Source of the DNA: Prevotella sp. UBA2754
GTDB lineage: Bacteria > Bacteroidota > Bacteroidia > Bacteroidales > Bacteroidaceae
DNA length: 64,000 nt
Reading direction: 5' to 3'
Assembly (NCBI GenBank): GCA_002353295.1
Contig: DEJG01000019.1
Span: 104,977-168,976, forward strand
The position numbers and the translations under genes are program-made. A model generated the notes under the pieces. That model was not told the DNA's origin and searched no databases. It was given only the letters and a program-made list of their open reading frames with translations. Shown piece by piece: positions 1 to 64,000 of this stretch (its first letter is position 1; the number at the start of each line of letters is the position of its first letter).

Positions 1-1019
1 ACCTGCGCAATCAGTTTCAGCAGTTCAGCTTTCCGGTGTCCGTCCACTATCTCGCCCACATAGCGACCTGTCAGTTTGCCGTCCTCGCCAATCTCCAGTT
101 CGTTGGCATAGACGTAGTCGATACCGTACTTACGCTGCAGGTATTCACCGAAATAGGTGAATCCACCCGATAGGATGGCAATCTTATAGCCGCAAGTCTT
201 CAGAATACTCATCAGTCGGTCCACACCCTCCGTAATGGGCAGGTGCTCGGCTATATCCTGCATCACACTGACATCCAGTCCCTTCAGCAGCGCCACTCTC
301 CGTGTAAAACTCTCCTTGAAGTCTATCTCGCCACGCATGGCGCTTTCCGTGATGGCACGTACCTCTGCGCCCACACCGTTGCGCTCAGCCAGTTCGTCGA
401 TACACTCCGTCTGGATGAGCGTAGAGTCCATATCGAAACAGATCAGGCGTCGCATTCTGCGGAACATATCGTCGCGCTGGAACGAAAAGTCGATACCCAT
501 TTCTGCTGACAGCTTCAGCAGTTTCGACTGCATGTCCTGTCTGTTGACGGGTTCGCCACGCAGTGAGAACTGGATGCAGGCGCGTGTGTGCTTGTCGAGC
601 TGTTTGATACTCTTACGCCCGGTAAGTCGCAGTATTGAGTCGATATTCAGTCCCTGGTCGGCAATGATACGGGTGGCAGCCGCTATCTGGCGCGCTTCCA
701 ACTGCCGTCCCATCACCATCAGGATGTATCGGTTCTTGCCCTGGTGTCCTACCCAGTTTTCATACTCGTCGTCGCTGATAGGCGAGAAACCGATGTTCAC
801 CCCCAGTTCGGTGGCTTTGAAGAGCAGTTCCTTCATAGCCAGTCCCGATTTCATATCGTCGATACGAATCAAAATACCCAGCGACAGGGTAGAGTGGATG
901 TCTGCCTGGCCAATATCCAGAATCTGGGCATCATATTGGGCAAGAATCGCCATCACCGATGCTGTCAGTCCCGGACGGTCCTGTCCTGTAATACGTACTA
1001 ATATCTGTTCTTCTTTCAT
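1..1019 (-). CDS. serB: Phosphoserine phosphatase SerB with N-terminal ACT domains (3' end runs off the window)
   Basis: Manual translation from ATG at 1019: MKEEQILVRITGQDRPGLTA (ACT), RRLICFDMDSTLIQTECIDELA (HAD motif I), ILSGGF. Start overlaps the upstream stop (ATGA). Absent from the ORF track because it has no stop inside the window. Confidence 0.93.
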   Translation of the reverse strand, partial: MKEEQILVRITGQDRPGLTASVMAILAQYDAQILDIGQADIHSTLSLGILIRIDDMKSGLAMKELLFKATELGVNIGFSPISDDEYENWVGHQGKNRYILMVMGRQLEARQIAAATRIIADQGLNIDSILRLTGRKSIKQLDKHTRACIQFSLRGEPVNRQDMQSKLLKLSAEMGIDFSFQRDDMFRRMRRLICFDMDSTLIQTECIDELAERNGVGAEVRAITESAMRGEIDFKESFTRRVALLKGLDVSVMQDIAEHLPITEGVDRLMSILKTCGYKIAILSGGFTYFGEYLQRKYGIDYVYANELEIGEDGKLTGRYVGEIVDGHRKAELLKLIAQ

Positions 1020-3175
1020 TTCAAATAGTCTTCAAAGTATTGGGTGATACGTTCATGTAGATGAACGCTGGCGTGCCCTCGCATATTATGGAGTTCGCCA
1101 GGGTACACAAAGAAGTCGGGCTGTGTGCCAGCCTCGATACAGGCTTTCAGGAATGCCAGACAGTTCTGCAGCACTACGGTATCGTCGTTATAGCCCGAAA
1201 TAATCTGGAGTTTGCCTTTCAGGTTCTTAGCCTTCGACAGTAACGATGTCTTCTCGTAGCCTTCAGGGTTAGCCTGCGGGGTGTCCATATAGCGTTCGCC
1301 ATACATCACCTCATACAATCTCCAGTCAATGACGGGGCCGCCGGCTACTCCCACTTTAAACACATCGGGATAGTTGGTTATCAGCGAGATGGTCATGAAA
1401 CCGCCGAACGACCACCCGTGGACACCGATTCTGTCGGTGTCAATGTAGGGTAGGGTACGCAGATAGTCCACACCCTTCATCTGGTCTTGCATTTCTATTT
1501 GTCCCAGTTGGCGGAAGGTAGCCTGCTCGAAGTCACGTCCCCTGTTCTCCGAACCGCGATTGTCGAGTACAAAGATGATGTAGCCCTTTTGTGCCATGTA
1601 TGTTTCCCACGACCTGCTGTACCAATGCCACGATGCCTCTATGTTGTGGGCATGTGGTCCGCCATAGACATAGACGACGGTTGGATATTTCTTGGCAGGA
1701 TTGAAGTCGTGCGGCTTTACCATGCGGTAGTAAAGGTCGGTTACCCCATCAGCAGCTTTGATACTTCCACATTCGAAAATGGGTTGCTGGTAACCGTTCC
1801 ATGGGTCGCTGGCGGTTAAGAGGCGAGTTCTGGCAACAGAATTGCCAGACGCTGTGGAGAGTAGGTCAATACAGCGAGGGGTGGTGGGGTTGCTCCAGTT
1901 ATCGACGAGGTAAGCACCCGTCTCCGAGAGCGAACCACTATGCACACCGTCCGTATTCACCAGTTCCTGCATCTTGCCGTCTTTGACGCTGACTGCATAT
2001 AGCCAGCGGTGTAAGGGGTGATATTTGTTGGCGGCTATGATGATGCTCTTTTGTTTCGTGTTGAAACCCAGTACTTCCTGTACTACCCACGGACCGCTGG
2101 TCAACTGCTTGATTAGTTTCCCGTCCTTGCTGTAAAGATACAGGTGGTTATAGCCGTCGCGCTGACTCTGCAGAATGAATTTCTCCTTGTCCCATGGCAG
2201 GAACTGGATGGGGTGCAACGGTTCTACGTATTTGTCGTGAGTCTCTCGATCCAGTTCCGACAAGCGGTTACCCGTTGTTGCATCATAGCTTACCAATCGG
2301 CAGTCGTTCTGGTCGCGATTGAGCTCAAACATGTAGATGGTCTTGCTGTCAGGACCCCATGCGATGTTGGTGAGGTAGGGGACGGAGGTGGCGATGGAGT
2401 CGCCGCTTACGGAACCTTTTGGGGTGTCGAGATAGGTTATTTGGCCCGTGCTGAGGTCATATACGCCTACGGTCACGTGATGCGTGTTTTCGCCTGCCAT
2501 CGGGTATTTCTCGGGTTTGTAAGCAGCAATACGCGTGTCGATATCCACCTGCGGATAGTCTGTCACCTTACTTTGGTCCATGCGGTAGAAAGCCAGTTTC
2601 TGACCATCGGGGCTCCAGTAGGTACCGGCCGTAATACCAAATTCGTATCTGTGTACGGCTGAACCATACACCACACTGGGCGAGCCGTCGGTGGTCAGCT
2701 GGTGCTCCTTGTTATCGGCATCCCTCACGTACAGCTGGTTGTCTTTCACGTAGGCTACAGCCCTCGATGCCTTGTTCCAGTCGCTTGCTGTCTCGCCTTC
2801 GCAAGTCTGTGTCCATACCGTTTTCTTGGTTTCCCAGTTGTATAGAATGCGTTGCTGACTGTTCTTTAGCAGTACCATTGGTTGGTCAGCATACGGATAT
2901 TCAGCATAATAGGCTGTGTGCCATCCTTTGCCGATGTCTTTCAGTTGGAACATACGTTTTCTGTTTCCTTGAGCGTCCATCGTTCCACCCTGGTCGGCAT
3001 CCAGATACATCAGCTGGTCGCCCCACCACGTGAACCATTGGTTCTCGGGTTGGAAGTGGCGGGCATTCGTCCCTCCGTAATTCAGGTCTTCCAGTGTAAA
3101 GAGCTTTTCCTGTGCCATCATTGGGAGAAAAAGAATCAAAAGGACAGAAACAAGGAAGGGTTTAATCTTCGTCAT
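1016..3175 (-). CDS. S9 family dipeptidyl-peptidase IV-like peptidase (DPPIV_N propeller plus alpha/beta hydrolase)
   Basis: GWSFGG nucleophile, DDTV acid, GELH base. Start reassigned to MTKIKPFLVSVLLILFLPMMAQ (signal peptide) at 3175, preceded by AAGGAG. Confidence 0.92.
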   Translation of the reverse strand: MTKIKPFLVSVLLILFLPMMAQEKLFTLEDLNYGGTNARHFQPENQWFTWWGDQLMYLDADQGGTMDAQGNRKRMFQLKDIGKGWHTAYYAEYPYADQPMVLLKNSQQRILYNWETKKTVWTQTCEGETASDWNKASRAVAYVKDNQLYVRDADNKEHQLTTDGSPSVVYGSAVHRYEFGITAGTYWSPDGQKLAFYRMDQSKVTDYPQVDIDTRIAAYKPEKYPMAGENTHHVTVGVYDLSTGQITYLDTPKGSVSGDSIATSVPYLTNIAWGPDSKTIYMFELNRDQNDCRLVSYDATTGNRLSELDRETHDKYVEPLHPIQFLPWDKEKFILQSQRDGYNHLYLYSKDGKLIKQLTSGPWVVQEVLGFNTKQKSIIIAANKYHPLHRWLYAVSVKDGKMQELVNTDGVHSGSLSETGAYLVDNWSNPTTPRCIDLLSTASGNSVARTRLLTASDPWNGYQQPIFECGSIKAADGVTDLYYRMVKPHDFNPAKKYPTVVYVYGGPHAHNIEASWHWYSRSWETYMAQKGYIIFVLDNRGSENRGRDFEQATFRQLGQIEMQDQMKGVDYLRTLPYIDTDRIGVHGWSFGGFMTISLITNYPDVFKVGVAGGPVIDWRLYEVMYGERYMDTPQANPEGYEKTSLLSKAKNLKGKLQIISGYNDDTVVLQNCLAFLKACIEAGTQPDFFVYPGELHNMRGHASVHLHERITQYFEDYLK

Positions 3176-4595
3176 TGTCGAATCTCCTTTTCTTGAATGG
3201 TTTCTTGAAATCCCTCGGTTTTCTGGAATCCCTGGAATCTCTGGATTCTCTGGGCTCTCTGGTGTCCCTGGGTTTTCTGGGCTCTTTGTTCTTTTTCTCC
3301 AGCGAGCGGAATTTGAAGTTGCGGATGTCAGCTCCCTCGTTTTCTTCCTGTTCCTCGAGTCGCTTCTTAAACTCACGATTCTGTTTGAAACGGCGTTTTT
3401 CTGCCATCTGGCGCTTCTCCTCTTCGGTTTTCACCGTTCCCCCATCTTCGCGGAAGACACGCATTTTACCATCAAACATTTGGTATTTGCGGAATTCACA
3501 CTCTAGGCTTCCGTTAAACAATGGAATCTTGATAGAAGGCTTCAGGCCAATCTGCTCGAAACACTCTTCGCGGTAGCTCAGTATCCATGCGTCGTTACCC
3601 GTAAACTGGTGCTTCAGCCGTTCACCGATCATCTTATAAGTGCCTAGCAGGTCAGGTGTTGAGATGCGTTCTCCATAAGGAGGATTTGTTACCATCAGTG
3701 CCTTCTCCTTCGGTTGTGTGAATGTCTTGAAGTCGCGCTCCTCCACAGTGATGTCGTTGGTCAGTCCAGCCGCACGTACATTGAGACGAGCCGTGTTTAC
3801 TGCTTTCACATCGATGTCGTATCCATAGATATGATGTTGGAAATCCCGTTCTTTCGAGTCGTCATTGTAAATTGCGTCAAACAGTTCGCTATCAAAATCT
3901 TTCCATTTCTCAAAGGCAAACTCCTTACGGAACAGTCCGGGTGCCATATTGCGGGCTATCAGAGCTGCCTCTATGAGTAGCGTTCCACTGCCACACATCG
4001 GATCGATGAAATCGGTTTCACCATTCCATCCCGTCATCAGAATCATGCCTGCTGCCAGCACCTCGTTGAGCGGAGCCTCTACCGATTCCTGTCTGTAGCC
4101 GCGTCTGTGCAGCGATTCACCGCTGGAGTCCAGTGAGAGCGTGCATTTATCCTCTGCGATATGGATGTTCAGACGGATGTCGGGATTCGTTACTGAGATG
4201 TTAGGGCGTTTGCCCGTTTTCTCTCTGAACTGGTCGACGATGGCATCCTTCACCTTGTAGGCCACAAATTTGGAATGGCGGAATTCTTCAGAGAATACTA
4301 CCGAGTCGACGGCAAAGGTGGTCTCGAGGTCCAGGTACTGAGTCCAGTCAATACCTTTTACTCCCTCATAGACGTCATCAGCCGAGAGTGCCTTGAAGTG
4401 CTTGATGGGTTTTAAAATACGAATGGCTGTATGCAACTGGAAGTTAGCACGGTACATCATTTCCTTATCACCGGTGAAGGAAACCATGCGGCGTCCTATT
4501 TCAATATTCTTAGCGCCCAATTGCGTCAATTCTTTCGCCAAGACAGGTTCTAGGCCCATGAAGGTCTTAGCGATGAGTTCATAATCTTGTGTCAT
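3162..4595 (-). CDS. THUMP-domain class I SAM-dependent rRNA methyltransferase (RlmL-like) with basic low-complexity tail
   Basis: LSLDSSGESLHRRGYR, APLNEVLAA, DPMCGSGT and NPPYG motifs. Confidence 0.9.
   Translation of the reverse strand: MTQDYELIAKTFMGLEPVLAKELTQLGAKNIEIGRRMVSFTGDKEMMYRANFQLHTAIRILKPIKHFKALSADDVYEGVKGIDWTQYLDLETTFAVDSVVFSEEFRHSKFVAYKVKDAIVDQFREKTGKRPNISVTNPDIRLNIHIAEDKCTLSLDSSGESLHRRGYRQESVEAPLNEVLAAGMILMTGWNGETDFIDPMCGSGTLLIEAALIARNMAPGLFRKEFAFEKWKDFDSELFDAIYNDDSKERDFQHHIYGYDIDVKAVNTARLNVRAAGLTNDITVEERDFKTFTQPKEKALMVTNPPYGERISTPDLLGTYKMIGERLKHQFTGNDAWILSYREECFEQIGLKPSIKIPLFNGSLECEFRKYQMFDGKMRVFREDGGTVKTEEEKRQMAEKRRFKQNREFKKRLEEQEENEGADIRNFKFRSLEKKNKEPRKPRDTREPRESRDSRDSRKPRDFKKPFKKRRFDNDED
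3209..3280. repeat. Eight degenerate 9-bp tandem units inside the methyltransferase 3' end
   Basis: AATCCCTCG GTTTTCTGG AATCCCTGG AATCTCTGG ATTCTCTGG GCTCTCTGG TGTCCCTGG GTTTTCTGG, encoding x-x-R tripeptides (PRKPRDTREPRESRDSRDSRKPRD). Confidence 0.9.
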
Positions 4596-4618
4596 GATGT
4601 ATTTCTATAAATATGGTG

Positions 4619-4708
4619 CAAAGATACGATTAAGTGAGCAAAAAACCAAATAAAGAATCAAATAAATCGGTTTTTTTTTCATTATTCTGAATCTTTTGTG
4701 TAATTTTG
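4619..4708. promoter_or_regulatory. Divergent Bacteroidetes primary-sigma -7 boxes
   Basis: TATCTTTG on minus strand (4619-4626) and TAATTTTG on plus strand (4701-4708), each pointing at a downstream CDS. Confidence 0.7.
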
Positions 4709-4728
4709 CCACCAAACAGACAAGCAAA

Positions 4729-5985
4729 ATGATTTCATGGTCAAAATTACTCTTGGCTGATGTCAGTTTCTTGGAGAGAATTGATGTTTTGATATGGGTG
4801 GTGGCAATACCGGTTATTATTGCCTTTGTCATCATGCTATATCTTCAGGTGAAGCAGTTCTTTCAACTGAAGGACGAACTCGGCAAGTTGAAGCAGATCA
4901 AGCGTCATAACATTGAATATGATTTGGTGCTGAAGGCCATGCGTTTGGCTATCTGGCGCATAGATGTCAAGGAAGGTGTCCTGAATTACGAAAGTGATTT
5001 TCGTAAAACCGACTCTTTCAGCACGTCAAAAGGATATGCTGTAAACGATTCGTACGAATTGATTCATCCAGACAACAGGGAGACTGTCAGGAAAGCCTTA
5101 ACGGGATTGATGGAGGGCCAATATGAGGATTATCACCAGCAGTATCAAGCCCAGGCATCACCCGATTCACCATTCTATTGGGAAGAGACCTTTGCCACCG
5201 TCGAAAAGCGTGATGTCGACGGTAAGCCCCTTACCATCGTAGGTACAAGTAGTCGTATTGACGAACGGAAGGAGATAGAACAGGCACTTATCGAAGCTCG
5301 TAACCATGCAGAAGAGAGCGACCGCTTGAAGACGGCCTTCTTGCAGAATATTACGCATGAAGTACGCACTCCGCTGAATGCCATTGTCGGTTTCAGTGAC
5401 ATCCTGCCTATGGCTCAGAGCGAAGAAGAGCGCAATGAACTCATCAGACTTATCAAGCAGAATAATTCCCATCTGCTCCGTCTCTTTGATGATATGATGA
5501 ATATGTCGAAGTTGGAAGCTGGTACAGCAGGCAACATTGTCAAGGTTGATTTCAAAATAGCCCCTTTGTTGCGCGAACTGGTTGATAAATACGTTACGCT
5601 CTGCATGGAAAAGGGGCTTGAAGTCTTTGTTGATAAGTCGGTCGCCGATGATGTCCTTTACACCGACCGTGACCGTCTTCGCGAGATATTGAACCAGTAT
5701 ATGAATAATGCGGTCAAATTTACTGCAACAGGCAGTATTAGTATCGGCTATGATAAAGGTCCTACAGCCATTCGCGTCTGGGTGAAAGACACAGGTAAGG
5801 GCATCCCTTACGATAAGTGTAATGAACACCTGTTTGAACGTTTTGTGAAAGTCGACGACTATGTGGCTGGTACGGGTTTGGGATTGAGTATTTGCAGGAG
5901 TCTGGCTGATTCGCTTGGTGGGAAGGTCGGGGTAGATTCCATTTTCGGAAAAGGTTCCACGTTTTGGGTAGAGATTCCGCTTTGA
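4729..5985 (+). CDS. Sensor histidine kinase (TM, PAS-like, HisKA, HATPase_c)
   Basis: FLQNITHEVRTPLN H-box, NNAVKF, DTGKGI, GTGLGL. Start placed at ATG 4729, downstream of the -7 box. Confidence 0.9.
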   Translation: MISWSKLLLADVSFLERIDVLIWVVAIPVIIAFVIMLYLQVKQFFQLKDELGKLKQIKRHNIEYDLVLKAMRLAIWRIDVKEGVLNYESDFRKTDSFSTSKGYAVNDSYELIHPDNRETVRKALTGLMEGQYEDYHQQYQAQASPDSPFYWEETFATVEKRDVDGKPLTIVGTSSRIDERKEIEQALIEARNHAEESDRLKTAFLQNITHEVRTPLNAIVGFSDILPMAQSEEERNELIRLIKQNNSHLLRLFDDMMNMSKLEAGTAGNIVKVDFKIAPLLRELVDKYVTLCMEKGLEVFVDKSVADDVLYTDRDRLREILNQYMNNAVKFTATGSISIGYDKGPTAIRVWVKDTGKGIPYDKCNEHLFERFVKVDDYVAGTGLGLSICRSLADSLGGKVGVDSIFGKGSTFWVEIPL

Positions 5986-5995
5986 GATAACGTCC

Positions 5996-8536
5996 ATGAA
6001 GAAATTACTGAGACTTTCCGCCCTTATGTTCTTTTGGATGATGTGTCTGTCTGTGCAGGCGCAATTGTTGTCAGGTGTGATTACCGACCGTGAAACAAAG
6101 ACGCCCGTCGCATCCGTGACAGTGTCGTACAAGGGACATGGTGTTGCCGTAGCATCCAGTCTCAATGGCCGTTATGTCATCCAAAAACGACCTGGGTGGG
6201 CACTTACCTTCAGTGCGGTGGGTTATGTGTCTCAGACGGTGTGGATTGACGACCGTACCGATCCTGTGGTCGATATCGCGTTGCAACCCGATGTCCGACA
6301 GTTGCGTAATGTGACGGTGCGTTCCAAACGCCAGCGGTACAGCCGAAAGAACAACCCTGCCGTTGAACTCATGCGCAAGGTCATTGAACATAAGCGTCTC
6401 ACGGATTTGTCTAACAAGGATTATTACCAGTTCACCAAGTATCAGAAACTCACGCTGGCAGGCAACGATATTACCCCTGAAAAGGTTCGGAACTCCATTT
6501 TCCGTAAGCATAAATGGATTCTCGACCAGATAGAGAACTGTCCGTATAACAACAAACTCATTCTGCCTATTTCGGTGGATGAAACGGTGACCCGCCGTCT
6601 CTACCGCCGCCATCCGCACGATGAGAAGAACATCATCATGGGACAGAACTCCACTGGTGTGGGCGACTTGTTCCAGACGGGCGACATCATGAGCATCATG
6701 ATGAGGGATGTTTTTACTGATGTGAATATCTACGATGACCAAGTGCGTCTGCTGCGACGCCCTTTCACCTCACCGATAGGTCGAGGGGCTATCGGCTTCT
6801 ATCGTTTTTATATTGAAGACACCCTGCAGATTGAACGTGACAGTTGCATCCACTTGCATTTTGTGCCTAACAACATGCAGGACTTCGGTTTCCGTGGTGA
6901 TATCTACATTCTGAAAGACTCCAGTTATCAGGTGAAACGATGCGACTTGTCTATTCCCCGGCAGAGTGATGTCAACTTCGTCGAGAATCTGCGGGTAGTG
7001 CAGGAGTTTTCGCAGTTGCCAACGGGCGAGTGGGTGTTGACGGTCGATGATATGGTGGTTGAGATTTCCATCGTGAGTTTTCTGCAGAAAGCCATAGTGG
7101 TGCGTAACACCCGTCTGGGCGACTATTCCTTCGAACCCTTGGAGGCCTCCTTGTTCAAAGGTAAACGTGATGTCCGCGACCCACAAGCTCTGGAACATAG
7201 TGATCTCTTCTGGAATCAGTATCGCCAGGTGCAACTGACCAAGAGTGAAGAACAGATGAAGGATTTCGTCAAGTCGTTCGAGAAAATGAAGGGCTTTAAA
7301 TATGTCATGTTTGGACTGAAAGCACTGATTGAGAACTATGTCGAAACGGGTAATCCGTCGAAAGTAGATATCGGACCTATCAACAGCATGATTTCTGCCA
7401 ACTATATCGACGGTCTGCGCACGCGAATCTCCGCGCAGACCACCGCCAACCTACATCCTCAGTTATTTTTGAAGGGCTATGTGGCACGAGGCTGGAAATC
7501 GCATAAGAATTACTATCAGGGCGAACTCACCTATTCTTTTAATGCCAAGGAATACACCCCCCGTGAGTTCCCCCAGCGCACCGTCAGTTTCTCTTCGACC
7601 TACGATGTGATGGCACCCTCCGATAAATTCCTCTCCACGGATAAGGATAATGTTTTCACAGCCCTCAAATGGAGCAAGGTCGATGCCATGATGTTCTACA
7701 ACCGTCAGCAGCTGACCGCCGTGCGCGAGGAAGAGACGGGACTGAAAACCACCGTCAGTCTGAAGACCGAAGAAAACGAGCCTTGTGGCAATCTCCGTTT
7801 TAGTCCCCTCAACGCTCCCGAATCCAATGTCCGGCTTCGTACGACGGAATTGAAAGCCGAGGTGGAGTTCTGTCCTGGTGCGCTGTATATTAATACTAAA
7901 CAGCGTCGCCGGCAGGTGAATCGTGAAGCACCGGTCATCCGTCTGGGACATTCCATTGGTATGAAGGGCTTTCTGGGTGGTGATTACAACTATCATTACA
8001 GTGAGGCCAGCATCTCGCAGCGCGTCTGGTTGAACAGCTGGGGTAAGGTAGATATCTATGTCAAGGGAGGCGTGCAGTGGTCAAAGGTGCCTTTCCCCCT
8101 GTTGTGTATGCCCGAGGCTAATCTGTCGTATATCCTGCAGAAAAACATGTTCTCGCTCGTCAATAACATGGAGTTCCTCAACGATCGCTTCGTGTCAGCC
8201 ATCGTCACCTGGGACCTGAATGGCAAACTCTTCAATCGCATCCCCTTGCTGAAGCGCCTGAAGTGGCGTGAATATGTGGGCGTCAAGATGCTGTGGGGCG
8301 CACTCTCCGACAAGAACAATCCCTTCCTCGCGCAGAATGCCGGTGACGGTACGCTGATGGCTTTCCCCGAGCATTCGCATGTGATGAATCCACGTACGCC
8401 CTATGTCGAGGTGTCGGCAGGCATTCACAACATCTTTAAGATCCTGCATGTCGAATACGTGCGTCGCCTGAACTATAACGCTTATCCGTCAGCCCACAAG
8501 CGTGGCATTAGGTTCACCCTCCATTTCACCTTCTAA
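5996..8536 (+). CDS. Carboxypeptidase-regulatory-like domain plus DUF5686 outer-membrane protein
   Basis: Signal peptide, SGVITDRETKTPV..FSAVGY N-domain, YSRKNNPAVELMRKVI, C-terminal beta-barrel-type Phe. Confidence 0.8.
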   Translation: MKKLLRLSALMFFWMMCLSVQAQLLSGVITDRETKTPVASVTVSYKGHGVAVASSLNGRYVIQKRPGWALTFSAVGYVSQTVWIDDRTDPVVDIALQPDVRQLRNVTVRSKRQRYSRKNNPAVELMRKVIEHKRLTDLSNKDYYQFTKYQKLTLAGNDITPEKVRNSIFRKHKWILDQIENCPYNNKLILPISVDETVTRRLYRRHPHDEKNIIMGQNSTGVGDLFQTGDIMSIMMRDVFTDVNIYDDQVRLLRRPFTSPIGRGAIGFYRFYIEDTLQIERDSCIHLHFVPNNMQDFGFRGDIYILKDSSYQVKRCDLSIPRQSDVNFVENLRVVQEFSQLPTGEWVLTVDDMVVEISIVSFLQKAIVVRNTRLGDYSFEPLEASLFKGKRDVRDPQALEHSDLFWNQYRQVQLTKSEEQMKDFVKSFEKMKGFKYVMFGLKALIENYVETGNPSKVDIGPINSMISANYIDGLRTRISAQTTANLHPQLFLKGYVARGWKSHKNYYQGELTYSFNAKEYTPREFPQRTVSFSSTYDVMAPSDKFLSTDKDNVFTALKWSKVDAMMFYNRQQLTAVREEETGLKTTVSLKTEENEPCGNLRFSPLNAPESNVRLRTTELKAEVEFCPGALYINTKQRRRQVNREAPVIRLGHSIGMKGFLGGDYNYHYSEASISQRVWLNSWGKVDIYVKGGVQWSKVPFPLLCMPEANLSYILQKNMFSLVNNMEFLNDRFVSAIVTWDLNGKLFNRIPLLKRLKWREYVGVKMLWGALSDKNNPFLAQNAGDGTLMAFPEHSHVMNPRTPYVEVSAGIHNIFKILHVEYVRRLNYNAYPSAHKRGIRFTLHFTF

Positions 8537-8553
8537 ACTTTTTTGTATCCTTT

Positions 8554-8581
8554 GCAACTTTTCCTCACCTGCTTACGTCTA
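8554..8581 (+). promoter_or_regulatory. Candidate ECF-sigma promoter (GCAAC-N17-CGTCTA)
   Basis: GCAAC 8554-8558 and CGTCT 8576-8580, about 30 nt before the ATG at 8610. Confidence 0.55.
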
Positions 8582-8609
8582 ACAGGTAAATAGTTAAAAT
8601 TGAAGGTTT

Positions 8610-9350
8610 ATGAAAAAGTTAAGTTTGTTTTTAGCACCACTGTTTGTCGTAGGTTTCGCAGCAAGCGTCTATGCTTTTGCTGACAAAGACAAGGTGGAAG
8701 TGAATCGTCAGGTATCGGGTTTCGAACGCATCCGTCTGCAGGGCTCGCCCGACATCAAGTACACCCAGGGTAAGACTTGGTCAGTCCGTGTCAAGGCTCC
8801 CAAAAAGCTCATCGATCGTGTGGTGACGCGTAATGATGGCAACACACTGGTGGTGAGCATGAAGAGTGGCAGCTTCTTTAGAAGCTTGAATGGCGACGAT
8901 GTTACCGTCTATGTCACCTCCCCCGATCTCATTGGCGTAGAGGTACAGGGCTCGGGTGATTTCGAGAGCAAGAGTCGGGTGGATACCGATCATCTCGACC
9001 TTTCGGTACGAGGTTCGGGCGATATCAGTTTCCAGAACATCATCTGCGATCGCATCAAGACCTCCGTTGTCGGTTCTGGCGATATCGACATCAAGTATGT
9101 GGATGCCAAGCTGTCGGACATCGAACTCGTCGGTTCGGGCGATGTGAAAATCCGTCAGAGCAAGGTCAGCCAGACCAAGATAGAACTGAAAGGCTCCGGC
9201 GATGTCAAGGTGTACTGCGACAATTGTGGCACCATCGATTGCCGTCTCGTAGGTTCTGGCGATATCACCCTGTCGGGTTCCATCCGGAAGCTCAACCAGA
9301 CATCCCGCGGCTCTGGTGACATCCATACAGACCAGTTGAAGATCCGGTAA
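8610..9350 (+). CDS. Head GIN domain (DUF2807) beta-helical protein
   Basis: Signal peptide, then about eight GSGD-type repeats with roughly 19-aa periodicity. Confidence 0.88.
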   Translation: MKKLSLFLAPLFVVGFAASVYAFADKDKVEVNRQVSGFERIRLQGSPDIKYTQGKTWSVRVKAPKKLIDRVVTRNDGNTLVVSMKSGSFFRSLNGDDVTVYVTSPDLIGVEVQGSGDFESKSRVDTDHLDLSVRGSGDISFQNIICDRIKTSVVGSGDIDIKYVDAKLSDIELVGSGDVKIRQSKVSQTKIELKGSGDVKVYCDNCGTIDCRLVGSGDITLSGSIRKLNQTSRGSGDIHTDQLKIR

Positions 9351-9412
9351 ACAGGCCATTCCATTTCCTCTTTCCGATTGGCAGCATAAATATAGGGAAA
9401 CCTCATAGCCCT

Positions 9413-9459
9413 TCTCTCAAATCTCATATTTCAAAACTGAAAAACTGAGATTTGAGAGA
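9413..9459. repeat. Perfect 14-bp inverted repeat with 19-nt loop
   Basis: TCTCTCAAATCTCA (9413-9426) and TGAGATTTGAGAGA (9446-9459). Confidence 0.85.
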
Positions 9460-9607
9460 TGTCGCGTTTTTACTGATTCTGTTGACTTATTTCTCTGATA
9501 AAGTTGCCTGCTTTCCTGCTTTTGTTGTCTCTGTTCCCAGGTTAGTGGACTTTGAACTTTATGATTATTTTTTTTGAAACTTGAAAATTGATTTTTGTGA
9601 AAAAAGT

Positions 9608-9638
9608 TTTGTCATTTCAATATAAAAAACTACTTTTG
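9608..9638 (+). promoter_or_regulatory. Primary-sigma promoter of the S8 protease pair
   Basis: TTTG (9608-9611), 19-nt spacer, TACTTTTG (9631-9638). Confidence 0.75.
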
Positions 9639-9669
9639 CAGTCGATATCGAACACAAAAAGAAATATTG

Positions 9670-11922
9670 ATGAAGAAAATATTTTTGATAGCAGCATTCA
9701 TCCTGTCTGTAATAGGTGTGTGGGCACAAAAGGCAGATCCAGACAAGTTGACGTTCTACTTGATGGACAAGGTCAGCGCTTACAACCGACAGGCGGCTGC
9801 AGCCCACCGCGCTGGAGAGACAGCTAAAGACCAGTTACTGCTGGTATTGGTGCAGGCAGATTCTGAGGAAGTGCTGACCGGTGCGGGGTGTATGGTGCTT
9901 GATCATGTGGACGATGTATATTTTACATTACTTTATCTCAGCCAAATAGCAGAACTGACACAGAACGACCGGATCCAGCGCATAGAACTGAATCCCATCG
10001 GGAGAAAACCGCAAATGGATGTCACCTCGGCACTGGTGAAAGCCGACAAAACTACGGATAAGGAAAAAATAGGCTCAGGATTGACCCAGGCTTACGACGG
10101 TACGGGAGTACTGGTTGGCATCTGTGATACGGGATTTGACTTCATGCATCCGATGTTTCATAAAGCCGATGGGACAACGCGCATCAAGTGGGCCTGGGAT
10201 GCCTGCACGGGACGAGGTGCCACAGAGGGCTACCTTGGTATCGGTTCGCTTTATGACACACCCGAGAAACTGGCTAAGGCTCATGGCACGCGTGATTCGA
10301 TGGCATACCATGGGACGCATGTGGCAGGTATCGCAGCAGGAAGTAGCGTAGTGGGGGGCAAATACCGTGGTATAGCCACTGGTGCCGACATCGCCCTATT
10401 CCATAATGAAATGGCCATGCTGAACGGAACGGATTTCATGAATATGTTTTCGGATCAGGTGGAAAAGGAATTGGAAGCCGTGAAGAACAAACAGGAAGTG
10501 AAGGATATCCTGGCCATGGGAAAGACCGAAAAACTGGATTACTCCGTGGTTTACCTCTTGGGTATCAAACATTTTTTCGACTATGCCGACGAACACCACA
10601 TGCCAGCAGTATTGAACTGCAGTTTCGGAAGTATGCAATCGTTGTGGAAAGACGATGAGCTGGAACAGAAAATCTACGATACGATGGCTGCCAAAGAGGG
10701 ACATCTGATAGTGGTAGCTGCAGGCAACAACGGAAACAAAGACTATTATCGCCATAAAAAGGCAGGGGAAGTGCTGAAGGGTGACACTCTGATTAACAGT
10801 GGGAAATTCTACTTTACAGCTCCTACGGGCAAGAACTTCAAACTCATTCTCCGCCTGGATGATGCCAAACATACGGAGATTACGTTTGAACCCAAAGAGT
10901 ATGACGAAGATAAAGATATAGAATTCAAAACGACGGACGTGGCATCGTATTTTTTGAATAGTGTCAAGAAAAAGAAATATAATGACCAGTTGACAGTTTG
11001 GGAAGTGGAATATAGCTTGCCGTTCGCCGGATTCGTGCACGGAGAGCCTGCCGTTGCCCTCACCATTGAAGGCGAAGCGGAAATCATTCTGCATACAGAT
11101 GAAAGGGCTACCTATTTTAAGAATGCCAAGGCGGTGAACTGTCCCTACACTTTGGGAACGCCGGGCAGTTACGACAAGGTGCTGACCGTAGGAGCTACCA
11201 ATCATCGGGCGAACTTTACCAATCTAAAGGGTAAAACTGAAACATCGAACGATAGCAACAAGAATCCTTTCGGGAGTATCATAAGCTGGAGTTCGGCAGG
11301 ACCCACTTTCAAGGGAACCGTCAAGCCCGAAGTCACGGCTCCTGGATTCAATGTCATTTCATGTCTGAACAGTAATCTTCAGAAAGAAATATTCAATAAG
11401 GCGAATATTCAGGACAACCTGATAGAGAAGTGGACGAGTGGAGGTCGCGACTATTACATGATGGCTACGTCGGGCACATCGATGGCAACACCTGTGGTGA
11501 CTGGTATCATGGCACTCTGGTTGCAGGCTGATCCTACGCTGAATTACGACAAGGTGATGAAGATCATTAAATCGACGGCTACGAAACTGGATGCTGCACC
11601 AAGTGAAGTAGGTAGTATTTACGGATATGGCGAAATTGACGCTTATCAGGGACTGCTGAAGGTGCTGGAGGGAAAAGGCGGTACAAATATCGCCCATTTG
11701 TCGAAACATCCAGTTCGGGCAACACTTCAGGGGAACACGCTCCGGATAGAAGGCATCAGCGGACCTACGCAAGTGACACTATACAGTATGTCGGGACGTG
11801 TAGTGATGAAGGTTACGACAGAGAACGGACAAATAGAACTCCCAAGACTTCCTGCTGCGGTCTATGCCGTGCAGGTGGGGAATATGGGGTCAACACTAAT
11901 AAGAGTTGTATCATTTTACTAG
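9670..11922 (+). CDS. S8 subtilisin-like serine peptidase with T9SS-type C-terminal domain
   Basis: ICDTG, HGTHVAG, AAGNNG, GTSMATP; signal peptide; tail with LYSMSGRVV and LPAAVYAVQV. Confidence 0.92.
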   Translation: MKKIFLIAAFILSVIGVWAQKADPDKLTFYLMDKVSAYNRQAAAAHRAGETAKDQLLLVLVQADSEEVLTGAGCMVLDHVDDVYFTLLYLSQIAELTQNDRIQRIELNPIGRKPQMDVTSALVKADKTTDKEKIGSGLTQAYDGTGVLVGICDTGFDFMHPMFHKADGTTRIKWAWDACTGRGATEGYLGIGSLYDTPEKLAKAHGTRDSMAYHGTHVAGIAAGSSVVGGKYRGIATGADIALFHNEMAMLNGTDFMNMFSDQVEKELEAVKNKQEVKDILAMGKTEKLDYSVVYLLGIKHFFDYADEHHMPAVLNCSFGSMQSLWKDDELEQKIYDTMAAKEGHLIVVAAGNNGNKDYYRHKKAGEVLKGDTLINSGKFYFTAPTGKNFKLILRLDDAKHTEITFEPKEYDEDKDIEFKTTDVASYFLNSVKKKKYNDQLTVWEVEYSLPFAGFVHGEPAVALTIEGEAEIILHTDERATYFKNAKAVNCPYTLGTPGSYDKVLTVGATNHRANFTNLKGKTETSNDSNKNPFGSIISWSSAGPTFKGTVKPEVTAPGFNVISCLNSNLQKEIFNKANIQDNLIEKWTSGGRDYYMMATSGTSMATPVVTGIMALWLQADPTLNYDKVMKIIKSTATKLDAAPSEVGSIYGYGEIDAYQGLLKVLEGKGGTNIAHLSKHPVRATLQGNTLRIEGISGPTQVTLYSMSGRVVMKVTTENGQIELPRLPAAVYAVQVGNMGSTLIRVVSFY

Positions 11923-11937
11923 CATGAACGATAAGCA

Positions 11938-14082
11938 ATGAAACATTTACTTTTAATTTTTGCCATGCTGTTGGCAATGAACGGGCTTCAGGCTCAAAAG
12001 GTGGACCAGCGACTGAAAAGGCTGGTGGAACAGACTGCACAACGACGTGCACAAGGACAGAAAGTTAACAATGGGAATATCACGCGACAATTCGCAGTGG
12101 AGCTCGATGCCGATGGCAACATCCAGACACTGGGTGTGCAGGCTTATATGAAGGAAGGGGCTGAGTGTCCTACGGAACGATTGGAGAAGATGGGCATCCG
12201 CGTGCTTTTCACTGTGGGCAACATGGCTGGTTTGGCTGTTCCGGCTGATAAGTTGGGACTGTTGGAGACTATTGATGAGATTTCCTTCGTGTGGGCCGAT
12301 GAGATGAACCAGTATTTCAATGATGCTGCCAGAGCTGAGACGGGTATTGACCAGATCGTGAACGATGGTGCTTCGGCTGGATTACCTTCCAACTATACCG
12401 GTAAGGGCGTCGTGTTAGGCATTATTGATGGTGGTATAGACTTCAACCATGCGGCCTTCTGTCAAGCTGATGGTACAACGCGTGTCAAGAAGGTTATCAT
12501 ATACGAAGATTTATACGGTAAGTTCACGGAATATACCACCGATGAAGCTATCAAGGCACTGACGACTGACGAGACATCAAGCTCGCACGGTACTCACACA
12601 GCAGCTACGGCTGGCGGTTCAGACACTGGCAACGGTCTGCAGGGTGTGGCTCCTGAGGCTGATTTGGTACTGGTAGGCTTGCGTAATCATGCTACTGACG
12701 CTAATATAGCTGATGCCATTCAACGTATTTCTGATTTTGCTGGTGATAAGCCCTGTGTGATTAGCATCAGCCTGGGTACCATCAACCGTCTGCACGACGG
12801 ATCATCGGCTTTAGCCCAGAAAGTCAAGGCTCTGACTCAGTCAGGTACAAAGGCTGGTCGCGCTGTCGTGTTGGCAGCGGGCAACAGTGCTGATATGCAG
12901 CAGTCAATTGTGAAGACGCTGAACAGAGGACAGGCGGTGAAGACGGTGTTGGGTGCTACGGCTACGACAACCGTGTCTGCTCATTATAGGGATCTTTCCC
13001 TCTTTATATATTCAGAGAAGGAAATTGATGGTTTCTCGTTGAAGAAAATCAATATCAAGACAGGTGCGGAAACCGATATTACTTCGTTGGTGACCGATGA
13101 TGACACGCCCAGTGATTTCGAACTGATTCCCGATAAACCAACAGTTTTGGGAAAACAGTGGTATATACTGATGTCTTTGGCTGGCACTCGCACGATTAAA
13201 CTGGATAATCCCGACCAGCGACTGGTACTTAGCGTCTTTGCTAAAGAGGACAATCAGACCATTAAGATTATCAGAAAGGTGGACAATGGTGTAGAGCCCG
13301 CCCTGATGGCTCCGTCAGAATTGACAGGGATGACAGCGGGTAATGGTGACGCAGCGTTCAGTGTGCACGTCTGCGACGATGCCGTAATCAGTGTGGGTGC
13401 CTATATCACCAAAACATCGTGGGACAGTTATAACCTTGGAGTATTGAATTATCAGGAATCGACGGTAACGGGTGCGAAACAGGTCGTGGGCGAGATTGCC
13501 GACTTCTCGAGCTATGGTGTGGACGATAATGGTAAGAATCGACCTGATATTATAGCCCCAGGTATGGCTATCTGTTCGGCAGTGAGCAATTACGATAGTG
13601 AATTGTTCCTGACACCAGGCGAACCCAATACAAGCAAAGACTTAAGTGAGCTGTTGAGTGTCAGCTATATGATAGAAAAGAAGGGACGCAAAAATTGGTA
13701 TGGGCGTATGCAGGGTACGTCCATGTCAACACCGCATGTAGCGGGTATCATCGCACTTTGGATGCAGGCAAAACCGACACTTACCGTCAACGAAATCAAA
13801 GAGGTGTTGAAAGCAACTTGTCATCCCGTAACCGACACGAACATGATACCTTCGAGGAATCCAGTGCAGGCAGGTATGGGAAAGATTGATGCCATAGCCG
13901 GATTGAAGAAAATACTAAATATTACGGGTATCGAGACTATCAGCGTGGGTGGACACCGCGAAGCAACACCTGCTACTATGTACGATGTGGATGCTCCCAT
14001 CTACAACCTACGTGGCGAGCGCGTGGACAAATCGCAGAAGGGTCTGGTTATCTATAAGGGTCGTGTCTATTTGAATAAATAG
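11938..14082 (+). CDS. S8 subtilisin-like serine peptidase with Prevotella-type T9SS tail
   Basis: IIDGG, HGTHTAATAGG, AAGNS, GTSMSTP; tail TGIETIS...IYNLRGERV..KGLVIYKGRVYLNK. Confidence 0.92.
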   Translation: MKHLLLIFAMLLAMNGLQAQKVDQRLKRLVEQTAQRRAQGQKVNNGNITRQFAVELDADGNIQTLGVQAYMKEGAECPTERLEKMGIRVLFTVGNMAGLAVPADKLGLLETIDEISFVWADEMNQYFNDAARAETGIDQIVNDGASAGLPSNYTGKGVVLGIIDGGIDFNHAAFCQADGTTRVKKVIIYEDLYGKFTEYTTDEAIKALTTDETSSSHGTHTAATAGGSDTGNGLQGVAPEADLVLVGLRNHATDANIADAIQRISDFAGDKPCVISISLGTINRLHDGSSALAQKVKALTQSGTKAGRAVVLAAGNSADMQQSIVKTLNRGQAVKTVLGATATTTVSAHYRDLSLFIYSEKEIDGFSLKKINIKTGAETDITSLVTDDDTPSDFELIPDKPTVLGKQWYILMSLAGTRTIKLDNPDQRLVLSVFAKEDNQTIKIIRKVDNGVEPALMAPSELTGMTAGNGDAAFSVHVCDDAVISVGAYITKTSWDSYNLGVLNYQESTVTGAKQVVGEIADFSSYGVDDNGKNRPDIIAPGMAICSAVSNYDSELFLTPGEPNTSKDLSELLSVSYMIEKKGRKNWYGRMQGTSMSTPHVAGIIALWMQAKPTLTVNEIKEVLKATCHPVTDTNMIPSRNPVQAGMGKIDAIAGLKKILNITGIETISVGGHREATPATMYDVDAPIYNLRGERVDKSQKGLVIYKGRVYLNK

Positions 14083-14093
14083 GTTAGAAAGAA

Positions 14094-14735
14094 ATGTATG
14101 TAGTGCTAGCAGATAATCAGGACATCACAAGGGCTGGCATGATGTATGTCTGTCAGGAAATGGAGCATGTGGAAATGCACCGTGCTGAGGATAAGACGGA
14201 GTTGATAGAACAACTCAAACAGCATCATGATGCCGTTGTGGTGATTGACTACACGTTGTTTGACATCAATGACGTGGATGAATTGGAGATTCTCTACCAG
14301 CGCTTTCCAGAAGTACAGTGGGTATTGTTTAGCGTTGACCTTTCCGGCGATTTTGTCAGAAGGGTCATCGCTATTGCCCCTCGCTTTAGTATTCTGTTGA
14401 AAGAGTCATCCATTCAGGAAATTCGTGAATGCTTGATGTTTGCCCAGCGCTACCAACGCTTTATCTGTCAGCGCATGATGGAGATTCTGCTAGCGCCACA
14501 AGTGAAGCGTACGGAAGAAGAAGTGAAATTGACCCGCACGGAGATAGAAATACTGAAGGACATTGCCTTGGGACTGACTACCAAAGAAATTGCTGAACGC
14601 CGCTTCTCCAGTTTTCATACGGTGAATACCCATCGCAAAAATATTTTCAGGAAACTGGGCGTCAATACGGTGCACGAGGCAACGAAGTACGCACTTCGGG
14701 CAGGACTGGTAGATTCGGCAGAATACTATATTTAG
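14094..14735 (+). CDS. LuxR/NarL-family response regulator
   Basis: N-terminal receiver-like domain (VIDY, LLK) and C-terminal LTRTEIEIL..TTKEIAE..SFHTVNTHRKNIFRKL HTH. Confidence 0.9.
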   Translation: MYVVLADNQDITRAGMMYVCQEMEHVEMHRAEDKTELIEQLKQHHDAVVVIDYTLFDINDVDELEILYQRFPEVQWVLFSVDLSGDFVRRVIAIAPRFSILLKESSIQEIRECLMFAQRYQRFICQRMMEILLAPQVKRTEEEVKLTRTEIEILKDIALGLTTKEIAERRFSSFHTVNTHRKNIFRKLGVNTVHEATKYALRAGLVDSAEYYI

Positions 14736-14761
14736 TTGAGAGTTGAGAGGGTGAAAATAAA

Positions 14762-14793
14762 AAATAGGAACTGTCTCACGACAACTCCTATTT
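14762..14793 (-). terminator. Intrinsic terminator-like hairpin (best U-tract on minus strand)
   Basis: AAATAGGA-AC-TGTC-TCAC-GACA-AC-TCCTATTT; on the minus strand the stem is followed by TTTTATTTT. Confidence 0.65.
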
Positions 14794-14849
14794 CAAATTT
14801 CTAACTAACTTATTATCAACTATTCATTACTCATTCAGAATTCACGCTG

Positions 14850-14881
14850 CAAAGGTACGCACTTTTTTTTAAATATGCAAT
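14850..14881 (-). promoter_or_regulatory. Minus-strand sigma promoter divergent from lacI, with no downstream CDS
   Basis: TACCTTTG at 14857-14850; ATTG (one mismatch to TTTG) 20 nt upstream. Confidence 0.6.
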
Positions 14882-14900
14882 AAAAAACTGAAAAAAAATC

Positions 14901-14914
14901 CGTAAACGTTTGCG
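14901..14914. promoter_or_regulatory. LacI-type operator overlapping the lacI -33 box
   Basis: CGTAAACGTTTGCG near-palindrome with CG centre; includes TTTG 14909-14912, which lies 20 nt before TATCTTTG 14933-14940. Confidence 0.7.
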
Positions 14915-14946
14915 TAGTTTCATATTTTTGTCTATCTTTGCACTTG

Positions 14947-15972
14947 ATGAATAGTAAGAAACAACATAGAACCTCCCTTAAAGACCTAGCAAACGAACTC
15001 AATGTCAGCATTGCTACCGTGAGTCGAGCCTTGAGGAGCTCGTCGGAAATCGGTGTGGAAATGCAGCAGAAGGTCAAGGAGTTGGCGAAGAAAATGAACT
15101 ATCGCCCTAATCCCTTTGCGCGCAGTCTGCGCAAAGAGGCTCCTAAAGTTATCGGAGTGGTTGTTCCTAATCTGGAAACTCATTATTATGCTGCCGTATT
15201 GGATGGTATCGAGGATGAGGCTCGACGGGCAGGGTATAGCGTCATCAGTGCTAACAGCCATGAAGATTTTGTTACGGAATCGCAAGCCATCGACAACTTT
15301 ATCAGTCTTCATGTAGAGGGAATTATAGCCTGCCTGGCACAAAACACCACTGATTATGCGCATTTCGAGGAAATAGCCCAAATGGGAATCCCGTTGGTGT
15401 TCTTCGGACGAACCTGTTTGACGGACCGCTTCTCCAGTGTCACAGCCAATGGCGACAAAGCAGCACAAATGGCCACTCAACATTTGATAGATACTGGTAG
15501 CCGGCGTATTGCTTTCATTGGAGGCCCGAACCATCTTGATATGGTGCAGCGCAGAAAGCACGGATATCTGGAAGCCTTGCGTGATAATCGTATTCCGATA
15601 GACCGTGATTTGGTGGTATGCAATAAGATAGACTATCAAATAGCATTGGAGGAAACTGTCAAATTATTGCAAGGACCGAATCGACCTGATGCTATTCTGG
15701 CTTTCAACGATATCATCACGTTCGCTGCCTTTACAGCTGTCAAGCAACAGGGACTGCGCATTCCAGAGGATGTGGCCGTCATAGGATTTACAGATGATGA
15801 ACACGCTGCGTACGTCACTCCTCGTCTGTCTGCTATAGTAGATCAGTCACATTTGATGGGAGTGACGGCCTGTGAGTTGTTGTTAAATCATATTCAAGGT
15901 GCAACAACGGTTTGTAAGAAGATTGTACCACAACAATTGGTCATTCGCGACACGTCCGCAAAAAACATCTGA
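14947..15972 (+). CDS. LacI-family transcriptional regulator
   Basis: TSLKDLANELNVSIATVSRAL HTH, YRPNPFARSL hinge, sugar-binding domain (IPEDVAVIGF). ATG at 14947. Confidence 0.95.
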   Translation: MNSKKQHRTSLKDLANELNVSIATVSRALRSSSEIGVEMQQKVKELAKKMNYRPNPFARSLRKEAPKVIGVVVPNLETHYYAAVLDGIEDEARRAGYSVISANSHEDFVTESQAIDNFISLHVEGIIACLAQNTTDYAHFEEIAQMGIPLVFFGRTCLTDRFSSVTANGDKAAQMATQHLIDTGSRRIAFIGGPNHLDMVQRRKHGYLEALRDNRIPIDRDLVVCNKIDYQIALEETVKLLQGPNRPDAILAFNDIITFAAFTAVKQQGLRIPEDVAVIGFTDDEHAAYVTPRLSAIVDQSHLMGVTACELLLNHIQGATTVCKKIVPQQLVIRDTSAKNI

Positions 15973-15988
15973 AAAAAGAGACGTTTTT

Positions 15989-16020
15989 TTTGGTAATATG
16001 GCAAAAAAATAGTATTTTTG
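15989..16020 (+). promoter_or_regulatory. Primary-sigma promoter
   Basis: TTTG 15989-15992, 20-nt spacer, TATTTTTG 16013-16020. Confidence 0.75.
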
Positions 16021-16103
16021 CAGGGAACTATCTGTAAAGAACATTTCCAATGACTAAAAAGTCTGCCTATAAATTTTTTTGCTATTAACTAATATACGCG
16101 TTG

Positions 16104-19100
16104 ATGAATAAACGAATCATACTCCTTTCTATGATTTTTTGCATGGCGTTGACAGCTCATGCAATGATAGACGATATGAAGTTCAGCCGTTTGGATACTC
16201 GTGATGGTCTGAGTAATTCGCAGATTGTCAGTATCTTTCGTGATTCAAAAGGCTACATGTGGTTTAGTACGCCTTATGGATTGAACCGTTATGACGGGTA
16301 TCGTTTCAAAACTTTCTTTTCTGTAGCAAAAGATACAACAACGTTGCGCAGTAATTATTTGGACGAGGTTTATGAAGCATACGATGGGAAATTATGGATT
16401 CGCCAAAATATGAGTTATGTCATCTACAACCCCGTGACCGAGAAATTTGACCGTCATCCGGAAGTATGGTTGCATGAACATGGAATAAAGGGCGGCATAG
16501 AAAAGTTGTATATTGACTCCCAAAAGGATTTCTGGGTCAAAACGTATGATGAAGGTTTTTGGCACCTGAATCCCCGCACGGGTAAAGTCAAGCAATGGCG
16601 TTTTGGCTATGGTCCTCAAGAATTTCACAATGACTTTGGCGTCAGTACTTTCACAGAATTTGGGAAAAACGTTTTAGTATCGTCCTACAATGGTGAGATT
16701 TTCTGTTTCCATCGTGATGACAACAGGCTCAGTTGGAAGAGCGATTATCTTCGTAAAAAAGGACTGACTAATAATCAAGACTGTAAATTGCGTGTTGACA
16801 GGTGGGGAAATGTCTATGTGGTGACTACACAGACCACCTATGTGAAAACAAATGGCAGAATGTCGCGTTGGTACTACTCGCTGCCAGACTATTTACGTTC
16901 CCTCGGAATTCAAGAAGATCTTTCCGAAGTGGCGAGCGTTTGGGATGTGAAGTTTGATAAAAAGCATCGTATGTGGGTTGCTACCGACCATCATGGACTC
17001 ATCGTAATCGACCTGAAGACAAAAGAATTGCGACAGTTCCTACACGATAAACGTGATAATACAACAATCAGCGATAATACGATCCGTATTATTTATCCCG
17101 ATCAGATGGGACGTATGTGGCTTGGAACTTATGTGAATGGCATCAGCTGTTATACAGAGAGCAGTTCTAATTTCCGTAACTTGGAGTTAGGTAACATCAA
17201 TACTATCTGTGTTGACAAAACTGGTAACTATTGGTTGGGAACTAATGATGCTGGTATTATTTGTTTCAATCCCAAGACAGAGGAGAAAACAGTCTACAAT
17301 AAAGAAAGTCATGGTATTGGTTCCAATACGATGGTTGGTTCACTGGTAGCCAGCGACGGTTCGGTGTGGTTCGGAACTTACGAAGGCGGACTGATACGAA
17401 TCAAGGACGGACAGGTGAAGAACTATCGGGTGACTGGTAAGATGGGGGATTTGGCCAATGACAATATATGGACTATATATGAAGACCAGTGGGGGTATAT
17501 ATGGTTGGGAACGTTAGGAAGCGGTGTACAGCGGCTGAATCCTAAAACTGGTGAGATGAGCGTTCCCGTCAGCACCCAGAACTCACGTATTCCCAGTGAC
17601 TATATCTCCTCCATCACTCGTACGAAGAAAGGTTGGATGATGGTGTCGCACTCACTGTTCTATTCACTGATCAATCCGAAAACACGAAAGGTCATCAATC
17701 GGAATTTGACGGATAATAAGGATAACGTCACCATTACTGAGAATTCAATCAACGCGATGGAGGACAGCCGTGGGCTGGCTTGGCAGGGTTCTTCATCAGG
17801 TGCTACGGTTTGGGACCCCAAGAGCAATAGGGTTTATCTGTTGGATATGCGAAGCGGTTTATACGGTTCTACAGTCAATGGTATCATTGAAGACGAACGG
17901 CATACGATGTGGTTGGTAACAGATCATGGCGTGTCGAATGTCGTGCCTCAGAAGCAGTGGGATGGCAGCTATAAGTTTGTCGTTCGTAGCTATAACAATC
18001 ATGACGGTTTGCAAGATGGCCCGTATAATCAGCGCGCCATCTGTTATACATCTGACGGCAAGCTGTTGATAGGTGGGCAAGGTGGTTTAGACATTATCAA
18101 TCCTCGCAAAATGGGCAAGGGTAAGGGTGTTGAACATCCGATGTTCAGCGGACTGAAATTATTAGGACATGAAGTCGCTGTGGGGGAAAAAGTTAACGGA
18201 AAGGTGGTGTTGTCCAAGGCACTTGATTATAGCCGTGAACTGACGCTGAGTTTTAATGACGAATTCACCATTGAAATGGCCAGCAATAGCGCAGAGCCTC
18301 ATAACAGATCTCGTTTTATCTATAAGATGGCAGGTTACAGTGATATTTGGAAAAGTACAGAAGAAGTTAATCCCAATATCACTTATCAAAGCCTGCGTGC
18401 CGGATTTTACTATCTGTGTGTGCGTATGATGAATGATGATGGTACGATGGGCAGTGCTGAAAGTCGGATAGCCATCACCATTCAGCCACCTATTTGGCGC
18501 ACCCGTTGGATGATACTGCTTTATATGTTGCTGATAGCCATTGCTGCATGGTTCTGGCGTAAGTGGTATATGAAACGCCAGCAGCGAAGGCTGGATGCTG
18601 AAATATTGCTTCGTGAAACAGAAAAGCAATCGTGGATGGCAGAAATGCGTCGTAAGATGGCAGAAGGTCAAGTGGGTGCCACTGAACCTAAGCAACAGAA
18701 AGCTGTTCTGTCACTCCGTCTCCAGCAGGATGATATCGTTGCTTTCATTAAGAAGGTTTGTCGTGAGTTCAAGGCTCCCGATAATCTGCCATATAAATTG
18801 TCTATAGTTGCAGCTGTAGAGCATCTGGAAATGCTTTTCGATCCTGCAGAATTGAAACGAGCTCTTTATATTCTGTTTACTAACTCAGTCAAATTTGCTC
18901 CAACAGACAGTCGTATTAGTGTGGGGATTGCTCGCTTGGCAAATGGTGATGCCCAATTGCAAGTAGCTGATAATGGTATAGGAATTCCAGAACAGGTCAA
19001 AGATAATCTGTTTGATTCGATGAGTGAAGGGGAGGGCATCAGTCTGGATAAGGTAAAAGAGATTATAGATGCCCATCATGGAACCATTCATGTGGAGGAT

Positions 19101-19178
19101 AATCCTGGCGGTGGGTCTATTTTCGTCATAACATTACCTGCTGGTGAAATTATAGAAGAGGCAGAGGTTATAGAATAA
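16104..19178 (+). CDS. HTCS-like beta-propeller/Y_Y_Y sensor with HATPase_c but no HisKA, receiver or AraC domain
   Basis: Reg_prop repeats (GLSNSQIVSIFRDSKGYMWF, IYPDQMGRMWLGT), PPIWRT plus TM helix, then N-box FTNSVKF and DNGIGI; no H-box. Confidence 0.85.
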   Translation: MNKRIILLSMIFCMALTAHAMIDDMKFSRLDTRDGLSNSQIVSIFRDSKGYMWFSTPYGLNRYDGYRFKTFFSVAKDTTTLRSNYLDEVYEAYDGKLWIRQNMSYVIYNPVTEKFDRHPEVWLHEHGIKGGIEKLYIDSQKDFWVKTYDEGFWHLNPRTGKVKQWRFGYGPQEFHNDFGVSTFTEFGKNVLVSSYNGEIFCFHRDDNRLSWKSDYLRKKGLTNNQDCKLRVDRWGNVYVVTTQTTYVKTNGRMSRWYYSLPDYLRSLGIQEDLSEVASVWDVKFDKKHRMWVATDHHGLIVIDLKTKELRQFLHDKRDNTTISDNTIRIIYPDQMGRMWLGTYVNGISCYTESSSNFRNLELGNINTICVDKTGNYWLGTNDAGIICFNPKTEEKTVYNKESHGIGSNTMVGSLVASDGSVWFGTYEGGLIRIKDGQVKNYRVTGKMGDLANDNIWTIYEDQWGYIWLGTLGSGVQRLNPKTGEMSVPVSTQNSRIPSDYISSITRTKKGWMMVSHSLFYSLINPKTRKVINRNLTDNKDNVTITENSINAMEDSRGLAWQGSSSGATVWDPKSNRVYLLDMRSGLYGSTVNGIIEDERHTMWLVTDHGVSNVVPQKQWDGSYKFVVRSYNNHDGLQDGPYNQRAICYTSDGKLLIGGQGGLDIINPRKMGKGKGVEHPMFSGLKLLGHEVAVGEKVNGKVVLSKALDYSRELTLSFNDEFTIEMASNSAEPHNRSRFIYKMAGYSDIWKSTEEVNPNITYQSLRAGFYYLCVRMMNDDGTMGSAESRIAITIQPPIWRTRWMILLYMLLIAIAAWFWRKWYMKRQQRRLDAEILLRETEKQSWMAEMRRKMAEGQVGATEPKQQKAVLSLRLQQDDIVAFIKKVCREFKAPDNLPYKLSIVAAVEHLEMLFDPAELKRALYILFTNSVKFAPTDSRISVGIARLANGDAQLQVADNGIGIPEQVKDNLFDSMSEGEGISLDKVKEIIDAHHGTIHVEDNPGGGSIFVITLPAGEIIEEAEVIE

Positions 19179-19203
19179 TTTAATTAATAATTACATACGT
19201 TAC

Positions 19204-22200
19204 ATGAAAAAATTGAGATTTATAGTGTCGTGCCTATTGGCTGTGTCAGCATCGTCCCTTTGGGCTGCTGACTATACCGTGAATGGCAATTTTATTACGA
19301 TTCCTGTCAAAGATGCTAAAACTGATGGTGCCAAGGTGGTACGTCTGCAAGTAATTAATGACCGAATCATCCGTGTACAGGCCACATGCGAGGACATGTT
19401 CCCTCAGAAGAAAAGTCTGATGATAGTGGAACAAAAAGGCCAAGCTAAGTTTGATGTGAAACAGAAGGACGATAAGGTTTGTGTGAAAGCGCAGCAAGTG
19501 GAAGCTCGTGTTGATGTGGAGTCAGGTGAGATTGTATTCTATGATGCAACGGGCAAACAACTTCTCAAGGAATCTGATCAAGGCAAAAAATTCAAGAAGT
19601 TTACTGTTCCAGAACGTGAATACGGTATAAAAAATGGAGCTTCACTGACTGATGCCATGAAACACGGTATTCAGTGGCAGATGAAGTTTGACAGTCCTGC
19701 TGATGAAGCTTTCTACGGACTGGGTCAGCATCAGTCGGAAGAGTTTAATATGAAAGGAAAGAATGAAGACCTCTTCCAATATAACACCAAGGTATCAGTT
19801 CCCTTCGTACTTTCTAATAAGAATTATGGTATTCTATGGGATTCATATAGTTATTGTCGTTTTGGTAATCCCAATGATTATCTGCAACTGAATCGTGCCT
19901 TTAAACTCTATGACAAACAGGGTAAGGAAGGTCATCTGACAGGTACATATATTAGTAAGGAAGGTAAAAAGATTGTACGTGATGAGGATTCTATTTATTA
20001 CGAATATGGATTCCCTGCTACATCTGAAATTGCTGTAAAGACAGATAATGGCGGTATCAAGAATTTCCCCAAGGGATTGAATCTGCAAGGAGCTAATGTC
20101 GTGTATGAGGGCTTCCTTGAGCCAGAATGTTGTGGTAAGTGTGTCGGTAAAAAGCAGCTATATCAGTTCATACTTTATTATTCTGGCTATGTAAAGGTTT
20201 ATATTGATGGTAAGGAGGTCGTACCGGAGCGTTGGCGTACTGCCTGGAATCCAAACTCCTATAAATTTGCAACAGAATTGGCAAAAGGTAAGAAATCGCA
20301 GGTTCGCATTGAGTGGAAACCTGATGGTGGTGAAGCCTATTGTGGATTGCGTGTGGCAGAACCTCGGAGCGAAGAAGAGCGTGGAAAACTGAGTATCTGG
20401 AGTGAGATGGCTCGTGATATGGATTATTATTTCATTGCAGGTAAGAATTTTGATGAGGTCATCAGTGGCTATCGTACATTGACTGGTAAAGCTTCGCTCT
20501 ATCCTAAATGGGTGCTGGGCTTCTGGCAGAGCCGTGAGCGTTATAAGACGTCGCAGGAAATAGTAGAGACTCTTGCTGAGTTCCGTAAGCGTCATATTCC
20601 TATCGACAATATTGTGCAGGACTGGAATTACTGGAAAGAGGATCAGTGGGGAAGTCATCAGTTTGAATCGGAACGCTATCCAAACCCACAGGAGATGCTT
20701 GACAAGGTTCATGCCATGCATGGACGCTTCATGATCAGTGTATGGCCGAAGTTCTATGTCAATACCGATAACTACAAAGAACTCGATAAGAAGGGATGGA
20801 TGTACACCCAGGCTGTCAAGGACGATATCCACGATTGGGTAGGTCCTGGTTACGTAGGTGGTTTCTATGATGCTTACGATGCAGGGGCTCGTAAGATGTT
20901 CTGGCGCCAGATGGACGAGAATCTCTATACGAAATATAACAAAAATGGTGTAGCTGGTGTGGATGCCTGGTGGATGGATGCTTCAGAGCCCAATGTTCGC
21001 GACTGTACTCCGATGTGGTATCGTAAGGCCCTCTGCGGCCCAACAGCCCTAGGTACTTCTACAGAGTTCTTTAATGCATATTCTACAGTGAATGCTGATG
21101 CTATCTATAACGGGCAGCGTAGTGTCTATAAAGGAAAAGATAACGAGCCTCGTGTATTCCTGCTTACGCGTAGCGGCTTTGCTGGTGAACAGCGTTTCTC
21201 TACTGCAACATGGAGTGGTGATATCGGTACCCGTTGGGAAGATATGCGTGCACAGATGACGGCAGGTCTGAATTACTCAATGTCAGGTATTCCTTTCTGG
21301 GGCATGGACCAAGGTGGTTTCTGTGTAGAGAATCGTTATGTGGCTGCCCAGCAGTTGTTTGATCGTACTGGTCAGGAGAATGAAGACCTGAAGGAATGGC
21401 GTGAGCTGCAGACCCGTTGGAATCAGTTCGGTGCCTTTATTCCACTCTTCCGTGCCCATGGACAATGGCCTTTGCGTGAGATATGGAATATTGCTCCAGA
21501 CAATCATCCTGCTTATAAGTCGTTCGTTTACTACGATAAATTGCGCTATCGTCTGATGCCTTACATCTACTCAATGGCTGGATGGGCTCATTTCAAGGAC
21601 TATACGCTGATGCGTGCCTTGGTGATGGACTTTAACGGTGACAAGCAGGTAGAGAATATCGGTAACCAGTGGATGTTTGGTCCTGCACTGATGGCTTGTC
21701 CCGTCGGCTATTACAAGGCTCGTAACCGTAGCGTGTACTTCCCACAGCAGTGTGGATGGTATAACCTCTACACCAATGAATATGTAGAGGGTGGTCAGAC
21801 ACTCATCGTGGATGCTCCTTATGAGTGTATCCCTGTCTATGTCCGTGAGGGTGCTATCATTCCCTTTGGTCCTGAGATGGAGTGGAGTGATGAGAAACCT
21901 GCAGAACTTATTAACCTTTATGTGTATGCTGGTAAGGATGGCGAGTTCCAACTTTATGAAGATGAAGGAACTAATTATAATTACGAAAAAGGCAAGTATG
22001 CCACTATTGATATCACGTATGATGATACGTCACGCACAGTAAAGATCGGTGCACGCAAAGGTCAGTTCCCTGGTATGCTCAAGCAGCGCCGTTTCAATGT
22101 GGTGCTTATCTCCAAGGATGCTCCCAAAGCTCTCAATCTTGACAACCCAGAGGGAAAACTGGTGCAGTATAATGGTAAGGAAGTCAGTGTGAAGCTCTGA
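19204..22200 (+). CDS. GH31 alpha-xylosidase-like glycosidase with PA14 insertion
   Basis: Signal peptide, YGLGQHQ, IVQDWNYW, WWMDASEP nucleophile, WSGDI, PA14-like WRTAWNP...VRIEW segment. Confidence 0.88.
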   Translation: MKKLRFIVSCLLAVSASSLWAADYTVNGNFITIPVKDAKTDGAKVVRLQVINDRIIRVQATCEDMFPQKKSLMIVEQKGQAKFDVKQKDDKVCVKAQQVEARVDVESGEIVFYDATGKQLLKESDQGKKFKKFTVPEREYGIKNGASLTDAMKHGIQWQMKFDSPADEAFYGLGQHQSEEFNMKGKNEDLFQYNTKVSVPFVLSNKNYGILWDSYSYCRFGNPNDYLQLNRAFKLYDKQGKEGHLTGTYISKEGKKIVRDEDSIYYEYGFPATSEIAVKTDNGGIKNFPKGLNLQGANVVYEGFLEPECCGKCVGKKQLYQFILYYSGYVKVYIDGKEVVPERWRTAWNPNSYKFATELAKGKKSQVRIEWKPDGGEAYCGLRVAEPRSEEERGKLSIWSEMARDMDYYFIAGKNFDEVISGYRTLTGKASLYPKWVLGFWQSRERYKTSQEIVETLAEFRKRHIPIDNIVQDWNYWKEDQWGSHQFESERYPNPQEMLDKVHAMHGRFMISVWPKFYVNTDNYKELDKKGWMYTQAVKDDIHDWVGPGYVGGFYDAYDAGARKMFWRQMDENLYTKYNKNGVAGVDAWWMDASEPNVRDCTPMWYRKALCGPTALGTSTEFFNAYSTVNADAIYNGQRSVYKGKDNEPRVFLLTRSGFAGEQRFSTATWSGDIGTRWEDMRAQMTAGLNYSMSGIPFWGMDQGGFCVENRYVAAQQLFDRTGQENEDLKEWRELQTRWNQFGAFIPLFRAHGQWPLREIWNIAPDNHPAYKSFVYYDKLRYRLMPYIYSMAGWAHFKDYTLMRALVMDFNGDKQVENIGNQWMFGPALMACPVGYYKARNRSVYFPQQCGWYNLYTNEYVEGGQTLIVDAPYECIPVYVREGAIIPFGPEMEWSDEKPAELINLYVYAGKDGEFQLYEDEGTNYNYEKGKYATIDITYDDTSRTVKIGARKGQFPGMLKQRRFNVVLISKDAPKALNLDNPEGKLVQYNGKEVSVKL

Positions 22201-22219
22201 ATAATAGAACCCTAAATAC

Positions 22220-22462
22220 ATGACGCTTATGAAGAAGAAATGGAAAATTCTGGAGAATAGGGCAGTGCTGCAAATCTTGACATGGTTGGGCATTGGCTCC
22301 ACCTCACTCATCTTCATGGCATGCTACGGATCGGCTCCACGCAATTACCAGGTGGTGGAGGAGGAAGACTCTACCGTAGTGATGGTTGGTGACAGTGTCG
22401 TGATGGCTGTTGATGCAGCTGCCGATGTGGCTGCCGCCGATTCCAAAGCTGAGGCTAAGTAA
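22220..22462 (+). CDS. Small radical SAM-associated putative lipoprotein (TIGR04134-like)
   Basis: Basic N-terminus, hydrophobic stretch, IFMA|CYG lipobox (Cys codon 22322-22324); 5 nt upstream of the rSAM gene. Alternative start at 22229. Confidence 0.8.
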   Translation: MTLMKKKWKILENRAVLQILTWLGIGSTSLIFMACYGSAPRNYQVVEEEDSTVVMVGDSVVMAVDAAADVAAADSKAEAK

Positions 22463-22467
22463 AACGC

Positions 22468-23556
22468 ATGGCTATGAAGGCGACCCCACTGGCCCTTAAG
22501 AAGAAATTCGCCTTGGAACTTTGGCGAAAACGTGAACAGAACATGCTGCAGGAACATCCCCTGCAGCAACTGTTTTGGGAGTGTACGCTGCGCTGTAATC
22601 TCCGTTGCAGACATTGTGGCAGTGACTGCAAGACCCTTGCAGACCGTCAGGACATGCCCAAAGAAGACTTCCTGCGGGTACTTGACAGTGTAGCGCGGCG
22701 ATGCAATCCCCATCAAGTGTTCGTGGTTGTATCTGGTGGTGAGCCCTTGATGCGTGAAGACTTGGAGGAGTGTTGTTCTGCCATCTATGCGAAAGGATTT
22801 CCATGGGGAATGGTTACCAATGGTCTGTTACTTTCTGCCGGGCGTCTGGAGCGCCTGTTGAAGGCGGGTATGCACTCTATTACCATTAGTCTTGATGGGT
22901 TGGAGGATGACCACAACTGGATGCGAGGTCATCCGCATAGCTTTCAGTGTGTTGATGAGGCCATCTCCCTGTTGGTTCGGTTGCCGCAGGTATCCTTCGA
23001 TATAGTGACGTGTGTTAATCAGCGTAACTACCCCAAGCTTCCAGAGCTTCGTGACTATCTGATAGCAAAAGGTGTCCGTCATTGGCGCATCTTTACTGTT
23101 TTCCCAGTAGGCCGTGCGGCTCATGATCCGGAATTGCAGCTATCAGATGAGGAGTTCAAAGGCGTCTTCGAGTTTATCCGTTCAACCAGGCGCGAAGGCA
23201 ATATCGGGCTAAATTACGGTTGTGAGGGATTCCTGGGCAATTACGAGGGCGAAGTGCGCGACCATCTCTTCACCTGTCAGGCTGGTGTGACCATTGGCTC
23301 CGTCTTGATTGACGGTTCTATTTCAGCATGTACCAGTATTCGCAGCGACTATCACCAAGGTAATATCTATCACGATGACTTTATGGATGTTTGGGAGCGT
23401 CGTTTCCTCCCTTACAGGAACCATGAATGGATGCGCCGTGACCAGTGTGCCGACTGCTCTTATTTCCGCTATTGTCAAGGCAATGGCATGCATCTGCGTG
23501 ACGGCGATGGCGGTCTGTTGTTGTGTCATGTAAAGCGGCTGAACAGTACCGAGTAA
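22468..23556 (+). CDS. Radical SAM/SPASM enzyme of the rSAM/lipoprotein system (TIGR04133-like)
   Basis: CNLRCRHC (CxxxCxxC), SGGEPL, SPASM region CQAG..SISAC..CADCSYFRYCQG. Confidence 0.88.
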   Translation: MAMKATPLALKKKFALELWRKREQNMLQEHPLQQLFWECTLRCNLRCRHCGSDCKTLADRQDMPKEDFLRVLDSVARRCNPHQVFVVVSGGEPLMREDLEECCSAIYAKGFPWGMVTNGLLLSAGRLERLLKAGMHSITISLDGLEDDHNWMRGHPHSFQCVDEAISLLVRLPQVSFDIVTCVNQRNYPKLPELRDYLIAKGVRHWRIFTVFPVGRAAHDPELQLSDEEFKGVFEFIRSTRREGNIGLNYGCEGFLGNYEGEVRDHLFTCQAGVTIGSVLIDGSISACTSIRSDYHQGNIYHDDFMDVWERRFLPYRNHEWMRRDQCADCSYFRYCQGNGMHLRDGDGGLLLCHVKRLNSTE

Positions 23557-23622
23557 AAATTGTGGGTATTTTTTTACTTGTTTTGCTTCTTTTTATAGAA
23601 TAAAAGATGTATCTTTGCAATC

Positions 23623-25395
23623 ATGAAACTGAAATACCTATTACTAACCTTCCTTGCAGCTACCCAGATGGTGGTGATGCAAGCCGCAAATAAGACTGAC
23701 TATAAGGAATCGAAGGAATTTGTGACTCTTCGAGACTCAGTGCATCATGCTTTCAATAATGACGACAGCATCCGTTTCTTTAAGGCTGTTAAACAATTGG
23801 AGGAATACCTGCTAAAGCAAGATGACATGCACGCCTATTATACGCAGCGTTGCAATGAAATCGTCTTTGAACTGAACAGACAGCGTATATTCGAGGCTTA
23901 TAAGTTGGCTACTCAGTTGTCCAAAGAACTGACGGAGAAGAAACTCGACAAGGAGATGTATATGGCCATCAATATGATGGGACATGTATATAACTATAGT
24001 GGTGACAAAGCCAGTGCCAAGCAGTGCTTCTGGGAGGTGATACGCCGTATGGAGCAGGAAGGGTACAGGGAGAGTCAGCCACCTATTTACATGAATCTGG
24101 TGAATATCCTGATGGACGAAAACCCGCAGGAAGCCTTGCGCTTGATTGACCAGGCAGCATCCATAGCCCAAGAGACTTCACCCGAGCGGTTGTTCGATAT
24201 TGAGACACGCCGCACCCTGGCTTATTACCTGATGGGTGATAAGCAGCGGTTCCTGGAGGGCTATCAAGCCTACCGCGAAGGAGTGGCTAAGGGCTATTCC
24301 TCAGTTCATGGCCGCAGGTTGGAAGTCTATTATCAGGCCACCCTTGGAAATATTGACGAGGCGATTCGCTTAGCAGGAGAAAGTTCGGAGGACCCTCACG
24401 AGACGCAAGCGGAAATATTTGCGGGGGCAGGCAGGTGGCAAGAGGCTTTTGAAGCCCTTAAGAAAGGTACTGCCGAGACCGACTCCATCAACAGCCTGTT
24501 GCTGAGCAGTTCGATGCAGGGTATTCAGAACGAATTAAAGGCCTATGAGACAGAGCGCCAGGCTTTCAGGCGTTGGGTCTATGCCCTTGCATTTATCATC
24601 ATCCTCCTACTGTTGTTGGCACTGGCATTTGTGTATATTGTCCAGATGAGACGGCGTTATTGGCGCGAGATGGAAAAAGCTTACCAGCGAGTGCTGGAGT
24701 CCGACAAAATTAAGACGGCATTCATCCAGAATGTCAGTCATGAGGTACGTACACCGCTGAATATCATTAGCGGTTATGCGCAGATTATTGCAGACCCAGA
24801 CTATGACATTAGTCCCTATGAACGCAAGCGTATGGCCCATACGATGATAGATAACATGCAAGTCATCACTACGATGATTGATGAAGTTTTAGAGATTTCG
24901 CTTAGTGAATCTGCAGGGTTGGAAAAAGATCTGACGAACTATCCCTGCAATGAATTGTTGCGACGTTTGTTGGACGAGTTCAAGAAAACGATAGGAGAGA
25001 CTCCTCTGGCGATTCAATATGAAAGTACCCTCGATGACCAGTTTACCATCTCCACACATGAAGGCATTATGCGTCGCATTATTCATCCACTGATCGATAA
25101 TGCCGTAAAGAATACAAAGAAAGGACAGGTGACTCTGCGCTGTTCCGCCACTCCCAGCCATTTGGTCATCCAAGTGGAAGATACTGGTTGTGGTATCCCA
25201 GCCAATCAGGCAGAACATATATTTGACCGATTCGTAAAACTTGATACTTTTAAAGAAGGCATGGGACTTGGCTTGACATTTAGTCGTGCTATGGCTAATC
25301 GTTTAGGTGGTAATGTGCGTCTTGATACGTCCTATGCAGGACCTGGTGCCCGTTTTGAGGTCATAATTCCATTTGAAAATCAAGAAAAGAAATAA
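23623..25395 (+). CDS. Sensor histidine kinase with helical (TPR-like) periplasmic domain
   Basis: Signal peptide, TM, FIQNVSHEVRTPLN, DNAVK, DTGCGI, GMGLGL. Confidence 0.9.
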   Translation: MKLKYLLLTFLAATQMVVMQAANKTDYKESKEFVTLRDSVHHAFNNDDSIRFFKAVKQLEEYLLKQDDMHAYYTQRCNEIVFELNRQRIFEAYKLATQLSKELTEKKLDKEMYMAINMMGHVYNYSGDKASAKQCFWEVIRRMEQEGYRESQPPIYMNLVNILMDENPQEALRLIDQAASIAQETSPERLFDIETRRTLAYYLMGDKQRFLEGYQAYREGVAKGYSSVHGRRLEVYYQATLGNIDEAIRLAGESSEDPHETQAEIFAGAGRWQEAFEALKKGTAETDSINSLLLSSSMQGIQNELKAYETERQAFRRWVYALAFIIILLLLLALAFVYIVQMRRRYWREMEKAYQRVLESDKIKTAFIQNVSHEVRTPLNIISGYAQIIADPDYDISPYERKRMAHTMIDNMQVITTMIDEVLEISLSESAGLEKDLTNYPCNELLRRLLDEFKKTIGETPLAIQYESTLDDQFTISTHEGIMRRIIHPLIDNAVKNTKKGQVTLRCSATPSHLVIQVEDTGCGIPANQAEHIFDRFVKLDTFKEGMGLGLTFSRAMANRLGGNVRLDTSYAGPGARFEVIIPFENQEKK

Positions 25396-25401
25396 GATGT
25401 C

Positions 25402-27816
25402 ATGAAAAGAATGATTTTTCTATTGGTAGTGCTGTTGACAACTACCATTATCCTACAGGCTCGTCATCGCGAGAATTTTGATAAAGGATGGCGGTTTGTC
25501 CTAGCTGATTCAGCACAGATGTCAAGCCCAACATATAGTGATGCTCATTGGCGTCAACTTAATCTGCCTCATGATTGGGCAGTGGAAGGCGATTTCTTGG
25601 CATCTAACCCCTCGGGAGCTGGCGGAGGAGCACTGCCAGGCGGTATAGGCTGGTATCGGAAAACGTTCACTCTTTCAGGTAATGACGCTCCACAGAGCCG
25701 TTATTTCATCGAGTTTGATGGCGTATATATGAATTCTACGGTCTATGTAAACGGACAGGAAGTAGGCCATCGACCTTATGGCTACAGTTCATTCGAATAT
25801 GAAATAACACAGTTTCTGAAGAAGGGAAGTAATGTGATAGCTGTGCGTGTAGACAATAGTGACCAACCTAATTCACGTTGGTATTCAGGTTGTGGAATCT
25901 ATCGCCATGTGTGGTTTACCAAGACCGGTAAGGTGCGTGTGGCACATTGGGGAACGCATGTAAAAACCCTCCCCGTTGCTATAGCTGACAGGAAGTGGTG
26001 GACGGTGGCAACCTATGTGACGCTTGATGGCGTCACAAACGAGAAGGCACAGGTGGTAAACACACTGTATGATGTCGCAGGAAAAAAGATAGGGAATGCT
26101 AAAGGACTTTCGTCAACCATAAGGGTTACAGAGCCCCAGCTATGGTCACCAGCAGTTCCCCATACTTATAAGCTTCAGACAGAAGTGGTGGTCAATGGAA
26201 AAACTGTTGATACCTACGAGACGCTGACGGCTTTCCGTGACTTCCGTTTCGATGCGCAAACGGGATTCTGGCTTAATGGCAAAAATATGAAGTTGAATGG
26301 CGTTTGCGAACACCATGACTTTGGTTGTTTAGGTGCTGTCATCAACGAGGATGCCATGCATCGCAAACTCTCCAAACTGAAGACGATGGGGGTTAATGCC
26401 ATCCGATCGTCACATAATCCGCCTGCTCCCGAACTGCTGAACATGTGCGACACGATGGGATTCATCGTCATGGATGAGAGTTTTGACATGTGGCGCCGTC
26501 GCAAGACTCAGAACGACTATGCCCGTTTCTTCGATGAGTGGCACGAGCGTGACCTTTCCGATTTAATACTCCGCGACCGCAATCACCCATGTATTCTGAT
26601 GTGGTCGATAGGCAACGAAGTGCTGGAGCAGTGGTCAAGTGCCGATGCAGACACGCTGACACTCGAACAGGCTAACCTTATCCTGAATGCAGGACATGAT
26701 GCTTCCACCCTTGCTAAGGACGGGGAGATGAGTGTTCAAACTCTCTTGGCCGAACACTTGGCGGATATAGTACACCGCTATGACACAACACGTCCTATAA
26801 CAGCTGGTTGTAACGAACCTTCTCCTGGTAATCATTTGTTTAAGGGAAAAGCTCTTGATATCATAGGTTTTAACTACCATCATGAGTGGATTAAGGATGT
26901 TCCGAAGAATTTCCCCAATCGTCCCTTTATCATGACGGAAAGTGTGTCAGCCCTACAAACTACTGGATTCTATATGATGCCTTCCGATAAGATTTTTAAG
27001 GCTCCACAAGAATGGTGGCTACCCTATACCGACCCTTCGATGATGTGTTCGGCTTACGACAATATGCATGCTTCGTGGTCGACAACGCACGAGCAAAACT
27101 GGGATGTCGTGAAGCATACCCCCTATTGTGGCGGACAGTTTATTTGGACAGGATTCGACTATATCGGCGAACCTACGCCCTATAGTTTCCCTGCCCGTAG
27201 CAGCTACTTCGGTATTATCGACTTGGCAGGTCAGCCCAAGGATGTCTATTACATGTATCAGAGCGAATGGACAGAAAAACCGGTACTCCACCTTTTCCCG
27301 CACTGGAATTGGTTGGATGGACAGGAAATAGATATGTGGTGTTATTATAACCAAGCCGATGAGGTGGAACTCTTTATCAACGGCAAATCACAAGGCGTGC
27401 GTGCCAAGAAGGACAGTCACCAGTATCATGTAATGTGGCGTGTCAAGTTCGAGTCAGGTGAAGTGAAGGCAGTGGCTCGCAAAGATGGAAAAATTGTGCG
27501 CGAACAGGTAATCAAAACAGCAGGCCAGCCTGACCGTATCCAACTGTCTGTGGACTATCAGGGTAAGAACACTACATGGGTGAAAGCTACCGTTGTGGAT
27601 AAAGATGGCAACCGATGTCCTTGGGCAGAGAATCAGGTGTTCTTTGAGACCGATGCTACTATCATCGGTGTTGATAATGGTTGTCAGTTCTCCATGGAGC
27701 GCTTCAAGGATGATAAACGTAAGGCATTCTTCGGGCGTTGTTTCGTCGTTCTTAATGGTCATGGTACCCTGACCGCTAAAGCAATAGGATTGAAATCAAA
27801 TACTATCAAACTATGA
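25402..27816 (+). CDS. GH2 beta-galactosidase-like glycosidase
   Basis: LPHDW, GVCEHHD, IRSSHNPP, WSIGNE acid/base, FIWTGFDYIGEP. Confidence 0.9.
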   Translation: MKRMIFLLVVLLTTTIILQARHRENFDKGWRFVLADSAQMSSPTYSDAHWRQLNLPHDWAVEGDFLASNPSGAGGGALPGGIGWYRKTFTLSGNDAPQSRYFIEFDGVYMNSTVYVNGQEVGHRPYGYSSFEYEITQFLKKGSNVIAVRVDNSDQPNSRWYSGCGIYRHVWFTKTGKVRVAHWGTHVKTLPVAIADRKWWTVATYVTLDGVTNEKAQVVNTLYDVAGKKIGNAKGLSSTIRVTEPQLWSPAVPHTYKLQTEVVVNGKTVDTYETLTAFRDFRFDAQTGFWLNGKNMKLNGVCEHHDFGCLGAVINEDAMHRKLSKLKTMGVNAIRSSHNPPAPELLNMCDTMGFIVMDESFDMWRRRKTQNDYARFFDEWHERDLSDLILRDRNHPCILMWSIGNEVLEQWSSADADTLTLEQANLILNAGHDASTLAKDGEMSVQTLLAEHLADIVHRYDTTRPITAGCNEPSPGNHLFKGKALDIIGFNYHHEWIKDVPKNFPNRPFIMTESVSALQTTGFYMMPSDKIFKAPQEWWLPYTDPSMMCSAYDNMHASWSTTHEQNWDVVKHTPYCGGQFIWTGFDYIGEPTPYSFPARSSYFGIIDLAGQPKDVYYMYQSEWTEKPVLHLFPHWNWLDGQEIDMWCYYNQADEVELFINGKSQGVRAKKDSHQYHVMWRVKFESGEVKAVARKDGKIVREQVIKTAGQPDRIQLSVDYQGKNTTWVKATVVDKDGNRCPWAENQVFFETDATIIGVDNGCQFSMERFKDDKRKAFFGRCFVVLNGHGTLTAKAIGLKSNTIKL

Positions 27817-30128
27817 AAAAGTTTTTCTATATTTTAGGATTCATGGGCTTCTCGCTGTGTGCTGAGGCTCAGTTGCAAACTTCTGCAGGAATCCAGTACC
27901 TCCAGTGTATGCCTAAAGACCAATCGGCTGATTTCTCAGACTTGAGTAACACCTATTTCCTGGCTGATTCGTTGGTGTCGTTTGATGCAGCGAAAGGTGA
28001 GGGTAAACTGAATTGGAAGCGTTATCGTCTCTCACCACGTCAAGCGTTTAACCTCAATGGCTATTGGCCAGTTAGGATGCATACGCTGGACTTCCCAGAT
28101 ACGGAATACGATAATGATCCGAACTTATCGTTTAAGATTGATTTTGTGAGTCCTCGTTGTGTGAGAATTCGTTTGGCTACTTCGCCTATTGAGGCTCCGC
28201 GTAAGGACAGCGAAAGTATCATGCTGGCAGGGGCGGTGCCTTCGTCTTCTGCTTGGCGGTTGGTTAGCAACAATAATATTGTTGCATACAAGACAGAATA
28301 TGGCACAGTTGAGATACAGAAATATCCTTGGCGCATTGTGCTGAAGGATAAGAACGGGAAAATCATGACGCAGACCCGTCACCTCATTGATAATGACTCC
28401 TCACAGGTAAAGTTGCTTCCCTTCTCATTTATCAAGCGTGGTTCCGATAATTCGCGCAGCATCAATCCCGTGTTGACCATTGCTCCAGGTGAACGCATCT
28501 ATGGTTGTGGTGAATCCTTCGGAGCATTGAATAAAGTGGGACAGAAAGTTCAAATCATGGTGACTGACCCTCAGGGACCTGAGACAGACGGACAGTACAA
28601 GCCCGTGCCGTTCTTCTTCTCGAACCGTGGCTATGGTGTATTCCTGCATACCTCAGCCCCCATTACCGCCGATTTCGGCGCATCTTATATCGGAGCAGAT
28701 AGGTTGTTCATGGCTGATGAGCAGTTGGATATGTTTGTTTTCTTTGGAGAACCAAAAGATATTCTTAACGAATATACCAACATCACGGGCAAGTCGCCTA
28801 TGTTACCTTTATGGACCTTTGGAACATGGATGAGTCGTATCACCTATTTTTCGCAGGAGGAAGGATTGGAGATAGCCAAGCAACTGCGTCAGCACAAGAT
28901 TCCAAGTGATGTCATTCATTTCGATACAGGATGGTTCGGTGTTGACTGGCAGTGCGACTACGAGTTTGCCAAGGATCGTTTCAAGAATCCCAAGGGCATG
29001 CTCGACCAGATGAAGCGCGACGGCTTCCACACCTGTCTGTGGCAGTTGCCTTACTTCACTCCCAAGAACCGTTTCTTCCGTGAGATCGTTGACGGAGGTA
29101 TGGCTGTTAAGAATGCAGCCGGCAGTCTGCCCTACGAGGATGCAGTACTCGACTTCACCAACCCGAAGACCGTCAGTTGGTATCAGTCGAAGATTGAAGG
29201 ACTCATGAAGTTAGGCGTTGCCACCATCAAGTGCGACTTTGGTGAGGCTGCACCTTATGATGGTTTCTATCACAATGGACGTGGTGGTCTCTATGAGCAT
29301 AATCTTTATCCTGTTCGTTATAATAAAGCTTTATGGGAACAAGTAGAGCGCTCGCATCCAGGCGAGGGCGTCATCTGGGCTCGCAGTGCATGGGCAGGTT
29401 CACAGCGTTATGCCCTCCATTGGGGAGGCGATGCAGCCACCACTAATACGGGTATGCTGGGCGACCTCCGTGGCGGGTTGTCATTCGGACTCAGCGGTTT
29501 CTCCTTCTGGAGTCATGATATGGGTGGTTTTGTGACGGCATCTCCAGAAGATATTTATCGCCGTTGGCTGCCCTTTGGCTTCCTGTCAAGTCATACGCGT
29601 GCTCATGGAGCACCTCCCACCGAACCTTGGCTTATCAGCGAGAGCTTCACGAAGGCTTTCCGTCAGGCTGCCGAGATGAAGTATAAATTGATGCCTTACG
29701 TTTATGCACAAGCTAAGGATTGTACGGAACGAGGACTGCCGATGGTACGTGCACTGTTGGTGGAATTCCCAGAAGATCCAGGTGCTTGGCTTGTAGAGGA
29801 TGAGTATATGTTTGGTTCACAGATACTCGTTGCTCCTTTGCTAGAGTCTGGTGATAGCCGTACTGTCTACTTACCACGCGGCAAATGGATTGACTATCAG
29901 AGTGGAAAAGTTTATGAAGGTGGTTACCAAACCGTCAAAGTGGGAGAGATTCCTGCTGTGATTTTGGTTCGTGACGGCTCATTGATTCCTCATGCACCTC
30001 TTGCTCAGCGTACAGACCAGATTCAGTGGGACAAGGTTGAGATGAAAGTGTATAAGGCTGATGCAAAGACATGCACGGGATTACTCTACAAACCTGGTGA
30101 CAGTCAGTTACAGACGATTACAAACTAA
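27813..30128 (+). CDS. GH31 alpha-xylosidase (YicI-like)
   Basis: IHFDTGW, IKCDFGE nucleophile, WGGD, FWSHDMGGF, HTRAHG. Confidence 0.88.
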   Translation: MKKFFYILGFMGFSLCAEAQLQTSAGIQYLQCMPKDQSADFSDLSNTYFLADSLVSFDAAKGEGKLNWKRYRLSPRQAFNLNGYWPVRMHTLDFPDTEYDNDPNLSFKIDFVSPRCVRIRLATSPIEAPRKDSESIMLAGAVPSSSAWRLVSNNNIVAYKTEYGTVEIQKYPWRIVLKDKNGKIMTQTRHLIDNDSSQVKLLPFSFIKRGSDNSRSINPVLTIAPGERIYGCGESFGALNKVGQKVQIMVTDPQGPETDGQYKPVPFFFSNRGYGVFLHTSAPITADFGASYIGADRLFMADEQLDMFVFFGEPKDILNEYTNITGKSPMLPLWTFGTWMSRITYFSQEEGLEIAKQLRQHKIPSDVIHFDTGWFGVDWQCDYEFAKDRFKNPKGMLDQMKRDGFHTCLWQLPYFTPKNRFFREIVDGGMAVKNAAGSLPYEDAVLDFTNPKTVSWYQSKIEGLMKLGVATIKCDFGEAAPYDGFYHNGRGGLYEHNLYPVRYNKALWEQVERSHPGEGVIWARSAWAGSQRYALHWGGDAATTNTGMLGDLRGGLSFGLSGFSFWSHDMGGFVTASPEDIYRRWLPFGFLSSHTRAHGAPPTEPWLISESFTKAFRQAAEMKYKLMPYVYAQAKDCTERGLPMVRALLVEFPEDPGAWLVEDEYMFGSQILVAPLLESGDSRTVYLPRGKWIDYQSGKVYEGGYQTVKVGEIPAVILVRDGSLIPHAPLAQRTDQIQWDKVEMKVYKADAKTCTGLLYKPGDSQLQTITN

Positions 30129-30133
30129 TATTC

Positions 30134-32005
30134 ATGCATCGAATTATCCTTATTCTCTTGGCTTTGTCGTTGACAGCCTCTGTCATGGGTGCTGACGAAT
30201 CTCTGATTCGAGAGGCAGACCAGCGTCGTAATCGTATAAGTAATCTGTATAACTACGATAAGAACGACTCACTCATCATGTTAGTTCCGGAGGACCTTGC
30301 CTTCTTTAAAGGGCATGGCTTGTGGAACTACTATTATGATACGTGGTTATTGCTGGTGAACACCTATGTGTTCAGTGGAAAGGTCAATACGGGGTTGCAA
30401 GAGGTAAAGCGGATGCATCAGGATGCCACAGACCGTGATGATAAATACGGACTCGCCCTTGCCGACTATGCAATGGGTATTGCCTATCTGAACATGGGAT
30501 ATACGGACGAGGCTATCGCCAGTTATCGGCAGAGCCTGAGACTTATCAAGGAACTGAATGAGTCTCCGTCATGTACCAGTGATATCTTCTCTTACTATTG
30601 TGATGCTTTGGTAGATAAGAAAAGCTATGAGGAGATGAAGGTGGTCACTAAGCAATGGAAAAAGTATCTGATGGATGAAGAAAACAAGAGAAATAGGGGT
30701 GATGCATCGAGTTACAAAGTATGGTATGCCTACTATTTTCTCTCCTGTTCCGAGATGCACCTGGGTCTGGAAATGCTGGATGAGGCGGAGCAGGATATCA
30801 AGGAGGTGGAGAAACGCTCTGACGGAAGTGGCGACTTCATTCCGATGGCGGTACTGCATGCCTATGCCCAGCTTTACCTGCAGCGTAAGGATTATGCTAA
30901 GGCGTATGACTATAGTACCCGTTATTACAATCAGATAATGAACCATGGAGATATCTCTTCTATCATCATAGCCCAGGAACAGCGTGCGGAAATTTTTCAG
31001 GGAATGGGGCGTTATGAGGAAGCAGCGCAGATGTATAAGAGTGTGTATGTGGGAACGGACTCACTATATAAGAGAGATGCCCGTACACAGATTAATGAAT
31101 TGAACACGCTGTTTCGCGTCAGTGAGATGGAGATGGAGCACCAGCTGGAGCGCAGCAGAACATTCCTGTTCACTGCCATTGTCATTGCGATAGCCCTTGC
31201 CCTGCTGGTAGGCTATTGGTATTGGATGAACCATCGTCTCCGCAGGAAGAATGTAGAACTGGCTGCGATGGGCAAGGCCTTGGAAGAGAAAAATGAGGAA
31301 TTGAGTATCGCTCTTGACCGTGCTGGTGAGGCTGACCGTATGAAGACGGATTTTATCCAGAATATGTCTCATGAGATACGAACCCCGTTGAATATCCTCT
31401 CTGGTTTCTCCCAGATGATGGCGAATCCGGACGCCGATCTTCCGGAAGAGGTGAGGAAGGAGGCGAGTATGCAGATTCAGGAGAATACAAACCGCATCAC
31501 AGAGCTCATCAATAAGTTATTGACGCTTTCAGAGACCAGTAGTCGTACGCATATCGACCGGACAGATATTGTCAGTGTCAATCAGCTATGTGCTAACGCC
31601 ATCACCCATAGTGGTATTTCAGAGAAAAGTGACTATCACTTTGATTTTATCACGAGTGTTGATGATACGTTGATGATAAAAACATCTGAGCAGAACGTGG
31701 TGCTTGCACTTTCTCATTTGCTTGACAATGCTGTGAAGTTCACGCCGGCAGGTGGTTCCATTCGTATGTCTTGTGTCCTAGAGGGTGTTTTTGTAAAGAT
31801 GGTAGTGGAGGATACAGGTTGTGGCGTTCCCTCTGATAAAGCAGAGGAGATCTTCGGTGAGTTCGTCCAGTTGGATGAGTTCAAGGACGGTGTGGGTATA
31901 GGACTTTCTTTGAGTCGTAATGTGGCTCGCCGCCTCGGTGGTGACATTACCCTCGATACCCGTTACACGGAGGGTGCCCGTTTTGTCTTCACATTACCTG
32001 TTTAA
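30134..32005 (+). CDS. Sensor histidine kinase with TPR-like periplasmic domain
   Basis: Signal peptide, TM, FIQNMSHEIRTPLN, DNAVKF, DTGCGV, GIGLSL. Confidence 0.9.
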   Translation: MHRIILILLALSLTASVMGADESLIREADQRRNRISNLYNYDKNDSLIMLVPEDLAFFKGHGLWNYYYDTWLLLVNTYVFSGKVNTGLQEVKRMHQDATDRDDKYGLALADYAMGIAYLNMGYTDEAIASYRQSLRLIKELNESPSCTSDIFSYYCDALVDKKSYEEMKVVTKQWKKYLMDEENKRNRGDASSYKVWYAYYFLSCSEMHLGLEMLDEAEQDIKEVEKRSDGSGDFIPMAVLHAYAQLYLQRKDYAKAYDYSTRYYNQIMNHGDISSIIIAQEQRAEIFQGMGRYEEAAQMYKSVYVGTDSLYKRDARTQINELNTLFRVSEMEMEHQLERSRTFLFTAIVIAIALALLVGYWYWMNHRLRRKNVELAAMGKALEEKNEELSIALDRAGEADRMKTDFIQNMSHEIRTPLNILSGFSQMMANPDADLPEEVRKEASMQIQENTNRITELINKLLTLSETSSRTHIDRTDIVSVNQLCANAITHSGISEKSDYHFDFITSVDDTLMIKTSEQNVVLALSHLLDNAVKFTPAGGSIRMSCVLEGVFVKMVVEDTGCGVPSDKAEEIFGEFVQLDEFKDGVGIGLSLSRNVARRLGGDITLDTRYTEGARFVFTLPV

Positions 32006-32012
32006 TCAAAAT

Positions 32013-32048
32013 AATAAAGGGATGCACTACTAAGTGTATCCCTTTATT
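32013..32048. terminator. Bidirectional intrinsic terminator
   Basis: AATAAAGGGATGCACT-ACTA-AGTGTATCCCTTTATT between convergent genes. Confidence 0.85.
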
Positions 32049-32053
32049 GTATT

Positions 32054-33577
32054 TTATTGGTAGCATTCGAAGATGTTGTCTACTTTCTTTTGCTCCATCT
32101 TTTTAGTAAGCAGACTTACTAACCATACCACGGGGAATCCGCCTACCATGGCGATAGCACCGCAGTTAATAGGATTGATGGGATTACCCAGCAGCATGTT
32201 GACAACGGTGATGCCCACGCCCCAGATGAAGCAAGCCCATACACTTGCCGTGGTAACCCCACGCCAGTAGAGTCCTAGCATGAAGGGGGCGAGGAAGGCA
32301 CCGGCAAGAGCACCCCATGAGATACCCATCAGTTGGGCGATGAAGGTGGGAGGATTGAGTGCTATCATAAGCGATATAACGATGAAGAATACGATCAACA
32401 CACGCATTACTACTACCTTACGGCGTTCTATTCGCTCAGCCACGACATCATCGATGGTTCCTTCCTCCACCTCACCGGGAGCCGCTTTCTTGTCACGGTA
32501 GATGAGGTCGAGGGTCATCGTACTGGACGAGGTGAGCACCAGAGAGGCAAGGGTCGACATGGAGGCGGAGAGCACCAGTAATACCACCAGTGCGATAATC
32601 ACGTCGGGTAATGTCACCAGCATAGAGGGGACGATAGAGTCGAATGCCAGTTTCCCATTAGGCAAAACGGGAGGCATGCCGAACAAGCGACCGAAGCCAC
32701 CGAGGAAGTAACAGCCACCAGCTACGATAAACGCAAAAATGGTAGAGATGATGGTGCCGCGCTTGATGGCACTTTCATCGGTGATGGAATAGAACTTACC
32801 CACCATCTGTGGAAGTCCCCATGTGCCAAGGGAGGTGAGAATGACGACACCCAGCAGGTTCCAAGGGTCAGGACCGAACCAGTCGGCGAAGCCACCATTC
32901 ACAGAAGGGTTGCTGTCTGAAGGCAGTACAGCCATTTTCTCTACGGCAGCCGTCAGTCCACCCTGTGTGTTCAGCACGGCAGCGATGACGATGACAATAC
33001 CGAAGAGCATGATGACACCTTGTATGAAGTCGTTCATCGCCGTTGCCTTATAACCTCCGAGGATGACATAGACAGCAGTGAGGATAGCCATGATTACCAC
33101 GCAATACTCGTATGGAATACCAAACCCCATCTCGAAGAGAGTGGAGATGCCTTTATAGACACCTGCGGTATAAGGAATCAGGAAGACGAAAGCGATGACG
33201 GAAGCCACTACGCGCAGTCCCTGACTGTCAAAACGTGTTCCGAAGAAGTCTGGCATGGTACGGCTCTCAATATGCTGTGTCATCAGTTTCGTGCGACGAC
33301 CTAGCAGAATCCAAGCCAGCAAGGAGCCGATGACGGCATTGCCTATGCCAATCCATGTCGCCGACATACCATATTTCCAGCCAAATTGTCCGGCGTAGCC
33401 CACGAAGACCACTGCGGAGAAATAACTCGTGCCATACGCAAAGGCTGTCAACCAAGGGCCTACGGCACGACCGCCCAGAACGAAACCATCCACACTGCTT
33501 GCCTGTTTGCGAGAGTAGACACCCACACCTATCATCACGGCAAAGAAGATGATAGTCAAAAGTATTTTGATAATCAT
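32054..33577 (-). CDS. Sodium:solute symporter (SSS) family transporter
   Basis: About 13 TM helices; FVLGGRAVGPWLTAFAYGTSYFS, TMPDFFGTRF, LSASMST. Confidence 0.9.
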   Translation of the reverse strand: MIIKILLTIIFFAVMIGVGVYSRKQASSVDGFVLGGRAVGPWLTAFAYGTSYFSAVVFVGYAGQFGWKYGMSATWIGIGNAVIGSLLAWILLGRRTKLMTQHIESRTMPDFFGTRFDSQGLRVVASVIAFVFLIPYTAGVYKGISTLFEMGFGIPYEYCVVIMAILTAVYVILGGYKATAMNDFIQGVIMLFGIVIVIAAVLNTQGGLTAAVEKMAVLPSDSNPSVNGGFADWFGPDPWNLLGVVILTSLGTWGLPQMVGKFYSITDESAIKRGTIISTIFAFIVAGGCYFLGGFGRLFGMPPVLPNGKLAFDSIVPSMLVTLPDVIIALVVLLVLSASMSTLASLVLTSSSTMTLDLIYRDKKAAPGEVEEGTIDDVVAERIERRKVVVMRVLIVFFIVISLMIALNPPTFIAQLMGISWGALAGAFLAPFMLGLYWRGVTTASVWACFIWGVGITVVNMLLGNPINPINCGAIAMVGGFPVVWLVSLLTKKMEQKKVDNIFECYQ

Positions 33578-34674
33578 AATGATTTGTTATTTTTCTTTTT
33601 GGAATAATCAAGTCTAACCTGCATTTGTGCCATAATTTGGTTACAAGCACCATGCGTGAATGCGCCGTTGGTAATATAGGCGCTCTTATATACATATTGT
33701 ACTTGGAAACGGCATTTCTTAAAGAACCAATACTGTAAACCTGCAATTACCTTGTGTTGGTCCATTCCAAGTGATGTGTTGAAATTAAAGAAATCGTAGG
33801 AACCTACGAACTCCAATCCCTTATAGAGTGGAATAGAACCAGTCAGATAACCGCCACGGCTGGTGGCTGCTCCGTCTTTACCTTCCAGGTATTCACCATG
33901 AAGATTAAAACGTTTCGATTTATAATCGAATCCCACAGTCCAGCGGTTACGCTTGTAATCATCTCCTGCTTTGATGTCTGGATTGTATAGCGAATTGGCA
34001 ATTGCGTGTCCGCGTCCAAGTTGACCGGTTGCCACTAAGTTAAGTCCCTTCATAGGCCGATATTCTAGTCGGGCTATAAAGTCTTTCTCCTTGTTGCCGT
34101 CTTTTTTATTAATACCTTGTCCGTTCATGACTTGAGCCTCATAGCGGAATTTTCCGTCGTTGGTCTCACCGAAGATAGAGAGACCTAAATCACGTCCGTA
34201 CTGTACTCCCATCAGCGGATCGCTGCCGCATCCTGTCAGATAGGTTACACCTTCTGAATAGACGTCAATCGCTTCCATAGCTGTTGGGGAGAGAGGGTTT
34301 TCGAGCGATACGCCGTTCTTAAATTGTCCAAGGCGAACGGTCAAGACCTTATTGTTGGTAAACCGATAGTCGGTGTAATACTCTTGTACGACGCTCGAAA
34401 AATCGTGCATAAACAAAAACGACCATCTGTCTGTTATTTGGGCATTAGCCCAGAAAAGAATTCGTTTGAGCTCAAAGGTTCCTTTGTCTTCACCATTCTG
34501 ATGAGTGTAGTTGAAGCCACCTTGTGCATATCCATGCAATTCAATACGTTCGGAGGCATCCTTCAACCAGTCAATGACATCCTTCTGCTCATTACGTTGT
34601 CCCATGGCCGCAGTACTGCTGAAAGCAGCCAAAGCTACGGCTAATAAAGCCTCTTTAAAAAATTGTTTTCTCAT
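33574..34674 (-). CDS. OprO/OprP-like porin
   Basis: Signal peptide, amphipathic beta strands, VRLGQFK, GRDLG, DFFNFN; 4-bp overlap with the symporter gene. Confidence 0.75.
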   Translation of the reverse strand: MRKQFFKEALLAVALAAFSSTAAMGQRNEQKDVIDWLKDASERIELHGYAQGGFNYTHQNGEDKGTFELKRILFWANAQITDRWSFLFMHDFSSVVQEYYTDYRFTNNKVLTVRLGQFKNGVSLENPLSPTAMEAIDVYSEGVTYLTGCGSDPLMGVQYGRDLGLSIFGETNDGKFRYEAQVMNGQGINKKDGNKEKDFIARLEYRPMKGLNLVATGQLGRGHAIANSLYNPDIKAGDDYKRNRWTVGFDYKSKRFNLHGEYLEGKDGAATSRGGYLTGSIPLYKGLEFVGSYDFFNFNTSLGMDQHKVIAGLQYWFFKKCRFQVQYVYKSAYITNGAFTHGACNQIMAQMQVRLDYSKKKNNKSL

Positions 34675-34717
34675 TTTAGTTTAATTTTTAATTGGTAAAT
34701 ATTCGATAAATCGATGT

Positions 34718-35449
34718 TTATTTGTATTTCCTGATTCGTACGTCAATGCCACTGCCTGCCAGCAACATCGTTACCTTACGGATTGGAGTGTCGCTATAGT
34801 GATAGGGGAACAAAACCTTTGGCTTTATTACCTTGGCGGCCTTTACCAACTGTTCGGGTGTCATGGTGTATGGTTGGTTGCAGGGTAGGAAAGCGATATC
34901 AATATCTTTCAGATTAGCCATTTCTGGGATATCTTCAGTGTCTCCTGCTACATAGATACGCAAATCTTCGATGGTGAGAATATAGCCGTTATCACGTCCT
35001 TTAGGATGGTATTTCTCACGTCCAGGTGTTGTGTTATAGGCTGGTACAGCCTCAACGGTTATTTGGTCGCATACTTCTGTTTTGTCACCATTGGCCATTG
35101 CATAGCCGCTGCCCCATTGTGCGTATACATTATTATTAGTATATATCACTGTGAAATTCCTCCGCAGTTCAGTTAGTGCCATCGAGTCGAAATGGTCAAA
35201 GTGTTCATGCGTTACGAAGATGTAGTTGGCTTTAGGCCATGAGGTAAAGTCTGTCTGTGGTTCCATACGTGTCACGGGATCGAAATAAATCACCTTCCCG
35301 TCATATTCCACCATGATACTGGCATGTTTGATGCATGTGAACTTAACTGTTTTCCCAGATGTTGTTGTAAACACATCTGTCTCATGTTGTTGTGCCCAGC
35401 ATCCAATGGTCAGGCACATGGTCAATAATATAAAGCTCAGTCTTTTCAT
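34718..35449 (-). CDS. Secreted MBL-fold metallo-hydrolase
   Basis: Signal peptide, THEHFDH (HxHxDH), AGDT, PYH. Confidence 0.88.
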   Translation of the reverse strand: MKRLSFILLTMCLTIGCWAQQHETDVFTTTSGKTVKFTCIKHASIMVEYDGKVIYFDPVTRMEPQTDFTSWPKANYIFVTHEHFDHFDSMALTELRRNFTVIYTNNNVYAQWGSGYAMANGDKTEVCDQITVEAVPAYNTTPGREKYHPKGRDNGYILTIEDLRIYVAGDTEDIPEMANLKDIDIAFLPCNQPYTMTPEQLVKAAKVIKPKVLFPYHYSDTPIRKVTMLLAGSGIDVRIRKYK

Positions 35450-35479
35450 AAGTATTCAAACGTTTTTATTATTCGGCCT

Positions 35480-35570
35480 CAAAGGTACAAATAAATCTGT
35501 AAACTGTAAACGTTTACGCAAGAAAAATAGTATAATTCGAATTATTTCATGCATTTTATTCGTACTTTTG
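35480..35570. promoter_or_regulatory. Divergent promoters with a LacI-type palindrome
   Basis: Minus TACCTTTG 35487-35480; perfect GTAAACGTTTAC 35506-35517; plus TACTTTTG 35563-35570. Confidence 0.7.
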
Positions 35571-35598
35571 CACCCAGTAAAGTAACTAAAACCAATAG

Positions 35599-35949
35599 AT
35601 GATGAGTAAATTTTTACTTTTTTGTGGAATGTGCATGTTGCCGATGATAGCAGTTGCAAATGGAACAGAACCAGAAAAAGTTCAGGCCAGCGAACTTCAA
35701 AAGATTACATTTGAAGGTGACAATGTAATTTTGCATTTCAAGGATGGTTCAAAGGCAGATTTAGTGAAGGACATGACAGAAATTGTCATCGACTTCAGTA
35801 ATCCTACGAATATTGAAACATTACGTCAGATAGAGTCTCTTAAAGGACAATCCGTTTACAATCTCCAAGGTCAGCAGATAGGCCAAGGTGTAGAAGGTTT
35901 GAAGAAGGGGCTTTATATCATTGGTGGCAAGAAGGTGATTATTAAATAA
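35599..35949 (+). CDS. Small secreted protein: signal peptide, ~45-aa beta module, T9SS-type CTD
   Basis: Tail TNIETLRQ..SVYNLQGQQI..LKKGLYIIGGKKVIIK is a typical Prevotella CTD. Confidence 0.8.
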   Translation: MMSKFLLFCGMCMLPMIAVANGTEPEKVQASELQKITFEGDNVILHFKDGSKADLVKDMTEIVIDFSNPTNIETLRQIESLKGQSVYNLQGQQIGQGVEGLKKGLYIIGGKKVIIK

Positions 35950-38861
35950 TGAGAGGAAAACACGCTATGAAAAGACTGATGTCGTTTTTTACGCTGCTTG
36001 TCCTGATGTTGGGACTGAGTCAGAGCATGAATGCACAGACATGGGAATTTGCAATACTTGATGCTAATGATGCAGAATTGATGGATAAGGATGCCAATTG
36101 GTATCACAGCAAAGAATCAAAGAAAAATCGCTATAGTTATACTAAGGCACTTGATAAAGCTGCGGTTACAGCCAATGGTCAGGAAATAGCATATACAAAG
36201 GGTTTGTTATTTTCTATTGACGCAGTTGAATCTGGCGAAGGTAATTTGCGTGCTGGCAACGACACCTCTAACAAGCGTATGTGGTTGGCTGGAAAATCAA
36301 AGATTACTATTCCTGGATTGAAAGCAGGAATGCAAATCACGGTATCTTGTATGTCCTCTAGCAAAACAGAGGCTCGTTGTATTAATACAACTAATATCAC
36401 AGCAGTTTCTGGTGACTTCGGTACAAAGAAAAAGGGTGATGGTTCTGCCTCTACTAATGTTGGTACAGTAACTGCAGATGGAGATGTTGTACTTACTATG
36501 GATGGTGCTATGTATATCTATATGATTAAAGTGGAGGATCCAAATGAGGATGTAGAAGGTGGGAATGATGGCGAAGGTGGAGAAACGACGCCAACCACTA
36601 ACGATCTTTCTACCTCAGCTAACTCTATGAAGAATCAGGCTGTGCTGAAACTCAAGGATGGTACCAACAAGTACTATAACACCGAGTCATTGCAGAGTAT
36701 TGATTTTGATGACAACAAAGTTAAGGTTGTTTATGACGCTCAGACAGCCTATACATTTGAAGATCAGGTTGCTGGTATTGGCTTTAATAAAGCAGAGAAG
36801 CAGCAGTCAGGTGAGGTGGTGAATATTGATGGCAAGGTGAAAATTACAGAGTATAACGGCTGGTTAGAGTCCGCCTATGTGAAGTTCGACTTGCTTGATG
36901 GTGCATCTTCCTATAATGTATATTATAAAGGTGGCGATATAACAACTTATAAGGCTATTGACAATAAGTTGGTACGTAACTATGGCACTTTTGGTCGTGC
37001 TGATGTGGTTGGTTTGAAGGCTGCTGCAGACTATGCTATCAAGGTTGTTCCGGTTAATGCGAACGGTACTGAATTGGTTGATAATGCTAATGAGGTGACA
37101 GGCTTGGTAGTGAAGAGCTATAGTCGCGAGGGCTTTGCCTTCATGAACGGTTTCACACCAGGTGCTTACAATTATGATGGTACATTGAAGAGTGGTGCCA
37201 AGGTACTCTATGTGACTAAGAACACTGCCAAGACTATTTCTACCACTGTGGCAGGGGCTGAGGAGAATCCCTGTGTAGGTATTCAGGCCATTATCGACGC
37301 CTATCAGAAGGGTAAGGACACTACTCCTATTGCTTTCCGTCTTATCGGTTTGATTGAAAAGGACGACCTCGATGGTATCAGTAGCTCTTCTGAGGGTATC
37401 CAGATTAAGGGTAAGAATGCTGATGCGCTGATGCCTATCACCATAGAAGGTGTCGGTGATGACGCCACGGTACGTGGCTTCGGTTTTCTGGTACGCAATT
37501 CTAAGGGCGTTGAGTTCCGTAACTTTGCTGTTATGCGCTGCATGGACGATGGAATCTCTTTGGATACAGACAACTCAAATATCTGGGTTCACCACACAGA
37601 TCAGTTCTATGGTAAGCATGGTTCTGGTGACCATGCTAAGGGTGATGGTGCAGTCGACGTGAAATCTGACTCTAAGTTTGTGACTGTTAGCTACAACCGT
37701 TTTTGGGATACTGGTAAGAGCAATATGTTCGGTATGAAGAGCGAGTCAGGTCCTAACTACATCAGTTACGACCACAACTGGTTCGACCACTCAGACTCTC
37801 GTCATCCACGTGTTCGCACGATGACAGTTCACGTATGGAACAACTACTTTGATAATGTTGCCAAGTATGGTGTTGGTGCTACCACAGGTTCTAGCGTTTT
37901 CGTAGAGAGCAATTACTTCCTGAAGACAAAGAAGCCAATCCTCAGTTCACTTCAAGGTACTGATGGAATGGGTTCCAAGGGTACTTTCTCGGGCGAGAAT
38001 GGCGGTATGATTAAAGCCTATGGAAACTATATGGATAAGTCTGCTGCTCATTTCAGCTACTATAATCAGGATAATCCTTCTGCTAAGGGCTATGATGCTT
38101 ATGAGGTAACCAATCGTAATACCACGATTCCTGAAACGGAGAAGACTTTGGTAGGTGGTACTACCTATAACAATTTTGATACCGATCCTTCTAAGATGTA
38201 CAAGTACACAGCAGTTGAAGCTGAGGATGTTCCTGCTCTCATAACTGGTTACTACGGCGCCGGTCGTATGAATCATGGTGACTTCAAGTATACTTTCAAA
38301 GATAATGTTGGTGTCGATGCAGACGACTCTGCCTATGATGAAATATTGGGTGGTAAGCTCGATAGCTATAAGTCTTCGTTCGTAGGTTTCTTTGGTGAAG
38401 ACAATTCCAGCCAAGGTGGTGACCAAGGCAACCAAGGGGATCATCAGGGAGATGACCAAGGTGGAGAGCAAGGTGGCGAAACTACTCCAGAAGGAACTAT
38501 TTTTGCAAAGTTTGATGGTGCTCCTTCTGTTAGTATGTTCAAAGTAACTGGAGAGTATGGTGATGGAAAGTCGACTTATAAAGGTACTTACGCAAAACAA
38601 GGTGCAAAACTGAATAGCAAAACTACAGTTACTTTTACTCCTGCTAAGAACTATAATATGACTTTGGTATTGTCTACCAGTAAAACGTGTCATGATGTAA
38701 AGTTGAATGGAACATTGACGACTGTTTCTGGAAAGGAATCTACTGAAGGAAAGTATTATGAAATGCAGCCTATTGCCATTTCCGCAAATACTGAATACAG
38801 GATTACTAAGGGGAGCAGTGAAGGAATACTGATGTTTATCGTCCTCGAGCCCATAGAGTAA
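35949..38861 (+). CDS. Multidomain PL1 pectate lyase with probable C-terminal CBM77-like module
   Basis: IWVHH, DGAVDVK, RHPRVR, VHVWNNYF. ATG overlaps the upstream TAA; alternative start 35967. The C-terminal ~115 aa resemble CBM77 from recall. Confidence 0.85.
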   Translation: MRGKHAMKRLMSFFTLLVLMLGLSQSMNAQTWEFAILDANDAELMDKDANWYHSKESKKNRYSYTKALDKAAVTANGQEIAYTKGLLFSIDAVESGEGNLRAGNDTSNKRMWLAGKSKITIPGLKAGMQITVSCMSSSKTEARCINTTNITAVSGDFGTKKKGDGSASTNVGTVTADGDVVLTMDGAMYIYMIKVEDPNEDVEGGNDGEGGETTPTTNDLSTSANSMKNQAVLKLKDGTNKYYNTESLQSIDFDDNKVKVVYDAQTAYTFEDQVAGIGFNKAEKQQSGEVVNIDGKVKITEYNGWLESAYVKFDLLDGASSYNVYYKGGDITTYKAIDNKLVRNYGTFGRADVVGLKAAADYAIKVVPVNANGTELVDNANEVTGLVVKSYSREGFAFMNGFTPGAYNYDGTLKSGAKVLYVTKNTAKTISTTVAGAEENPCVGIQAIIDAYQKGKDTTPIAFRLIGLIEKDDLDGISSSSEGIQIKGKNADALMPITIEGVGDDATVRGFGFLVRNSKGVEFRNFAVMRCMDDGISLDTDNSNIWVHHTDQFYGKHGSGDHAKGDGAVDVKSDSKFVTVSYNRFWDTGKSNMFGMKSESGPNYISYDHNWFDHSDSRHPRVRTMTVHVWNNYFDNVAKYGVGATTGSSVFVESNYFLKTKKPILSSLQGTDGMGSKGTFSGENGGMIKAYGNYMDKSAAHFSYYNQDNPSAKGYDAYEVTNRNTTIPETEKTLVGGTTYNNFDTDPSKMYKYTAVEAEDVPALITGYYGAGRMNHGDFKYTFKDNVGVDADDSAYDEILGGKLDSYKSSFVGFFGEDNSSQGGDQGNQGDHQGDDQGGEQGGETTPEGTIFAKFDGAPSVSMFKVTGEYGDGKSTYKGTYAKQGAKLNSKTTVTFTPAKNYNMTLVLSTSKTCHDVKLNGTLTTVSGKESTEGKYYEMQPIAISANTEYRITKGSSEGILMFIVLEPIE
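38412..38480 (+). repeat. Gly/Gln/Asp linker repeat in the pectate lyase
   Basis: QGGDQGNQGDHQGDDQGGEQGGE; GGETTP also ends the earlier acidic linker. Confidence 0.75.
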
Positions 38862-38912
38862 TGGAACGAAATACATACTAAACAACAACTACTAATTCAA
38901 ATCAAGGAGAGG

Positions 38913-38940
38913 GAGCCACGCGTGATGCGTGGCTCTTTCT
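38913..38940 (+). terminator. Intrinsic terminator
   Basis: GAGCCACGC-GTGAT-GCGTGGCTC followed by TTTCT. Confidence 0.8.
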
Positions 38941-39018
38941 GCATGTTAATGAGTCTAAATTTACGTTATAAAATTTATAAATTCAAGAATGACGAGATGA
39001 ATTTTACTAACTATTTGT

Positions 39019-39026
39019 TATCTTTG
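39019..39026 (+). promoter_or_regulatory. -7 box of the FHA/kinase operon
   Basis: TATCTTTG about 40 nt upstream of the ATG at 39068. Confidence 0.65.
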
Positions 39027-39067
39027 TCTGACATAAATATAGATTAAATAACCAATAATTGAAAAAT

Positions 39068-39766
39068 ATGAAACAAGATGAAACATTCGTAAAGGGTGTA
39101 AATAATCCCTACGCACGTTCTCGTGGTGCACAACGCACAGGTAATGAAACTTATATTCCTGGGATGAATGACGTTTCACCAGGTAGTGCACCTTCACAAG
39201 CATCTCCTCAGGCAAAACCTAATACACCTGTTGTTGGATTCCTGTATTCCATTTCTCGTAAGGGAATAGGTGAGTACTGGCCTCTTCATCTGGGAACCAA
39301 TACTATCGGAAGAGCAGATGATTGTGATATCTGTTTAAAAGAAATGTCGGTGTCAAGTAAGCATGCAACCCTCAGCATTAAGCAGATGAAGAGCACCCAC
39401 AAACTTATTGCCAGTATTCGTGATACTGGGTCGAAAACGGGTATGTATCTGAATGACGAGGAGCTTGACTACGAGAATCATGCATGTAAGGCCAATGATA
39501 TTATTACGGTGGGAGCTAATTATAAGTTATTACTGATACTTATTGATGCTGAGGAATATGGCCTGTCGGTTTCTGATGAGTTTGTAGAAGATAAAGAAGT
39601 TGCTGATGATGGTTTTGACTATCAGACTCAGGGGCGTGGTGGTTTTGATGATGCCACTCATAATAATTTCCGTCCTTATAGTGCCGACCATCGTAATGTT
39701 GATACAGGAACTGTGGATCTGAGTGGTGCAGGTTTTGATGAACCAGGAGGAACAGAAATGATGTAA
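39068..39766 (+). CDS. Soluble FHA-domain protein with disordered N- and C-terminal tails
   Basis: TIGRADDCDI..VSSKHA..DTGSKTGMYLN. Confidence 0.88.
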   Translation: MKQDETFVKGVNNPYARSRGAQRTGNETYIPGMNDVSPGSAPSQASPQAKPNTPVVGFLYSISRKGIGEYWPLHLGTNTIGRADDCDICLKEMSVSSKHATLSIKQMKSTHKLIASIRDTGSKTGMYLNDEELDYENHACKANDIITVGANYKLLLILIDAEEYGLSVSDEFVEDKEVADDGFDYQTQGRGGFDDATHNNFRPYSADHRNVDTGTVDLSGAGFDEPGGTEMM

Positions 39767-39795
39767 AGTATAATTGTATAATTATAAACAAACAA

Positions 39796-41421
39796 ATGTC
39801 ATCTTTAATATATATACAAGGCGAGGAAGAGAAGAAAAACCATATCCATTATGAAGTTGATCCCTCACAGCCTTCTTTAGGTGAAGGTGGTATGGGGCAG
39901 GTATTGAAAGGAGTAAGGGTCAACGAGGCTAATGGTGTGCGTATGGATGTGGCCATTAAATTCTTGTTTGAAGACTTACCTGCACATGCAATTGAAAGGG
40001 CTAAGCGTGAAGCTTCTATTCAGATTCATAATGAGAATTTGGTGGAGATGTTTGGCTTTATAGAAGTCGTGGAGAATGCTCAAAGTGCACATCCAGTCAA
40101 GCGCTATCATGTAGTCAGTGAACTATTGCAGGGCGTCATGCTCTTTGACTTGCTGAATGGTAAAACTACGGATAAGAATGGTCTGGAAGTTCCTTTCGCT
40201 CAAGAATTATATAACAAATATCAGAATGATCGTTTTGGTTTTGCTGTATTTATTGTTAAGAATATCCTTTCAGGTTTAATGGCTCTTCATGATAAGGGTT
40301 ATATTCATCGCGATCTGGATCCCAGTAATATTATGATTACCACTGACCGTAAGGTGAAAATTATAGATTTCGGTATTGCCAAACGGCTCGACAATCTGAA
40401 TACGCAAGACCAGCAACTCACCAGTACTGGACAGTTTATCGGCAAGGCAGCCTATGCTGCACCGGAATTGGTTCTGGGTGATGTGCATAATCAGGATAAA
40501 ACAACAGACATTTACGCTGTTGGCATTATGCTCTTCCAGTTTATCACGGGCAGTTTGCCCTTTGATGGCACGATGGCCGAACTCATCAAGAAGCAACTTA
40601 ATGAGAAAATACCTCTTAAACTGATCCCATACAAAGCCGTGCGCAATATCGTGGCTAAGGCTACTGCTAAGAAACAGACTGACCGTTATCAGTCAGCTAC
40701 AGAGATGCGTGTAGATTTGGAGCATTTGTCGAAAACTGATGCAGTACCTTCTGCAACGAGTGCAGGAGAGATGGTTGCCAGTATTGCAGATGTGAAGAGT
40801 GGCAAGGGGAAACTGATTGGTATAATTGCTGCCGCAGTTGTAGTGATAGGTATCATTTTAGGTTTTGTCTTCGGTGGAGGTTCCGATGCTCCTGTAGCTG
40901 AAACTGCCAAGCCTCAACAACCTGCAGCCTTAACTGATGTTGCTCCAGATGCCGGCGCGCTGATAACTGACGCTATTAAGAAAATGTCAGATCCAAGCAC
41001 TGTGAATGAGGGTGTCAGATTGTTGACAGAGGTAGCAACGAAGTATGGTGACAAGAAAGAAGCTGCAGATGGTTTAGCCCTATTGGCTGCATTGATGCAA
41101 CCTGCAGACATTGAGAATACCACTCAACAGATTAAGACACTCCGTGAGGCTACAGCCAATGACATTTTCCGTGATGTCGATAAGGCTCATGCATACGCTG
41201 AGCAAGCAGTCAAAGCTAATCCAGAGAGTTATAAGGCACTCTATGAGTTGGCTACAGATTATTTGGGTGGTGAGGCCAGAATGAAAAAAGATCCTGATTT
41301 TCCAAAAGCTCAGCAACTGTTTACCAGTGGCTTGAAATATGCTCAAGACAGTGCAGACAAGGAGTATATCGATCTCTTTACCAGTCGTCTTGAATTGGTT
41401 AAAGGTTTGTTGGAGGAGTAA
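39796..41421 (+). CDS. Membrane Hanks-type Ser/Thr kinase with C-terminal helical (Sel1/TPR-like) domain
   Basis: GEGGMG, VAIK, HRDLDPSN, DFG, YAAPE; TM LIGIIAAAVVVIGIILGFVF. Confidence 0.92.
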   Translation: MSSLIYIQGEEEKKNHIHYEVDPSQPSLGEGGMGQVLKGVRVNEANGVRMDVAIKFLFEDLPAHAIERAKREASIQIHNENLVEMFGFIEVVENAQSAHPVKRYHVVSELLQGVMLFDLLNGKTTDKNGLEVPFAQELYNKYQNDRFGFAVFIVKNILSGLMALHDKGYIHRDLDPSNIMITTDRKVKIIDFGIAKRLDNLNTQDQQLTSTGQFIGKAAYAAPELVLGDVHNQDKTTDIYAVGIMLFQFITGSLPFDGTMAELIKKQLNEKIPLKLIPYKAVRNIVAKATAKKQTDRYQSATEMRVDLEHLSKTDAVPSATSAGEMVASIADVKSGKGKLIGIIAAAVVVIGIILGFVFGGGSDAPVAETAKPQQPAALTDVAPDAGALITDAIKKMSDPSTVNEGVRLLTEVATKYGDKKEAADGLALLAALMQPADIENTTQQIKTLREATANDIFRDVDKAHAYAEQAVKANPESYKALYELATDYLGGEARMKKDPDFPKAQQLFTSGLKYAQDSADKEYIDLFTSRLELVKGLLEE

Positions 41422-41438
41422 ATTTTAAAGGAAGCAAC

Positions 41439-42356
41439 ATGCCGGGACAGGTCACCAAGAAGGGAAGCATCATCTATCTGAATGCCTATGGACAATGGTA
41501 TCAGTATGACGAATCGCAGGCTCCGTTAGGAGCAGGCGCCATGGGTGTGGTGTATCTCGGACAGCATTGTCAGACTCGTGAACCTGTAGCTGTTAAACGG
41601 GTGGTTGATCGCTATGCCAACATACCTGAGATTCGTCGCCGAGCCCATCAGGAGGCCGATCTGATGTTCAGTCATCCTAATTTAGTTGAAATGTTGGGTT
41701 GTTGTGAGGTTACTCCAGGACAGGGTCCCATCTTCATCATCAGTCGTTACGTGCGTGGTGAGAATATTGACAAGTTCATCAATGCCCATGTACGTTCACT
41801 CCCTAATGCAGAACACCGCATCTGCGAACTGTTCTTGCCTGTGCTTGATGCCTTGGCCTATATCCATACCAAAGGAATCATTCACATGGATATCAAACCC
41901 TCCAACATCATGATGGAGCAAGGACGTAATGTCCGACTGATGGACTTAGGTATTGCCGATGTGTCGGAAACTATCAACAGCTCTACGTCAGGCATGATGG
42001 GCACCCCGAAGTATGCAGCTCCAGAGCAGTTCTCCGATGTAGCCAGTAAACCGCAACTTACCTCGGCGACAGATATCTATGAGGCAGGAATTACGCTTTA
42101 TGAACTTATCACGAAGCAGAACCCTTTCTCTGCATCCACGGTAGCTGAATCCAAAGCACTTCATCATGGTATGATATTGCCAAAGGTGCAAAGTATCTCA
42201 GATACAGTTTTTGAGGTTACTCGCAAGGCCACAGCAATTCGTCCAGAAGACCGCTACCAAAGTGCCAATGAAATGAAGTCGGCTCTCAAAGAAGCCCTTC
42301 CACCTCGTAATTATACTAAGTTTGACCGTTTCCTTTCGGGAATATTTAAGAAATAA
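41439..42356 (+). CDS. Soluble Hanks-type Ser/Thr kinase (non-RD)
   Basis: GAGAMG, VAVK, HMDIKPSN, DLG, GTPKYAAPE; no TM. Confidence 0.92.
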   Translation: MPGQVTKKGSIIYLNAYGQWYQYDESQAPLGAGAMGVVYLGQHCQTREPVAVKRVVDRYANIPEIRRRAHQEADLMFSHPNLVEMLGCCEVTPGQGPIFIISRYVRGENIDKFINAHVRSLPNAEHRICELFLPVLDALAYIHTKGIIHMDIKPSNIMMEQGRNVRLMDLGIADVSETINSSTSGMMGTPKYAAPEQFSDVASKPQLTSATDIYEAGITLYELITKQNPFSASTVAESKALHHGMILPKVQSISDTVFEVTRKATAIRPEDRYQSANEMKSALKEALPPRNYTKFDRFLSGIFKK

Positions 42357-42364
42357 AAATCATT

Positions 42365-43765
42365 ATGAATGCAATAAAGACATCCTTGCCTTTTGCTGGC
42401 TTTTGGGATACCCGACAAGGAGGCCGCCCGGAGAATCAAGACTCCTGTGGCTTTATTGACACAGAAAAGGGACTCATAGCCGTGGTCTGCGATGGAATGG
42501 GCGGGGGGCCCGGTGGACAGTTGGCCTCCACGATCGCTGTTCAGAAGATTGTGGAGTATGTGGTCGGGGCTCCTCTAGATATGCCATATACGGATATGGT
42601 GGCTCAGGCTATAGAGTATGCCCATCAAGCTATATTGGCTAAAACTGCCGAGCAGCCAGCTCTGCGTGGTATGGGTTCTACAGCTACTGTAGTACTTATC
42701 AATCAACAATCGGCCATCATAGCTCATGTCGGTGATAGTCGCATCTACCAATTTCGTCGTGGTAAGATGATATTCCGTACGGCCGACCATTCGATGGTGG
42801 GTGACTTGGTGCGTAATGGTACATTGACGGAAGAGCAGGCCCGCCTGTCATCACAATCGAACATCATCACCAAAGCCTTAGGCAGCAAACTGTCCAACTT
42901 GGCTGAGGTGACGGAGCGTCCTTACGAGAAAGGCGATCGTTTTATGCTTTGTACAGATGGTATCTGGGGAGCTATGCCTGAACCCAACCTTGTTAAACGG
43001 GTAGCTAAGACTCCCTCTCTCTCTGGAGCCGTTGATAGCATGGTATTGACAGTTGAGGATATAGGGCGGAAGAGTGGTAACCATCACGACAATCTGACGA
43101 TAGCTTTATTAGAAACCAAACAAGATTCATTACTGAAAGAGAAAATGAGCAAGACAACATTACGTATTTTAATCGTGTTGGCAGTTATTTGCCTGCTGAG
43201 TGTTATTCTGAATATTGTGTTGATGACTCGACCTAATACTCCGATAAATAAGGAAGAAGTCGACAATATGGCATTGGAACTCGACAACCGAGGACAGCGC
43301 ATTCGAATCCTTGAAGACTCCATCAATGTCTTGTTAAATAATGTGGCAGGCGCTAAACAAGAGGCCGCAGATGCTACTTTGAAGGTGGCTAAGGAGAAAG
43401 AGGACGCTGCTGAGAAAGCAAAGAATGAGGCTGAGCAGAAGGCTCAGGAGGCCAAGGAAGCAGCAGACAAGGCGAAAGCTGCTGCTGATCAGGCAAAGGC
43501 TGCTGCAGAGTCCATCCAGAAGTCGCGCAATGATGTCATTGCCCAGCTAACTAAGATGAAGGATATGCAGGAGAGTGCCCAGCGCAAGCAGTTGCGTTCT
43601 AATGCTATAGAAACCTTGAAAACATTGGCGGCTAAAGATGTCAAGAACAAGGCGGTCTATGATGATGTTCGTGAGAAACTGGGCAACAAGGTGGCTTTAG
43701 AGAATACGGATATGAGTAAAGGTCATTATAGCATCCTCATCAAGAATCTTCAATCAATTAAATAA
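42365..43765 (+). CDS. PP2C/PPM Ser/Thr phosphatase with TM and Ala/Lys/Glu coiled coil
   Basis: RPENQD, VCDGMGG, HVGDSR, CTDG, DNLT; TM ILIVLAVICLLSVILNIVL. Confidence 0.92.
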   Translation: MNAIKTSLPFAGFWDTRQGGRPENQDSCGFIDTEKGLIAVVCDGMGGGPGGQLASTIAVQKIVEYVVGAPLDMPYTDMVAQAIEYAHQAILAKTAEQPALRGMGSTATVVLINQQSAIIAHVGDSRIYQFRRGKMIFRTADHSMVGDLVRNGTLTEEQARLSSQSNIITKALGSKLSNLAEVTERPYEKGDRFMLCTDGIWGAMPEPNLVKRVAKTPSLSGAVDSMVLTVEDIGRKSGNHHDNLTIALLETKQDSLLKEKMSKTTLRILIVLAVICLLSVILNIVLMTRPNTPINKEEVDNMALELDNRGQRIRILEDSINVLLNNVAGAKQEAADATLKVAKEKEDAAEKAKNEAEQKAQEAKEAADKAKAAADQAKAAAESIQKSRNDVIAQLTKMKDMQESAQRKQLRSNAIETLKTLAAKDVKNKAVYDDVREKLGNKVALENTDMSKGHYSILIKNLQSIK

Positions 43766-43774
43766 TATGTGCCT

Positions 43775-44497
43775 ATGAAGACAATCACTATAGGACGAGG
43801 CGAAGGATGCAATATCTACATCGACGACGAATCAATGAGCCGCCGTCATGCAATTATCAAGATTCCTACCTTTGGGGGTATGGAGATTGTGGACATGAGT
43901 AAGAACGGAACCTTTGTCAATGGGGTTCGCCTGCGTCCTAATGTGCCATTTCCCGTTAAACGTAAGGATGTTGTAAACTTTGCTGATGTCAGGGAGTTAG
44001 ACTGGTCATTGGTGCCCGATCCAATGAAATACTATAAACTGGCTGGCATTATTGTAGGTGGCATCATTGTACTATTATTGGCAGTCTTCCTCTTTAAGAA
44101 CCTGTTTAGCAGTTCAGCAAAAGCACCTGTTACCCCCGCTACTGAACATGTTCAAAAACCTATACGGATGGAAGAATATAAGAAACCTGCTCAGGCGGAA
44201 ACAGAACCTGTCGAAACACCTGCTGAAGAACAGCCGTCATCTCCACCTTCTGCTGCACCTGATGCTACAACAGGTACCGATAACCAGATCATTGATGTTT
44301 ATGGAGCAGCCCGCAGTGCTAAGAAAAAACGTGAGGCTGAGGAGCGTGTTCGTCGGCAGAAGGCCAAAGAAGTGCAGCGACAGAAAGAGCAACAAAAGAA
44401 AGAACAGCAACAAAAAGAGCAGCAAAAACAAGAGGAAAATAAGCAGCCTTCTGATGGAAATTCTTCTAAGAAAGAGTATAAACCCGAAATGATATAA
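43775..44497 (+). CDS. FHA-TM protein with Pro/Ala-rich and Gln/Lys/Glu-rich tail
   Basis: ITIGRGEGCNI..MSRRHA..SKNGTFVNG; TM LAGIIVGGIIVLLLAVFLF. Confidence 0.9.
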   Translation: MKTITIGRGEGCNIYIDDESMSRRHAIIKIPTFGGMEIVDMSKNGTFVNGVRLRPNVPFPVKRKDVVNFADVRELDWSLVPDPMKYYKLAGIIVGGIIVLLLAVFLFKNLFSSSAKAPVTPATEHVQKPIRMEEYKKPAQAETEPVETPAEEQPSSPPSAAPDATTGTDNQIIDVYGAARSAKKKREAEERVRRQKAKEVQRQKEQQKKEQQQKEQQKQEENKQPSDGNSSKKEYKPEMI

Positions 44498-44515
44498 CCT
44501 AAAATTGATAAATAT

Positions 44516-46165
44516 ATGAGAATTATTAAGATTGGTAGTTCGCAATCATGCGACCTCGTATTGGATAGCCAGTACGTCAGCAGTCTACATGCTGAAATGA
44601 CAATTCTTGACGATGGGCAGATTATCCTTGAAGACAAGAACAGTAAGAATGGTACAACCGTAGGTAACAAGAAACTGGAACCAGGTCGTGAAACGAATGT
44701 ACAGCGTGGCGACCGTATTTCCTTTGCTGATGTACCTTTAGTCTGGGCCAAGGTGCCTGTAGCTGAAAAGTTGACGGCTTATAAGTCTGTCTATAACATC
44801 GGCTCTAACTATCGTAACGAGATTATTCTAAACAGCCAGACAGTCAGTCGTTTCCATGCCTCTGTACGTGTAGGTAAGGATGGTAAGGTGTATATCCATG
44901 ACAATGGCAGTCGAAACGGTACAATGGTCAACGGAGCGAAAATTGCCTCCAACAAGGATGTACGCATAAAGAAGGGTGATAATATCGTCTGTGGCACGGA
45001 GGATGTCACCGAACAGATTTTGGCAGTCATGCCTAAGACCAACACCACACTGATTTATGCTATTGCTGGTGCTGCCTGTCTGCTCGTCCTCATGGGTATC
45101 ATTTATGCCGTATGGCCTAAAGGTGGTGATGATCAACCTACAGCCTTTGTCAGCGACTCTACAGCTGTTGTTTCTTCTACTACTTCCAGTGTGTCACCAG
45201 AGAAATATCGCAATACAGTGGTTTACGTCGGGGCGCAGTATCATTATATAGCTGAGTTCGAAGATAACCCCATGCCTGACACTTGGAATGGCAAGATAGA
45301 AGATATTGCTGCACAGCAGCCATATAGTGCCACAGCTTTCTTCCTTGACCGTAAGGGATATTTAGGCACTAACAGACATGTGGCTGTTCCTTGGGAATAC
45401 CGTTCTGGTGAGGAAGACAATCGCGTACGCGAAAGCATTGAATACCGTATTGAACTGATGCGTCGTACATGTATGTTCATGCAGACAGGTGACGAACGCC
45501 TCACACAGAGTAATAAGGGGCGCGATTTCTCTATGCCCACGATGCAGGCTTTTGCCCAGACTGACTTGTTCAAGGCTATCAACGCTCATATCGGGAAGTA
45601 TCCTAATTGGCAGGCAGAACTGAATAAAGTAATCGACCGTCTTAATCGTTCGCGTTATTCTATCTCTGGGGCCATTGATTACATTATGGTAGGTTATGCA
45701 GGTCGCAACTATACGCATCTGGATGAATTCCAGCGTTGTGATGTTGTAGCTGATTCCAAGGATAAAGAAATTGATGTGGCGCTTTTGCAACTTAATGACA
45801 AAAAGACTCCTCAAGATGTTGAACAGGTATTCAGTCCTAGCAGTTTTTCTAATGATCGTCTGGTGCCTTTGAAGGATAAACTTTTCACAATCGGTTATCC
45901 CGCAGGTCTGTCTTGGGCACTTGACAAAAGAGCCAAATCGTTAGAACCCAGTATCAAGGAGACCAAGTGTAGCAAGGAACCAAGTAAGTATGATTTTGAA
46001 CTTCAGGAACAGTCTGTTGGTGGTAGTAGTGGCTCCCCCATCTTCAACGAGGCAGGCCAGTTGGTTGGTGTGTTATGGGGTGGAACAAGTATTGCCGGTG
46101 GATTCACCAAAGCAGTTCATGCTAAGTATCTGAAGAAAATTTATGATGAAGAAGCTGTACAGTAA
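44516..46165 (+). CDS. FHA-FHA-TM-trypsin-like serine protease fusion
   Basis: Two FHA-like repeats (VSSLHA..SKNGT; VSRFHA..SRNGT), TM, triad TNRHVA / IDVALL / GSSGSP. Confidence 0.88.
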   Translation: MRIIKIGSSQSCDLVLDSQYVSSLHAEMTILDDGQIILEDKNSKNGTTVGNKKLEPGRETNVQRGDRISFADVPLVWAKVPVAEKLTAYKSVYNIGSNYRNEIILNSQTVSRFHASVRVGKDGKVYIHDNGSRNGTMVNGAKIASNKDVRIKKGDNIVCGTEDVTEQILAVMPKTNTTLIYAIAGAACLLVLMGIIYAVWPKGGDDQPTAFVSDSTAVVSSTTSSVSPEKYRNTVVYVGAQYHYIAEFEDNPMPDTWNGKIEDIAAQQPYSATAFFLDRKGYLGTNRHVAVPWEYRSGEEDNRVRESIEYRIELMRRTCMFMQTGDERLTQSNKGRDFSMPTMQAFAQTDLFKAINAHIGKYPNWQAELNKVIDRLNRSRYSISGAIDYIMVGYAGRNYTHLDEFQRCDVVADSKDKEIDVALLQLNDKKTPQDVEQVFSPSSFSNDRLVPLKDKLFTIGYPAGLSWALDKRAKSLEPSIKETKCSKEPSKYDFELQEQSVGGSSGSPIFNEAGQLVGVLWGGTSIAGGFTKAVHAKYLKKIYDEEAVQ

Positions 46166-47526
46166 TGAACATTAGGAAAATTATCATATTATTAATAATG
46201 TGTCTTGCCCTGCCTATAGTGGGGCAAGCACAATCTGCTCACTGGGCCATTACACCCACCTATCAGTCTGTGACACCTTTTGCTCCTAATCTGTTCAAGG
46301 TGAAGACCTATGCGAGTGTAGGCATTTGTGATGCTGACGAGAAATGGGTGGTATCGTTGGCTATGGACTCTATCACTAATGTAGTTAATGGCTATGCCCT
46401 TGCACTCTCCAAGTCGAAAGACAAGTATCGTATTACCTATATTATTCGCGAGAATGGTACTCGTGAGGCTGTGAAAGATGAGGTGTACGCAGGCGAATAT
46501 CTTTTCTTTGAAGAAGGTCGTTGCCCGGTGACGAATAAAAAGGGAAAGTATGGTTATATCGATACTTCCGGTGCATTGGTTGTGGAGTGTGATTACACTT
46601 CTGCTCTTCCATTTCTCAACGGACGGGCTCTTGTAACGAAGGAAAAGGGCGGTTTTATCGGACTTCTGAAAAAAGGGAAAGCCAAAGTCTATGAAATAGA
46701 CCTTCAAGGCAAAGCCCGTGAGGTCAGCCAGATCGATCCTTCAGCACTGAAACCCAGTTATATGGAGAAGGTGAATGCGACCTACACACCGAATCCGGAT
46801 CCGTCTTATCAGCGTTATTCAGATGATAAGGAATATGGCTATAGAAAAGGAAACAATGTTATCCTCCCTGCTCAGTTTGAAGCTGCTGGCAGTGTTTCTG
46901 ATGATTGTGCCATCGTGATGGTCAACCATCTTTTTGGAGTCATCCGCTTCAATACTGCCGATGTTGATTGCAAAGTTACAGAGGCAGGTAGTCATCTAAA
47001 GGCGCAGGTTAAGCTTCCTGGTGTGTGGGAAAACAAAGTAGCCACCATTGTACGTGAAGTGAATGGTTCCTCTCGAAAAGAGTTTGAGATGGAGGGTACT
47101 GGACTGGAGCGTTCGCTTGATGTTACTATTGATAAAGAAAGTGGCAAGAAGATCTACGAATTAGTATGCGACAAACTGGTTCTTTGGCGTAGTGTCAACA
47201 AGGCTGGTAGTGGCAGCGACGACAATGATGATAAGGGCGATTCTTCTGGACGCATATCTGTCAGTGTTCCTGCTACCGTCAAGGCCAATGCCAAGAATGT
47301 TTGTTCTGTACCCGTTACAGTAAGGAACCGAGGCGGTTCTGCACGTACCATATCCATTAAGTTAAGTACTGGACAGAGCAGTTCCATCAATGTGGCTGCA
47401 GGAAAGTCGGGTACCGTAACCGTTAAAGTTCCTGTAACAAAGAATACAACATGTAGGATTACTGCATCAGGCGGTGGTTTCTCCAGTTCATGCTCCACTG
47501 CACTGAAAGCAGCCATTAGACTATAA
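46165..47526 (+). CDS. Secreted WG-repeat protein with C-terminal Ig-like beta domain
   Basis: Signal peptide, KKGKYGYIDTSG..ALPFLNGRA and EYGY..VILPAQFEAAGSVSDDCAIV repeats. Confidence 0.78.
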   Translation: MNIRKIIILLIMCLALPIVGQAQSAHWAITPTYQSVTPFAPNLFKVKTYASVGICDADEKWVVSLAMDSITNVVNGYALALSKSKDKYRITYIIRENGTREAVKDEVYAGEYLFFEEGRCPVTNKKGKYGYIDTSGALVVECDYTSALPFLNGRALVTKEKGGFIGLLKKGKAKVYEIDLQGKAREVSQIDPSALKPSYMEKVNATYTPNPDPSYQRYSDDKEYGYRKGNNVILPAQFEAAGSVSDDCAIVMVNHLFGVIRFNTADVDCKVTEAGSHLKAQVKLPGVWENKVATIVREVNGSSRKEFEMEGTGLERSLDVTIDKESGKKIYELVCDKLVLWRSVNKAGSGSDDNDDKGDSSGRISVSVPATVKANAKNVCSVPVTVRNRGGSARTISIKLSTGQSSSINVAAGKSGTVTVKVPVTKNTTCRITASGGGFSSSCSTALKAAIRL

Positions 47527-47535
47527 TATATAATA

Positions 47536-48198
47536 ATGACAATAGAACCTATAGCGTATTTCCACTCGCCGTTCACGTCAAAATTTGGCGTGCCACGGCA
47601 GAGTGGAATTGTTTCTGACTTGAAGGGCAGTGTCGTGTTTGTTCCCCAATATTCCAAGCCTGAGGCTTTGCGGGGTTTGGACAATTATGATTATCTGTGG
47701 CTGATATGGGGATTCTCCGAGAATGAGCAGGCACCCAAACATGCTACTGTCCGACCTCCTTTGTTAGGAGGAAATGAGCGGGTAGGGGTCTGGGCCACGC
47801 GGTCCTCTTTTCGACCTAACAATCTAGCTCTGTCATCTGTTCGCATCCATGAAATCCATCCTGATGTTCCCAGTATCGAGGTGTTGGGGGCCGATTTAAT
47901 GGACGGAACACCCATATACGATGTCAAACCCTATCTGCCATATGTCGATAGCCATCTTGATGCTCGTGGAGGTTTTACAGATAATCATCAGTGGCAACGC
48001 TTGCAGGTAGAGGTTCCTCCCCATCTTCGTTCCTTCTTCTCAGAAGAACAGTGGTCAGTCATCATTGAGGCACTGTCTTTGGATCCGCGTCCGCATTATC
48101 ACACTGACTCCACACGTCAGTATGGCATGCCCTTTGCTGGTCGTGATATTCTTTTTGTTGTATCTGATCAGACACTCTCTGTTATCGCTATTCGGTGA
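47536..48198 (+). CDS. tsaA: tRNA (N6-threonylcarbamoyladenosine(37)-N6)-methyltransferase TrmO/TsaA
   Basis: KFGVPRQSG, VRPPLLGGN..GVWATRSSFRPN, DLMDGTPIYDVKPY. Confidence 0.92.
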   Translation: MTIEPIAYFHSPFTSKFGVPRQSGIVSDLKGSVVFVPQYSKPEALRGLDNYDYLWLIWGFSENEQAPKHATVRPPLLGGNERVGVWATRSSFRPNNLALSSVRIHEIHPDVPSIEVLGADLMDGTPIYDVKPYLPYVDSHLDARGGFTDNHQWQRLQVEVPPHLRSFFSEEQWSVIIEALSLDPRPHYHTDSTRQYGMPFAGRDILFVVSDQTLSVIAIR

Positions 48199-48249
48199 AG
48201 TTGATAAACCTCAATTTTATGAGTCTCTCCATAAAAAAATAGGGAAAAA

Positions 48250-48281
48250 TTTGGAATGTTGAAGAAATATCCATATATTTG
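48250..48281 (+). promoter_or_regulatory. Primary-sigma promoter
   Basis: TTTG 48250-48253, 20-nt spacer, TATATTTG 48274-48281. Confidence 0.75.
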
Positions 48282-48315
48282 CATTCTATTTATTTGAAAA
48301 TGGAGGACTTATGTT

Positions 48316-49110
48316 ATGTCTACACTAATGATCATCATATTGGCTGTTATTGTTTTGGCGCTCATGGGAGCCTTATGGTATATCATGACCTTGAAGAGTC
48401 AACACTATGCGACATCAAAGTCTGAACGCATGAAACTGGCGTTTCTTAACAATATCAACAACGAGATTCGAGCTCCTTTGAAATCTGTGACAGAATTGGC
48501 AGGCATGGTAGCCAAGGAAGATTTGTATCTCTCCAAAAACGAGAAGCGCAATATAGCCGATCAGTTAATCTACAATGCCAACCTCGTTTCAACCTTGATG
48601 GACGAAATCATGATGTTCTCTGATAGTGAGAAAGAAGCTCATCGCCTGCATATTGAGTCTTTCAGTCCTAATGCGCTCTGTCGTCGTTGCTTGGAAGCCA
48701 ATATGCTCAGTCTTTATCATCGGCAAGCTGTCAAATTGAACTTTAAACGCGAGATTAATGATGAGTTCTTTATGAAGAGCGACCGTCATTTGGTTGAACT
48801 GATTCTCAACAAACTGATTCTCAATGCTTGTCGCTTTACCGAGGTGGGTGAAATCGTTGTAGGGTGTAATCTCAGCGAGAATGTCGATTGCTTGACAATC
48901 TTTATAGAGGATACTGGAGTAGGCGTTCCTGAAAATCGTCGCAACAAGTTATTCACCTGGTTTGATCAGCCTGATGACATGCAGGATGAGGTTGAACTTG
49001 ATTTGAGTATTTGTCAGCGCATCTCGCAGAAGATAGGTGGAACACTTTTTATGGACGAGCACTATCAGCGTCGTGGCACTCGCTTTGTGCTTCTACTCCC
49101 GTTGCACTGA
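48316..49110 (+). CDS. Degenerate membrane histidine kinase-like protein (His replaced by Asn)
   Basis: N-terminal TM, FLNNINNEIRAPL at the H-box position, NACRF, DTGVGV, LDLSI in place of GLGLSI. Confidence 0.82.
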   Translation: MSTLMIIILAVIVLALMGALWYIMTLKSQHYATSKSERMKLAFLNNINNEIRAPLKSVTELAGMVAKEDLYLSKNEKRNIADQLIYNANLVSTLMDEIMMFSDSEKEAHRLHIESFSPNALCRRCLEANMLSLYHRQAVKLNFKREINDEFFMKSDRHLVELILNKLILNACRFTEVGEIVVGCNLSENVDCLTIFIEDTGVGVPENRRNKLFTWFDQPDDMQDEVELDLSICQRISQKIGGTLFMDEHYQRRGTRFVLLLPLH

Positions 49111-50470
49111 TCTCTGTATCCTCATCGCTTAGGTCCAATTGCTTATTCCACAGGTACTTGCGGGTCTCATAGACGATGACTCCGCTCAATGCTAATAGGG
49201 ATATGAGGTTCGGAATAGCCATCAGTGCATTCATACAGTCGGCCAGATTCCATACAATTTCCAAGTTCATTACACTTCCTATGAAAACGACGATGATGAA
49301 AGCCAGTCGATAGGCAATTACCCACCGCTTTCCACTTAGATACTCCATCCCCTTTTCGCCATAATAACTCCATCCAAGGATGGTTGAGAAGGCAAAGGTC
49401 AGCAGTCCGAATGTCAGAAGTGGTTTTCCTACTACAGGTATCTTCGAAAAAGCCGCGTGTGTCAGTACCGCCCCGTTATCAAAACTGATGTCGGGATAAG
49501 CTATTACGCTGCTTACAATGACGATACCCGTCATGGCGCAAATCACTACCGTGTCCCAAAATGTGCCGCTGCTTGATACCAGTGCCTGTCTGACTGGATT
49601 GCGAGTCTGGGCTGCTGCAGCCACTATGGGAGCCGAACCCAGTCCCGATTCGTTGCTAAATAGTCCCCTGGCTATACCAAAACGGGCTGCCATCATAACT
49701 GTTGTTCCAACAAAACCACCTCCTGCAGCCTGTGGGCTAAAGGCCGACTCACAAATCAGTTTGATGGCAGGCCACACATACGGTCCATTCACGCAGATGA
49801 TGTATAGACACCCTATGATATAAATTATGGCCATCAGGGGCACCAAAGCCGAGCATACATGAGCGATACTCTTGACGCCGCCCAGTATGACGGCAGCCAC
49901 CATGAGTGCAATGATTGCACCTGATATGTATGGCGATATGTGGTAGGTTTCCTGCGCTACCGTAGAGATAGCATTGGCCTGCACTGTATTGCCTATACCA
50001 AAGGCCGAAATAGCTGTGAAGAGGGCAAACAATACGGCCAGCCATTTCCATCCCAGTCCGTATTCTAGTGCATACATGGGTCCGCCAACAGTTTTCCCAT
50101 TGGGCTTCTTTTGTCTGTACTTAATGGCTAGTAGGCCTTCCGCATATTTGGTGGCTATGCCGAACACACCCGTCAACCAACACCACAATACGGCTCCTGG
50201 TCCGCCCAGTGCAATGGCAGTTGCCACACCGATGATGTTGCCAGTTCCGATGGTGGCAGCCAGAGCTGTAGCCAGTGATGCAAACTGTGAAACGTCGCCT
50301 TGCGCTTCTTTATCTTTCTTTACAGAGAGACTGATGGCTTTGAAAATGTAGCGTTGTGGAAAATGCAGGCGGATGGTCAAAAAAATATGCGTACCCAGTA
50401 GTAAGATAATCATAGGCCATCCCCAAAGGATTCCACTGAAGTCTATAAGCCATTGATTGATTTGTTCCAT
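49049..50470 (-). CDS. Alanine/glycine:cation symporter (AGCS, AlsT-like)
   Basis: ATALAATIGTGNIIGVA, GGPMY, RGLFSNESGLGSAP, LGWSYYGE. Confidence 0.92.
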   Translation of the reverse strand: MEQINQWLIDFSGILWGWPMIILLLGTHIFLTIRLHFPQRYIFKAISLSVKKDKEAQGDVSQFASLATALAATIGTGNIIGVATAIALGGPGAVLWCWLTGVFGIATKYAEGLLAIKYRQKKPNGKTVGGPMYALEYGLGWKWLAVLFALFTAISAFGIGNTVQANAISTVAQETYHISPYISGAIIALMVAAVILGGVKSIAHVCSALVPLMAIIYIIGCLYIICVNGPYVWPAIKLICESAFSPQAAGGGFVGTTVMMAARFGIARGLFSNESGLGSAPIVAAAAQTRNPVRQALVSSSGTFWDTVVICAMTGIVIVSSVIAYPDISFDNGAVLTHAAFSKIPVVGKPLLTFGLLTFAFSTILGWSYYGEKGMEYLSGKRWVIAYRLAFIIVVFIGSVMNLEIVWNLADCMNALMAIPNLISLLALSGVIVYETRKYLWNKQLDLSDEDTEISATGVEAQSECHDADSARP

Positions 50471-50473
50471 ATC

Positions 50474-51070
50474 TTAGTCTTTGTATTGTATCTTGACTTG
50501 TTTGAAGCCCATGCCCTGCATCACCTGACGTACCTGAGCCTCCCCATTCTGTCGGGCAGTCTCTATGTTTTGGGGGGTCAATCCGCGCTGTAGCATACGC
50601 TGATAGGCTCTGCGCATCATGGTCTCGCGGTCTTTGGCTGTCCATGTGCCACTCTCAAAAAAACTCTTTGTACGGGCTTCGTCGATGAAATCTTTGTCCA
50701 GCAGTCCTATCTGTGGCAGTGTTATGTCTAAGGTGTCTTCGTTTACGCTAATCCATCCTGATTCCACTTGTTTCAAGTTGATGCCCAGTCGCATGGTGCC
50801 GTAATAGATTCTCACCAGTTGGTCGTCTGTAAAGATGCCACGACGGATGGTGTCAACCATCTCCTCGTCGCTGATAGCCAAAAACTCCCATTCGCCGATG
50901 GCTTTAATGCTCTGTATCTGCTGTGGGGTGATGTCAATGTGCTGGTCGGCTTCCACTTCCACGTGGCTTGTCTTGACACTGCGCCATATCCATCCTATCA
51001 GTATTACTGCAGCGATGATGACGATAGCATATAGTGCTATGATGTGTTTATTCCCTTTTACCATCTTCAA
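50474..51070 (-). CDS. DUF4230-like membrane-anchored protein
   Basis: N-terminal TM, IGEWEFL, YGTMRLGINL, ITLPQIGLLD. Confidence 0.7.
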   Translation of the reverse strand: MKMVKGNKHIIALYAIVIIAAVILIGWIWRSVKTSHVEVEADQHIDITPQQIQSIKAIGEWEFLAISDEEMVDTIRRGIFTDDQLVRIYYGTMRLGINLKQVESGWISVNEDTLDITLPQIGLLDKDFIDEARTKSFFESGTWTAKDRETMMRRAYQRMLQRGLTPQNIETARQNGEAQVRQVMQGMGFKQVKIQYKD

Positions 51071-51725
51071 TATTCATGTTGATCAGTGTCCGAATGTCTC
51101 TCAGACCATATTCCTTGCGGAACTGGATGGTGATGTCCTGCTCCTTATATCCCATTTGCGCAATCAGGGGCACTAATACACGTGCAGCATTCTCCTGAGC
51201 CATCGCAATGATGCCTAGCTGTGGAATGCTCTCAATGATGGCAGCCCGTCCCTGTTGTTCGTAGTTGGTCATCTCTGCATCAGTGAAATGCGACCTTACC
51301 AGTCCTACATATTCCTTGATGTTTTTTTGGTCTATCTTCGAACTTGTCATCACCACCTTGGGATCAGGCAGAGTAATAATGATTTTACCATCTTCGCGTT
51401 CCACATTCTTTTCCGAAAACTCGCTCATGTCGATGTAGGCCTTCAGGGTGGCATCCATTGGAATGGCTATTTTACGGTCGCCCAATGGCATCTTGATGTT
51501 GAAGTCCTGCCAAAGTACCGACCCCTTGAGTCGAATCACGTCGTCATGGGTCACAATCTTGTGAATCTTGTATTCTGTAGTGTAGATGCGTGAACACTGC
51601 TGAATCTGATTGACCAGAACAGGAATCGAGTCAGACCTTTCCGTCGTCACCTGCACTCTTTCATGCCGACTGCAACTGCAGCAGCATATCACGAAAAACA
51701 ACGATATGTATAGTATTCTCGACAT
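51048..51725 (-). CDS. DUF4230-like protein (possible lipoprotein)
   Basis: Start reassigned to MSRILYISLFFVICCCSC (51725), below the -7 box at 51745-51752; LKAYIDMS, ITLPDPKV. Confidence 0.72.
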   Translation of the reverse strand: MSRILYISLFFVICCCSCSRHERVQVTTERSDSIPVLVNQIQQCSRIYTTEYKIHKIVTHDDVIRLKGSVLWQDFNIKMPLGDRKIAIPMDATLKAYIDMSEFSEKNVEREDGKIIITLPDPKVVMTSSKIDQKNIKEYVGLVRSHFTDAEMTNYEQQGRAAIIESIPQLGIIAMAQENAARVLVPLIAQMGYKEQDITIQFRKEYGLRDIRTLINMNIEDGKRE

Positions 51726-51942
51726 TTTGTCAGCGATTTGACTGCAAAGATAGTTAAAAAATATCAAAATGCTACATTTCTATCATTTTTTTTATCTTGT
51801 TATTAAACTTTTTTTTTGTTTGCGCGTCATATTCATGAAATCAGACATAACGAGTATTATGACTGCTCGACTCTCAACTGACACAAAAGGTAAAAAAGTG
51901 GAACATCATAGTGATTTAGGTTAACATAGTGTTTTTTCATTT

Positions 51943-51966
51943 GGGGGCAAGCGTGCCCCCTTTTTT
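51943..51966 (+). terminator. Intrinsic terminator in intergenic region
   Basis: GGGGGCA-AGCG-TGCCCCC followed by TTTTTT. Confidence 0.8.
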
Positions 51967-52053
51967 GAAGAAAACAGTCGCAATATTTTGGTGTATTCAA
52001 ATTTTTGATGTATTTTTGCATATACATTTAATTATAAACAAAAGAGGTAAATC

Positions 52054-52947
52054 ATGAAAAAATCAACATTCCTTATCCTATGCCTGTTCTGTGTCCTGAT
52101 GGCTGGTGCACAAGACTTTCAAACAGAGATTGCGTTGGTTGAAGTGCCCGACTTCAATGGTAAAACTTTAGCAAAGGCACCTGTCGGTAAGAGCAAGACA
52201 TTGCAACTGACACGTACCAAGTATTCAAGAACCCTTGACAGTTATACAGAATTGGCGCTGCCTTCACTTAAACTGGGCAACATCATCGGACATCCAACAC
52301 TCGGTTGGGACGATACCGATTTCAAAGTTCCCGGGGGTGTGCCTACTATATATGATACAGAATGGACACTGAACGATGTGTTTACCGATGGCGACTTCCC
52401 TGTGGCTACATACGGCAGAACACCGAATGACGAGAAGCTGCCCTGGGGTGAGACAGAAAGGCAAATCTCTTGTCGCGGCAGAGACCCGCATCTGATTATG
52501 CTTTTGGATCCGACGAAGGAAGTAAAGAAGGTGTATAACACCCGCGAACTCACATTTCCTCCACAGGAAAACAACAGACATTCAGTGGAATGGGCCGTCG
52601 TGAAGGATGGTGTACTGTATTTTTCAGTCACGTGTGGCGTGGCACCCAGTAAGAACTCAAAAGGCTATTACATGGTGGCAGTGGATATCAATACCGACAA
52701 GACACTATGGATGAGCAAGCCTCGTACTGTTACCTCGGGCAACTTCCTGATTGTCGATAATTCTATCATCTGTGGTATGGGTGGTTCCGGTATTCCTGAT
52801 TATATTTACGTGCTGAACCGCTATACGGGTGTTAAGACGCATGAGTATTGGATTCCTACAGCTGCCTATTGGTTTGCCATCGGTGAGGACCAGCAGCTTT
52901 ATGCCACCCTTTACGACAGACACTTGTCGTTTAAGATCATAAAATAA
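52054..52947 (+). CDS. Secreted hypothetical protein, partial PQQ-like beta-propeller
   Basis: Signal peptide; AVDINTDKTLW and VLNRYTG blade-like motifs; promoter TTTG 51987, N20, TATTTTTG 52011. Confidence 0.6.
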   Translation: MKKSTFLILCLFCVLMAGAQDFQTEIALVEVPDFNGKTLAKAPVGKSKTLQLTRTKYSRTLDSYTELALPSLKLGNIIGHPTLGWDDTDFKVPGGVPTIYDTEWTLNDVFTDGDFPVATYGRTPNDEKLPWGETERQISCRGRDPHLIMLLDPTKEVKKVYNTRELTFPPQENNRHSVEWAVVKDGVLYFSVTCGVAPSKNSKGYYMVAVDINTDKTLWMSKPRTVTSGNFLIVDNSIICGMGGSGIPDYIYVLNRYTGVKTHEYWIPTAAYWFAIGEDQQLYATLYDRHLSFKIIK

Positions 52948-53043
52948 AGCTATCACCCGTTCAGATTAAGATACAATTACAAAAAAGACAAAAACACTTG
53001 AATAATTTGGTGTTTTGCTCACTTCTTCGTACCTTTGCCAGCC

Positions 53044-55635
53044 ATGAGAGAACAAAAGTACACTGGGCTGAATGAGGAGGAAGTACTCAAGAGTAGGGCA
53101 GAGTATGGTAGAAACGTGTTTTCTGAACCAGACAAGACGTCACTTTGGAAACGGTTTCTGGAGAAATTCTCCGACCCTTTAATCGTGATATTATTGGTGG
53201 CGGGAGCTCTTTCTATAGCAATCTCCTGCTATGAATATTTTTCTTTGGGACTGGACAAGACGGTGTTCTTCGAACCCGTAGGTATCTTTATAGCCATCTT
53301 CCTGGCAACGGGGATGGCTTTTCTTTTTGAAGTCAAAGCAGACAGGGAGTTTGCTATTCTGAATCAGGTGAACGACGAGGAACCTGTGATGGTAATCAGG
53401 AATGGACACCGAAAGCAGATACCAAAGTGTGACGTGGTGGTAGGCGATATCGTGTTACTGGCTACGGGTGACGAGATAGCAGCAGACGGACTGCTGCTGG
53501 AATCGGTCTCACTGCAGGTTGATGAGTCGACACTGACGGGTGAACCGATCTGTCATAAGAGTGAGCGCGAGGAGGATTTCGATACGGAGGCCACGTTCCC
53601 CACTAATCAGGTACTGAAGGGTACGAAAGTGATGGAAGGTCATGGCGTGTTCCGTGTGAGGGCAGTGGGCGATGCCACCGAGAATGGTAAGGTATATGAA
53701 GCTGCCAAAATAGACGATAGTGTGAAAACACCACTGAACGAGCAGCTGGACCGACTGGGTGAGCTGATAGCCAAGATGAGCTATGGCATTGCCTTCCTCG
53801 TGATTGTGGGCAGGGTTCTGATGTTCTTCCTCAACTACGACTTCGAATGGATTCATTTTATCACCTACCTGTTGCAGACTATCATGATAGCTGTGACACT
53901 GATAGTGGTAGCTGTACCGGAAGGTCTGCCGATGGCTGTTACTCTTAGTCTGGCCTATAGCATGCGCCGTATGTTGAAGACCCATAATCTGGTGCGCAAG
54001 ATGCATGCCTGCGAGACGATGGGAGCTACCACGGTAATCTGTACTGATAAAACAGGAACACTGACTCAAAATCAGATGCACGTCTATGAGGCATGCTTCG
54101 AGGGTCAGCCCCAGGAATTGGTGCAACAGGGAATAGCCGTGAATACTACAGCAACCCTGCAAATAGAGGAGGGGAGTAACCCCAGTGTGCTGGGTAATCC
54201 TACAGAGGGTGCTTTGTTGTTGTGGCTATATGATCAGGGAGTGGACTATCGGGTACTGAAAGACGAGGTGACGGTAGAAACCGAGTTGCCTTTCTCTACG
54301 GAACGGAAGATGATGGCTGTGGTGATTAGAGGTAAGGAAGGCAGGCGTCTATACGTGAAGGGAGCCTCTGAAATACTGGCTACTTACTGCACCGTCACGG
54401 AACAACGGCTGGCAACCGTGCAGCAGCAGTTGCTGGGATATCAACAACAAGGCATGCGTACGCTGGGATTTGCCTATAAGCAACTGTCTGAGTCGGAACA
54501 GCCTATCGTTGACCAACAACTGGTTGTCGAGGACATGACGTTCTTGGGCATTGTAGCTATTTCTGACCCTGTGCGTCCTGATGTGCCTGATGCCGTCAGA
54601 GAGTGCCTGGATGCTGGTATTGCCGTTAAAATCGTAACGGGTGATACTGCTGCAACGGCACGCGAGATAGCCCGACAGGTGGGATTGTGGACTGAACACG
54701 ATGGTGAGCGACAAATGATTACCGGAACGGAGTTTGCTGCCCTGAGTGATGAGGAACTGTTGGAGAGGGTGGGCGATTTGAAGGTAATAGCCCGTGCTCG
54801 TCCGATGGATAAGAAACGACTAGTGGAAGCCCTCCAAAAATTAGGACAGGTGGTGGCTGTGACGGGCGACGGAACCAACGATGCACCAGCCCTGAAGGCA
54901 GCGCATGTAGGACTTTCTATGGGCGATGGGACATCGGTGGCTAAGGAGGCTTCTGATATCACCATTATAGACAATTCCTTCAGCAGTATCGGCAGAGCCG
55001 TGATGTGGGGCCGCTCGCTCTACAGGAATATCCAGCGTTTCATCCTGTTCCAGATGACGGTGAATGTGGCTGCCTGTCTGATAGTCCTGGTGGGTGCTTT
55101 CATGGGTACGGATGTACCGCTGACAGTAACGCAGATGCTATGGGTCAACCTGATTATGGATACCTTTGCTGCTATGGCATTGGCATCGTTGCCACCCACG
55201 GAAGCGGTGATGAAGGAAACACCACGCGATCGTAAGGCCTTTATCATCGGCAAACAGATGGCCTGGCAGATAGTAGGGGTAGGTGTACTTTTCTTCGTTA
55301 TACTGCTCTACCTATTATATACGTATGAACAGAAGGGGTGGTCGGCTGAAGAACAGAGCAAATTCTTCACTATTTTTGTCATGTTGCAGTTCTGGAATAT
55401 GTTTAATGCTCGTGCCTTCGCCACTGGCGAGAGTGCCTTGAAGGTGAAAGGCTGCAAAGGTTTTGTGTTCATAGCCCAACTCATTTTCATAGGTCAGATA
55501 CTTATAGTCATGCTGGGTGGTAAGATGTTCAATGTGGTACCACTGCCCCTTACAGAGTGGCTTGAGATTATTATGGCCACGTCTTTCGTGCTGTGGATAG
55601 GTGAAGCCGTCAGATGGTTGAAAAAACGCAGATAA
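53044..55635 (+). CDS. P-type IIB Ca2+-translocating ATPase (PMCA-type)
   Basis: VPEGLP, DKTGTLT, KGASE, TGD, GDGTNDAPAL. ATG at 53044. Confidence 0.93.
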   Translation: MREQKYTGLNEEEVLKSRAEYGRNVFSEPDKTSLWKRFLEKFSDPLIVILLVAGALSIAISCYEYFSLGLDKTVFFEPVGIFIAIFLATGMAFLFEVKADREFAILNQVNDEEPVMVIRNGHRKQIPKCDVVVGDIVLLATGDEIAADGLLLESVSLQVDESTLTGEPICHKSEREEDFDTEATFPTNQVLKGTKVMEGHGVFRVRAVGDATENGKVYEAAKIDDSVKTPLNEQLDRLGELIAKMSYGIAFLVIVGRVLMFFLNYDFEWIHFITYLLQTIMIAVTLIVVAVPEGLPMAVTLSLAYSMRRMLKTHNLVRKMHACETMGATTVICTDKTGTLTQNQMHVYEACFEGQPQELVQQGIAVNTTATLQIEEGSNPSVLGNPTEGALLLWLYDQGVDYRVLKDEVTVETELPFSTERKMMAVVIRGKEGRRLYVKGASEILATYCTVTEQRLATVQQQLLGYQQQGMRTLGFAYKQLSESEQPIVDQQLVVEDMTFLGIVAISDPVRPDVPDAVRECLDAGIAVKIVTGDTAATAREIARQVGLWTEHDGERQMITGTEFAALSDEELLERVGDLKVIARARPMDKKRLVEALQKLGQVVAVTGDGTNDAPALKAAHVGLSMGDGTSVAKEASDITIIDNSFSSIGRAVMWGRSLYRNIQRFILFQMTVNVAACLIVLVGAFMGTDVPLTVTQMLWVNLIMDTFAAMALASLPPTEAVMKETPRDRKAFIIGKQMAWQIVGVGVLFFVILLYLLYTYEQKGWSAEEQSKFFTIFVMLQFWNMFNARAFATGESALKVKGCKGFVFIAQLIFIGQILIVMLGGKMFNVVPLPLTEWLEIIMATSFVLWIGEAVRWLKKRR

Positions 55636-55691
55636 TCTTTGGTATATAAGAGAAAAATGTTAACTTTGCATCATCATATAATTAAAAGCAA

Positions 55692-56267
55692 ATGAAAACA
55701 AACAGAATCTTGACGGTCATGGCGGGATGCCTTGTGCTGACCCTAATGGCTTGTGGCGGAAAGAAACAGAGTAGTGATATTATCGTAACCGATCGGGTGG
55801 AAGTACAGAAGCCCCAGGAGCCTATTAGTCTGCAACCGTATAACGACAGCCGTGATGTGAACTGGATTGGTAAGAAATATCATGTGAACATCAACCGTCA
55901 CCCCAGCGACTCGCTGCCTATGGTGAAGGACGAGATGGGACAGGAGTTCGTCGACAACTACATCACGATGGAAGTGTTGCGCCAGGATGGTTCCAGATTC
56001 TTCAGTCGGAAGTTCACGAAGAAAGATTTTGAGAGGTATCTGGATGATGACTATCGCGCTACCGGCATTTTGGAAGGCTTTGTGTTTGACAAAGCAGATG
56101 GTGACTGGTTGGAATTTGCAGCCAGTGTGTGCCATCCCCAGACGGATGAATATATTCCTTTGATAGTCAGATTGTCGCGTATGGGTGAAGTGACTATCCA
56201 GCGTGACAGTCAGATGGATACCACTTCTATCGAAGAGGAGCAGGGTCAGAAAGAAGACGGAGTATAG
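55692..56267 (+). CDS. DUF4738-like lipoprotein
   Basis: LVLTLMA|C lipobox; ATGILEGFVFD, SVCHPQTDEYIP; promoter TTTG 55638, N19, TAACTTTG 55661. Confidence 0.75.
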   Translation: MKTNRILTVMAGCLVLTLMACGGKKQSSDIIVTDRVEVQKPQEPISLQPYNDSRDVNWIGKKYHVNINRHPSDSLPMVKDEMGQEFVDNYITMEVLRQDGSRFFSRKFTKKDFERYLDDDYRATGILEGFVFDKADGDWLEFAASVCHPQTDEYIPLIVRLSRMGEVTIQRDSQMDTTSIEEEQGQKEDGV

Positions 56268-57000
56268 TCTTCCACTGAGCGCTAAGCTCCTTCATGCTTG
56301 GCATGATGAGATCGGCACCTTGGTTGATGAGTTCTGCATCAGGCAAGGGTCCTGTGTTGACACCAATCGTAAAGCATTGAGCCGCTACTCCGGCTTGTAC
56401 CCCCAGTGGTGCATTCTCGACCACAATTGTTTCCCATGGCTTCGTACCCGTTTTGCGCATTCCTGCCAGATAGGGGTCGGGTGCCGGTTTGCCGTGACTG
56501 ACATCGTAGCTGGTCACAATCAGGTCGGCATGAATAAGCCCCTGGTAGTCGGATGTCAGTTTGTCGAGCAGTGTGTGCTGCCCACTACCCGTCACCACAC
56601 AGATGGTCAGTCCGTCAGCCTTTATCTGTTGCATCAGTTCTTGGGTGCCTTCCATCTTGCGAGCAGGAGGACAATGGCGGAAATAGTCGCACTTGAGATC
56701 ATACATCCGTTTAGCCTCTTCGTCACTGATGTCACGCCCCCATTGCTGACGAGCCTTCAACTTGATGGTCTCCACGCCCCGCATTCCTTCGTAGCGGTAA
56801 GCTTCCTCTGGAGCCATCTCAATGCCAACTTCAGCCATTGATTGATGCCAGGAAAGTGCATGATTGGGCATGGAGTCGTAGATAACTCCATCCATATCGA
56901 AAAGCACGGCTTTCGGACAGAACTGTCCGAAGCCGTGCTTGTTCTTATAATGAGAAATGAGTTGTGAGTAATGATTAACGTTCATTTCGTCATTTTTCAT
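56227..57000 (-). CDS. HAD-family phosphatase (beta-phosphoglucomutase-like)
   Basis: FDMDGVIYDS, VTGS, GKPAPDPY, VENAPLG. Alternative start at 56985. Confidence 0.88.
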   Translation of the reverse strand: MKNDEMNVNHYSQLISHYKNKHGFGQFCPKAVLFDMDGVIYDSMPNHALSWHQSMAEVGIEMAPEEAYRYEGMRGVETIKLKARQQWGRDISDEEAKRMYDLKCDYFRHCPPARKMEGTQELMQQIKADGLTICVVTGSGQHTLLDKLTSDYQGLIHADLIVTSYDVSHGKPAPDPYLAGMRKTGTKPWETIVVENAPLGVQAGVAAQCFTIGVNTGPLPDAELINQGADLIMPSMKELSAQWKTILRLLSDPAPLR

Positions 57001-57019
57001 TTCTCATTTTTCATTTTCA
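56982..57019. repeat. Short TCATTT tandem array at the pgi/HAD junction
   Basis: TCATTTCG TCATTTT TCATTTC TCATTTT TCATTTT CA. Confidence 0.75.
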
Positions 57020-58359
57020 AGGCGTGCCTTGATGGCCTTTGTCTCTTCCTCGTAACCAGGTTTCTCGAGCAGGGCGAACATATTCTTTTTGTAAGCCTCG
57101 ACACCAGGCTGGTTGAATGGATTGACTCCCAGCAGGTTTCCGCTGATACCACAGGCAATCTCGAAGAAGTAGATAAGCTGTCCGATATAGTACTCATTGA
57201 GTTTTGGAACACTGATGTGGATGTTGGGTACACCACCGTCCACGTGAGCCAGACGAGTACCGAGCTCAGCCATCTTATTCACCTCGTCCACACGCTTGCC
57301 AGCCAGGAAATTCAGACCGTCAAGATTCTCCTCGTCCTCTGGGAAGAGCAACTTCTTCTCAGGCTCCTCGATAGAGATCACTGTCTCGTAGATGGTGCGC
57401 TCGCCGTCCTGAATCCACTGACCCATTGAGTGCAGGTCGGTTGTGAAGTCAACACTGGCAGGGAAGATACCCTTCTTGTCTTTGCCCTCAGACTCTCCAT
57501 AGAGCTGTTTCCACCACTCACTGAAGAAGTGGAGCTTGGGCTGGTAGTTCACCATGATCTCAATCTTCTTGCCAGCCTGATAGAGTCCGTTACGAACAGC
57601 AGCATACTGGGCAGCAGGGTTCTCTTCAAATGGAACATCCTTGCCACACTGCTTCTCCATGTCCTGAGCACCCTTTACCAACTGTTTGATATCGAAACCG
57701 GCACAGGCAATAGGAAGTAGGCCTACTGGAGTGAGCACAGAGAAACGACCACCCACATTGTCGGGAATGATAAAGCTCTTGTAACCCTCCTTGTCGGCAC
57801 AAGTACGGGCAGCACCACGCTTAGCATCCGTTACGGCTACAATCACCTTCTTGGCCTCTTCTTTGCCACGTTGAGCCTCACACTGCTTTTTCAGCAGGCG
57901 GAAGGTCAGGGCCGTCTCAGTGGTAGTGCCCGACTTAGAGATGTTGATGACACCAAACTTCTTATTCTTCAAATATTCGGTGAGTTCGAACAGATAGTCT
58001 TCACCAATGTTATTACCAGCAAAGAGGATGGTAGGGTTCTTCTTGTCCTGAATGAGCCAGCCGAAAGAGTTGCTCAGTGCTTCAATCACGGCACGGGCAC
58101 CCAGATAGCTACCACCGATACCTGCCACAACTACAGCCTCGCAATTCTCACGAAGTACATTGGCGCATGCCTGTAACTCGTCCAGGAAAGCAGGAGTGAT
58201 CTCTGTTGGCAGATGCAACCATCCAAGGAAATCGTTACCTGGGCAAGTGCCCTCTTCCAGAGACTGCTGTGCAGCCTTTACCTTTGGCTCAAAAGCCTTC
58301 ACAGCTCCTGCTTCCAAGAAGCAAGCAGCCTTTGTGATGTTAAGTTTGATATTACTCAT
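57004..58359 (-). CDS. pgi: Glucose-6-phosphate isomerase
   Basis: [45 protein letters not shown]. Confidence 0.97.
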
Positions 58360-58383
58360 AGTTTCACTGTTATTGATTTTGTA

Positions 58384-59379
58384 TTATCTAAAACTGTCTG
58401 TAAGTAGTTTGATTTCAATCTGTGGAGAGATGCGCTCGTACAAAATATTATACACAGCATCGAGAATAGGCATATTGACATGACAGTGGCGGTTAATCTC
58501 CTTCATGCACTTCGTGCCGAAGTAGCCCTCTGCAATCATTTCCATCTCTATCTGTGCCGACTTCACGCTATAACCCTTGCCTATCATGGTGCCGAACGTA
58601 CGGTTGCGCGAGAAATTCGAGTAGCCAGTCACGAGCAGATCGCCCAAGTAGACACTATCCACAATATTGCGCTCAATAGGATGCACGACTTTGAGAAAAC
58701 GGGCCATCTCCTGAACGGCATTGGCCATCAGTACAGCCTGGAAGTTATCACCAAACTTCAGCCCGTTACAGATACCTGCTGCAATGGCGTAGACATTTTT
58801 CAGTACGGACGAATATTCAATACCAATCACATCTGAGGATGTCTTGGTCTTGATATACTCGCTAGTCAGGATGTCGGCAAAGGCATCAGCCTTCTCGCGG
58901 TCGGCACAACCCACGGTGAGATAGCTCAGTCGTTCCAATGCCACTTCTTCTGCATGCGAGGGGCCTCCGATACAAGCCAAATTCTCGTATGGCACGTCAT
59001 ACACCTGATGGAAATACTCTGAGCAAACCAAGTTCTCGTCGGGCACAATACCCTTGATGGCTGTCACGATAAATTTATCGCGAATGCGCGTCTTCAGTTT
59101 TTTCAGATGACTCTTCAGGTAGGGTGACGGAGTGACGAATACCAGCGTGTCGTACATCTGTACGATTTTGTTGAGGTCGGACGAGAAGAAAAGTTCGTCC
59201 GTATTGAAATGCACACTCATCAAGTAGGCAGGGTTATGGCCCAGTCGCTTGAAGTCCTCAATACGGTCGTCACGGCGCATATACCATCCGATGTGGTGAG
59301 TCTTGCCCACTACAATCTTGGCAATGGCTGTAGCCCAGCTACCTCCGCCAATGATGGCTATTTTTCCGCAGTCGTACAT
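58384..59379 (-). CDS. gpsA: NAD(P)H-dependent glycerol-3-phosphate dehydrogenase
   Basis: GGGSWATA, GPSHAEEV, LKNVYAIAAG, GDLLVTGYSNFSRNR. Confidence 0.93.
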   Translation of the reverse strand: MYDCGKIAIIGGGSWATAIAKIVVGKTHHIGWYMRRDDRIEDFKRLGHNPAYLMSVHFNTDELFFSSDLNKIVQMYDTLVFVTPSPYLKSHLKKLKTRIRDKFIVTAIKGIVPDENLVCSEYFHQVYDVPYENLACIGGPSHAEEVALERLSYLTVGCADREKADAFADILTSEYIKTKTSSDVIGIEYSSVLKNVYAIAAGICNGLKFGDNFQAVLMANAVQEMARFLKVVHPIERNIVDSVYLGDLLVTGYSNFSRNRTFGTMIGKGYSVKSAQIEMEMIAEGYFGTKCMKEINRHCHVNMPILDAVYNILYERISPQIEIKLLTDSFR

Positions 59380-59453
59380 ATTATCAATTTAAAGACAGAA
59401 TAACAAAATAACTTTTCTGTTTGGCAGTAAATATGTTATTATGTTAATATGTC

Positions 59454-61232
59454 TTATTCTGTTACTTTGTCTATCCAAGTTTGGATGTCGTCCACACTGG
59501 GCTTCTGCATCTCCAGCTTGTATTTCTTCACAATGTCGCCAATCTTCTGTTGCAAGCCCTGAGCCTTCTCGTCCTTGATGTTCGAGATGAGGTTGAAGCC
59601 TGCCTTGCGCAACACGGGAACCCACTCTTCTGCCACACCGATTTCTGCCCATTCTGCTACCGATGACTGAGGAATCTTCTTTTCGGGCTTCATCTGTGGG
59701 AAGAACAGCACCTCCTGAATGAACGTCTTACCCGTCATCAGCATCACCAGACGGTCGATACCGATTCCGATACCCGATGTGGGAGGCATACCGTATTGCA
59801 GGGCACGCAGGAAGTCTTGGTCAATAATCATGGCCTCGTCGTCACCCTTGTCAGCCAGTTTCATCTGTTCAATGAAACGCTCCTCCTGGTCAATGGGGTC
59901 GTTCAACTCCGAGTAGGCATTAGCCAGCTCCTTACCATTCACCATCAACTCGAAACGCTCTGTCAGTCCGGGCTTCGAGCGGTGCATTTTGGTCAGGGGT
60001 GACATCTCCACAGGATAGTCGGTGATGAAGGTAGGCTGGATGAAGGTACCCTCGCAGAACTCCCCGAAGAGTTCGTCAATGAGCTTACCCTTACCCATGG
60101 TCTCGTCCACCTCCATGCCCTTTTCCTTACAGAACGCACGGATTTCCTCCTCCGTCTTGCCGTCGCAGTCGAAACCGGTCTTCTCCTTGATAGCATCGAG
60201 GATAGGCAGACGGCGATAGGGAGCCTTGAACGATACGATATTGCCGTCAATCTCGCGCTCTGGCTTGCCATTCACGGCAATACAGATGGTTTCCAGCAAC
60301 TTCTCCGTGAATGACATCATCCAGTTGTAGTCCTTATATTGAACATAGAGCTCCATACAGGTGAACTCCGGATTGTGGTTGCGGTCCATACCCTCGTTGC
60401 GGAAGTTCTTGCCAATCTCGTAGACACCCTCGAAACCACCCACGATGAGGCGCTTCAGATAGAGCTCGGTGGCAATACGCATATACATATCCTGATCCAG
60501 TGCATTGAAGTGCGTGATAAACGGACGTGCCGAGGCACCGCCTGCAATCATCTGCAGGGTAGGAGTCTCTACCTCCGTATAACCGGCCTCGTCAAGTACT
60601 TTTCTTAAGGTGCGAATCACGGTGGCACGCTGTAAGAAGGTATCCTTCACACCGTCATTCACCACCAAGTCGACATAACGCTGGCGGTAGCGCAGTTCGG
60701 GGTCCTCAAACTTATCGTATGCCACACCGTCCTTGTATTTCACGATGGGCAGTGGCTTCAGCGATTTCGAAAGCAGTGTCAGCTCCTGGGCATGTACACT
60801 GATTTCGCCCGTCTGTGTGCGGAACACGAAACCCTTCACACCGATGAAGTCACCGATGTCCAGCAAGCGCTTGAACACCTTATTATATAAATCTTTATCC
60901 TCGCCCGGACACAAGTCGTCGCGAGAAATATATACTTGGATTCTGCCTTTGCTATCCTGAATCTCTGCAAAACTGGCTTTTCCCATCACGCGACGGCTCA
61001 TCATACGGCCTGCGATGACAACCTGAGGCAATTGGCTGCTGGCCATTGGCTCTTGGCCTTCAGGAGCATCAATCACCCATTCGCCACTTTCTACTTTCTG
61101 ACGGATATCGGTGGAAAAAGCATTGGTGGGATATTCTGCAGCTGGATATGGATTGATTCCCATATCCCGCAACTCTTGCAGACTCTCGCGTCTGCCTATC
61201 TCTTGTTCACTAAGTTCTAAAACATTCATCAT
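59454..61232 (-). CDS. lysS: Lysyl-tRNA synthetase (class II) with C-terminal extension
   Basis: GKASF, YRQRYVDL, YMRIATELYLKRL, FRNEG, GIGIDR. Start reassigned to 61232, below the -7 box at 61259-61266. Confidence 0.97.
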   Translation of the reverse strand: MMNVLELSEQEIGRRESLQELRDMGINPYPAAEYPTNAFSTDIRQKVESGEWVIDAPEGQEPMASSQLPQVVIAGRMMSRRVMGKASFAEIQDSKGRIQVYISRDDLCPGEDKDLYNKVFKRLLDIGDFIGVKGFVFRTQTGEISVHAQELTLLSKSLKPLPIVKYKDGVAYDKFEDPELRYRQRYVDLVVNDGVKDTFLQRATVIRTLRKVLDEAGYTEVETPTLQMIAGGASARPFITHFNALDQDMYMRIATELYLKRLIVGGFEGVYEIGKNFRNEGMDRNHNPEFTCMELYVQYKDYNWMMSFTEKLLETICIAVNGKPEREIDGNIVSFKAPYRRLPILDAIKEKTGFDCDGKTEEEIRAFCKEKGMEVDETMGKGKLIDELFGEFCEGTFIQPTFITDYPVEMSPLTKMHRSKPGLTERFELMVNGKELANAYSELNDPIDQEERFIEQMKLADKGDDEAMIIDQDFLRALQYGMPPTSGIGIGIDRLVMLMTGKTFIQEVLFFPQMKPEKKIPQSSVAEWAEIGVAEEWVPVLRKAGFNLISNIKDEKAQGLQQKIGDIVKKYKLEMQKPSVDDIQTWIDKVTE

Positions 61233-61420
61233 TGTTTTTCTTGTTTGAATAATGGTTGCAAAGTTACTAAAATAATCTGATACAAACTGCATTTTTGCGT
61301 TTTTTTTCATTCGCAAAGCAACGTAGGTTAAATAATTGCTAAAAAAATCGGACAATATTTGCATAGTTGGGGATTTCTTTTTATATTTGCCAAATTATTA
61401 CTAACACCATATCTATATCT

Positions 61421-62401
61421 ATGATTGATTACAATTTTAAAACCAAAGTTGTTGGCGTGGATATTCGTATTGACAGAACCGCATGTGGTGTTGTCAATAT
61501 TCGTGGTGAGATTCTCTCTCGTGACGAGTTTGCCACTATCGACTATCCTGACATCAGCGACTTTGTGACCAAACTAGCAGACTCTATCGTGGCAGTAGCC
61601 CAGGATTCAGGAGGCTTTGAGGATATTCGTTCCGTGGGTATCAGCACACCTAGCGGCAATGTTCATTCGGGATGTATCGAGAATTCTCCCAATTTCCCTT
61701 GGAAGGGTATCGTTCCCCTGGCTGCCATGTTGCGCGACCGTCTGGGTCTTGCTGTGATTATTGATAATAATGCCAATGTCATAGCGATGGCAGAACATGC
61801 TTTCGGAGCTGCTCATGGCATGAAAGACTTTATTTTGGTCAATCTGGGTAGTGGAACAGGTAGTTGTATTTATAGCAAGGGGATGATTCATCAGGGCACG
61901 CATGGTTTTGCAGGTGAGTTAGGTCATACAACCTATATTCCGGGTGGACGTCCCTGTGGCTGTGGTAAGCGTGGCTGTCTGGAAGGCTATACAGCCATCA
62001 AGGGCGTGCTGCAAACTGCTCGCGAGGTGATGGAGGAGAGTGATGCTCCTTCCCTGATGCGTACCGTTCAGCAATTAACGGTGCAGATGATTTCGGAATT
62101 CTGTAACAAGGGTGATGAACTGGCCATCGAAGTGATGCGCCGCACAGGTCATGCCCTGGGTATGGCACTGGCTAACTATGCTACGATAATCAATCCCGAA
62201 GCCATTATTTTGGCAGGTGTGGTAGCGAAGGCAGGCAAGTGGCTGGTAGAACCGGCTAACGAGGTTTTTGAGGCTCATGTGTTCAAGAATATGCAGGGGA
62301 AAGTCAAGATATTGACCTCCAATTATGACGACAAGGAGATTAATGTGCTGGGTGCCAGTGTGTTGGCCTGGGGTGTGAAGGAATATTCTCTCTTTATCTA
62401 A
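61421..62401 (+). CDS. ROK family protein (paralogue 1)
   Basis: GELGH and CGCGKRGCLE zinc motif; start at ATG 61421, downstream of TATATTTG 61382-61389. Confidence 0.9.
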   Translation: MIDYNFKTKVVGVDIRIDRTACGVVNIRGEILSRDEFATIDYPDISDFVTKLADSIVAVAQDSGGFEDIRSVGISTPSGNVHSGCIENSPNFPWKGIVPLAAMLRDRLGLAVIIDNNANVIAMAEHAFGAAHGMKDFILVNLGSGTGSCIYSKGMIHQGTHGFAGELGHTTYIPGGRPCGCGKRGCLEGYTAIKGVLQTAREVMEESDAPSLMRTVQQLTVQMISEFCNKGDELAIEVMRRTGHALGMALANYATIINPEAIILAGVVAKAGKWLVEPANEVFEAHVFKNMQGKVKILTSNYDDKEINVLGASVLAWGVKEYSLFI

Positions 62402-62413
62402 AAACGAAGACCG

Positions 62414-63400
62414 ATGGACGAAAAGATAATCAAAAGGCATGTGGTTGGTATTGACATTAGTACCGAGTTGACCACGTATGCTATTGTAGATATACAAGGT
62501 GGCATATTGGCTAAGGAAAGTTTTTCAACATCCGACTATTCCAATGTTAATGAGTATGTCTCAGTGTTAAGTGATAAGATCGTGATGATGGTAGAGCAGA
62601 ATGGCGGCTACGAGACGATACGCTCAGTAGGCGTGAGTGCTCCGAGCGGCAATTTCTTAACGGGCAGCATGGAGAATGCGTCCAATATGCCATGGAAGGG
62701 GCATGTCCCTTTGGCCGCTATGTTGCGCGATCGCTTAGGACTGGCTGTGGCACTGGGTAATGATGCCCATGTGACAGCTGTTGGAGAGAAGACTTTCGGT
62801 GCTGCTCGTGGCTTGAGTGATTTCGTGATTGTGTCCATCAGCAGTCATGGCGGTGTGGGCAGTTGCATCTATATGGATGGACGTGTTCATCTGGGTTCTG
62901 AAGGTTTTGCCGGGGAGTTCGGTCACATGTGTCTGGTGCAAAACGGTCGTCAGTGCAGTTGTGGGCATAAAGGGTGTGTAGAGGAATATACCTCAGCTCG
63001 TGGCCTGGTGAAGACCGTTCAGGAGATCATGAGTGAATCGGGTAATTCCAGTATCTTGAGCAACTCCGACAATCTGAGCATTAAAGTCATTGCCGATGCC
63101 TGTGAACAGGGTGATGAGGTGGCTATCGAGGCATTTCATCGCACAGGTCAGTATCTGGGAATGGCCCTGGGCACCTATGCATCGCTCATCGATCCTGAGG
63201 CTATTATCCTGACTGGCGACTTGGTGTCACATAGCAAATGGCTGATGGATGACATGAGAGCTTCTTTCCAAGCTCATGTGTTCCAGAATCTGAGAGGCAA
63301 AATCGATCTTCTGATTTCTCCGCTCAACAATAATGAACGCGATCTGCTCGGTGCCAGTGCGTTGGCATGGGAGGTAAAAGAATATTCTTTGTTTAAATAA
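62414..63400 (+). CDS. ROK family protein (paralogue 2)
   Basis: NDAH, GEFGH, CSCGHKGCVE. Confidence 0.9.
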   Translation: MDEKIIKRHVVGIDISTELTTYAIVDIQGGILAKESFSTSDYSNVNEYVSVLSDKIVMMVEQNGGYETIRSVGVSAPSGNFLTGSMENASNMPWKGHVPLAAMLRDRLGLAVALGNDAHVTAVGEKTFGAARGLSDFVIVSISSHGGVGSCIYMDGRVHLGSEGFAGEFGHMCLVQNGRQCSCGHKGCVEEYTSARGLVKTVQEIMSESGNSSILSNSDNLSIKVIADACEQGDEVAIEAFHRTGQYLGMALGTYASLIDPEAIILTGDLVSHSKWLMDDMRASFQAHVFQNLRGKIDLLISPLNNNERDLLGASALAWEVKEYSLFK

Positions 63401-63439
63401 TCATCATTCATTTTAATTAACTATATTATTCATTCATTC

Positions 63440-64000
63440 ATGGGAGAAGATAATATTAAAACTCGAGTCGTGGGTGTCGACATTAGTAATGAGTCGACCA
63501 CTTATGCCATTGTTGACATCCGAGGAAACATTATCGCAGAAAGTAGTTTTGTGACTACAGACTATTTGGACATCAACAATTTTATATCTCATCTTGCCGA
63601 TGCGATTGTAGAGTTGGTGGAAGCTAATGGAGGTTATGAGAAGATCCGGTCGGTGGGCATCAGTTCACCAAGTGCCAGTTTTATCACGGGCAGTATCGTG
63701 AATGCTCCTAACCTGCCGTGGAAGGGTGTTATTCCTGTCGCTGCCATGCTTCGCGACCGTCTGGGTCTTGCTGTGGCAATGGCCAATGATGCTCATATCT
63801 CTGCGTTGGGTGAGCATGCCTTCGGGTCGGCTCATGGTATGAAAGATTTTATTGTCATCAATCTGGGTGTCGGTCTGGGCAGTTGCTTCTTCTCTGCAGG
63901 TCGTGAGCATCAGGGCTTTGAAGGCTTTGCCGGTGAGGTGGGCCATACCACTATAGTGGAGGGTGGTCGCCGTTGTGGCTGTGGCAAGGAGGGTTGCCTG
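63440..64000 (+). CDS. ROK family protein (paralogue 3, runs off the window)
   Basis: Manual translation: MGEDNIKTRVVGVDISNEST...NDAH...GEVGH...CGCGKEGCL. Confidence 0.9.
   Translation, partial: MGEDNIKTRVVGVDISNESTTYAIVDIRGNIIAESSFVTTDYLDINNFISHLADAIVELVEANGGYEKIRSVGISSPSASFITGSIVNAPNLPWKGVIPVAAMLRDRLGLAVAMANDAHISALGEHAFGSAHGMKDFIVINLGVGLGSCFFSAGREHQGFEGFAGEVGHTTIVEGGRRCGCGKEGCL

Follow-up and report, generated by a model that had tools for sequence, protein, structure and literature searches.

Probable selected loss of the GR arginine in the tandem FHA domains of a predicted periplasmic serine protease from Prevotella

Why would a membrane-anchored protease keep an apparently intact active site while both of its FHA domains lack the arginine of the canonical GR motif? 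The question is raised by an open reading frame at positions 44516-46165 (+ strand) of the window, a 64,000-nucleotide stretch of DNA from the rumen bacterium Prevotella sp. UBA2754, which encodes a 549-residue protein here named FFP. A literature search found no paper on the FHA-FHA-TM-protease architecture or on the family that shares it. We propose that FFP is the N-in membrane protease subunit of a kinase/PP2C/FHA operon, that the missing arginine reflects a selected remodelling, and that the FHA tandem couples cytoplasmic phosphorylation to periplasmic proteolysis, a composite reading that we judge about equally likely to be right or wrong.

Domain organization, catalytic triad and topology

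The protein is divided by profile matches, hydropathy and AF2 models as follows.

44516..46165, + strand: FFP, FHA-FHA-TM-S1 protease gene (open reading frame; Pfam domains; AF2 full-length model with pLDDT 89.1)
44516..44740, + strand: FHA1, residues 1-75, predicted cytoplasmic, with G7-S8 (without Arg), S22-S23-L-H25 and S43-K44-N45-G46-T47
44780..45010, + strand: FHA2, residues 89-165, predicted cytoplasmic, with G96-S97 (without Arg), N98-Y-R100-N101, S111-R112-F-H114 and S132-R133-N134-G135-T136
45044..45112, + strand: single transmembrane helix, residues 177-199 (hydropathy; AF2 helix 177-199)
45113..45181, + strand: Ser/Thr-rich linker, predicted disordered (pLDDT <50), residues 200-222, with a D-S-T sequon at 214
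45191..46162, + strand: S1 (chymotrypsin-fold) serine protease domain, residues 226-549, predicted periplasmic (Pfam Trypsin_2 and Trypsin; V8 1wcz; Foldseek)
45377..45379, + strand: catalytic His288, codon CAT, in LGTNRHVAV
45407..45649, + strand: helical insert of ~80 residues (298-378) between the catalytic His and Asp (pLDDT >90)
45773..45775, + strand: catalytic Asp420, codon GAT, in KEIDVALLQL
46028..46030, + strand: catalytic Ser505, codon AGT, in GGSSGSPIF (GSSGSP)

The Pfam FHA profile (PF00498) matches FFP over two stretches with 116.3 bits (cut-off 20.7) and Trypsin_2 (PF13365) matches with 42.6 bits (cut-off 27.6), while Yop-YscD_cpl (PF16697; 63.7 bits, cut-off 33.2) overlaps the stronger PF00498 match; NCBIfam holds no specific model for FFP, every match falling below its cut-off. 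Both N-terminal repeats belong to PF00498 by profile and by their FHA β-sandwich fold (AF2 pLDDT ~93). The model of the tandem has a pLDDT of 92.7 and a pTM of 0.75, and in Foldseek the FHA domains align with CEP170, EmbR, GarA and MDC1 at an rmsd of 1.0-1.5 Å. Conservation was read in a close set of 120 homologues (≥43% identity; FHA1 GR position readable in 117) and in the whole FHA-FHA-TM-protease family, represented by 127 members of 50%-identity clusters placed on a tree. Among the close homologues the FHA domains are the best-conserved part of FFP (column conservation 0.77-0.80 versus 0.67-0.73 for the protease), and the helical insert is the least conserved part of the ectodomain.

The profile match, the two-barrel fold and the His/Asp/Ser order place the C-terminal domain among the S1 chymotrypsin-fold proteases. 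All three catalytic residues lie in canonical contexts, as the preliminary description had read them, and the triad H288/D420/S505 is kept in 120/120 close homologues and in 124/127 family representatives. The intact triad predicts a catalytically competent enzyme; the 3/127 representatives without it indicate that catalysis is not always required in this family. Foldseek matches the protease domain to DegP, DegS, Deg1 and HtrA1 at a probability of 1.0; target-normalised TM-scores go as high as 0.74. The best sequence match among solved structures is the V8 protease 1wcz (E 3.5e-7), aligned over residues 418-525 including the Asp and Ser regions. C408 and C485 were considered as a disulfide but are not called one: all close homologues keep both cysteines, yet most family members have Ile or Val in place of C485.

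With DegS and other HtrA proteases (MEROPS S1C) FFP shares the chymotrypsin fold, the His/Asp/Ser triad, a single TM anchor in the inner membrane, on the N-terminal side, and a protease predicted to face the periplasm, and regulated envelope proteolysis would be a likely common role. Unlike these enzymes FFP is without PDZ (no Pfam match, and the protein ends ~45 residues past the catalytic Ser), carries the ~80-residue helical insert between His and Asp, has a cytoplasmic FHA tandem as its regulatory module where they have PDZ in the periplasm, and is closer in sequence to V8-type (S1B) proteases. Staphylococcal V8 protease (glutamyl endopeptidase, S1B) resembles FFP in the C-terminal barrel (residues 418-525 only), and is a secreted soluble enzyme without the TM helix, FHA domains and helical insert, all three of which are present in FFP.

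One hydrophobic segment is found in 241/242 family members, in line with the TM of the earlier description, and in FFP it is preceded by a folded N-terminal domain of 176 residues that lacks a signal peptide. Lipoprotein signal peptides occur on paralogues of the protease domain (L002, L021, L023); together with the DegS/DegP fold match this places the protease most probably outside the cytoplasm, supporting the earlier proposal that it lies beyond the TM. The positive-inside rule leaves the topology undecided, with 2.10 Lys/Arg on the N flank versus 1.98 on the C flank. D-S-T is the Bacteroidetes O-glycosylation sequon, and its occurrence in the linker of only 23/120 close homologues lends weak support to a periplasmic location.

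Position and history of the missing arginine

Two serine codons occupy the place of the GR arginine.

44537..44539, + strand: Ser8, codon AGT, canonical GR-Arg position of FHA1
44804..44806, + strand: Ser97, codon TCT, canonical GR-Arg position of FHA2

The contrast drawn in the preliminary description, IGS in both FFP repeats against IGR in the other two FHA proteins, is borne out. IGS spans residues 6-8 and 95-97, so that the pairs at the GR position are G7-S8 and G96-S97, whereas TIGR is found in both accessory FHA proteins of the operon and IGR in three further FHA domains elsewhere in the genome, making all five non-FFP FHA domains Gly-Arg. In the AlphaFold models a strand ends at G7 and at G96, and strands begin after S22xxH25, S111xxH114, N45-G46 and N134-G135. 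This agrees with the published registration of the GR, SxxH and NG motifs in FHA domains (PMC3162421) and thus sets Ser8 and Ser97 at the canonical Arg position. The remaining pocket motifs are retained: S22, H25 and G46 of FHA1 and S111, H114 and N134 of FHA2 are invariant in 87 sequences, and N45 and G135 are conserved in ≥90% of them.

The possibility had been raised that homologues mostly retain GR. In the orthologous clade they do not, as the FHA1 position is non-basic in 106/117 close homologues (S82, N21, T3; the others are R6 and K5) and the FHA2 position in 119/120 (S94 and T22, together 116/120). As a conserved trait GS holds for this clade but not for the wider family, in which FHA1 keeps GR in 82/127 representatives. 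The basal clades of the family tree all have Arg/Lys in both FHA domains, nearly all Arg losses fall in one 97-row clade (support 96), and GR is ancestral across the wider family, making the loss a derived lineage trait. The minimum number of state changes is at least 14 for FHA2 and at least 22 for FHA1 on the 127-row tree, and 12 and 24, respectively, on a 239-row tree. In the reconstruction from these sequences, the Arg of FHA2 was lost at the root of a large clade and that of FHA1 later, repeatedly. All intermediate states (R/R, R/S, S/S) persist in the family, and these natural variants could show whether the pocket was remodelled or retired.

The codons carry a further record. Ser8 (AGT) is one base from the CGT (Arg) of relatives L029, L031 and L056. 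Ser97 is encoded by TCT, TCC, TCG or TCA in close orthologues and by AGT or AGC in L029-L031, with Thr (ACG or ACA) in L027 and L032, and the FHA2 position tolerates only Ser/Thr, rarely Lys. Arrival at Ser97 through TCN, AGY and, via Thr, ACN codons according to lineage points to selection rather than decay, and retention of the GS state in homologues together with synonymous Ser-codon variation among orthologues indicates neither chance nor sequencing error. The sequence record argues for Arg-less FHA domains as a selected trait of one branch and not a defect. That the domains are decaying remnants, or the gene a pseudogene or annotation artefact, might be suggested by the absence from both domains of what is considered the most critical residue for binding pThr; however, the reading frame is intact, a search with FFP returned hundreds of homologues (551 matches; 156 cluster representatives at E ≤1e-30), the FHA domains are the best-conserved region of the protein, the Ser codons vary synonymously and the structure models are confident. 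Clade conservation, FHA column conservation and Ser codon variation effectively rule this reading out. Subfunctionalisation, with extra canonical FHA proteins only in the Arg-less clade, was likewise rejected, since each of the two operon types has two accessory FHA proteins, nearly all of them with GR (22 R, 2 K and 2 Q).

Basic residues around the phosphate pocket

Three arginines of FHA2 lie where charge could have been relocated.

44813..44815, + strand: Arg100, at +3 after the lost Arg of FHA2 (Arg in 117/120 close homologues)
44849..44851, + strand: Arg112, at Ser+1, equivalent to Rad53 Asn86 (Arg in 80/82 representatives with a non-basic FHA2 GR position)
44912..44914, + strand: Arg133, equivalent to Rad53 Thr106 (Lys/Arg in 95/120 close homologues)

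In the FHA1 domain of Rad53, Asn86 and Thr106 act as ligands of the phosphate (PMC5041073). Among family representatives, Ser+1 of FHA2 is Arg in 80/82 domains that lack the GR arginine versus basic in 25/45 of those with a basic residue there; the +3 position is basic in 51/82 versus 6/45, and the Thr106-equivalent position in 42/82 versus 10/45. With phylogeny controlled, Arg loss is not significantly associated with basic residues at other pocket positions, the independent pairs being few and the FHA2 tests underpowered; at the FHA1 Thr106-equivalent, ~4 independent pairs change the same way versus 0.4 the other (median p 0.13-0.22). Compensatory covariation of pocket charge with Arg loss, as read from the alignments, is only a lead. 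In FHA1 of FFP only Lys44 is basic near the pocket, which has no Arg. The sub-clade P0060-P0090 combines S8 and L44 of FHA1 with a Ser at the Ser+1 position of FHA2; these residues leave fewer basic side chains in the pocket and count against the proposed reading.

How much the arginine matters differs between reports on the Rad53 FHA1 R70A mutant, which was found to lose affinity roughly 10-fold (PMC2615620) or to be unable to bind phosphorylated targets (PMC5041073). The statement that both FFP domains lack this Arg stands, while the implication that no Arg means no pThr binding is too strong given these reports and the presence of R112, R133 and R100 in FHA2. The arginines at Ser+1, the Thr106-equivalent and +3 make a relocated cationic pocket plausible as a candidate. 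In its full form this proposal holds that in FHA2, and partly in FHA1, the phosphate-binding guanidinium moved from the strand 3/4 'GR' loop to these three positions, and that a distinct recognition of pThr or an acidic mimic lets cytoplasmic Thr phosphorylation control the periplasmic protease across the membrane. We regard this chain of steps as speculative and on balance improbable; if true, it would give gut and rumen Bacteroidales a DegS-like switch that works from the inside out.

The operon and possible roles of the FHA tandem

FFP lies near the end of a gene cluster whose products include kinases, a phosphatase and two further FHA proteins. Thr165, at the end of FHA2, is listed with them as a possible phospho-acceptor.

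39059..43765, + strand: rest of the operon, comprising a soluble FHA protein (GR), a TM Ser/Thr kinase, a soluble kinase and a TM PP2C phosphatase
43769..44497, + strand: upstream FHA-TM protein, canonical GR, 18 nt before FFP (directly upstream in all type-A operons)
45008..45010, + strand: Thr165 in EDVTEQI, a juxtamembrane pT-x-x-I-like motif, candidate phospho-acceptor only (Thr in 93% and Ser in 7% of close homologues)
46165..47526, + strand: secreted WG-repeat protein, whose ATG overlaps the FFP stop codon (TAATG)

The order FHA / STK-TM / STK / PP2C / FHA-TM / FFP / WG is seen in L027-L032, and 4/7 of the proteins span the envelope. In the proposed mechanism FFP is a single-pass N-in protein with a compact FHA tandem in the cytoplasm and a DegS/V8-like S1 protease in the periplasm, where the helical insert would adjoin the active-site His, and it would serve as protease subunit in a Hanks-kinase / PP2C / FHA operon that is conserved in Bacteroidales. 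From an ancestral state with GR (or GK) in both FHA domains, FHA2 would have changed to Ser/Thr before FHA1, in a lineage-specific, selected remodelling of the FHA phosphate pocket rather than decay. FHA2 may use Ser111, Arg112, Arg133 and Arg100 to go on reading a phosphorylated or acidic ligand, in a changed geometry or with a changed affinity, whereas FHA1, with only Lys44 near its pocket, may act mainly as a partner of a structural or phospho-independent kind. By docking the protease onto the complex of kinase, PP2C and FHA-TM protein, the tandem would couple the cytoplasmic phosphorylation state to periplasmic proteolysis, possible targets being the translationally coupled WG-repeat protein or the ectodomains of the partners.

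The principal competing explanation, the first put forward in the preliminary description, is that both FHA domains are purely phospho-independent scaffolds that tether or oligomerise the protease, much as has been argued for the cytoplasmic FHA-fold domains of T3SS SctD proteins (MxiG); we consider it less probable but a serious contender. Neither domain has the GR arginine, FHA1 has no pocket Arg, the state of its GR position changes at least 22 times within the family as if the residue were dispensable, and the Yop-YscD_cpl profile scores well above its cut-off (63.7 versus 33.2 bits). The short, conserved FHA1-FHA2 linker and the pTM of 0.75 suggest a fixed structural unit. MxiG and YscD, which like FFP place a cytoplasmic FHA fold on a membrane-spanning protein, are described as single-pass inner-membrane proteins. 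Precedents exist, in that pThr is not bound by MxiG-N and the Arg is missing from FHA-2 of Cpn0172 (CdsD) (PMC3162421). Unlike MxiG, however, FFP retains SxxH and NG, its pocket loops are its most conserved parts, two of the positions that bind phosphate in Rad53 are Arg in FHA2, the gene always lies alongside kinases and PP2C, and the closest structures are FHA domains of the canonical, pThr-binding kind. Nor is there a secretion-system context; in place of the ring-building domain of SctD the ectodomain is a protease, and the neighbours are kinases, PP2C, FHA and WG-repeat proteins.

The second explanation offered earlier, that the protease is mainly a kinase substrate whose cytoplasmic part is phosphorylated, for example at Thr165, and read by the GR-type FHA proteins of the operon, is compatible with the other readings and, taken alone, seems rather unlikely. 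T165-E-Q-I fits a pT-x-x-I/L motif, Thr is kept in 93% of close homologues, and two canonical FHA proteins flank the module, the FHA-TM gene always directly upstream. However, T165 is conserved only in the double-loss clade and is Asp/Asn in most other family members, where it could be an acidic mimic or merely a structural position, and the model places it in a short helix that packs after the final strand of FHA2. The patchy distribution of the gene, with an FFP-like gene in 23/201 genomes of the same taxonomic family and, among eleven other genomes sampled from the genus, one weak match only, to a different, larger protein, could suggest that the operon is a phage-defence or conflict system in which the protease acts as effector, as could matches of the kinases to the PADLOC PD-T4-6/mad6 models and of the protease tail to RT-Protease_XI. 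These matches reflect generic kinase and trypsin-domain similarity, the effector is predicted to face the periplasm in a system with 4/7 envelope-spanning proteins, and no nuclease, NTPase or other defence hallmark adjoins the operon; we consider such a function very improbable.

Canonical bacterial FHA / Hanks-kinase / PP2C modules resemble this operon. The actinobacterial FhaA-FhaB-PstP-PknA-PknB and T6SS PpkA-PppA-Fha1 modules also co-encode kinase, PP2C and FHA readers, several of them membrane-spanning, but their FHA domains keep GR and read pThr. We know of no FHA domain in these modules that is fused to a periplasmic protease. The FFP family physically links a kinase / PP2C / FHA module to a predicted periplasmic protease, suggesting a route by which phosphorylation inside the cell may be coupled with envelope proteolysis in the Bacteroidales, dominant gut and rumen bacteria whose Ser/Thr-kinase signalling is, to our knowledge, almost unstudied. 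Its Arg-less yet strongly constrained FHA domains also offer a natural test of the requirements for ligand reading by an FHA domain. The motif set of FHA2 recurs in the T3SS-linked Chlamydia protein CT664 (PDB 3gqs), where VGS...SISRQHA...GSKNG presents the same GS / S-R / S-K-N-G combination as FFP FHA2.

Architecture, topology and protease domain of FFP

The gene for FFP, the FHA1-FHA2-TM-S1 protease fusion (44516-46165, + strand), is an uninterrupted ORF of 549 residues. Pfam matches comprise two FHA domains (116.3 bits, cut-off 20.7), Yop-YscD_cpl (63.7 bits) and Trypsin_2 (42.6 bits, cut-off 27.6), while hydropathy locates a single strongly hydrophobic segment at residues 177-199. A preliminary description had reported an intact triad and Ser in place of the phosphate-binding Arg of both FHA domains; recomputed from the window sequence, its coordinates are all right, with IGS at residues 6-8 and 95-97 and the catalytic residues as follows.

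45377-45379, + strand, catalytic His288 (CAT, in LGTNRHVAV)
45773-45775, + strand, catalytic Asp420 (GAT, in KEIDVALLQL)
46028-46030, + strand, catalytic Ser505 (AGT, in GGSSGSPIF)

The AlphaFold2 model, built with an alignment of 87 sequences, is confident (pLDDT 89.1): residues 177-199 form a TM helix, 200-222 are a disordered linker, and the protease has two barrels, with helices at 298-378. Strands end at G7 and G96, a further strand begins after SxxH and another after NG; since these positions agree with the placement of the FHA motifs (GR, SxxH, NG) relative to the strands reported previously (PMC3162421), the model places Ser8 and Ser97 at the canonical Arg position. The other two FHA proteins of the operon keep the Arg (both TIGR), as described earlier, three FHA domains elsewhere in the 2.88-Mb genome read IGR, and in this genome only the two FHA domains of FFP depart from GR.

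The positive-inside rule gives no decision on the topology of FFP. Exactly one TM segment is present in 241 of 242 family members, and in FFP the 176 residues ahead of it form a folded domain that lacks a signal peptide. The chemistry of FHA domains, kinases and PP2C belongs to the cytoplasm. Paralogues of the protease domain that bear the helical insert carry lipoprotein signal peptides, for example at loci from other genomes (L002, ...LVLSSCSKK; L021, ...LALTGCKKD; L023, ...LAVSCGERK), and the whole ectodomain matches the folds of Deg2, DegP, DegS, Deg1 and HtrA1 (prob 1.0). Because of the lone TM segment, the N-terminal domain without signal peptide, the lipoprotein paralogues and the DegS fold, a periplasmic location is well supported as a prediction, in agreement with the earlier placement of the protease beyond the membrane. 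Its proposed activity is likewise well supported by sequence, the triad being intact in FFP and kept in 120/120 close homologues (≥43% identity).

The C-terminal barrel aligns with V8 glutamyl endopeptidase (1wcz, E 3.5e-7), and a PDZ domain is absent from FFP. An ~80-residue helical bundle (298-378) after the His helix accounts for the 132-residue distance between His and Asp, a distance that varies between 64 and 141 residues across the family. The triad is lost in 3 of 127 family representatives (P0145, P0147 and P0157, with CDV, RDV and SDC for HDS), so that natural pseudo-proteases exist in the family; all three lie within the clade without the FHA1 Arg. Cys408 (45737-45739) is invariant in 120/120 and Cys485 (45968-45970) is found in 119/120 close homologues; most other clades have Ile or Val in place of Cys485, and the pair may form a clade-specific periplasmic disulfide. 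Versions of the protease domain that include the helical His-Asp insert but have no FHA domains are encoded at other loci (L002, L003, L005, L006, L021, L023; L018 and L022), as small lipoproteins with a lipobox Cys after the signal peptide and as the C-terminal part of open frames, at least ~780 residues long and truncated by the locus edge, that also contain Ig-like repeats and a TM helix.

History of the Arg loss

In the 120 close homologues the GR position is Ser (82), Asn (21), Arg (6), Lys (5) or Thr (3) in FHA1, and Ser (94) or Thr (22) with four singletons in FHA2. Gly-Ser is conserved in this orthologous clade, but the wider family is ancestrally GR. A library of 1.84 billion representatives yielded 156 clusters at E 1e-30 or better, and the family alignment holds 127 rows, FFP plus 126 full-length representatives sharing the FHA-FHA-TM-protease architecture. 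Their (FHA1, FHA2) states include basic pairs (R/R 17, K/R 6, R/K 14), mixed pairs (R/S 25, R/T 16, S/K 6) and double losses (S/S 25, S/T 8), besides minor others. On a tree built after leaving out the trait columns every basal clade is basic/basic and one 97-row clade (support 96) holds nearly all losses, so GR is reconstructed as ancestral. At least 14 state changes are required for FHA2 and at least 22 for FHA1 (12 and 24 with 239 rows); on this reconstruction the FHA2 Arg was lost early and essentially permanently, the FHA1 Arg later and many times over. The double-loss group, to which FFP belongs, comprises 38 of the 127 representatives.

Arg-less FHA domains have been described before, as have membrane-anchored periplasmic S1 proteases; what is new is the fusion of the two together with a graded natural series from R/R through R/S to S/S. 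A literature search found no paper on the FHA-FHA-TM-protease architecture, and NCBIfam has no model specific to FFP. Distribution is patchy: of 201 genomes sampled from the same GTDB family 23 gave a match, as did 6 of 301 from the phylum as a whole. One FFP of Bacteroidales type, with 36% identity and the reading MKLIKVGSSPSC, lies on L055 (CAYZFG010000026.1), from an 'uncultured Staphylococcus sp.' MAG; this contig is probably mis-binned or mislabelled.

Sequence conservation points to selection rather than decay of the Arg-less state. Mean column conservation is highest in the FHA domains (0.77-0.80, versus 0.67-0.73 in the protease barrels and 0.48 in the insert). Both domains retain SxxH and NG across 87 sequences down to 25% identity, with no variation at S22, H25, G46, S111, H114 or N134 and with N45 and G135 present in ≥90%. 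The FHA2 GR position is confined to Ser/Thr, rarely Lys. Ser97 is encoded by TCT/TCC/TCG/TCA in close orthologues and AGT/AGC at L029-L031, and is replaced by Thr (ACG/ACA) at L027 and L032, so that a small hydroxyl residue is retained across synonymous and two-step codon changes. With top conservation, motifs kept and Ser codons interchanged, decay of the FHA domains is excluded. The Ser8 codon (AGT/AGC) is a single base away from the Arg codon (CGT/CGC) of L029-L031 and L056.

The phosphate pocket and rival readings

Rad53 FHA1 contacts phosphate through Arg70, Ser85, Asn86 and Thr106, and R70A is reported either to abolish binding of phosphorylated targets (PMC5041073) or to lower affinity ~10-fold (PMC2615620). 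In FHA2 of FFP the equivalents of Ser85, Asn86 and Thr106 are S111, R112 and R133, and R100 lies at +3 from the lost Arg. Across the family the residue after the Ser of the FHA2 SxxH motif is Arg in 80/82 Arg-less domains versus basic in 25/45 domains with a basic GR position; the corresponding counts of basic residues are 51/82 versus 6/45 at +3 and 42/82 versus 10/45 at the Thr106 equivalent. In FHA1 the latter (K44 in FFP) is basic in 80/147 Arg-less versus 6/92 Arg-bearing domains. These raw counts are compatible with relocation of positive charge within the pocket, which we regard as a lead rather than a result, because phylogenetically independent pairs gave no significance for FHA1 (median p 0.13-0.22) or for FHA2, with too few independent transitions, and because the basic residues are missing from one sub-clade. 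Inability to bind pThr is plausible for FHA1 and uncertain for FHA2. Chlamydia trachomatis CT664 (PDB 3gqs), among the best sequence and structure matches, shares the FHA2 motif combination (VGS / SISRQHA / GSKNG: GS for GR, S-R-x-H, S-K-N-G); the literature search found no ligand-binding data for it. The tandem is modelled confidently (pLDDT 92.7, pTM 0.75), its FHA1-FHA2 linker is short and conserved within FFP's clade, suggesting a fixed two-domain unit, and its closest structural neighbours are the canonical pThr-binding domains of Rad53 FHA1, GarA, EmbR, MDC1 and DgcB.

We give about an even chance to a joint reading in which the remodelled pocket is under selection and would still read a ligand, chiefly through FHA2, FHA1 would be mainly structural, and the tandem would dock a DegS-like periplasmic protease onto the kinase/PP2C complex. 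Its main rival, a wholly phospho-independent scaffold by analogy with the T3SS SctD proteins, we consider rather unlikely. The preliminary description had also proposed that FFP might itself be the phosphorylated ligand, for which one new lead emerged: a juxtamembrane T165-E-Q-I is conserved, with Thr in 93% of close homologues, although most other clades have Asp or Asn there.

Operon types

FFP is the sixth gene of a co-directional set in the window, the other members being:

39059-39766, + strand, soluble FHA protein
39796-41421, + strand, TM Ser/Thr kinase
41439-42356, + strand, soluble kinase
42365-43765, + strand, TM PP2C phosphatase
43769-44497, + strand, FHA-TM protein
46165-47526, + strand, secreted WG-repeat protein, its ATG overlapping the FFP stop as TAATG (46163-46167)

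The overlap suggests translational coupling from FFP to the WG-repeat gene. The nearest relatives are rumen Prevotella genomes (76-88% identity), and comparison of loci revealed two operon types. Type A (the window and L027-L032), ordered FHA / TM kinase / kinase / PP2C / FHA-TM / FFP / WG, encodes Arg-less FFP forms; type B (L033-L040), ordered FFP / FHA / PP2C / kinase / FHA / large kinase, encodes forms with GR or GK in both FHA domains. That the Arg-less clade simply passed pThr reading on to additional FHA proteins is unsupported, because both types alike carry accessory FHA proteins, nearly all GR (22 R, 2 K, 2 Q). Among the locus stretches compared, the WG gene was detected in type-A operons only. 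The soluble FHA protein heading two type-A operons has TIGQ for TIGR (L029:4310-5095; L031:15040-15792), so Arg loss also affects an accessory protein. Some type-A operons are followed by a second module of FHA-TM, PP2C, sometimes kinase, and WG-repeat genes (L029:12120-17915; L030:12565-16431; L031:3938-7553), apparently a partially duplicated signalling set.
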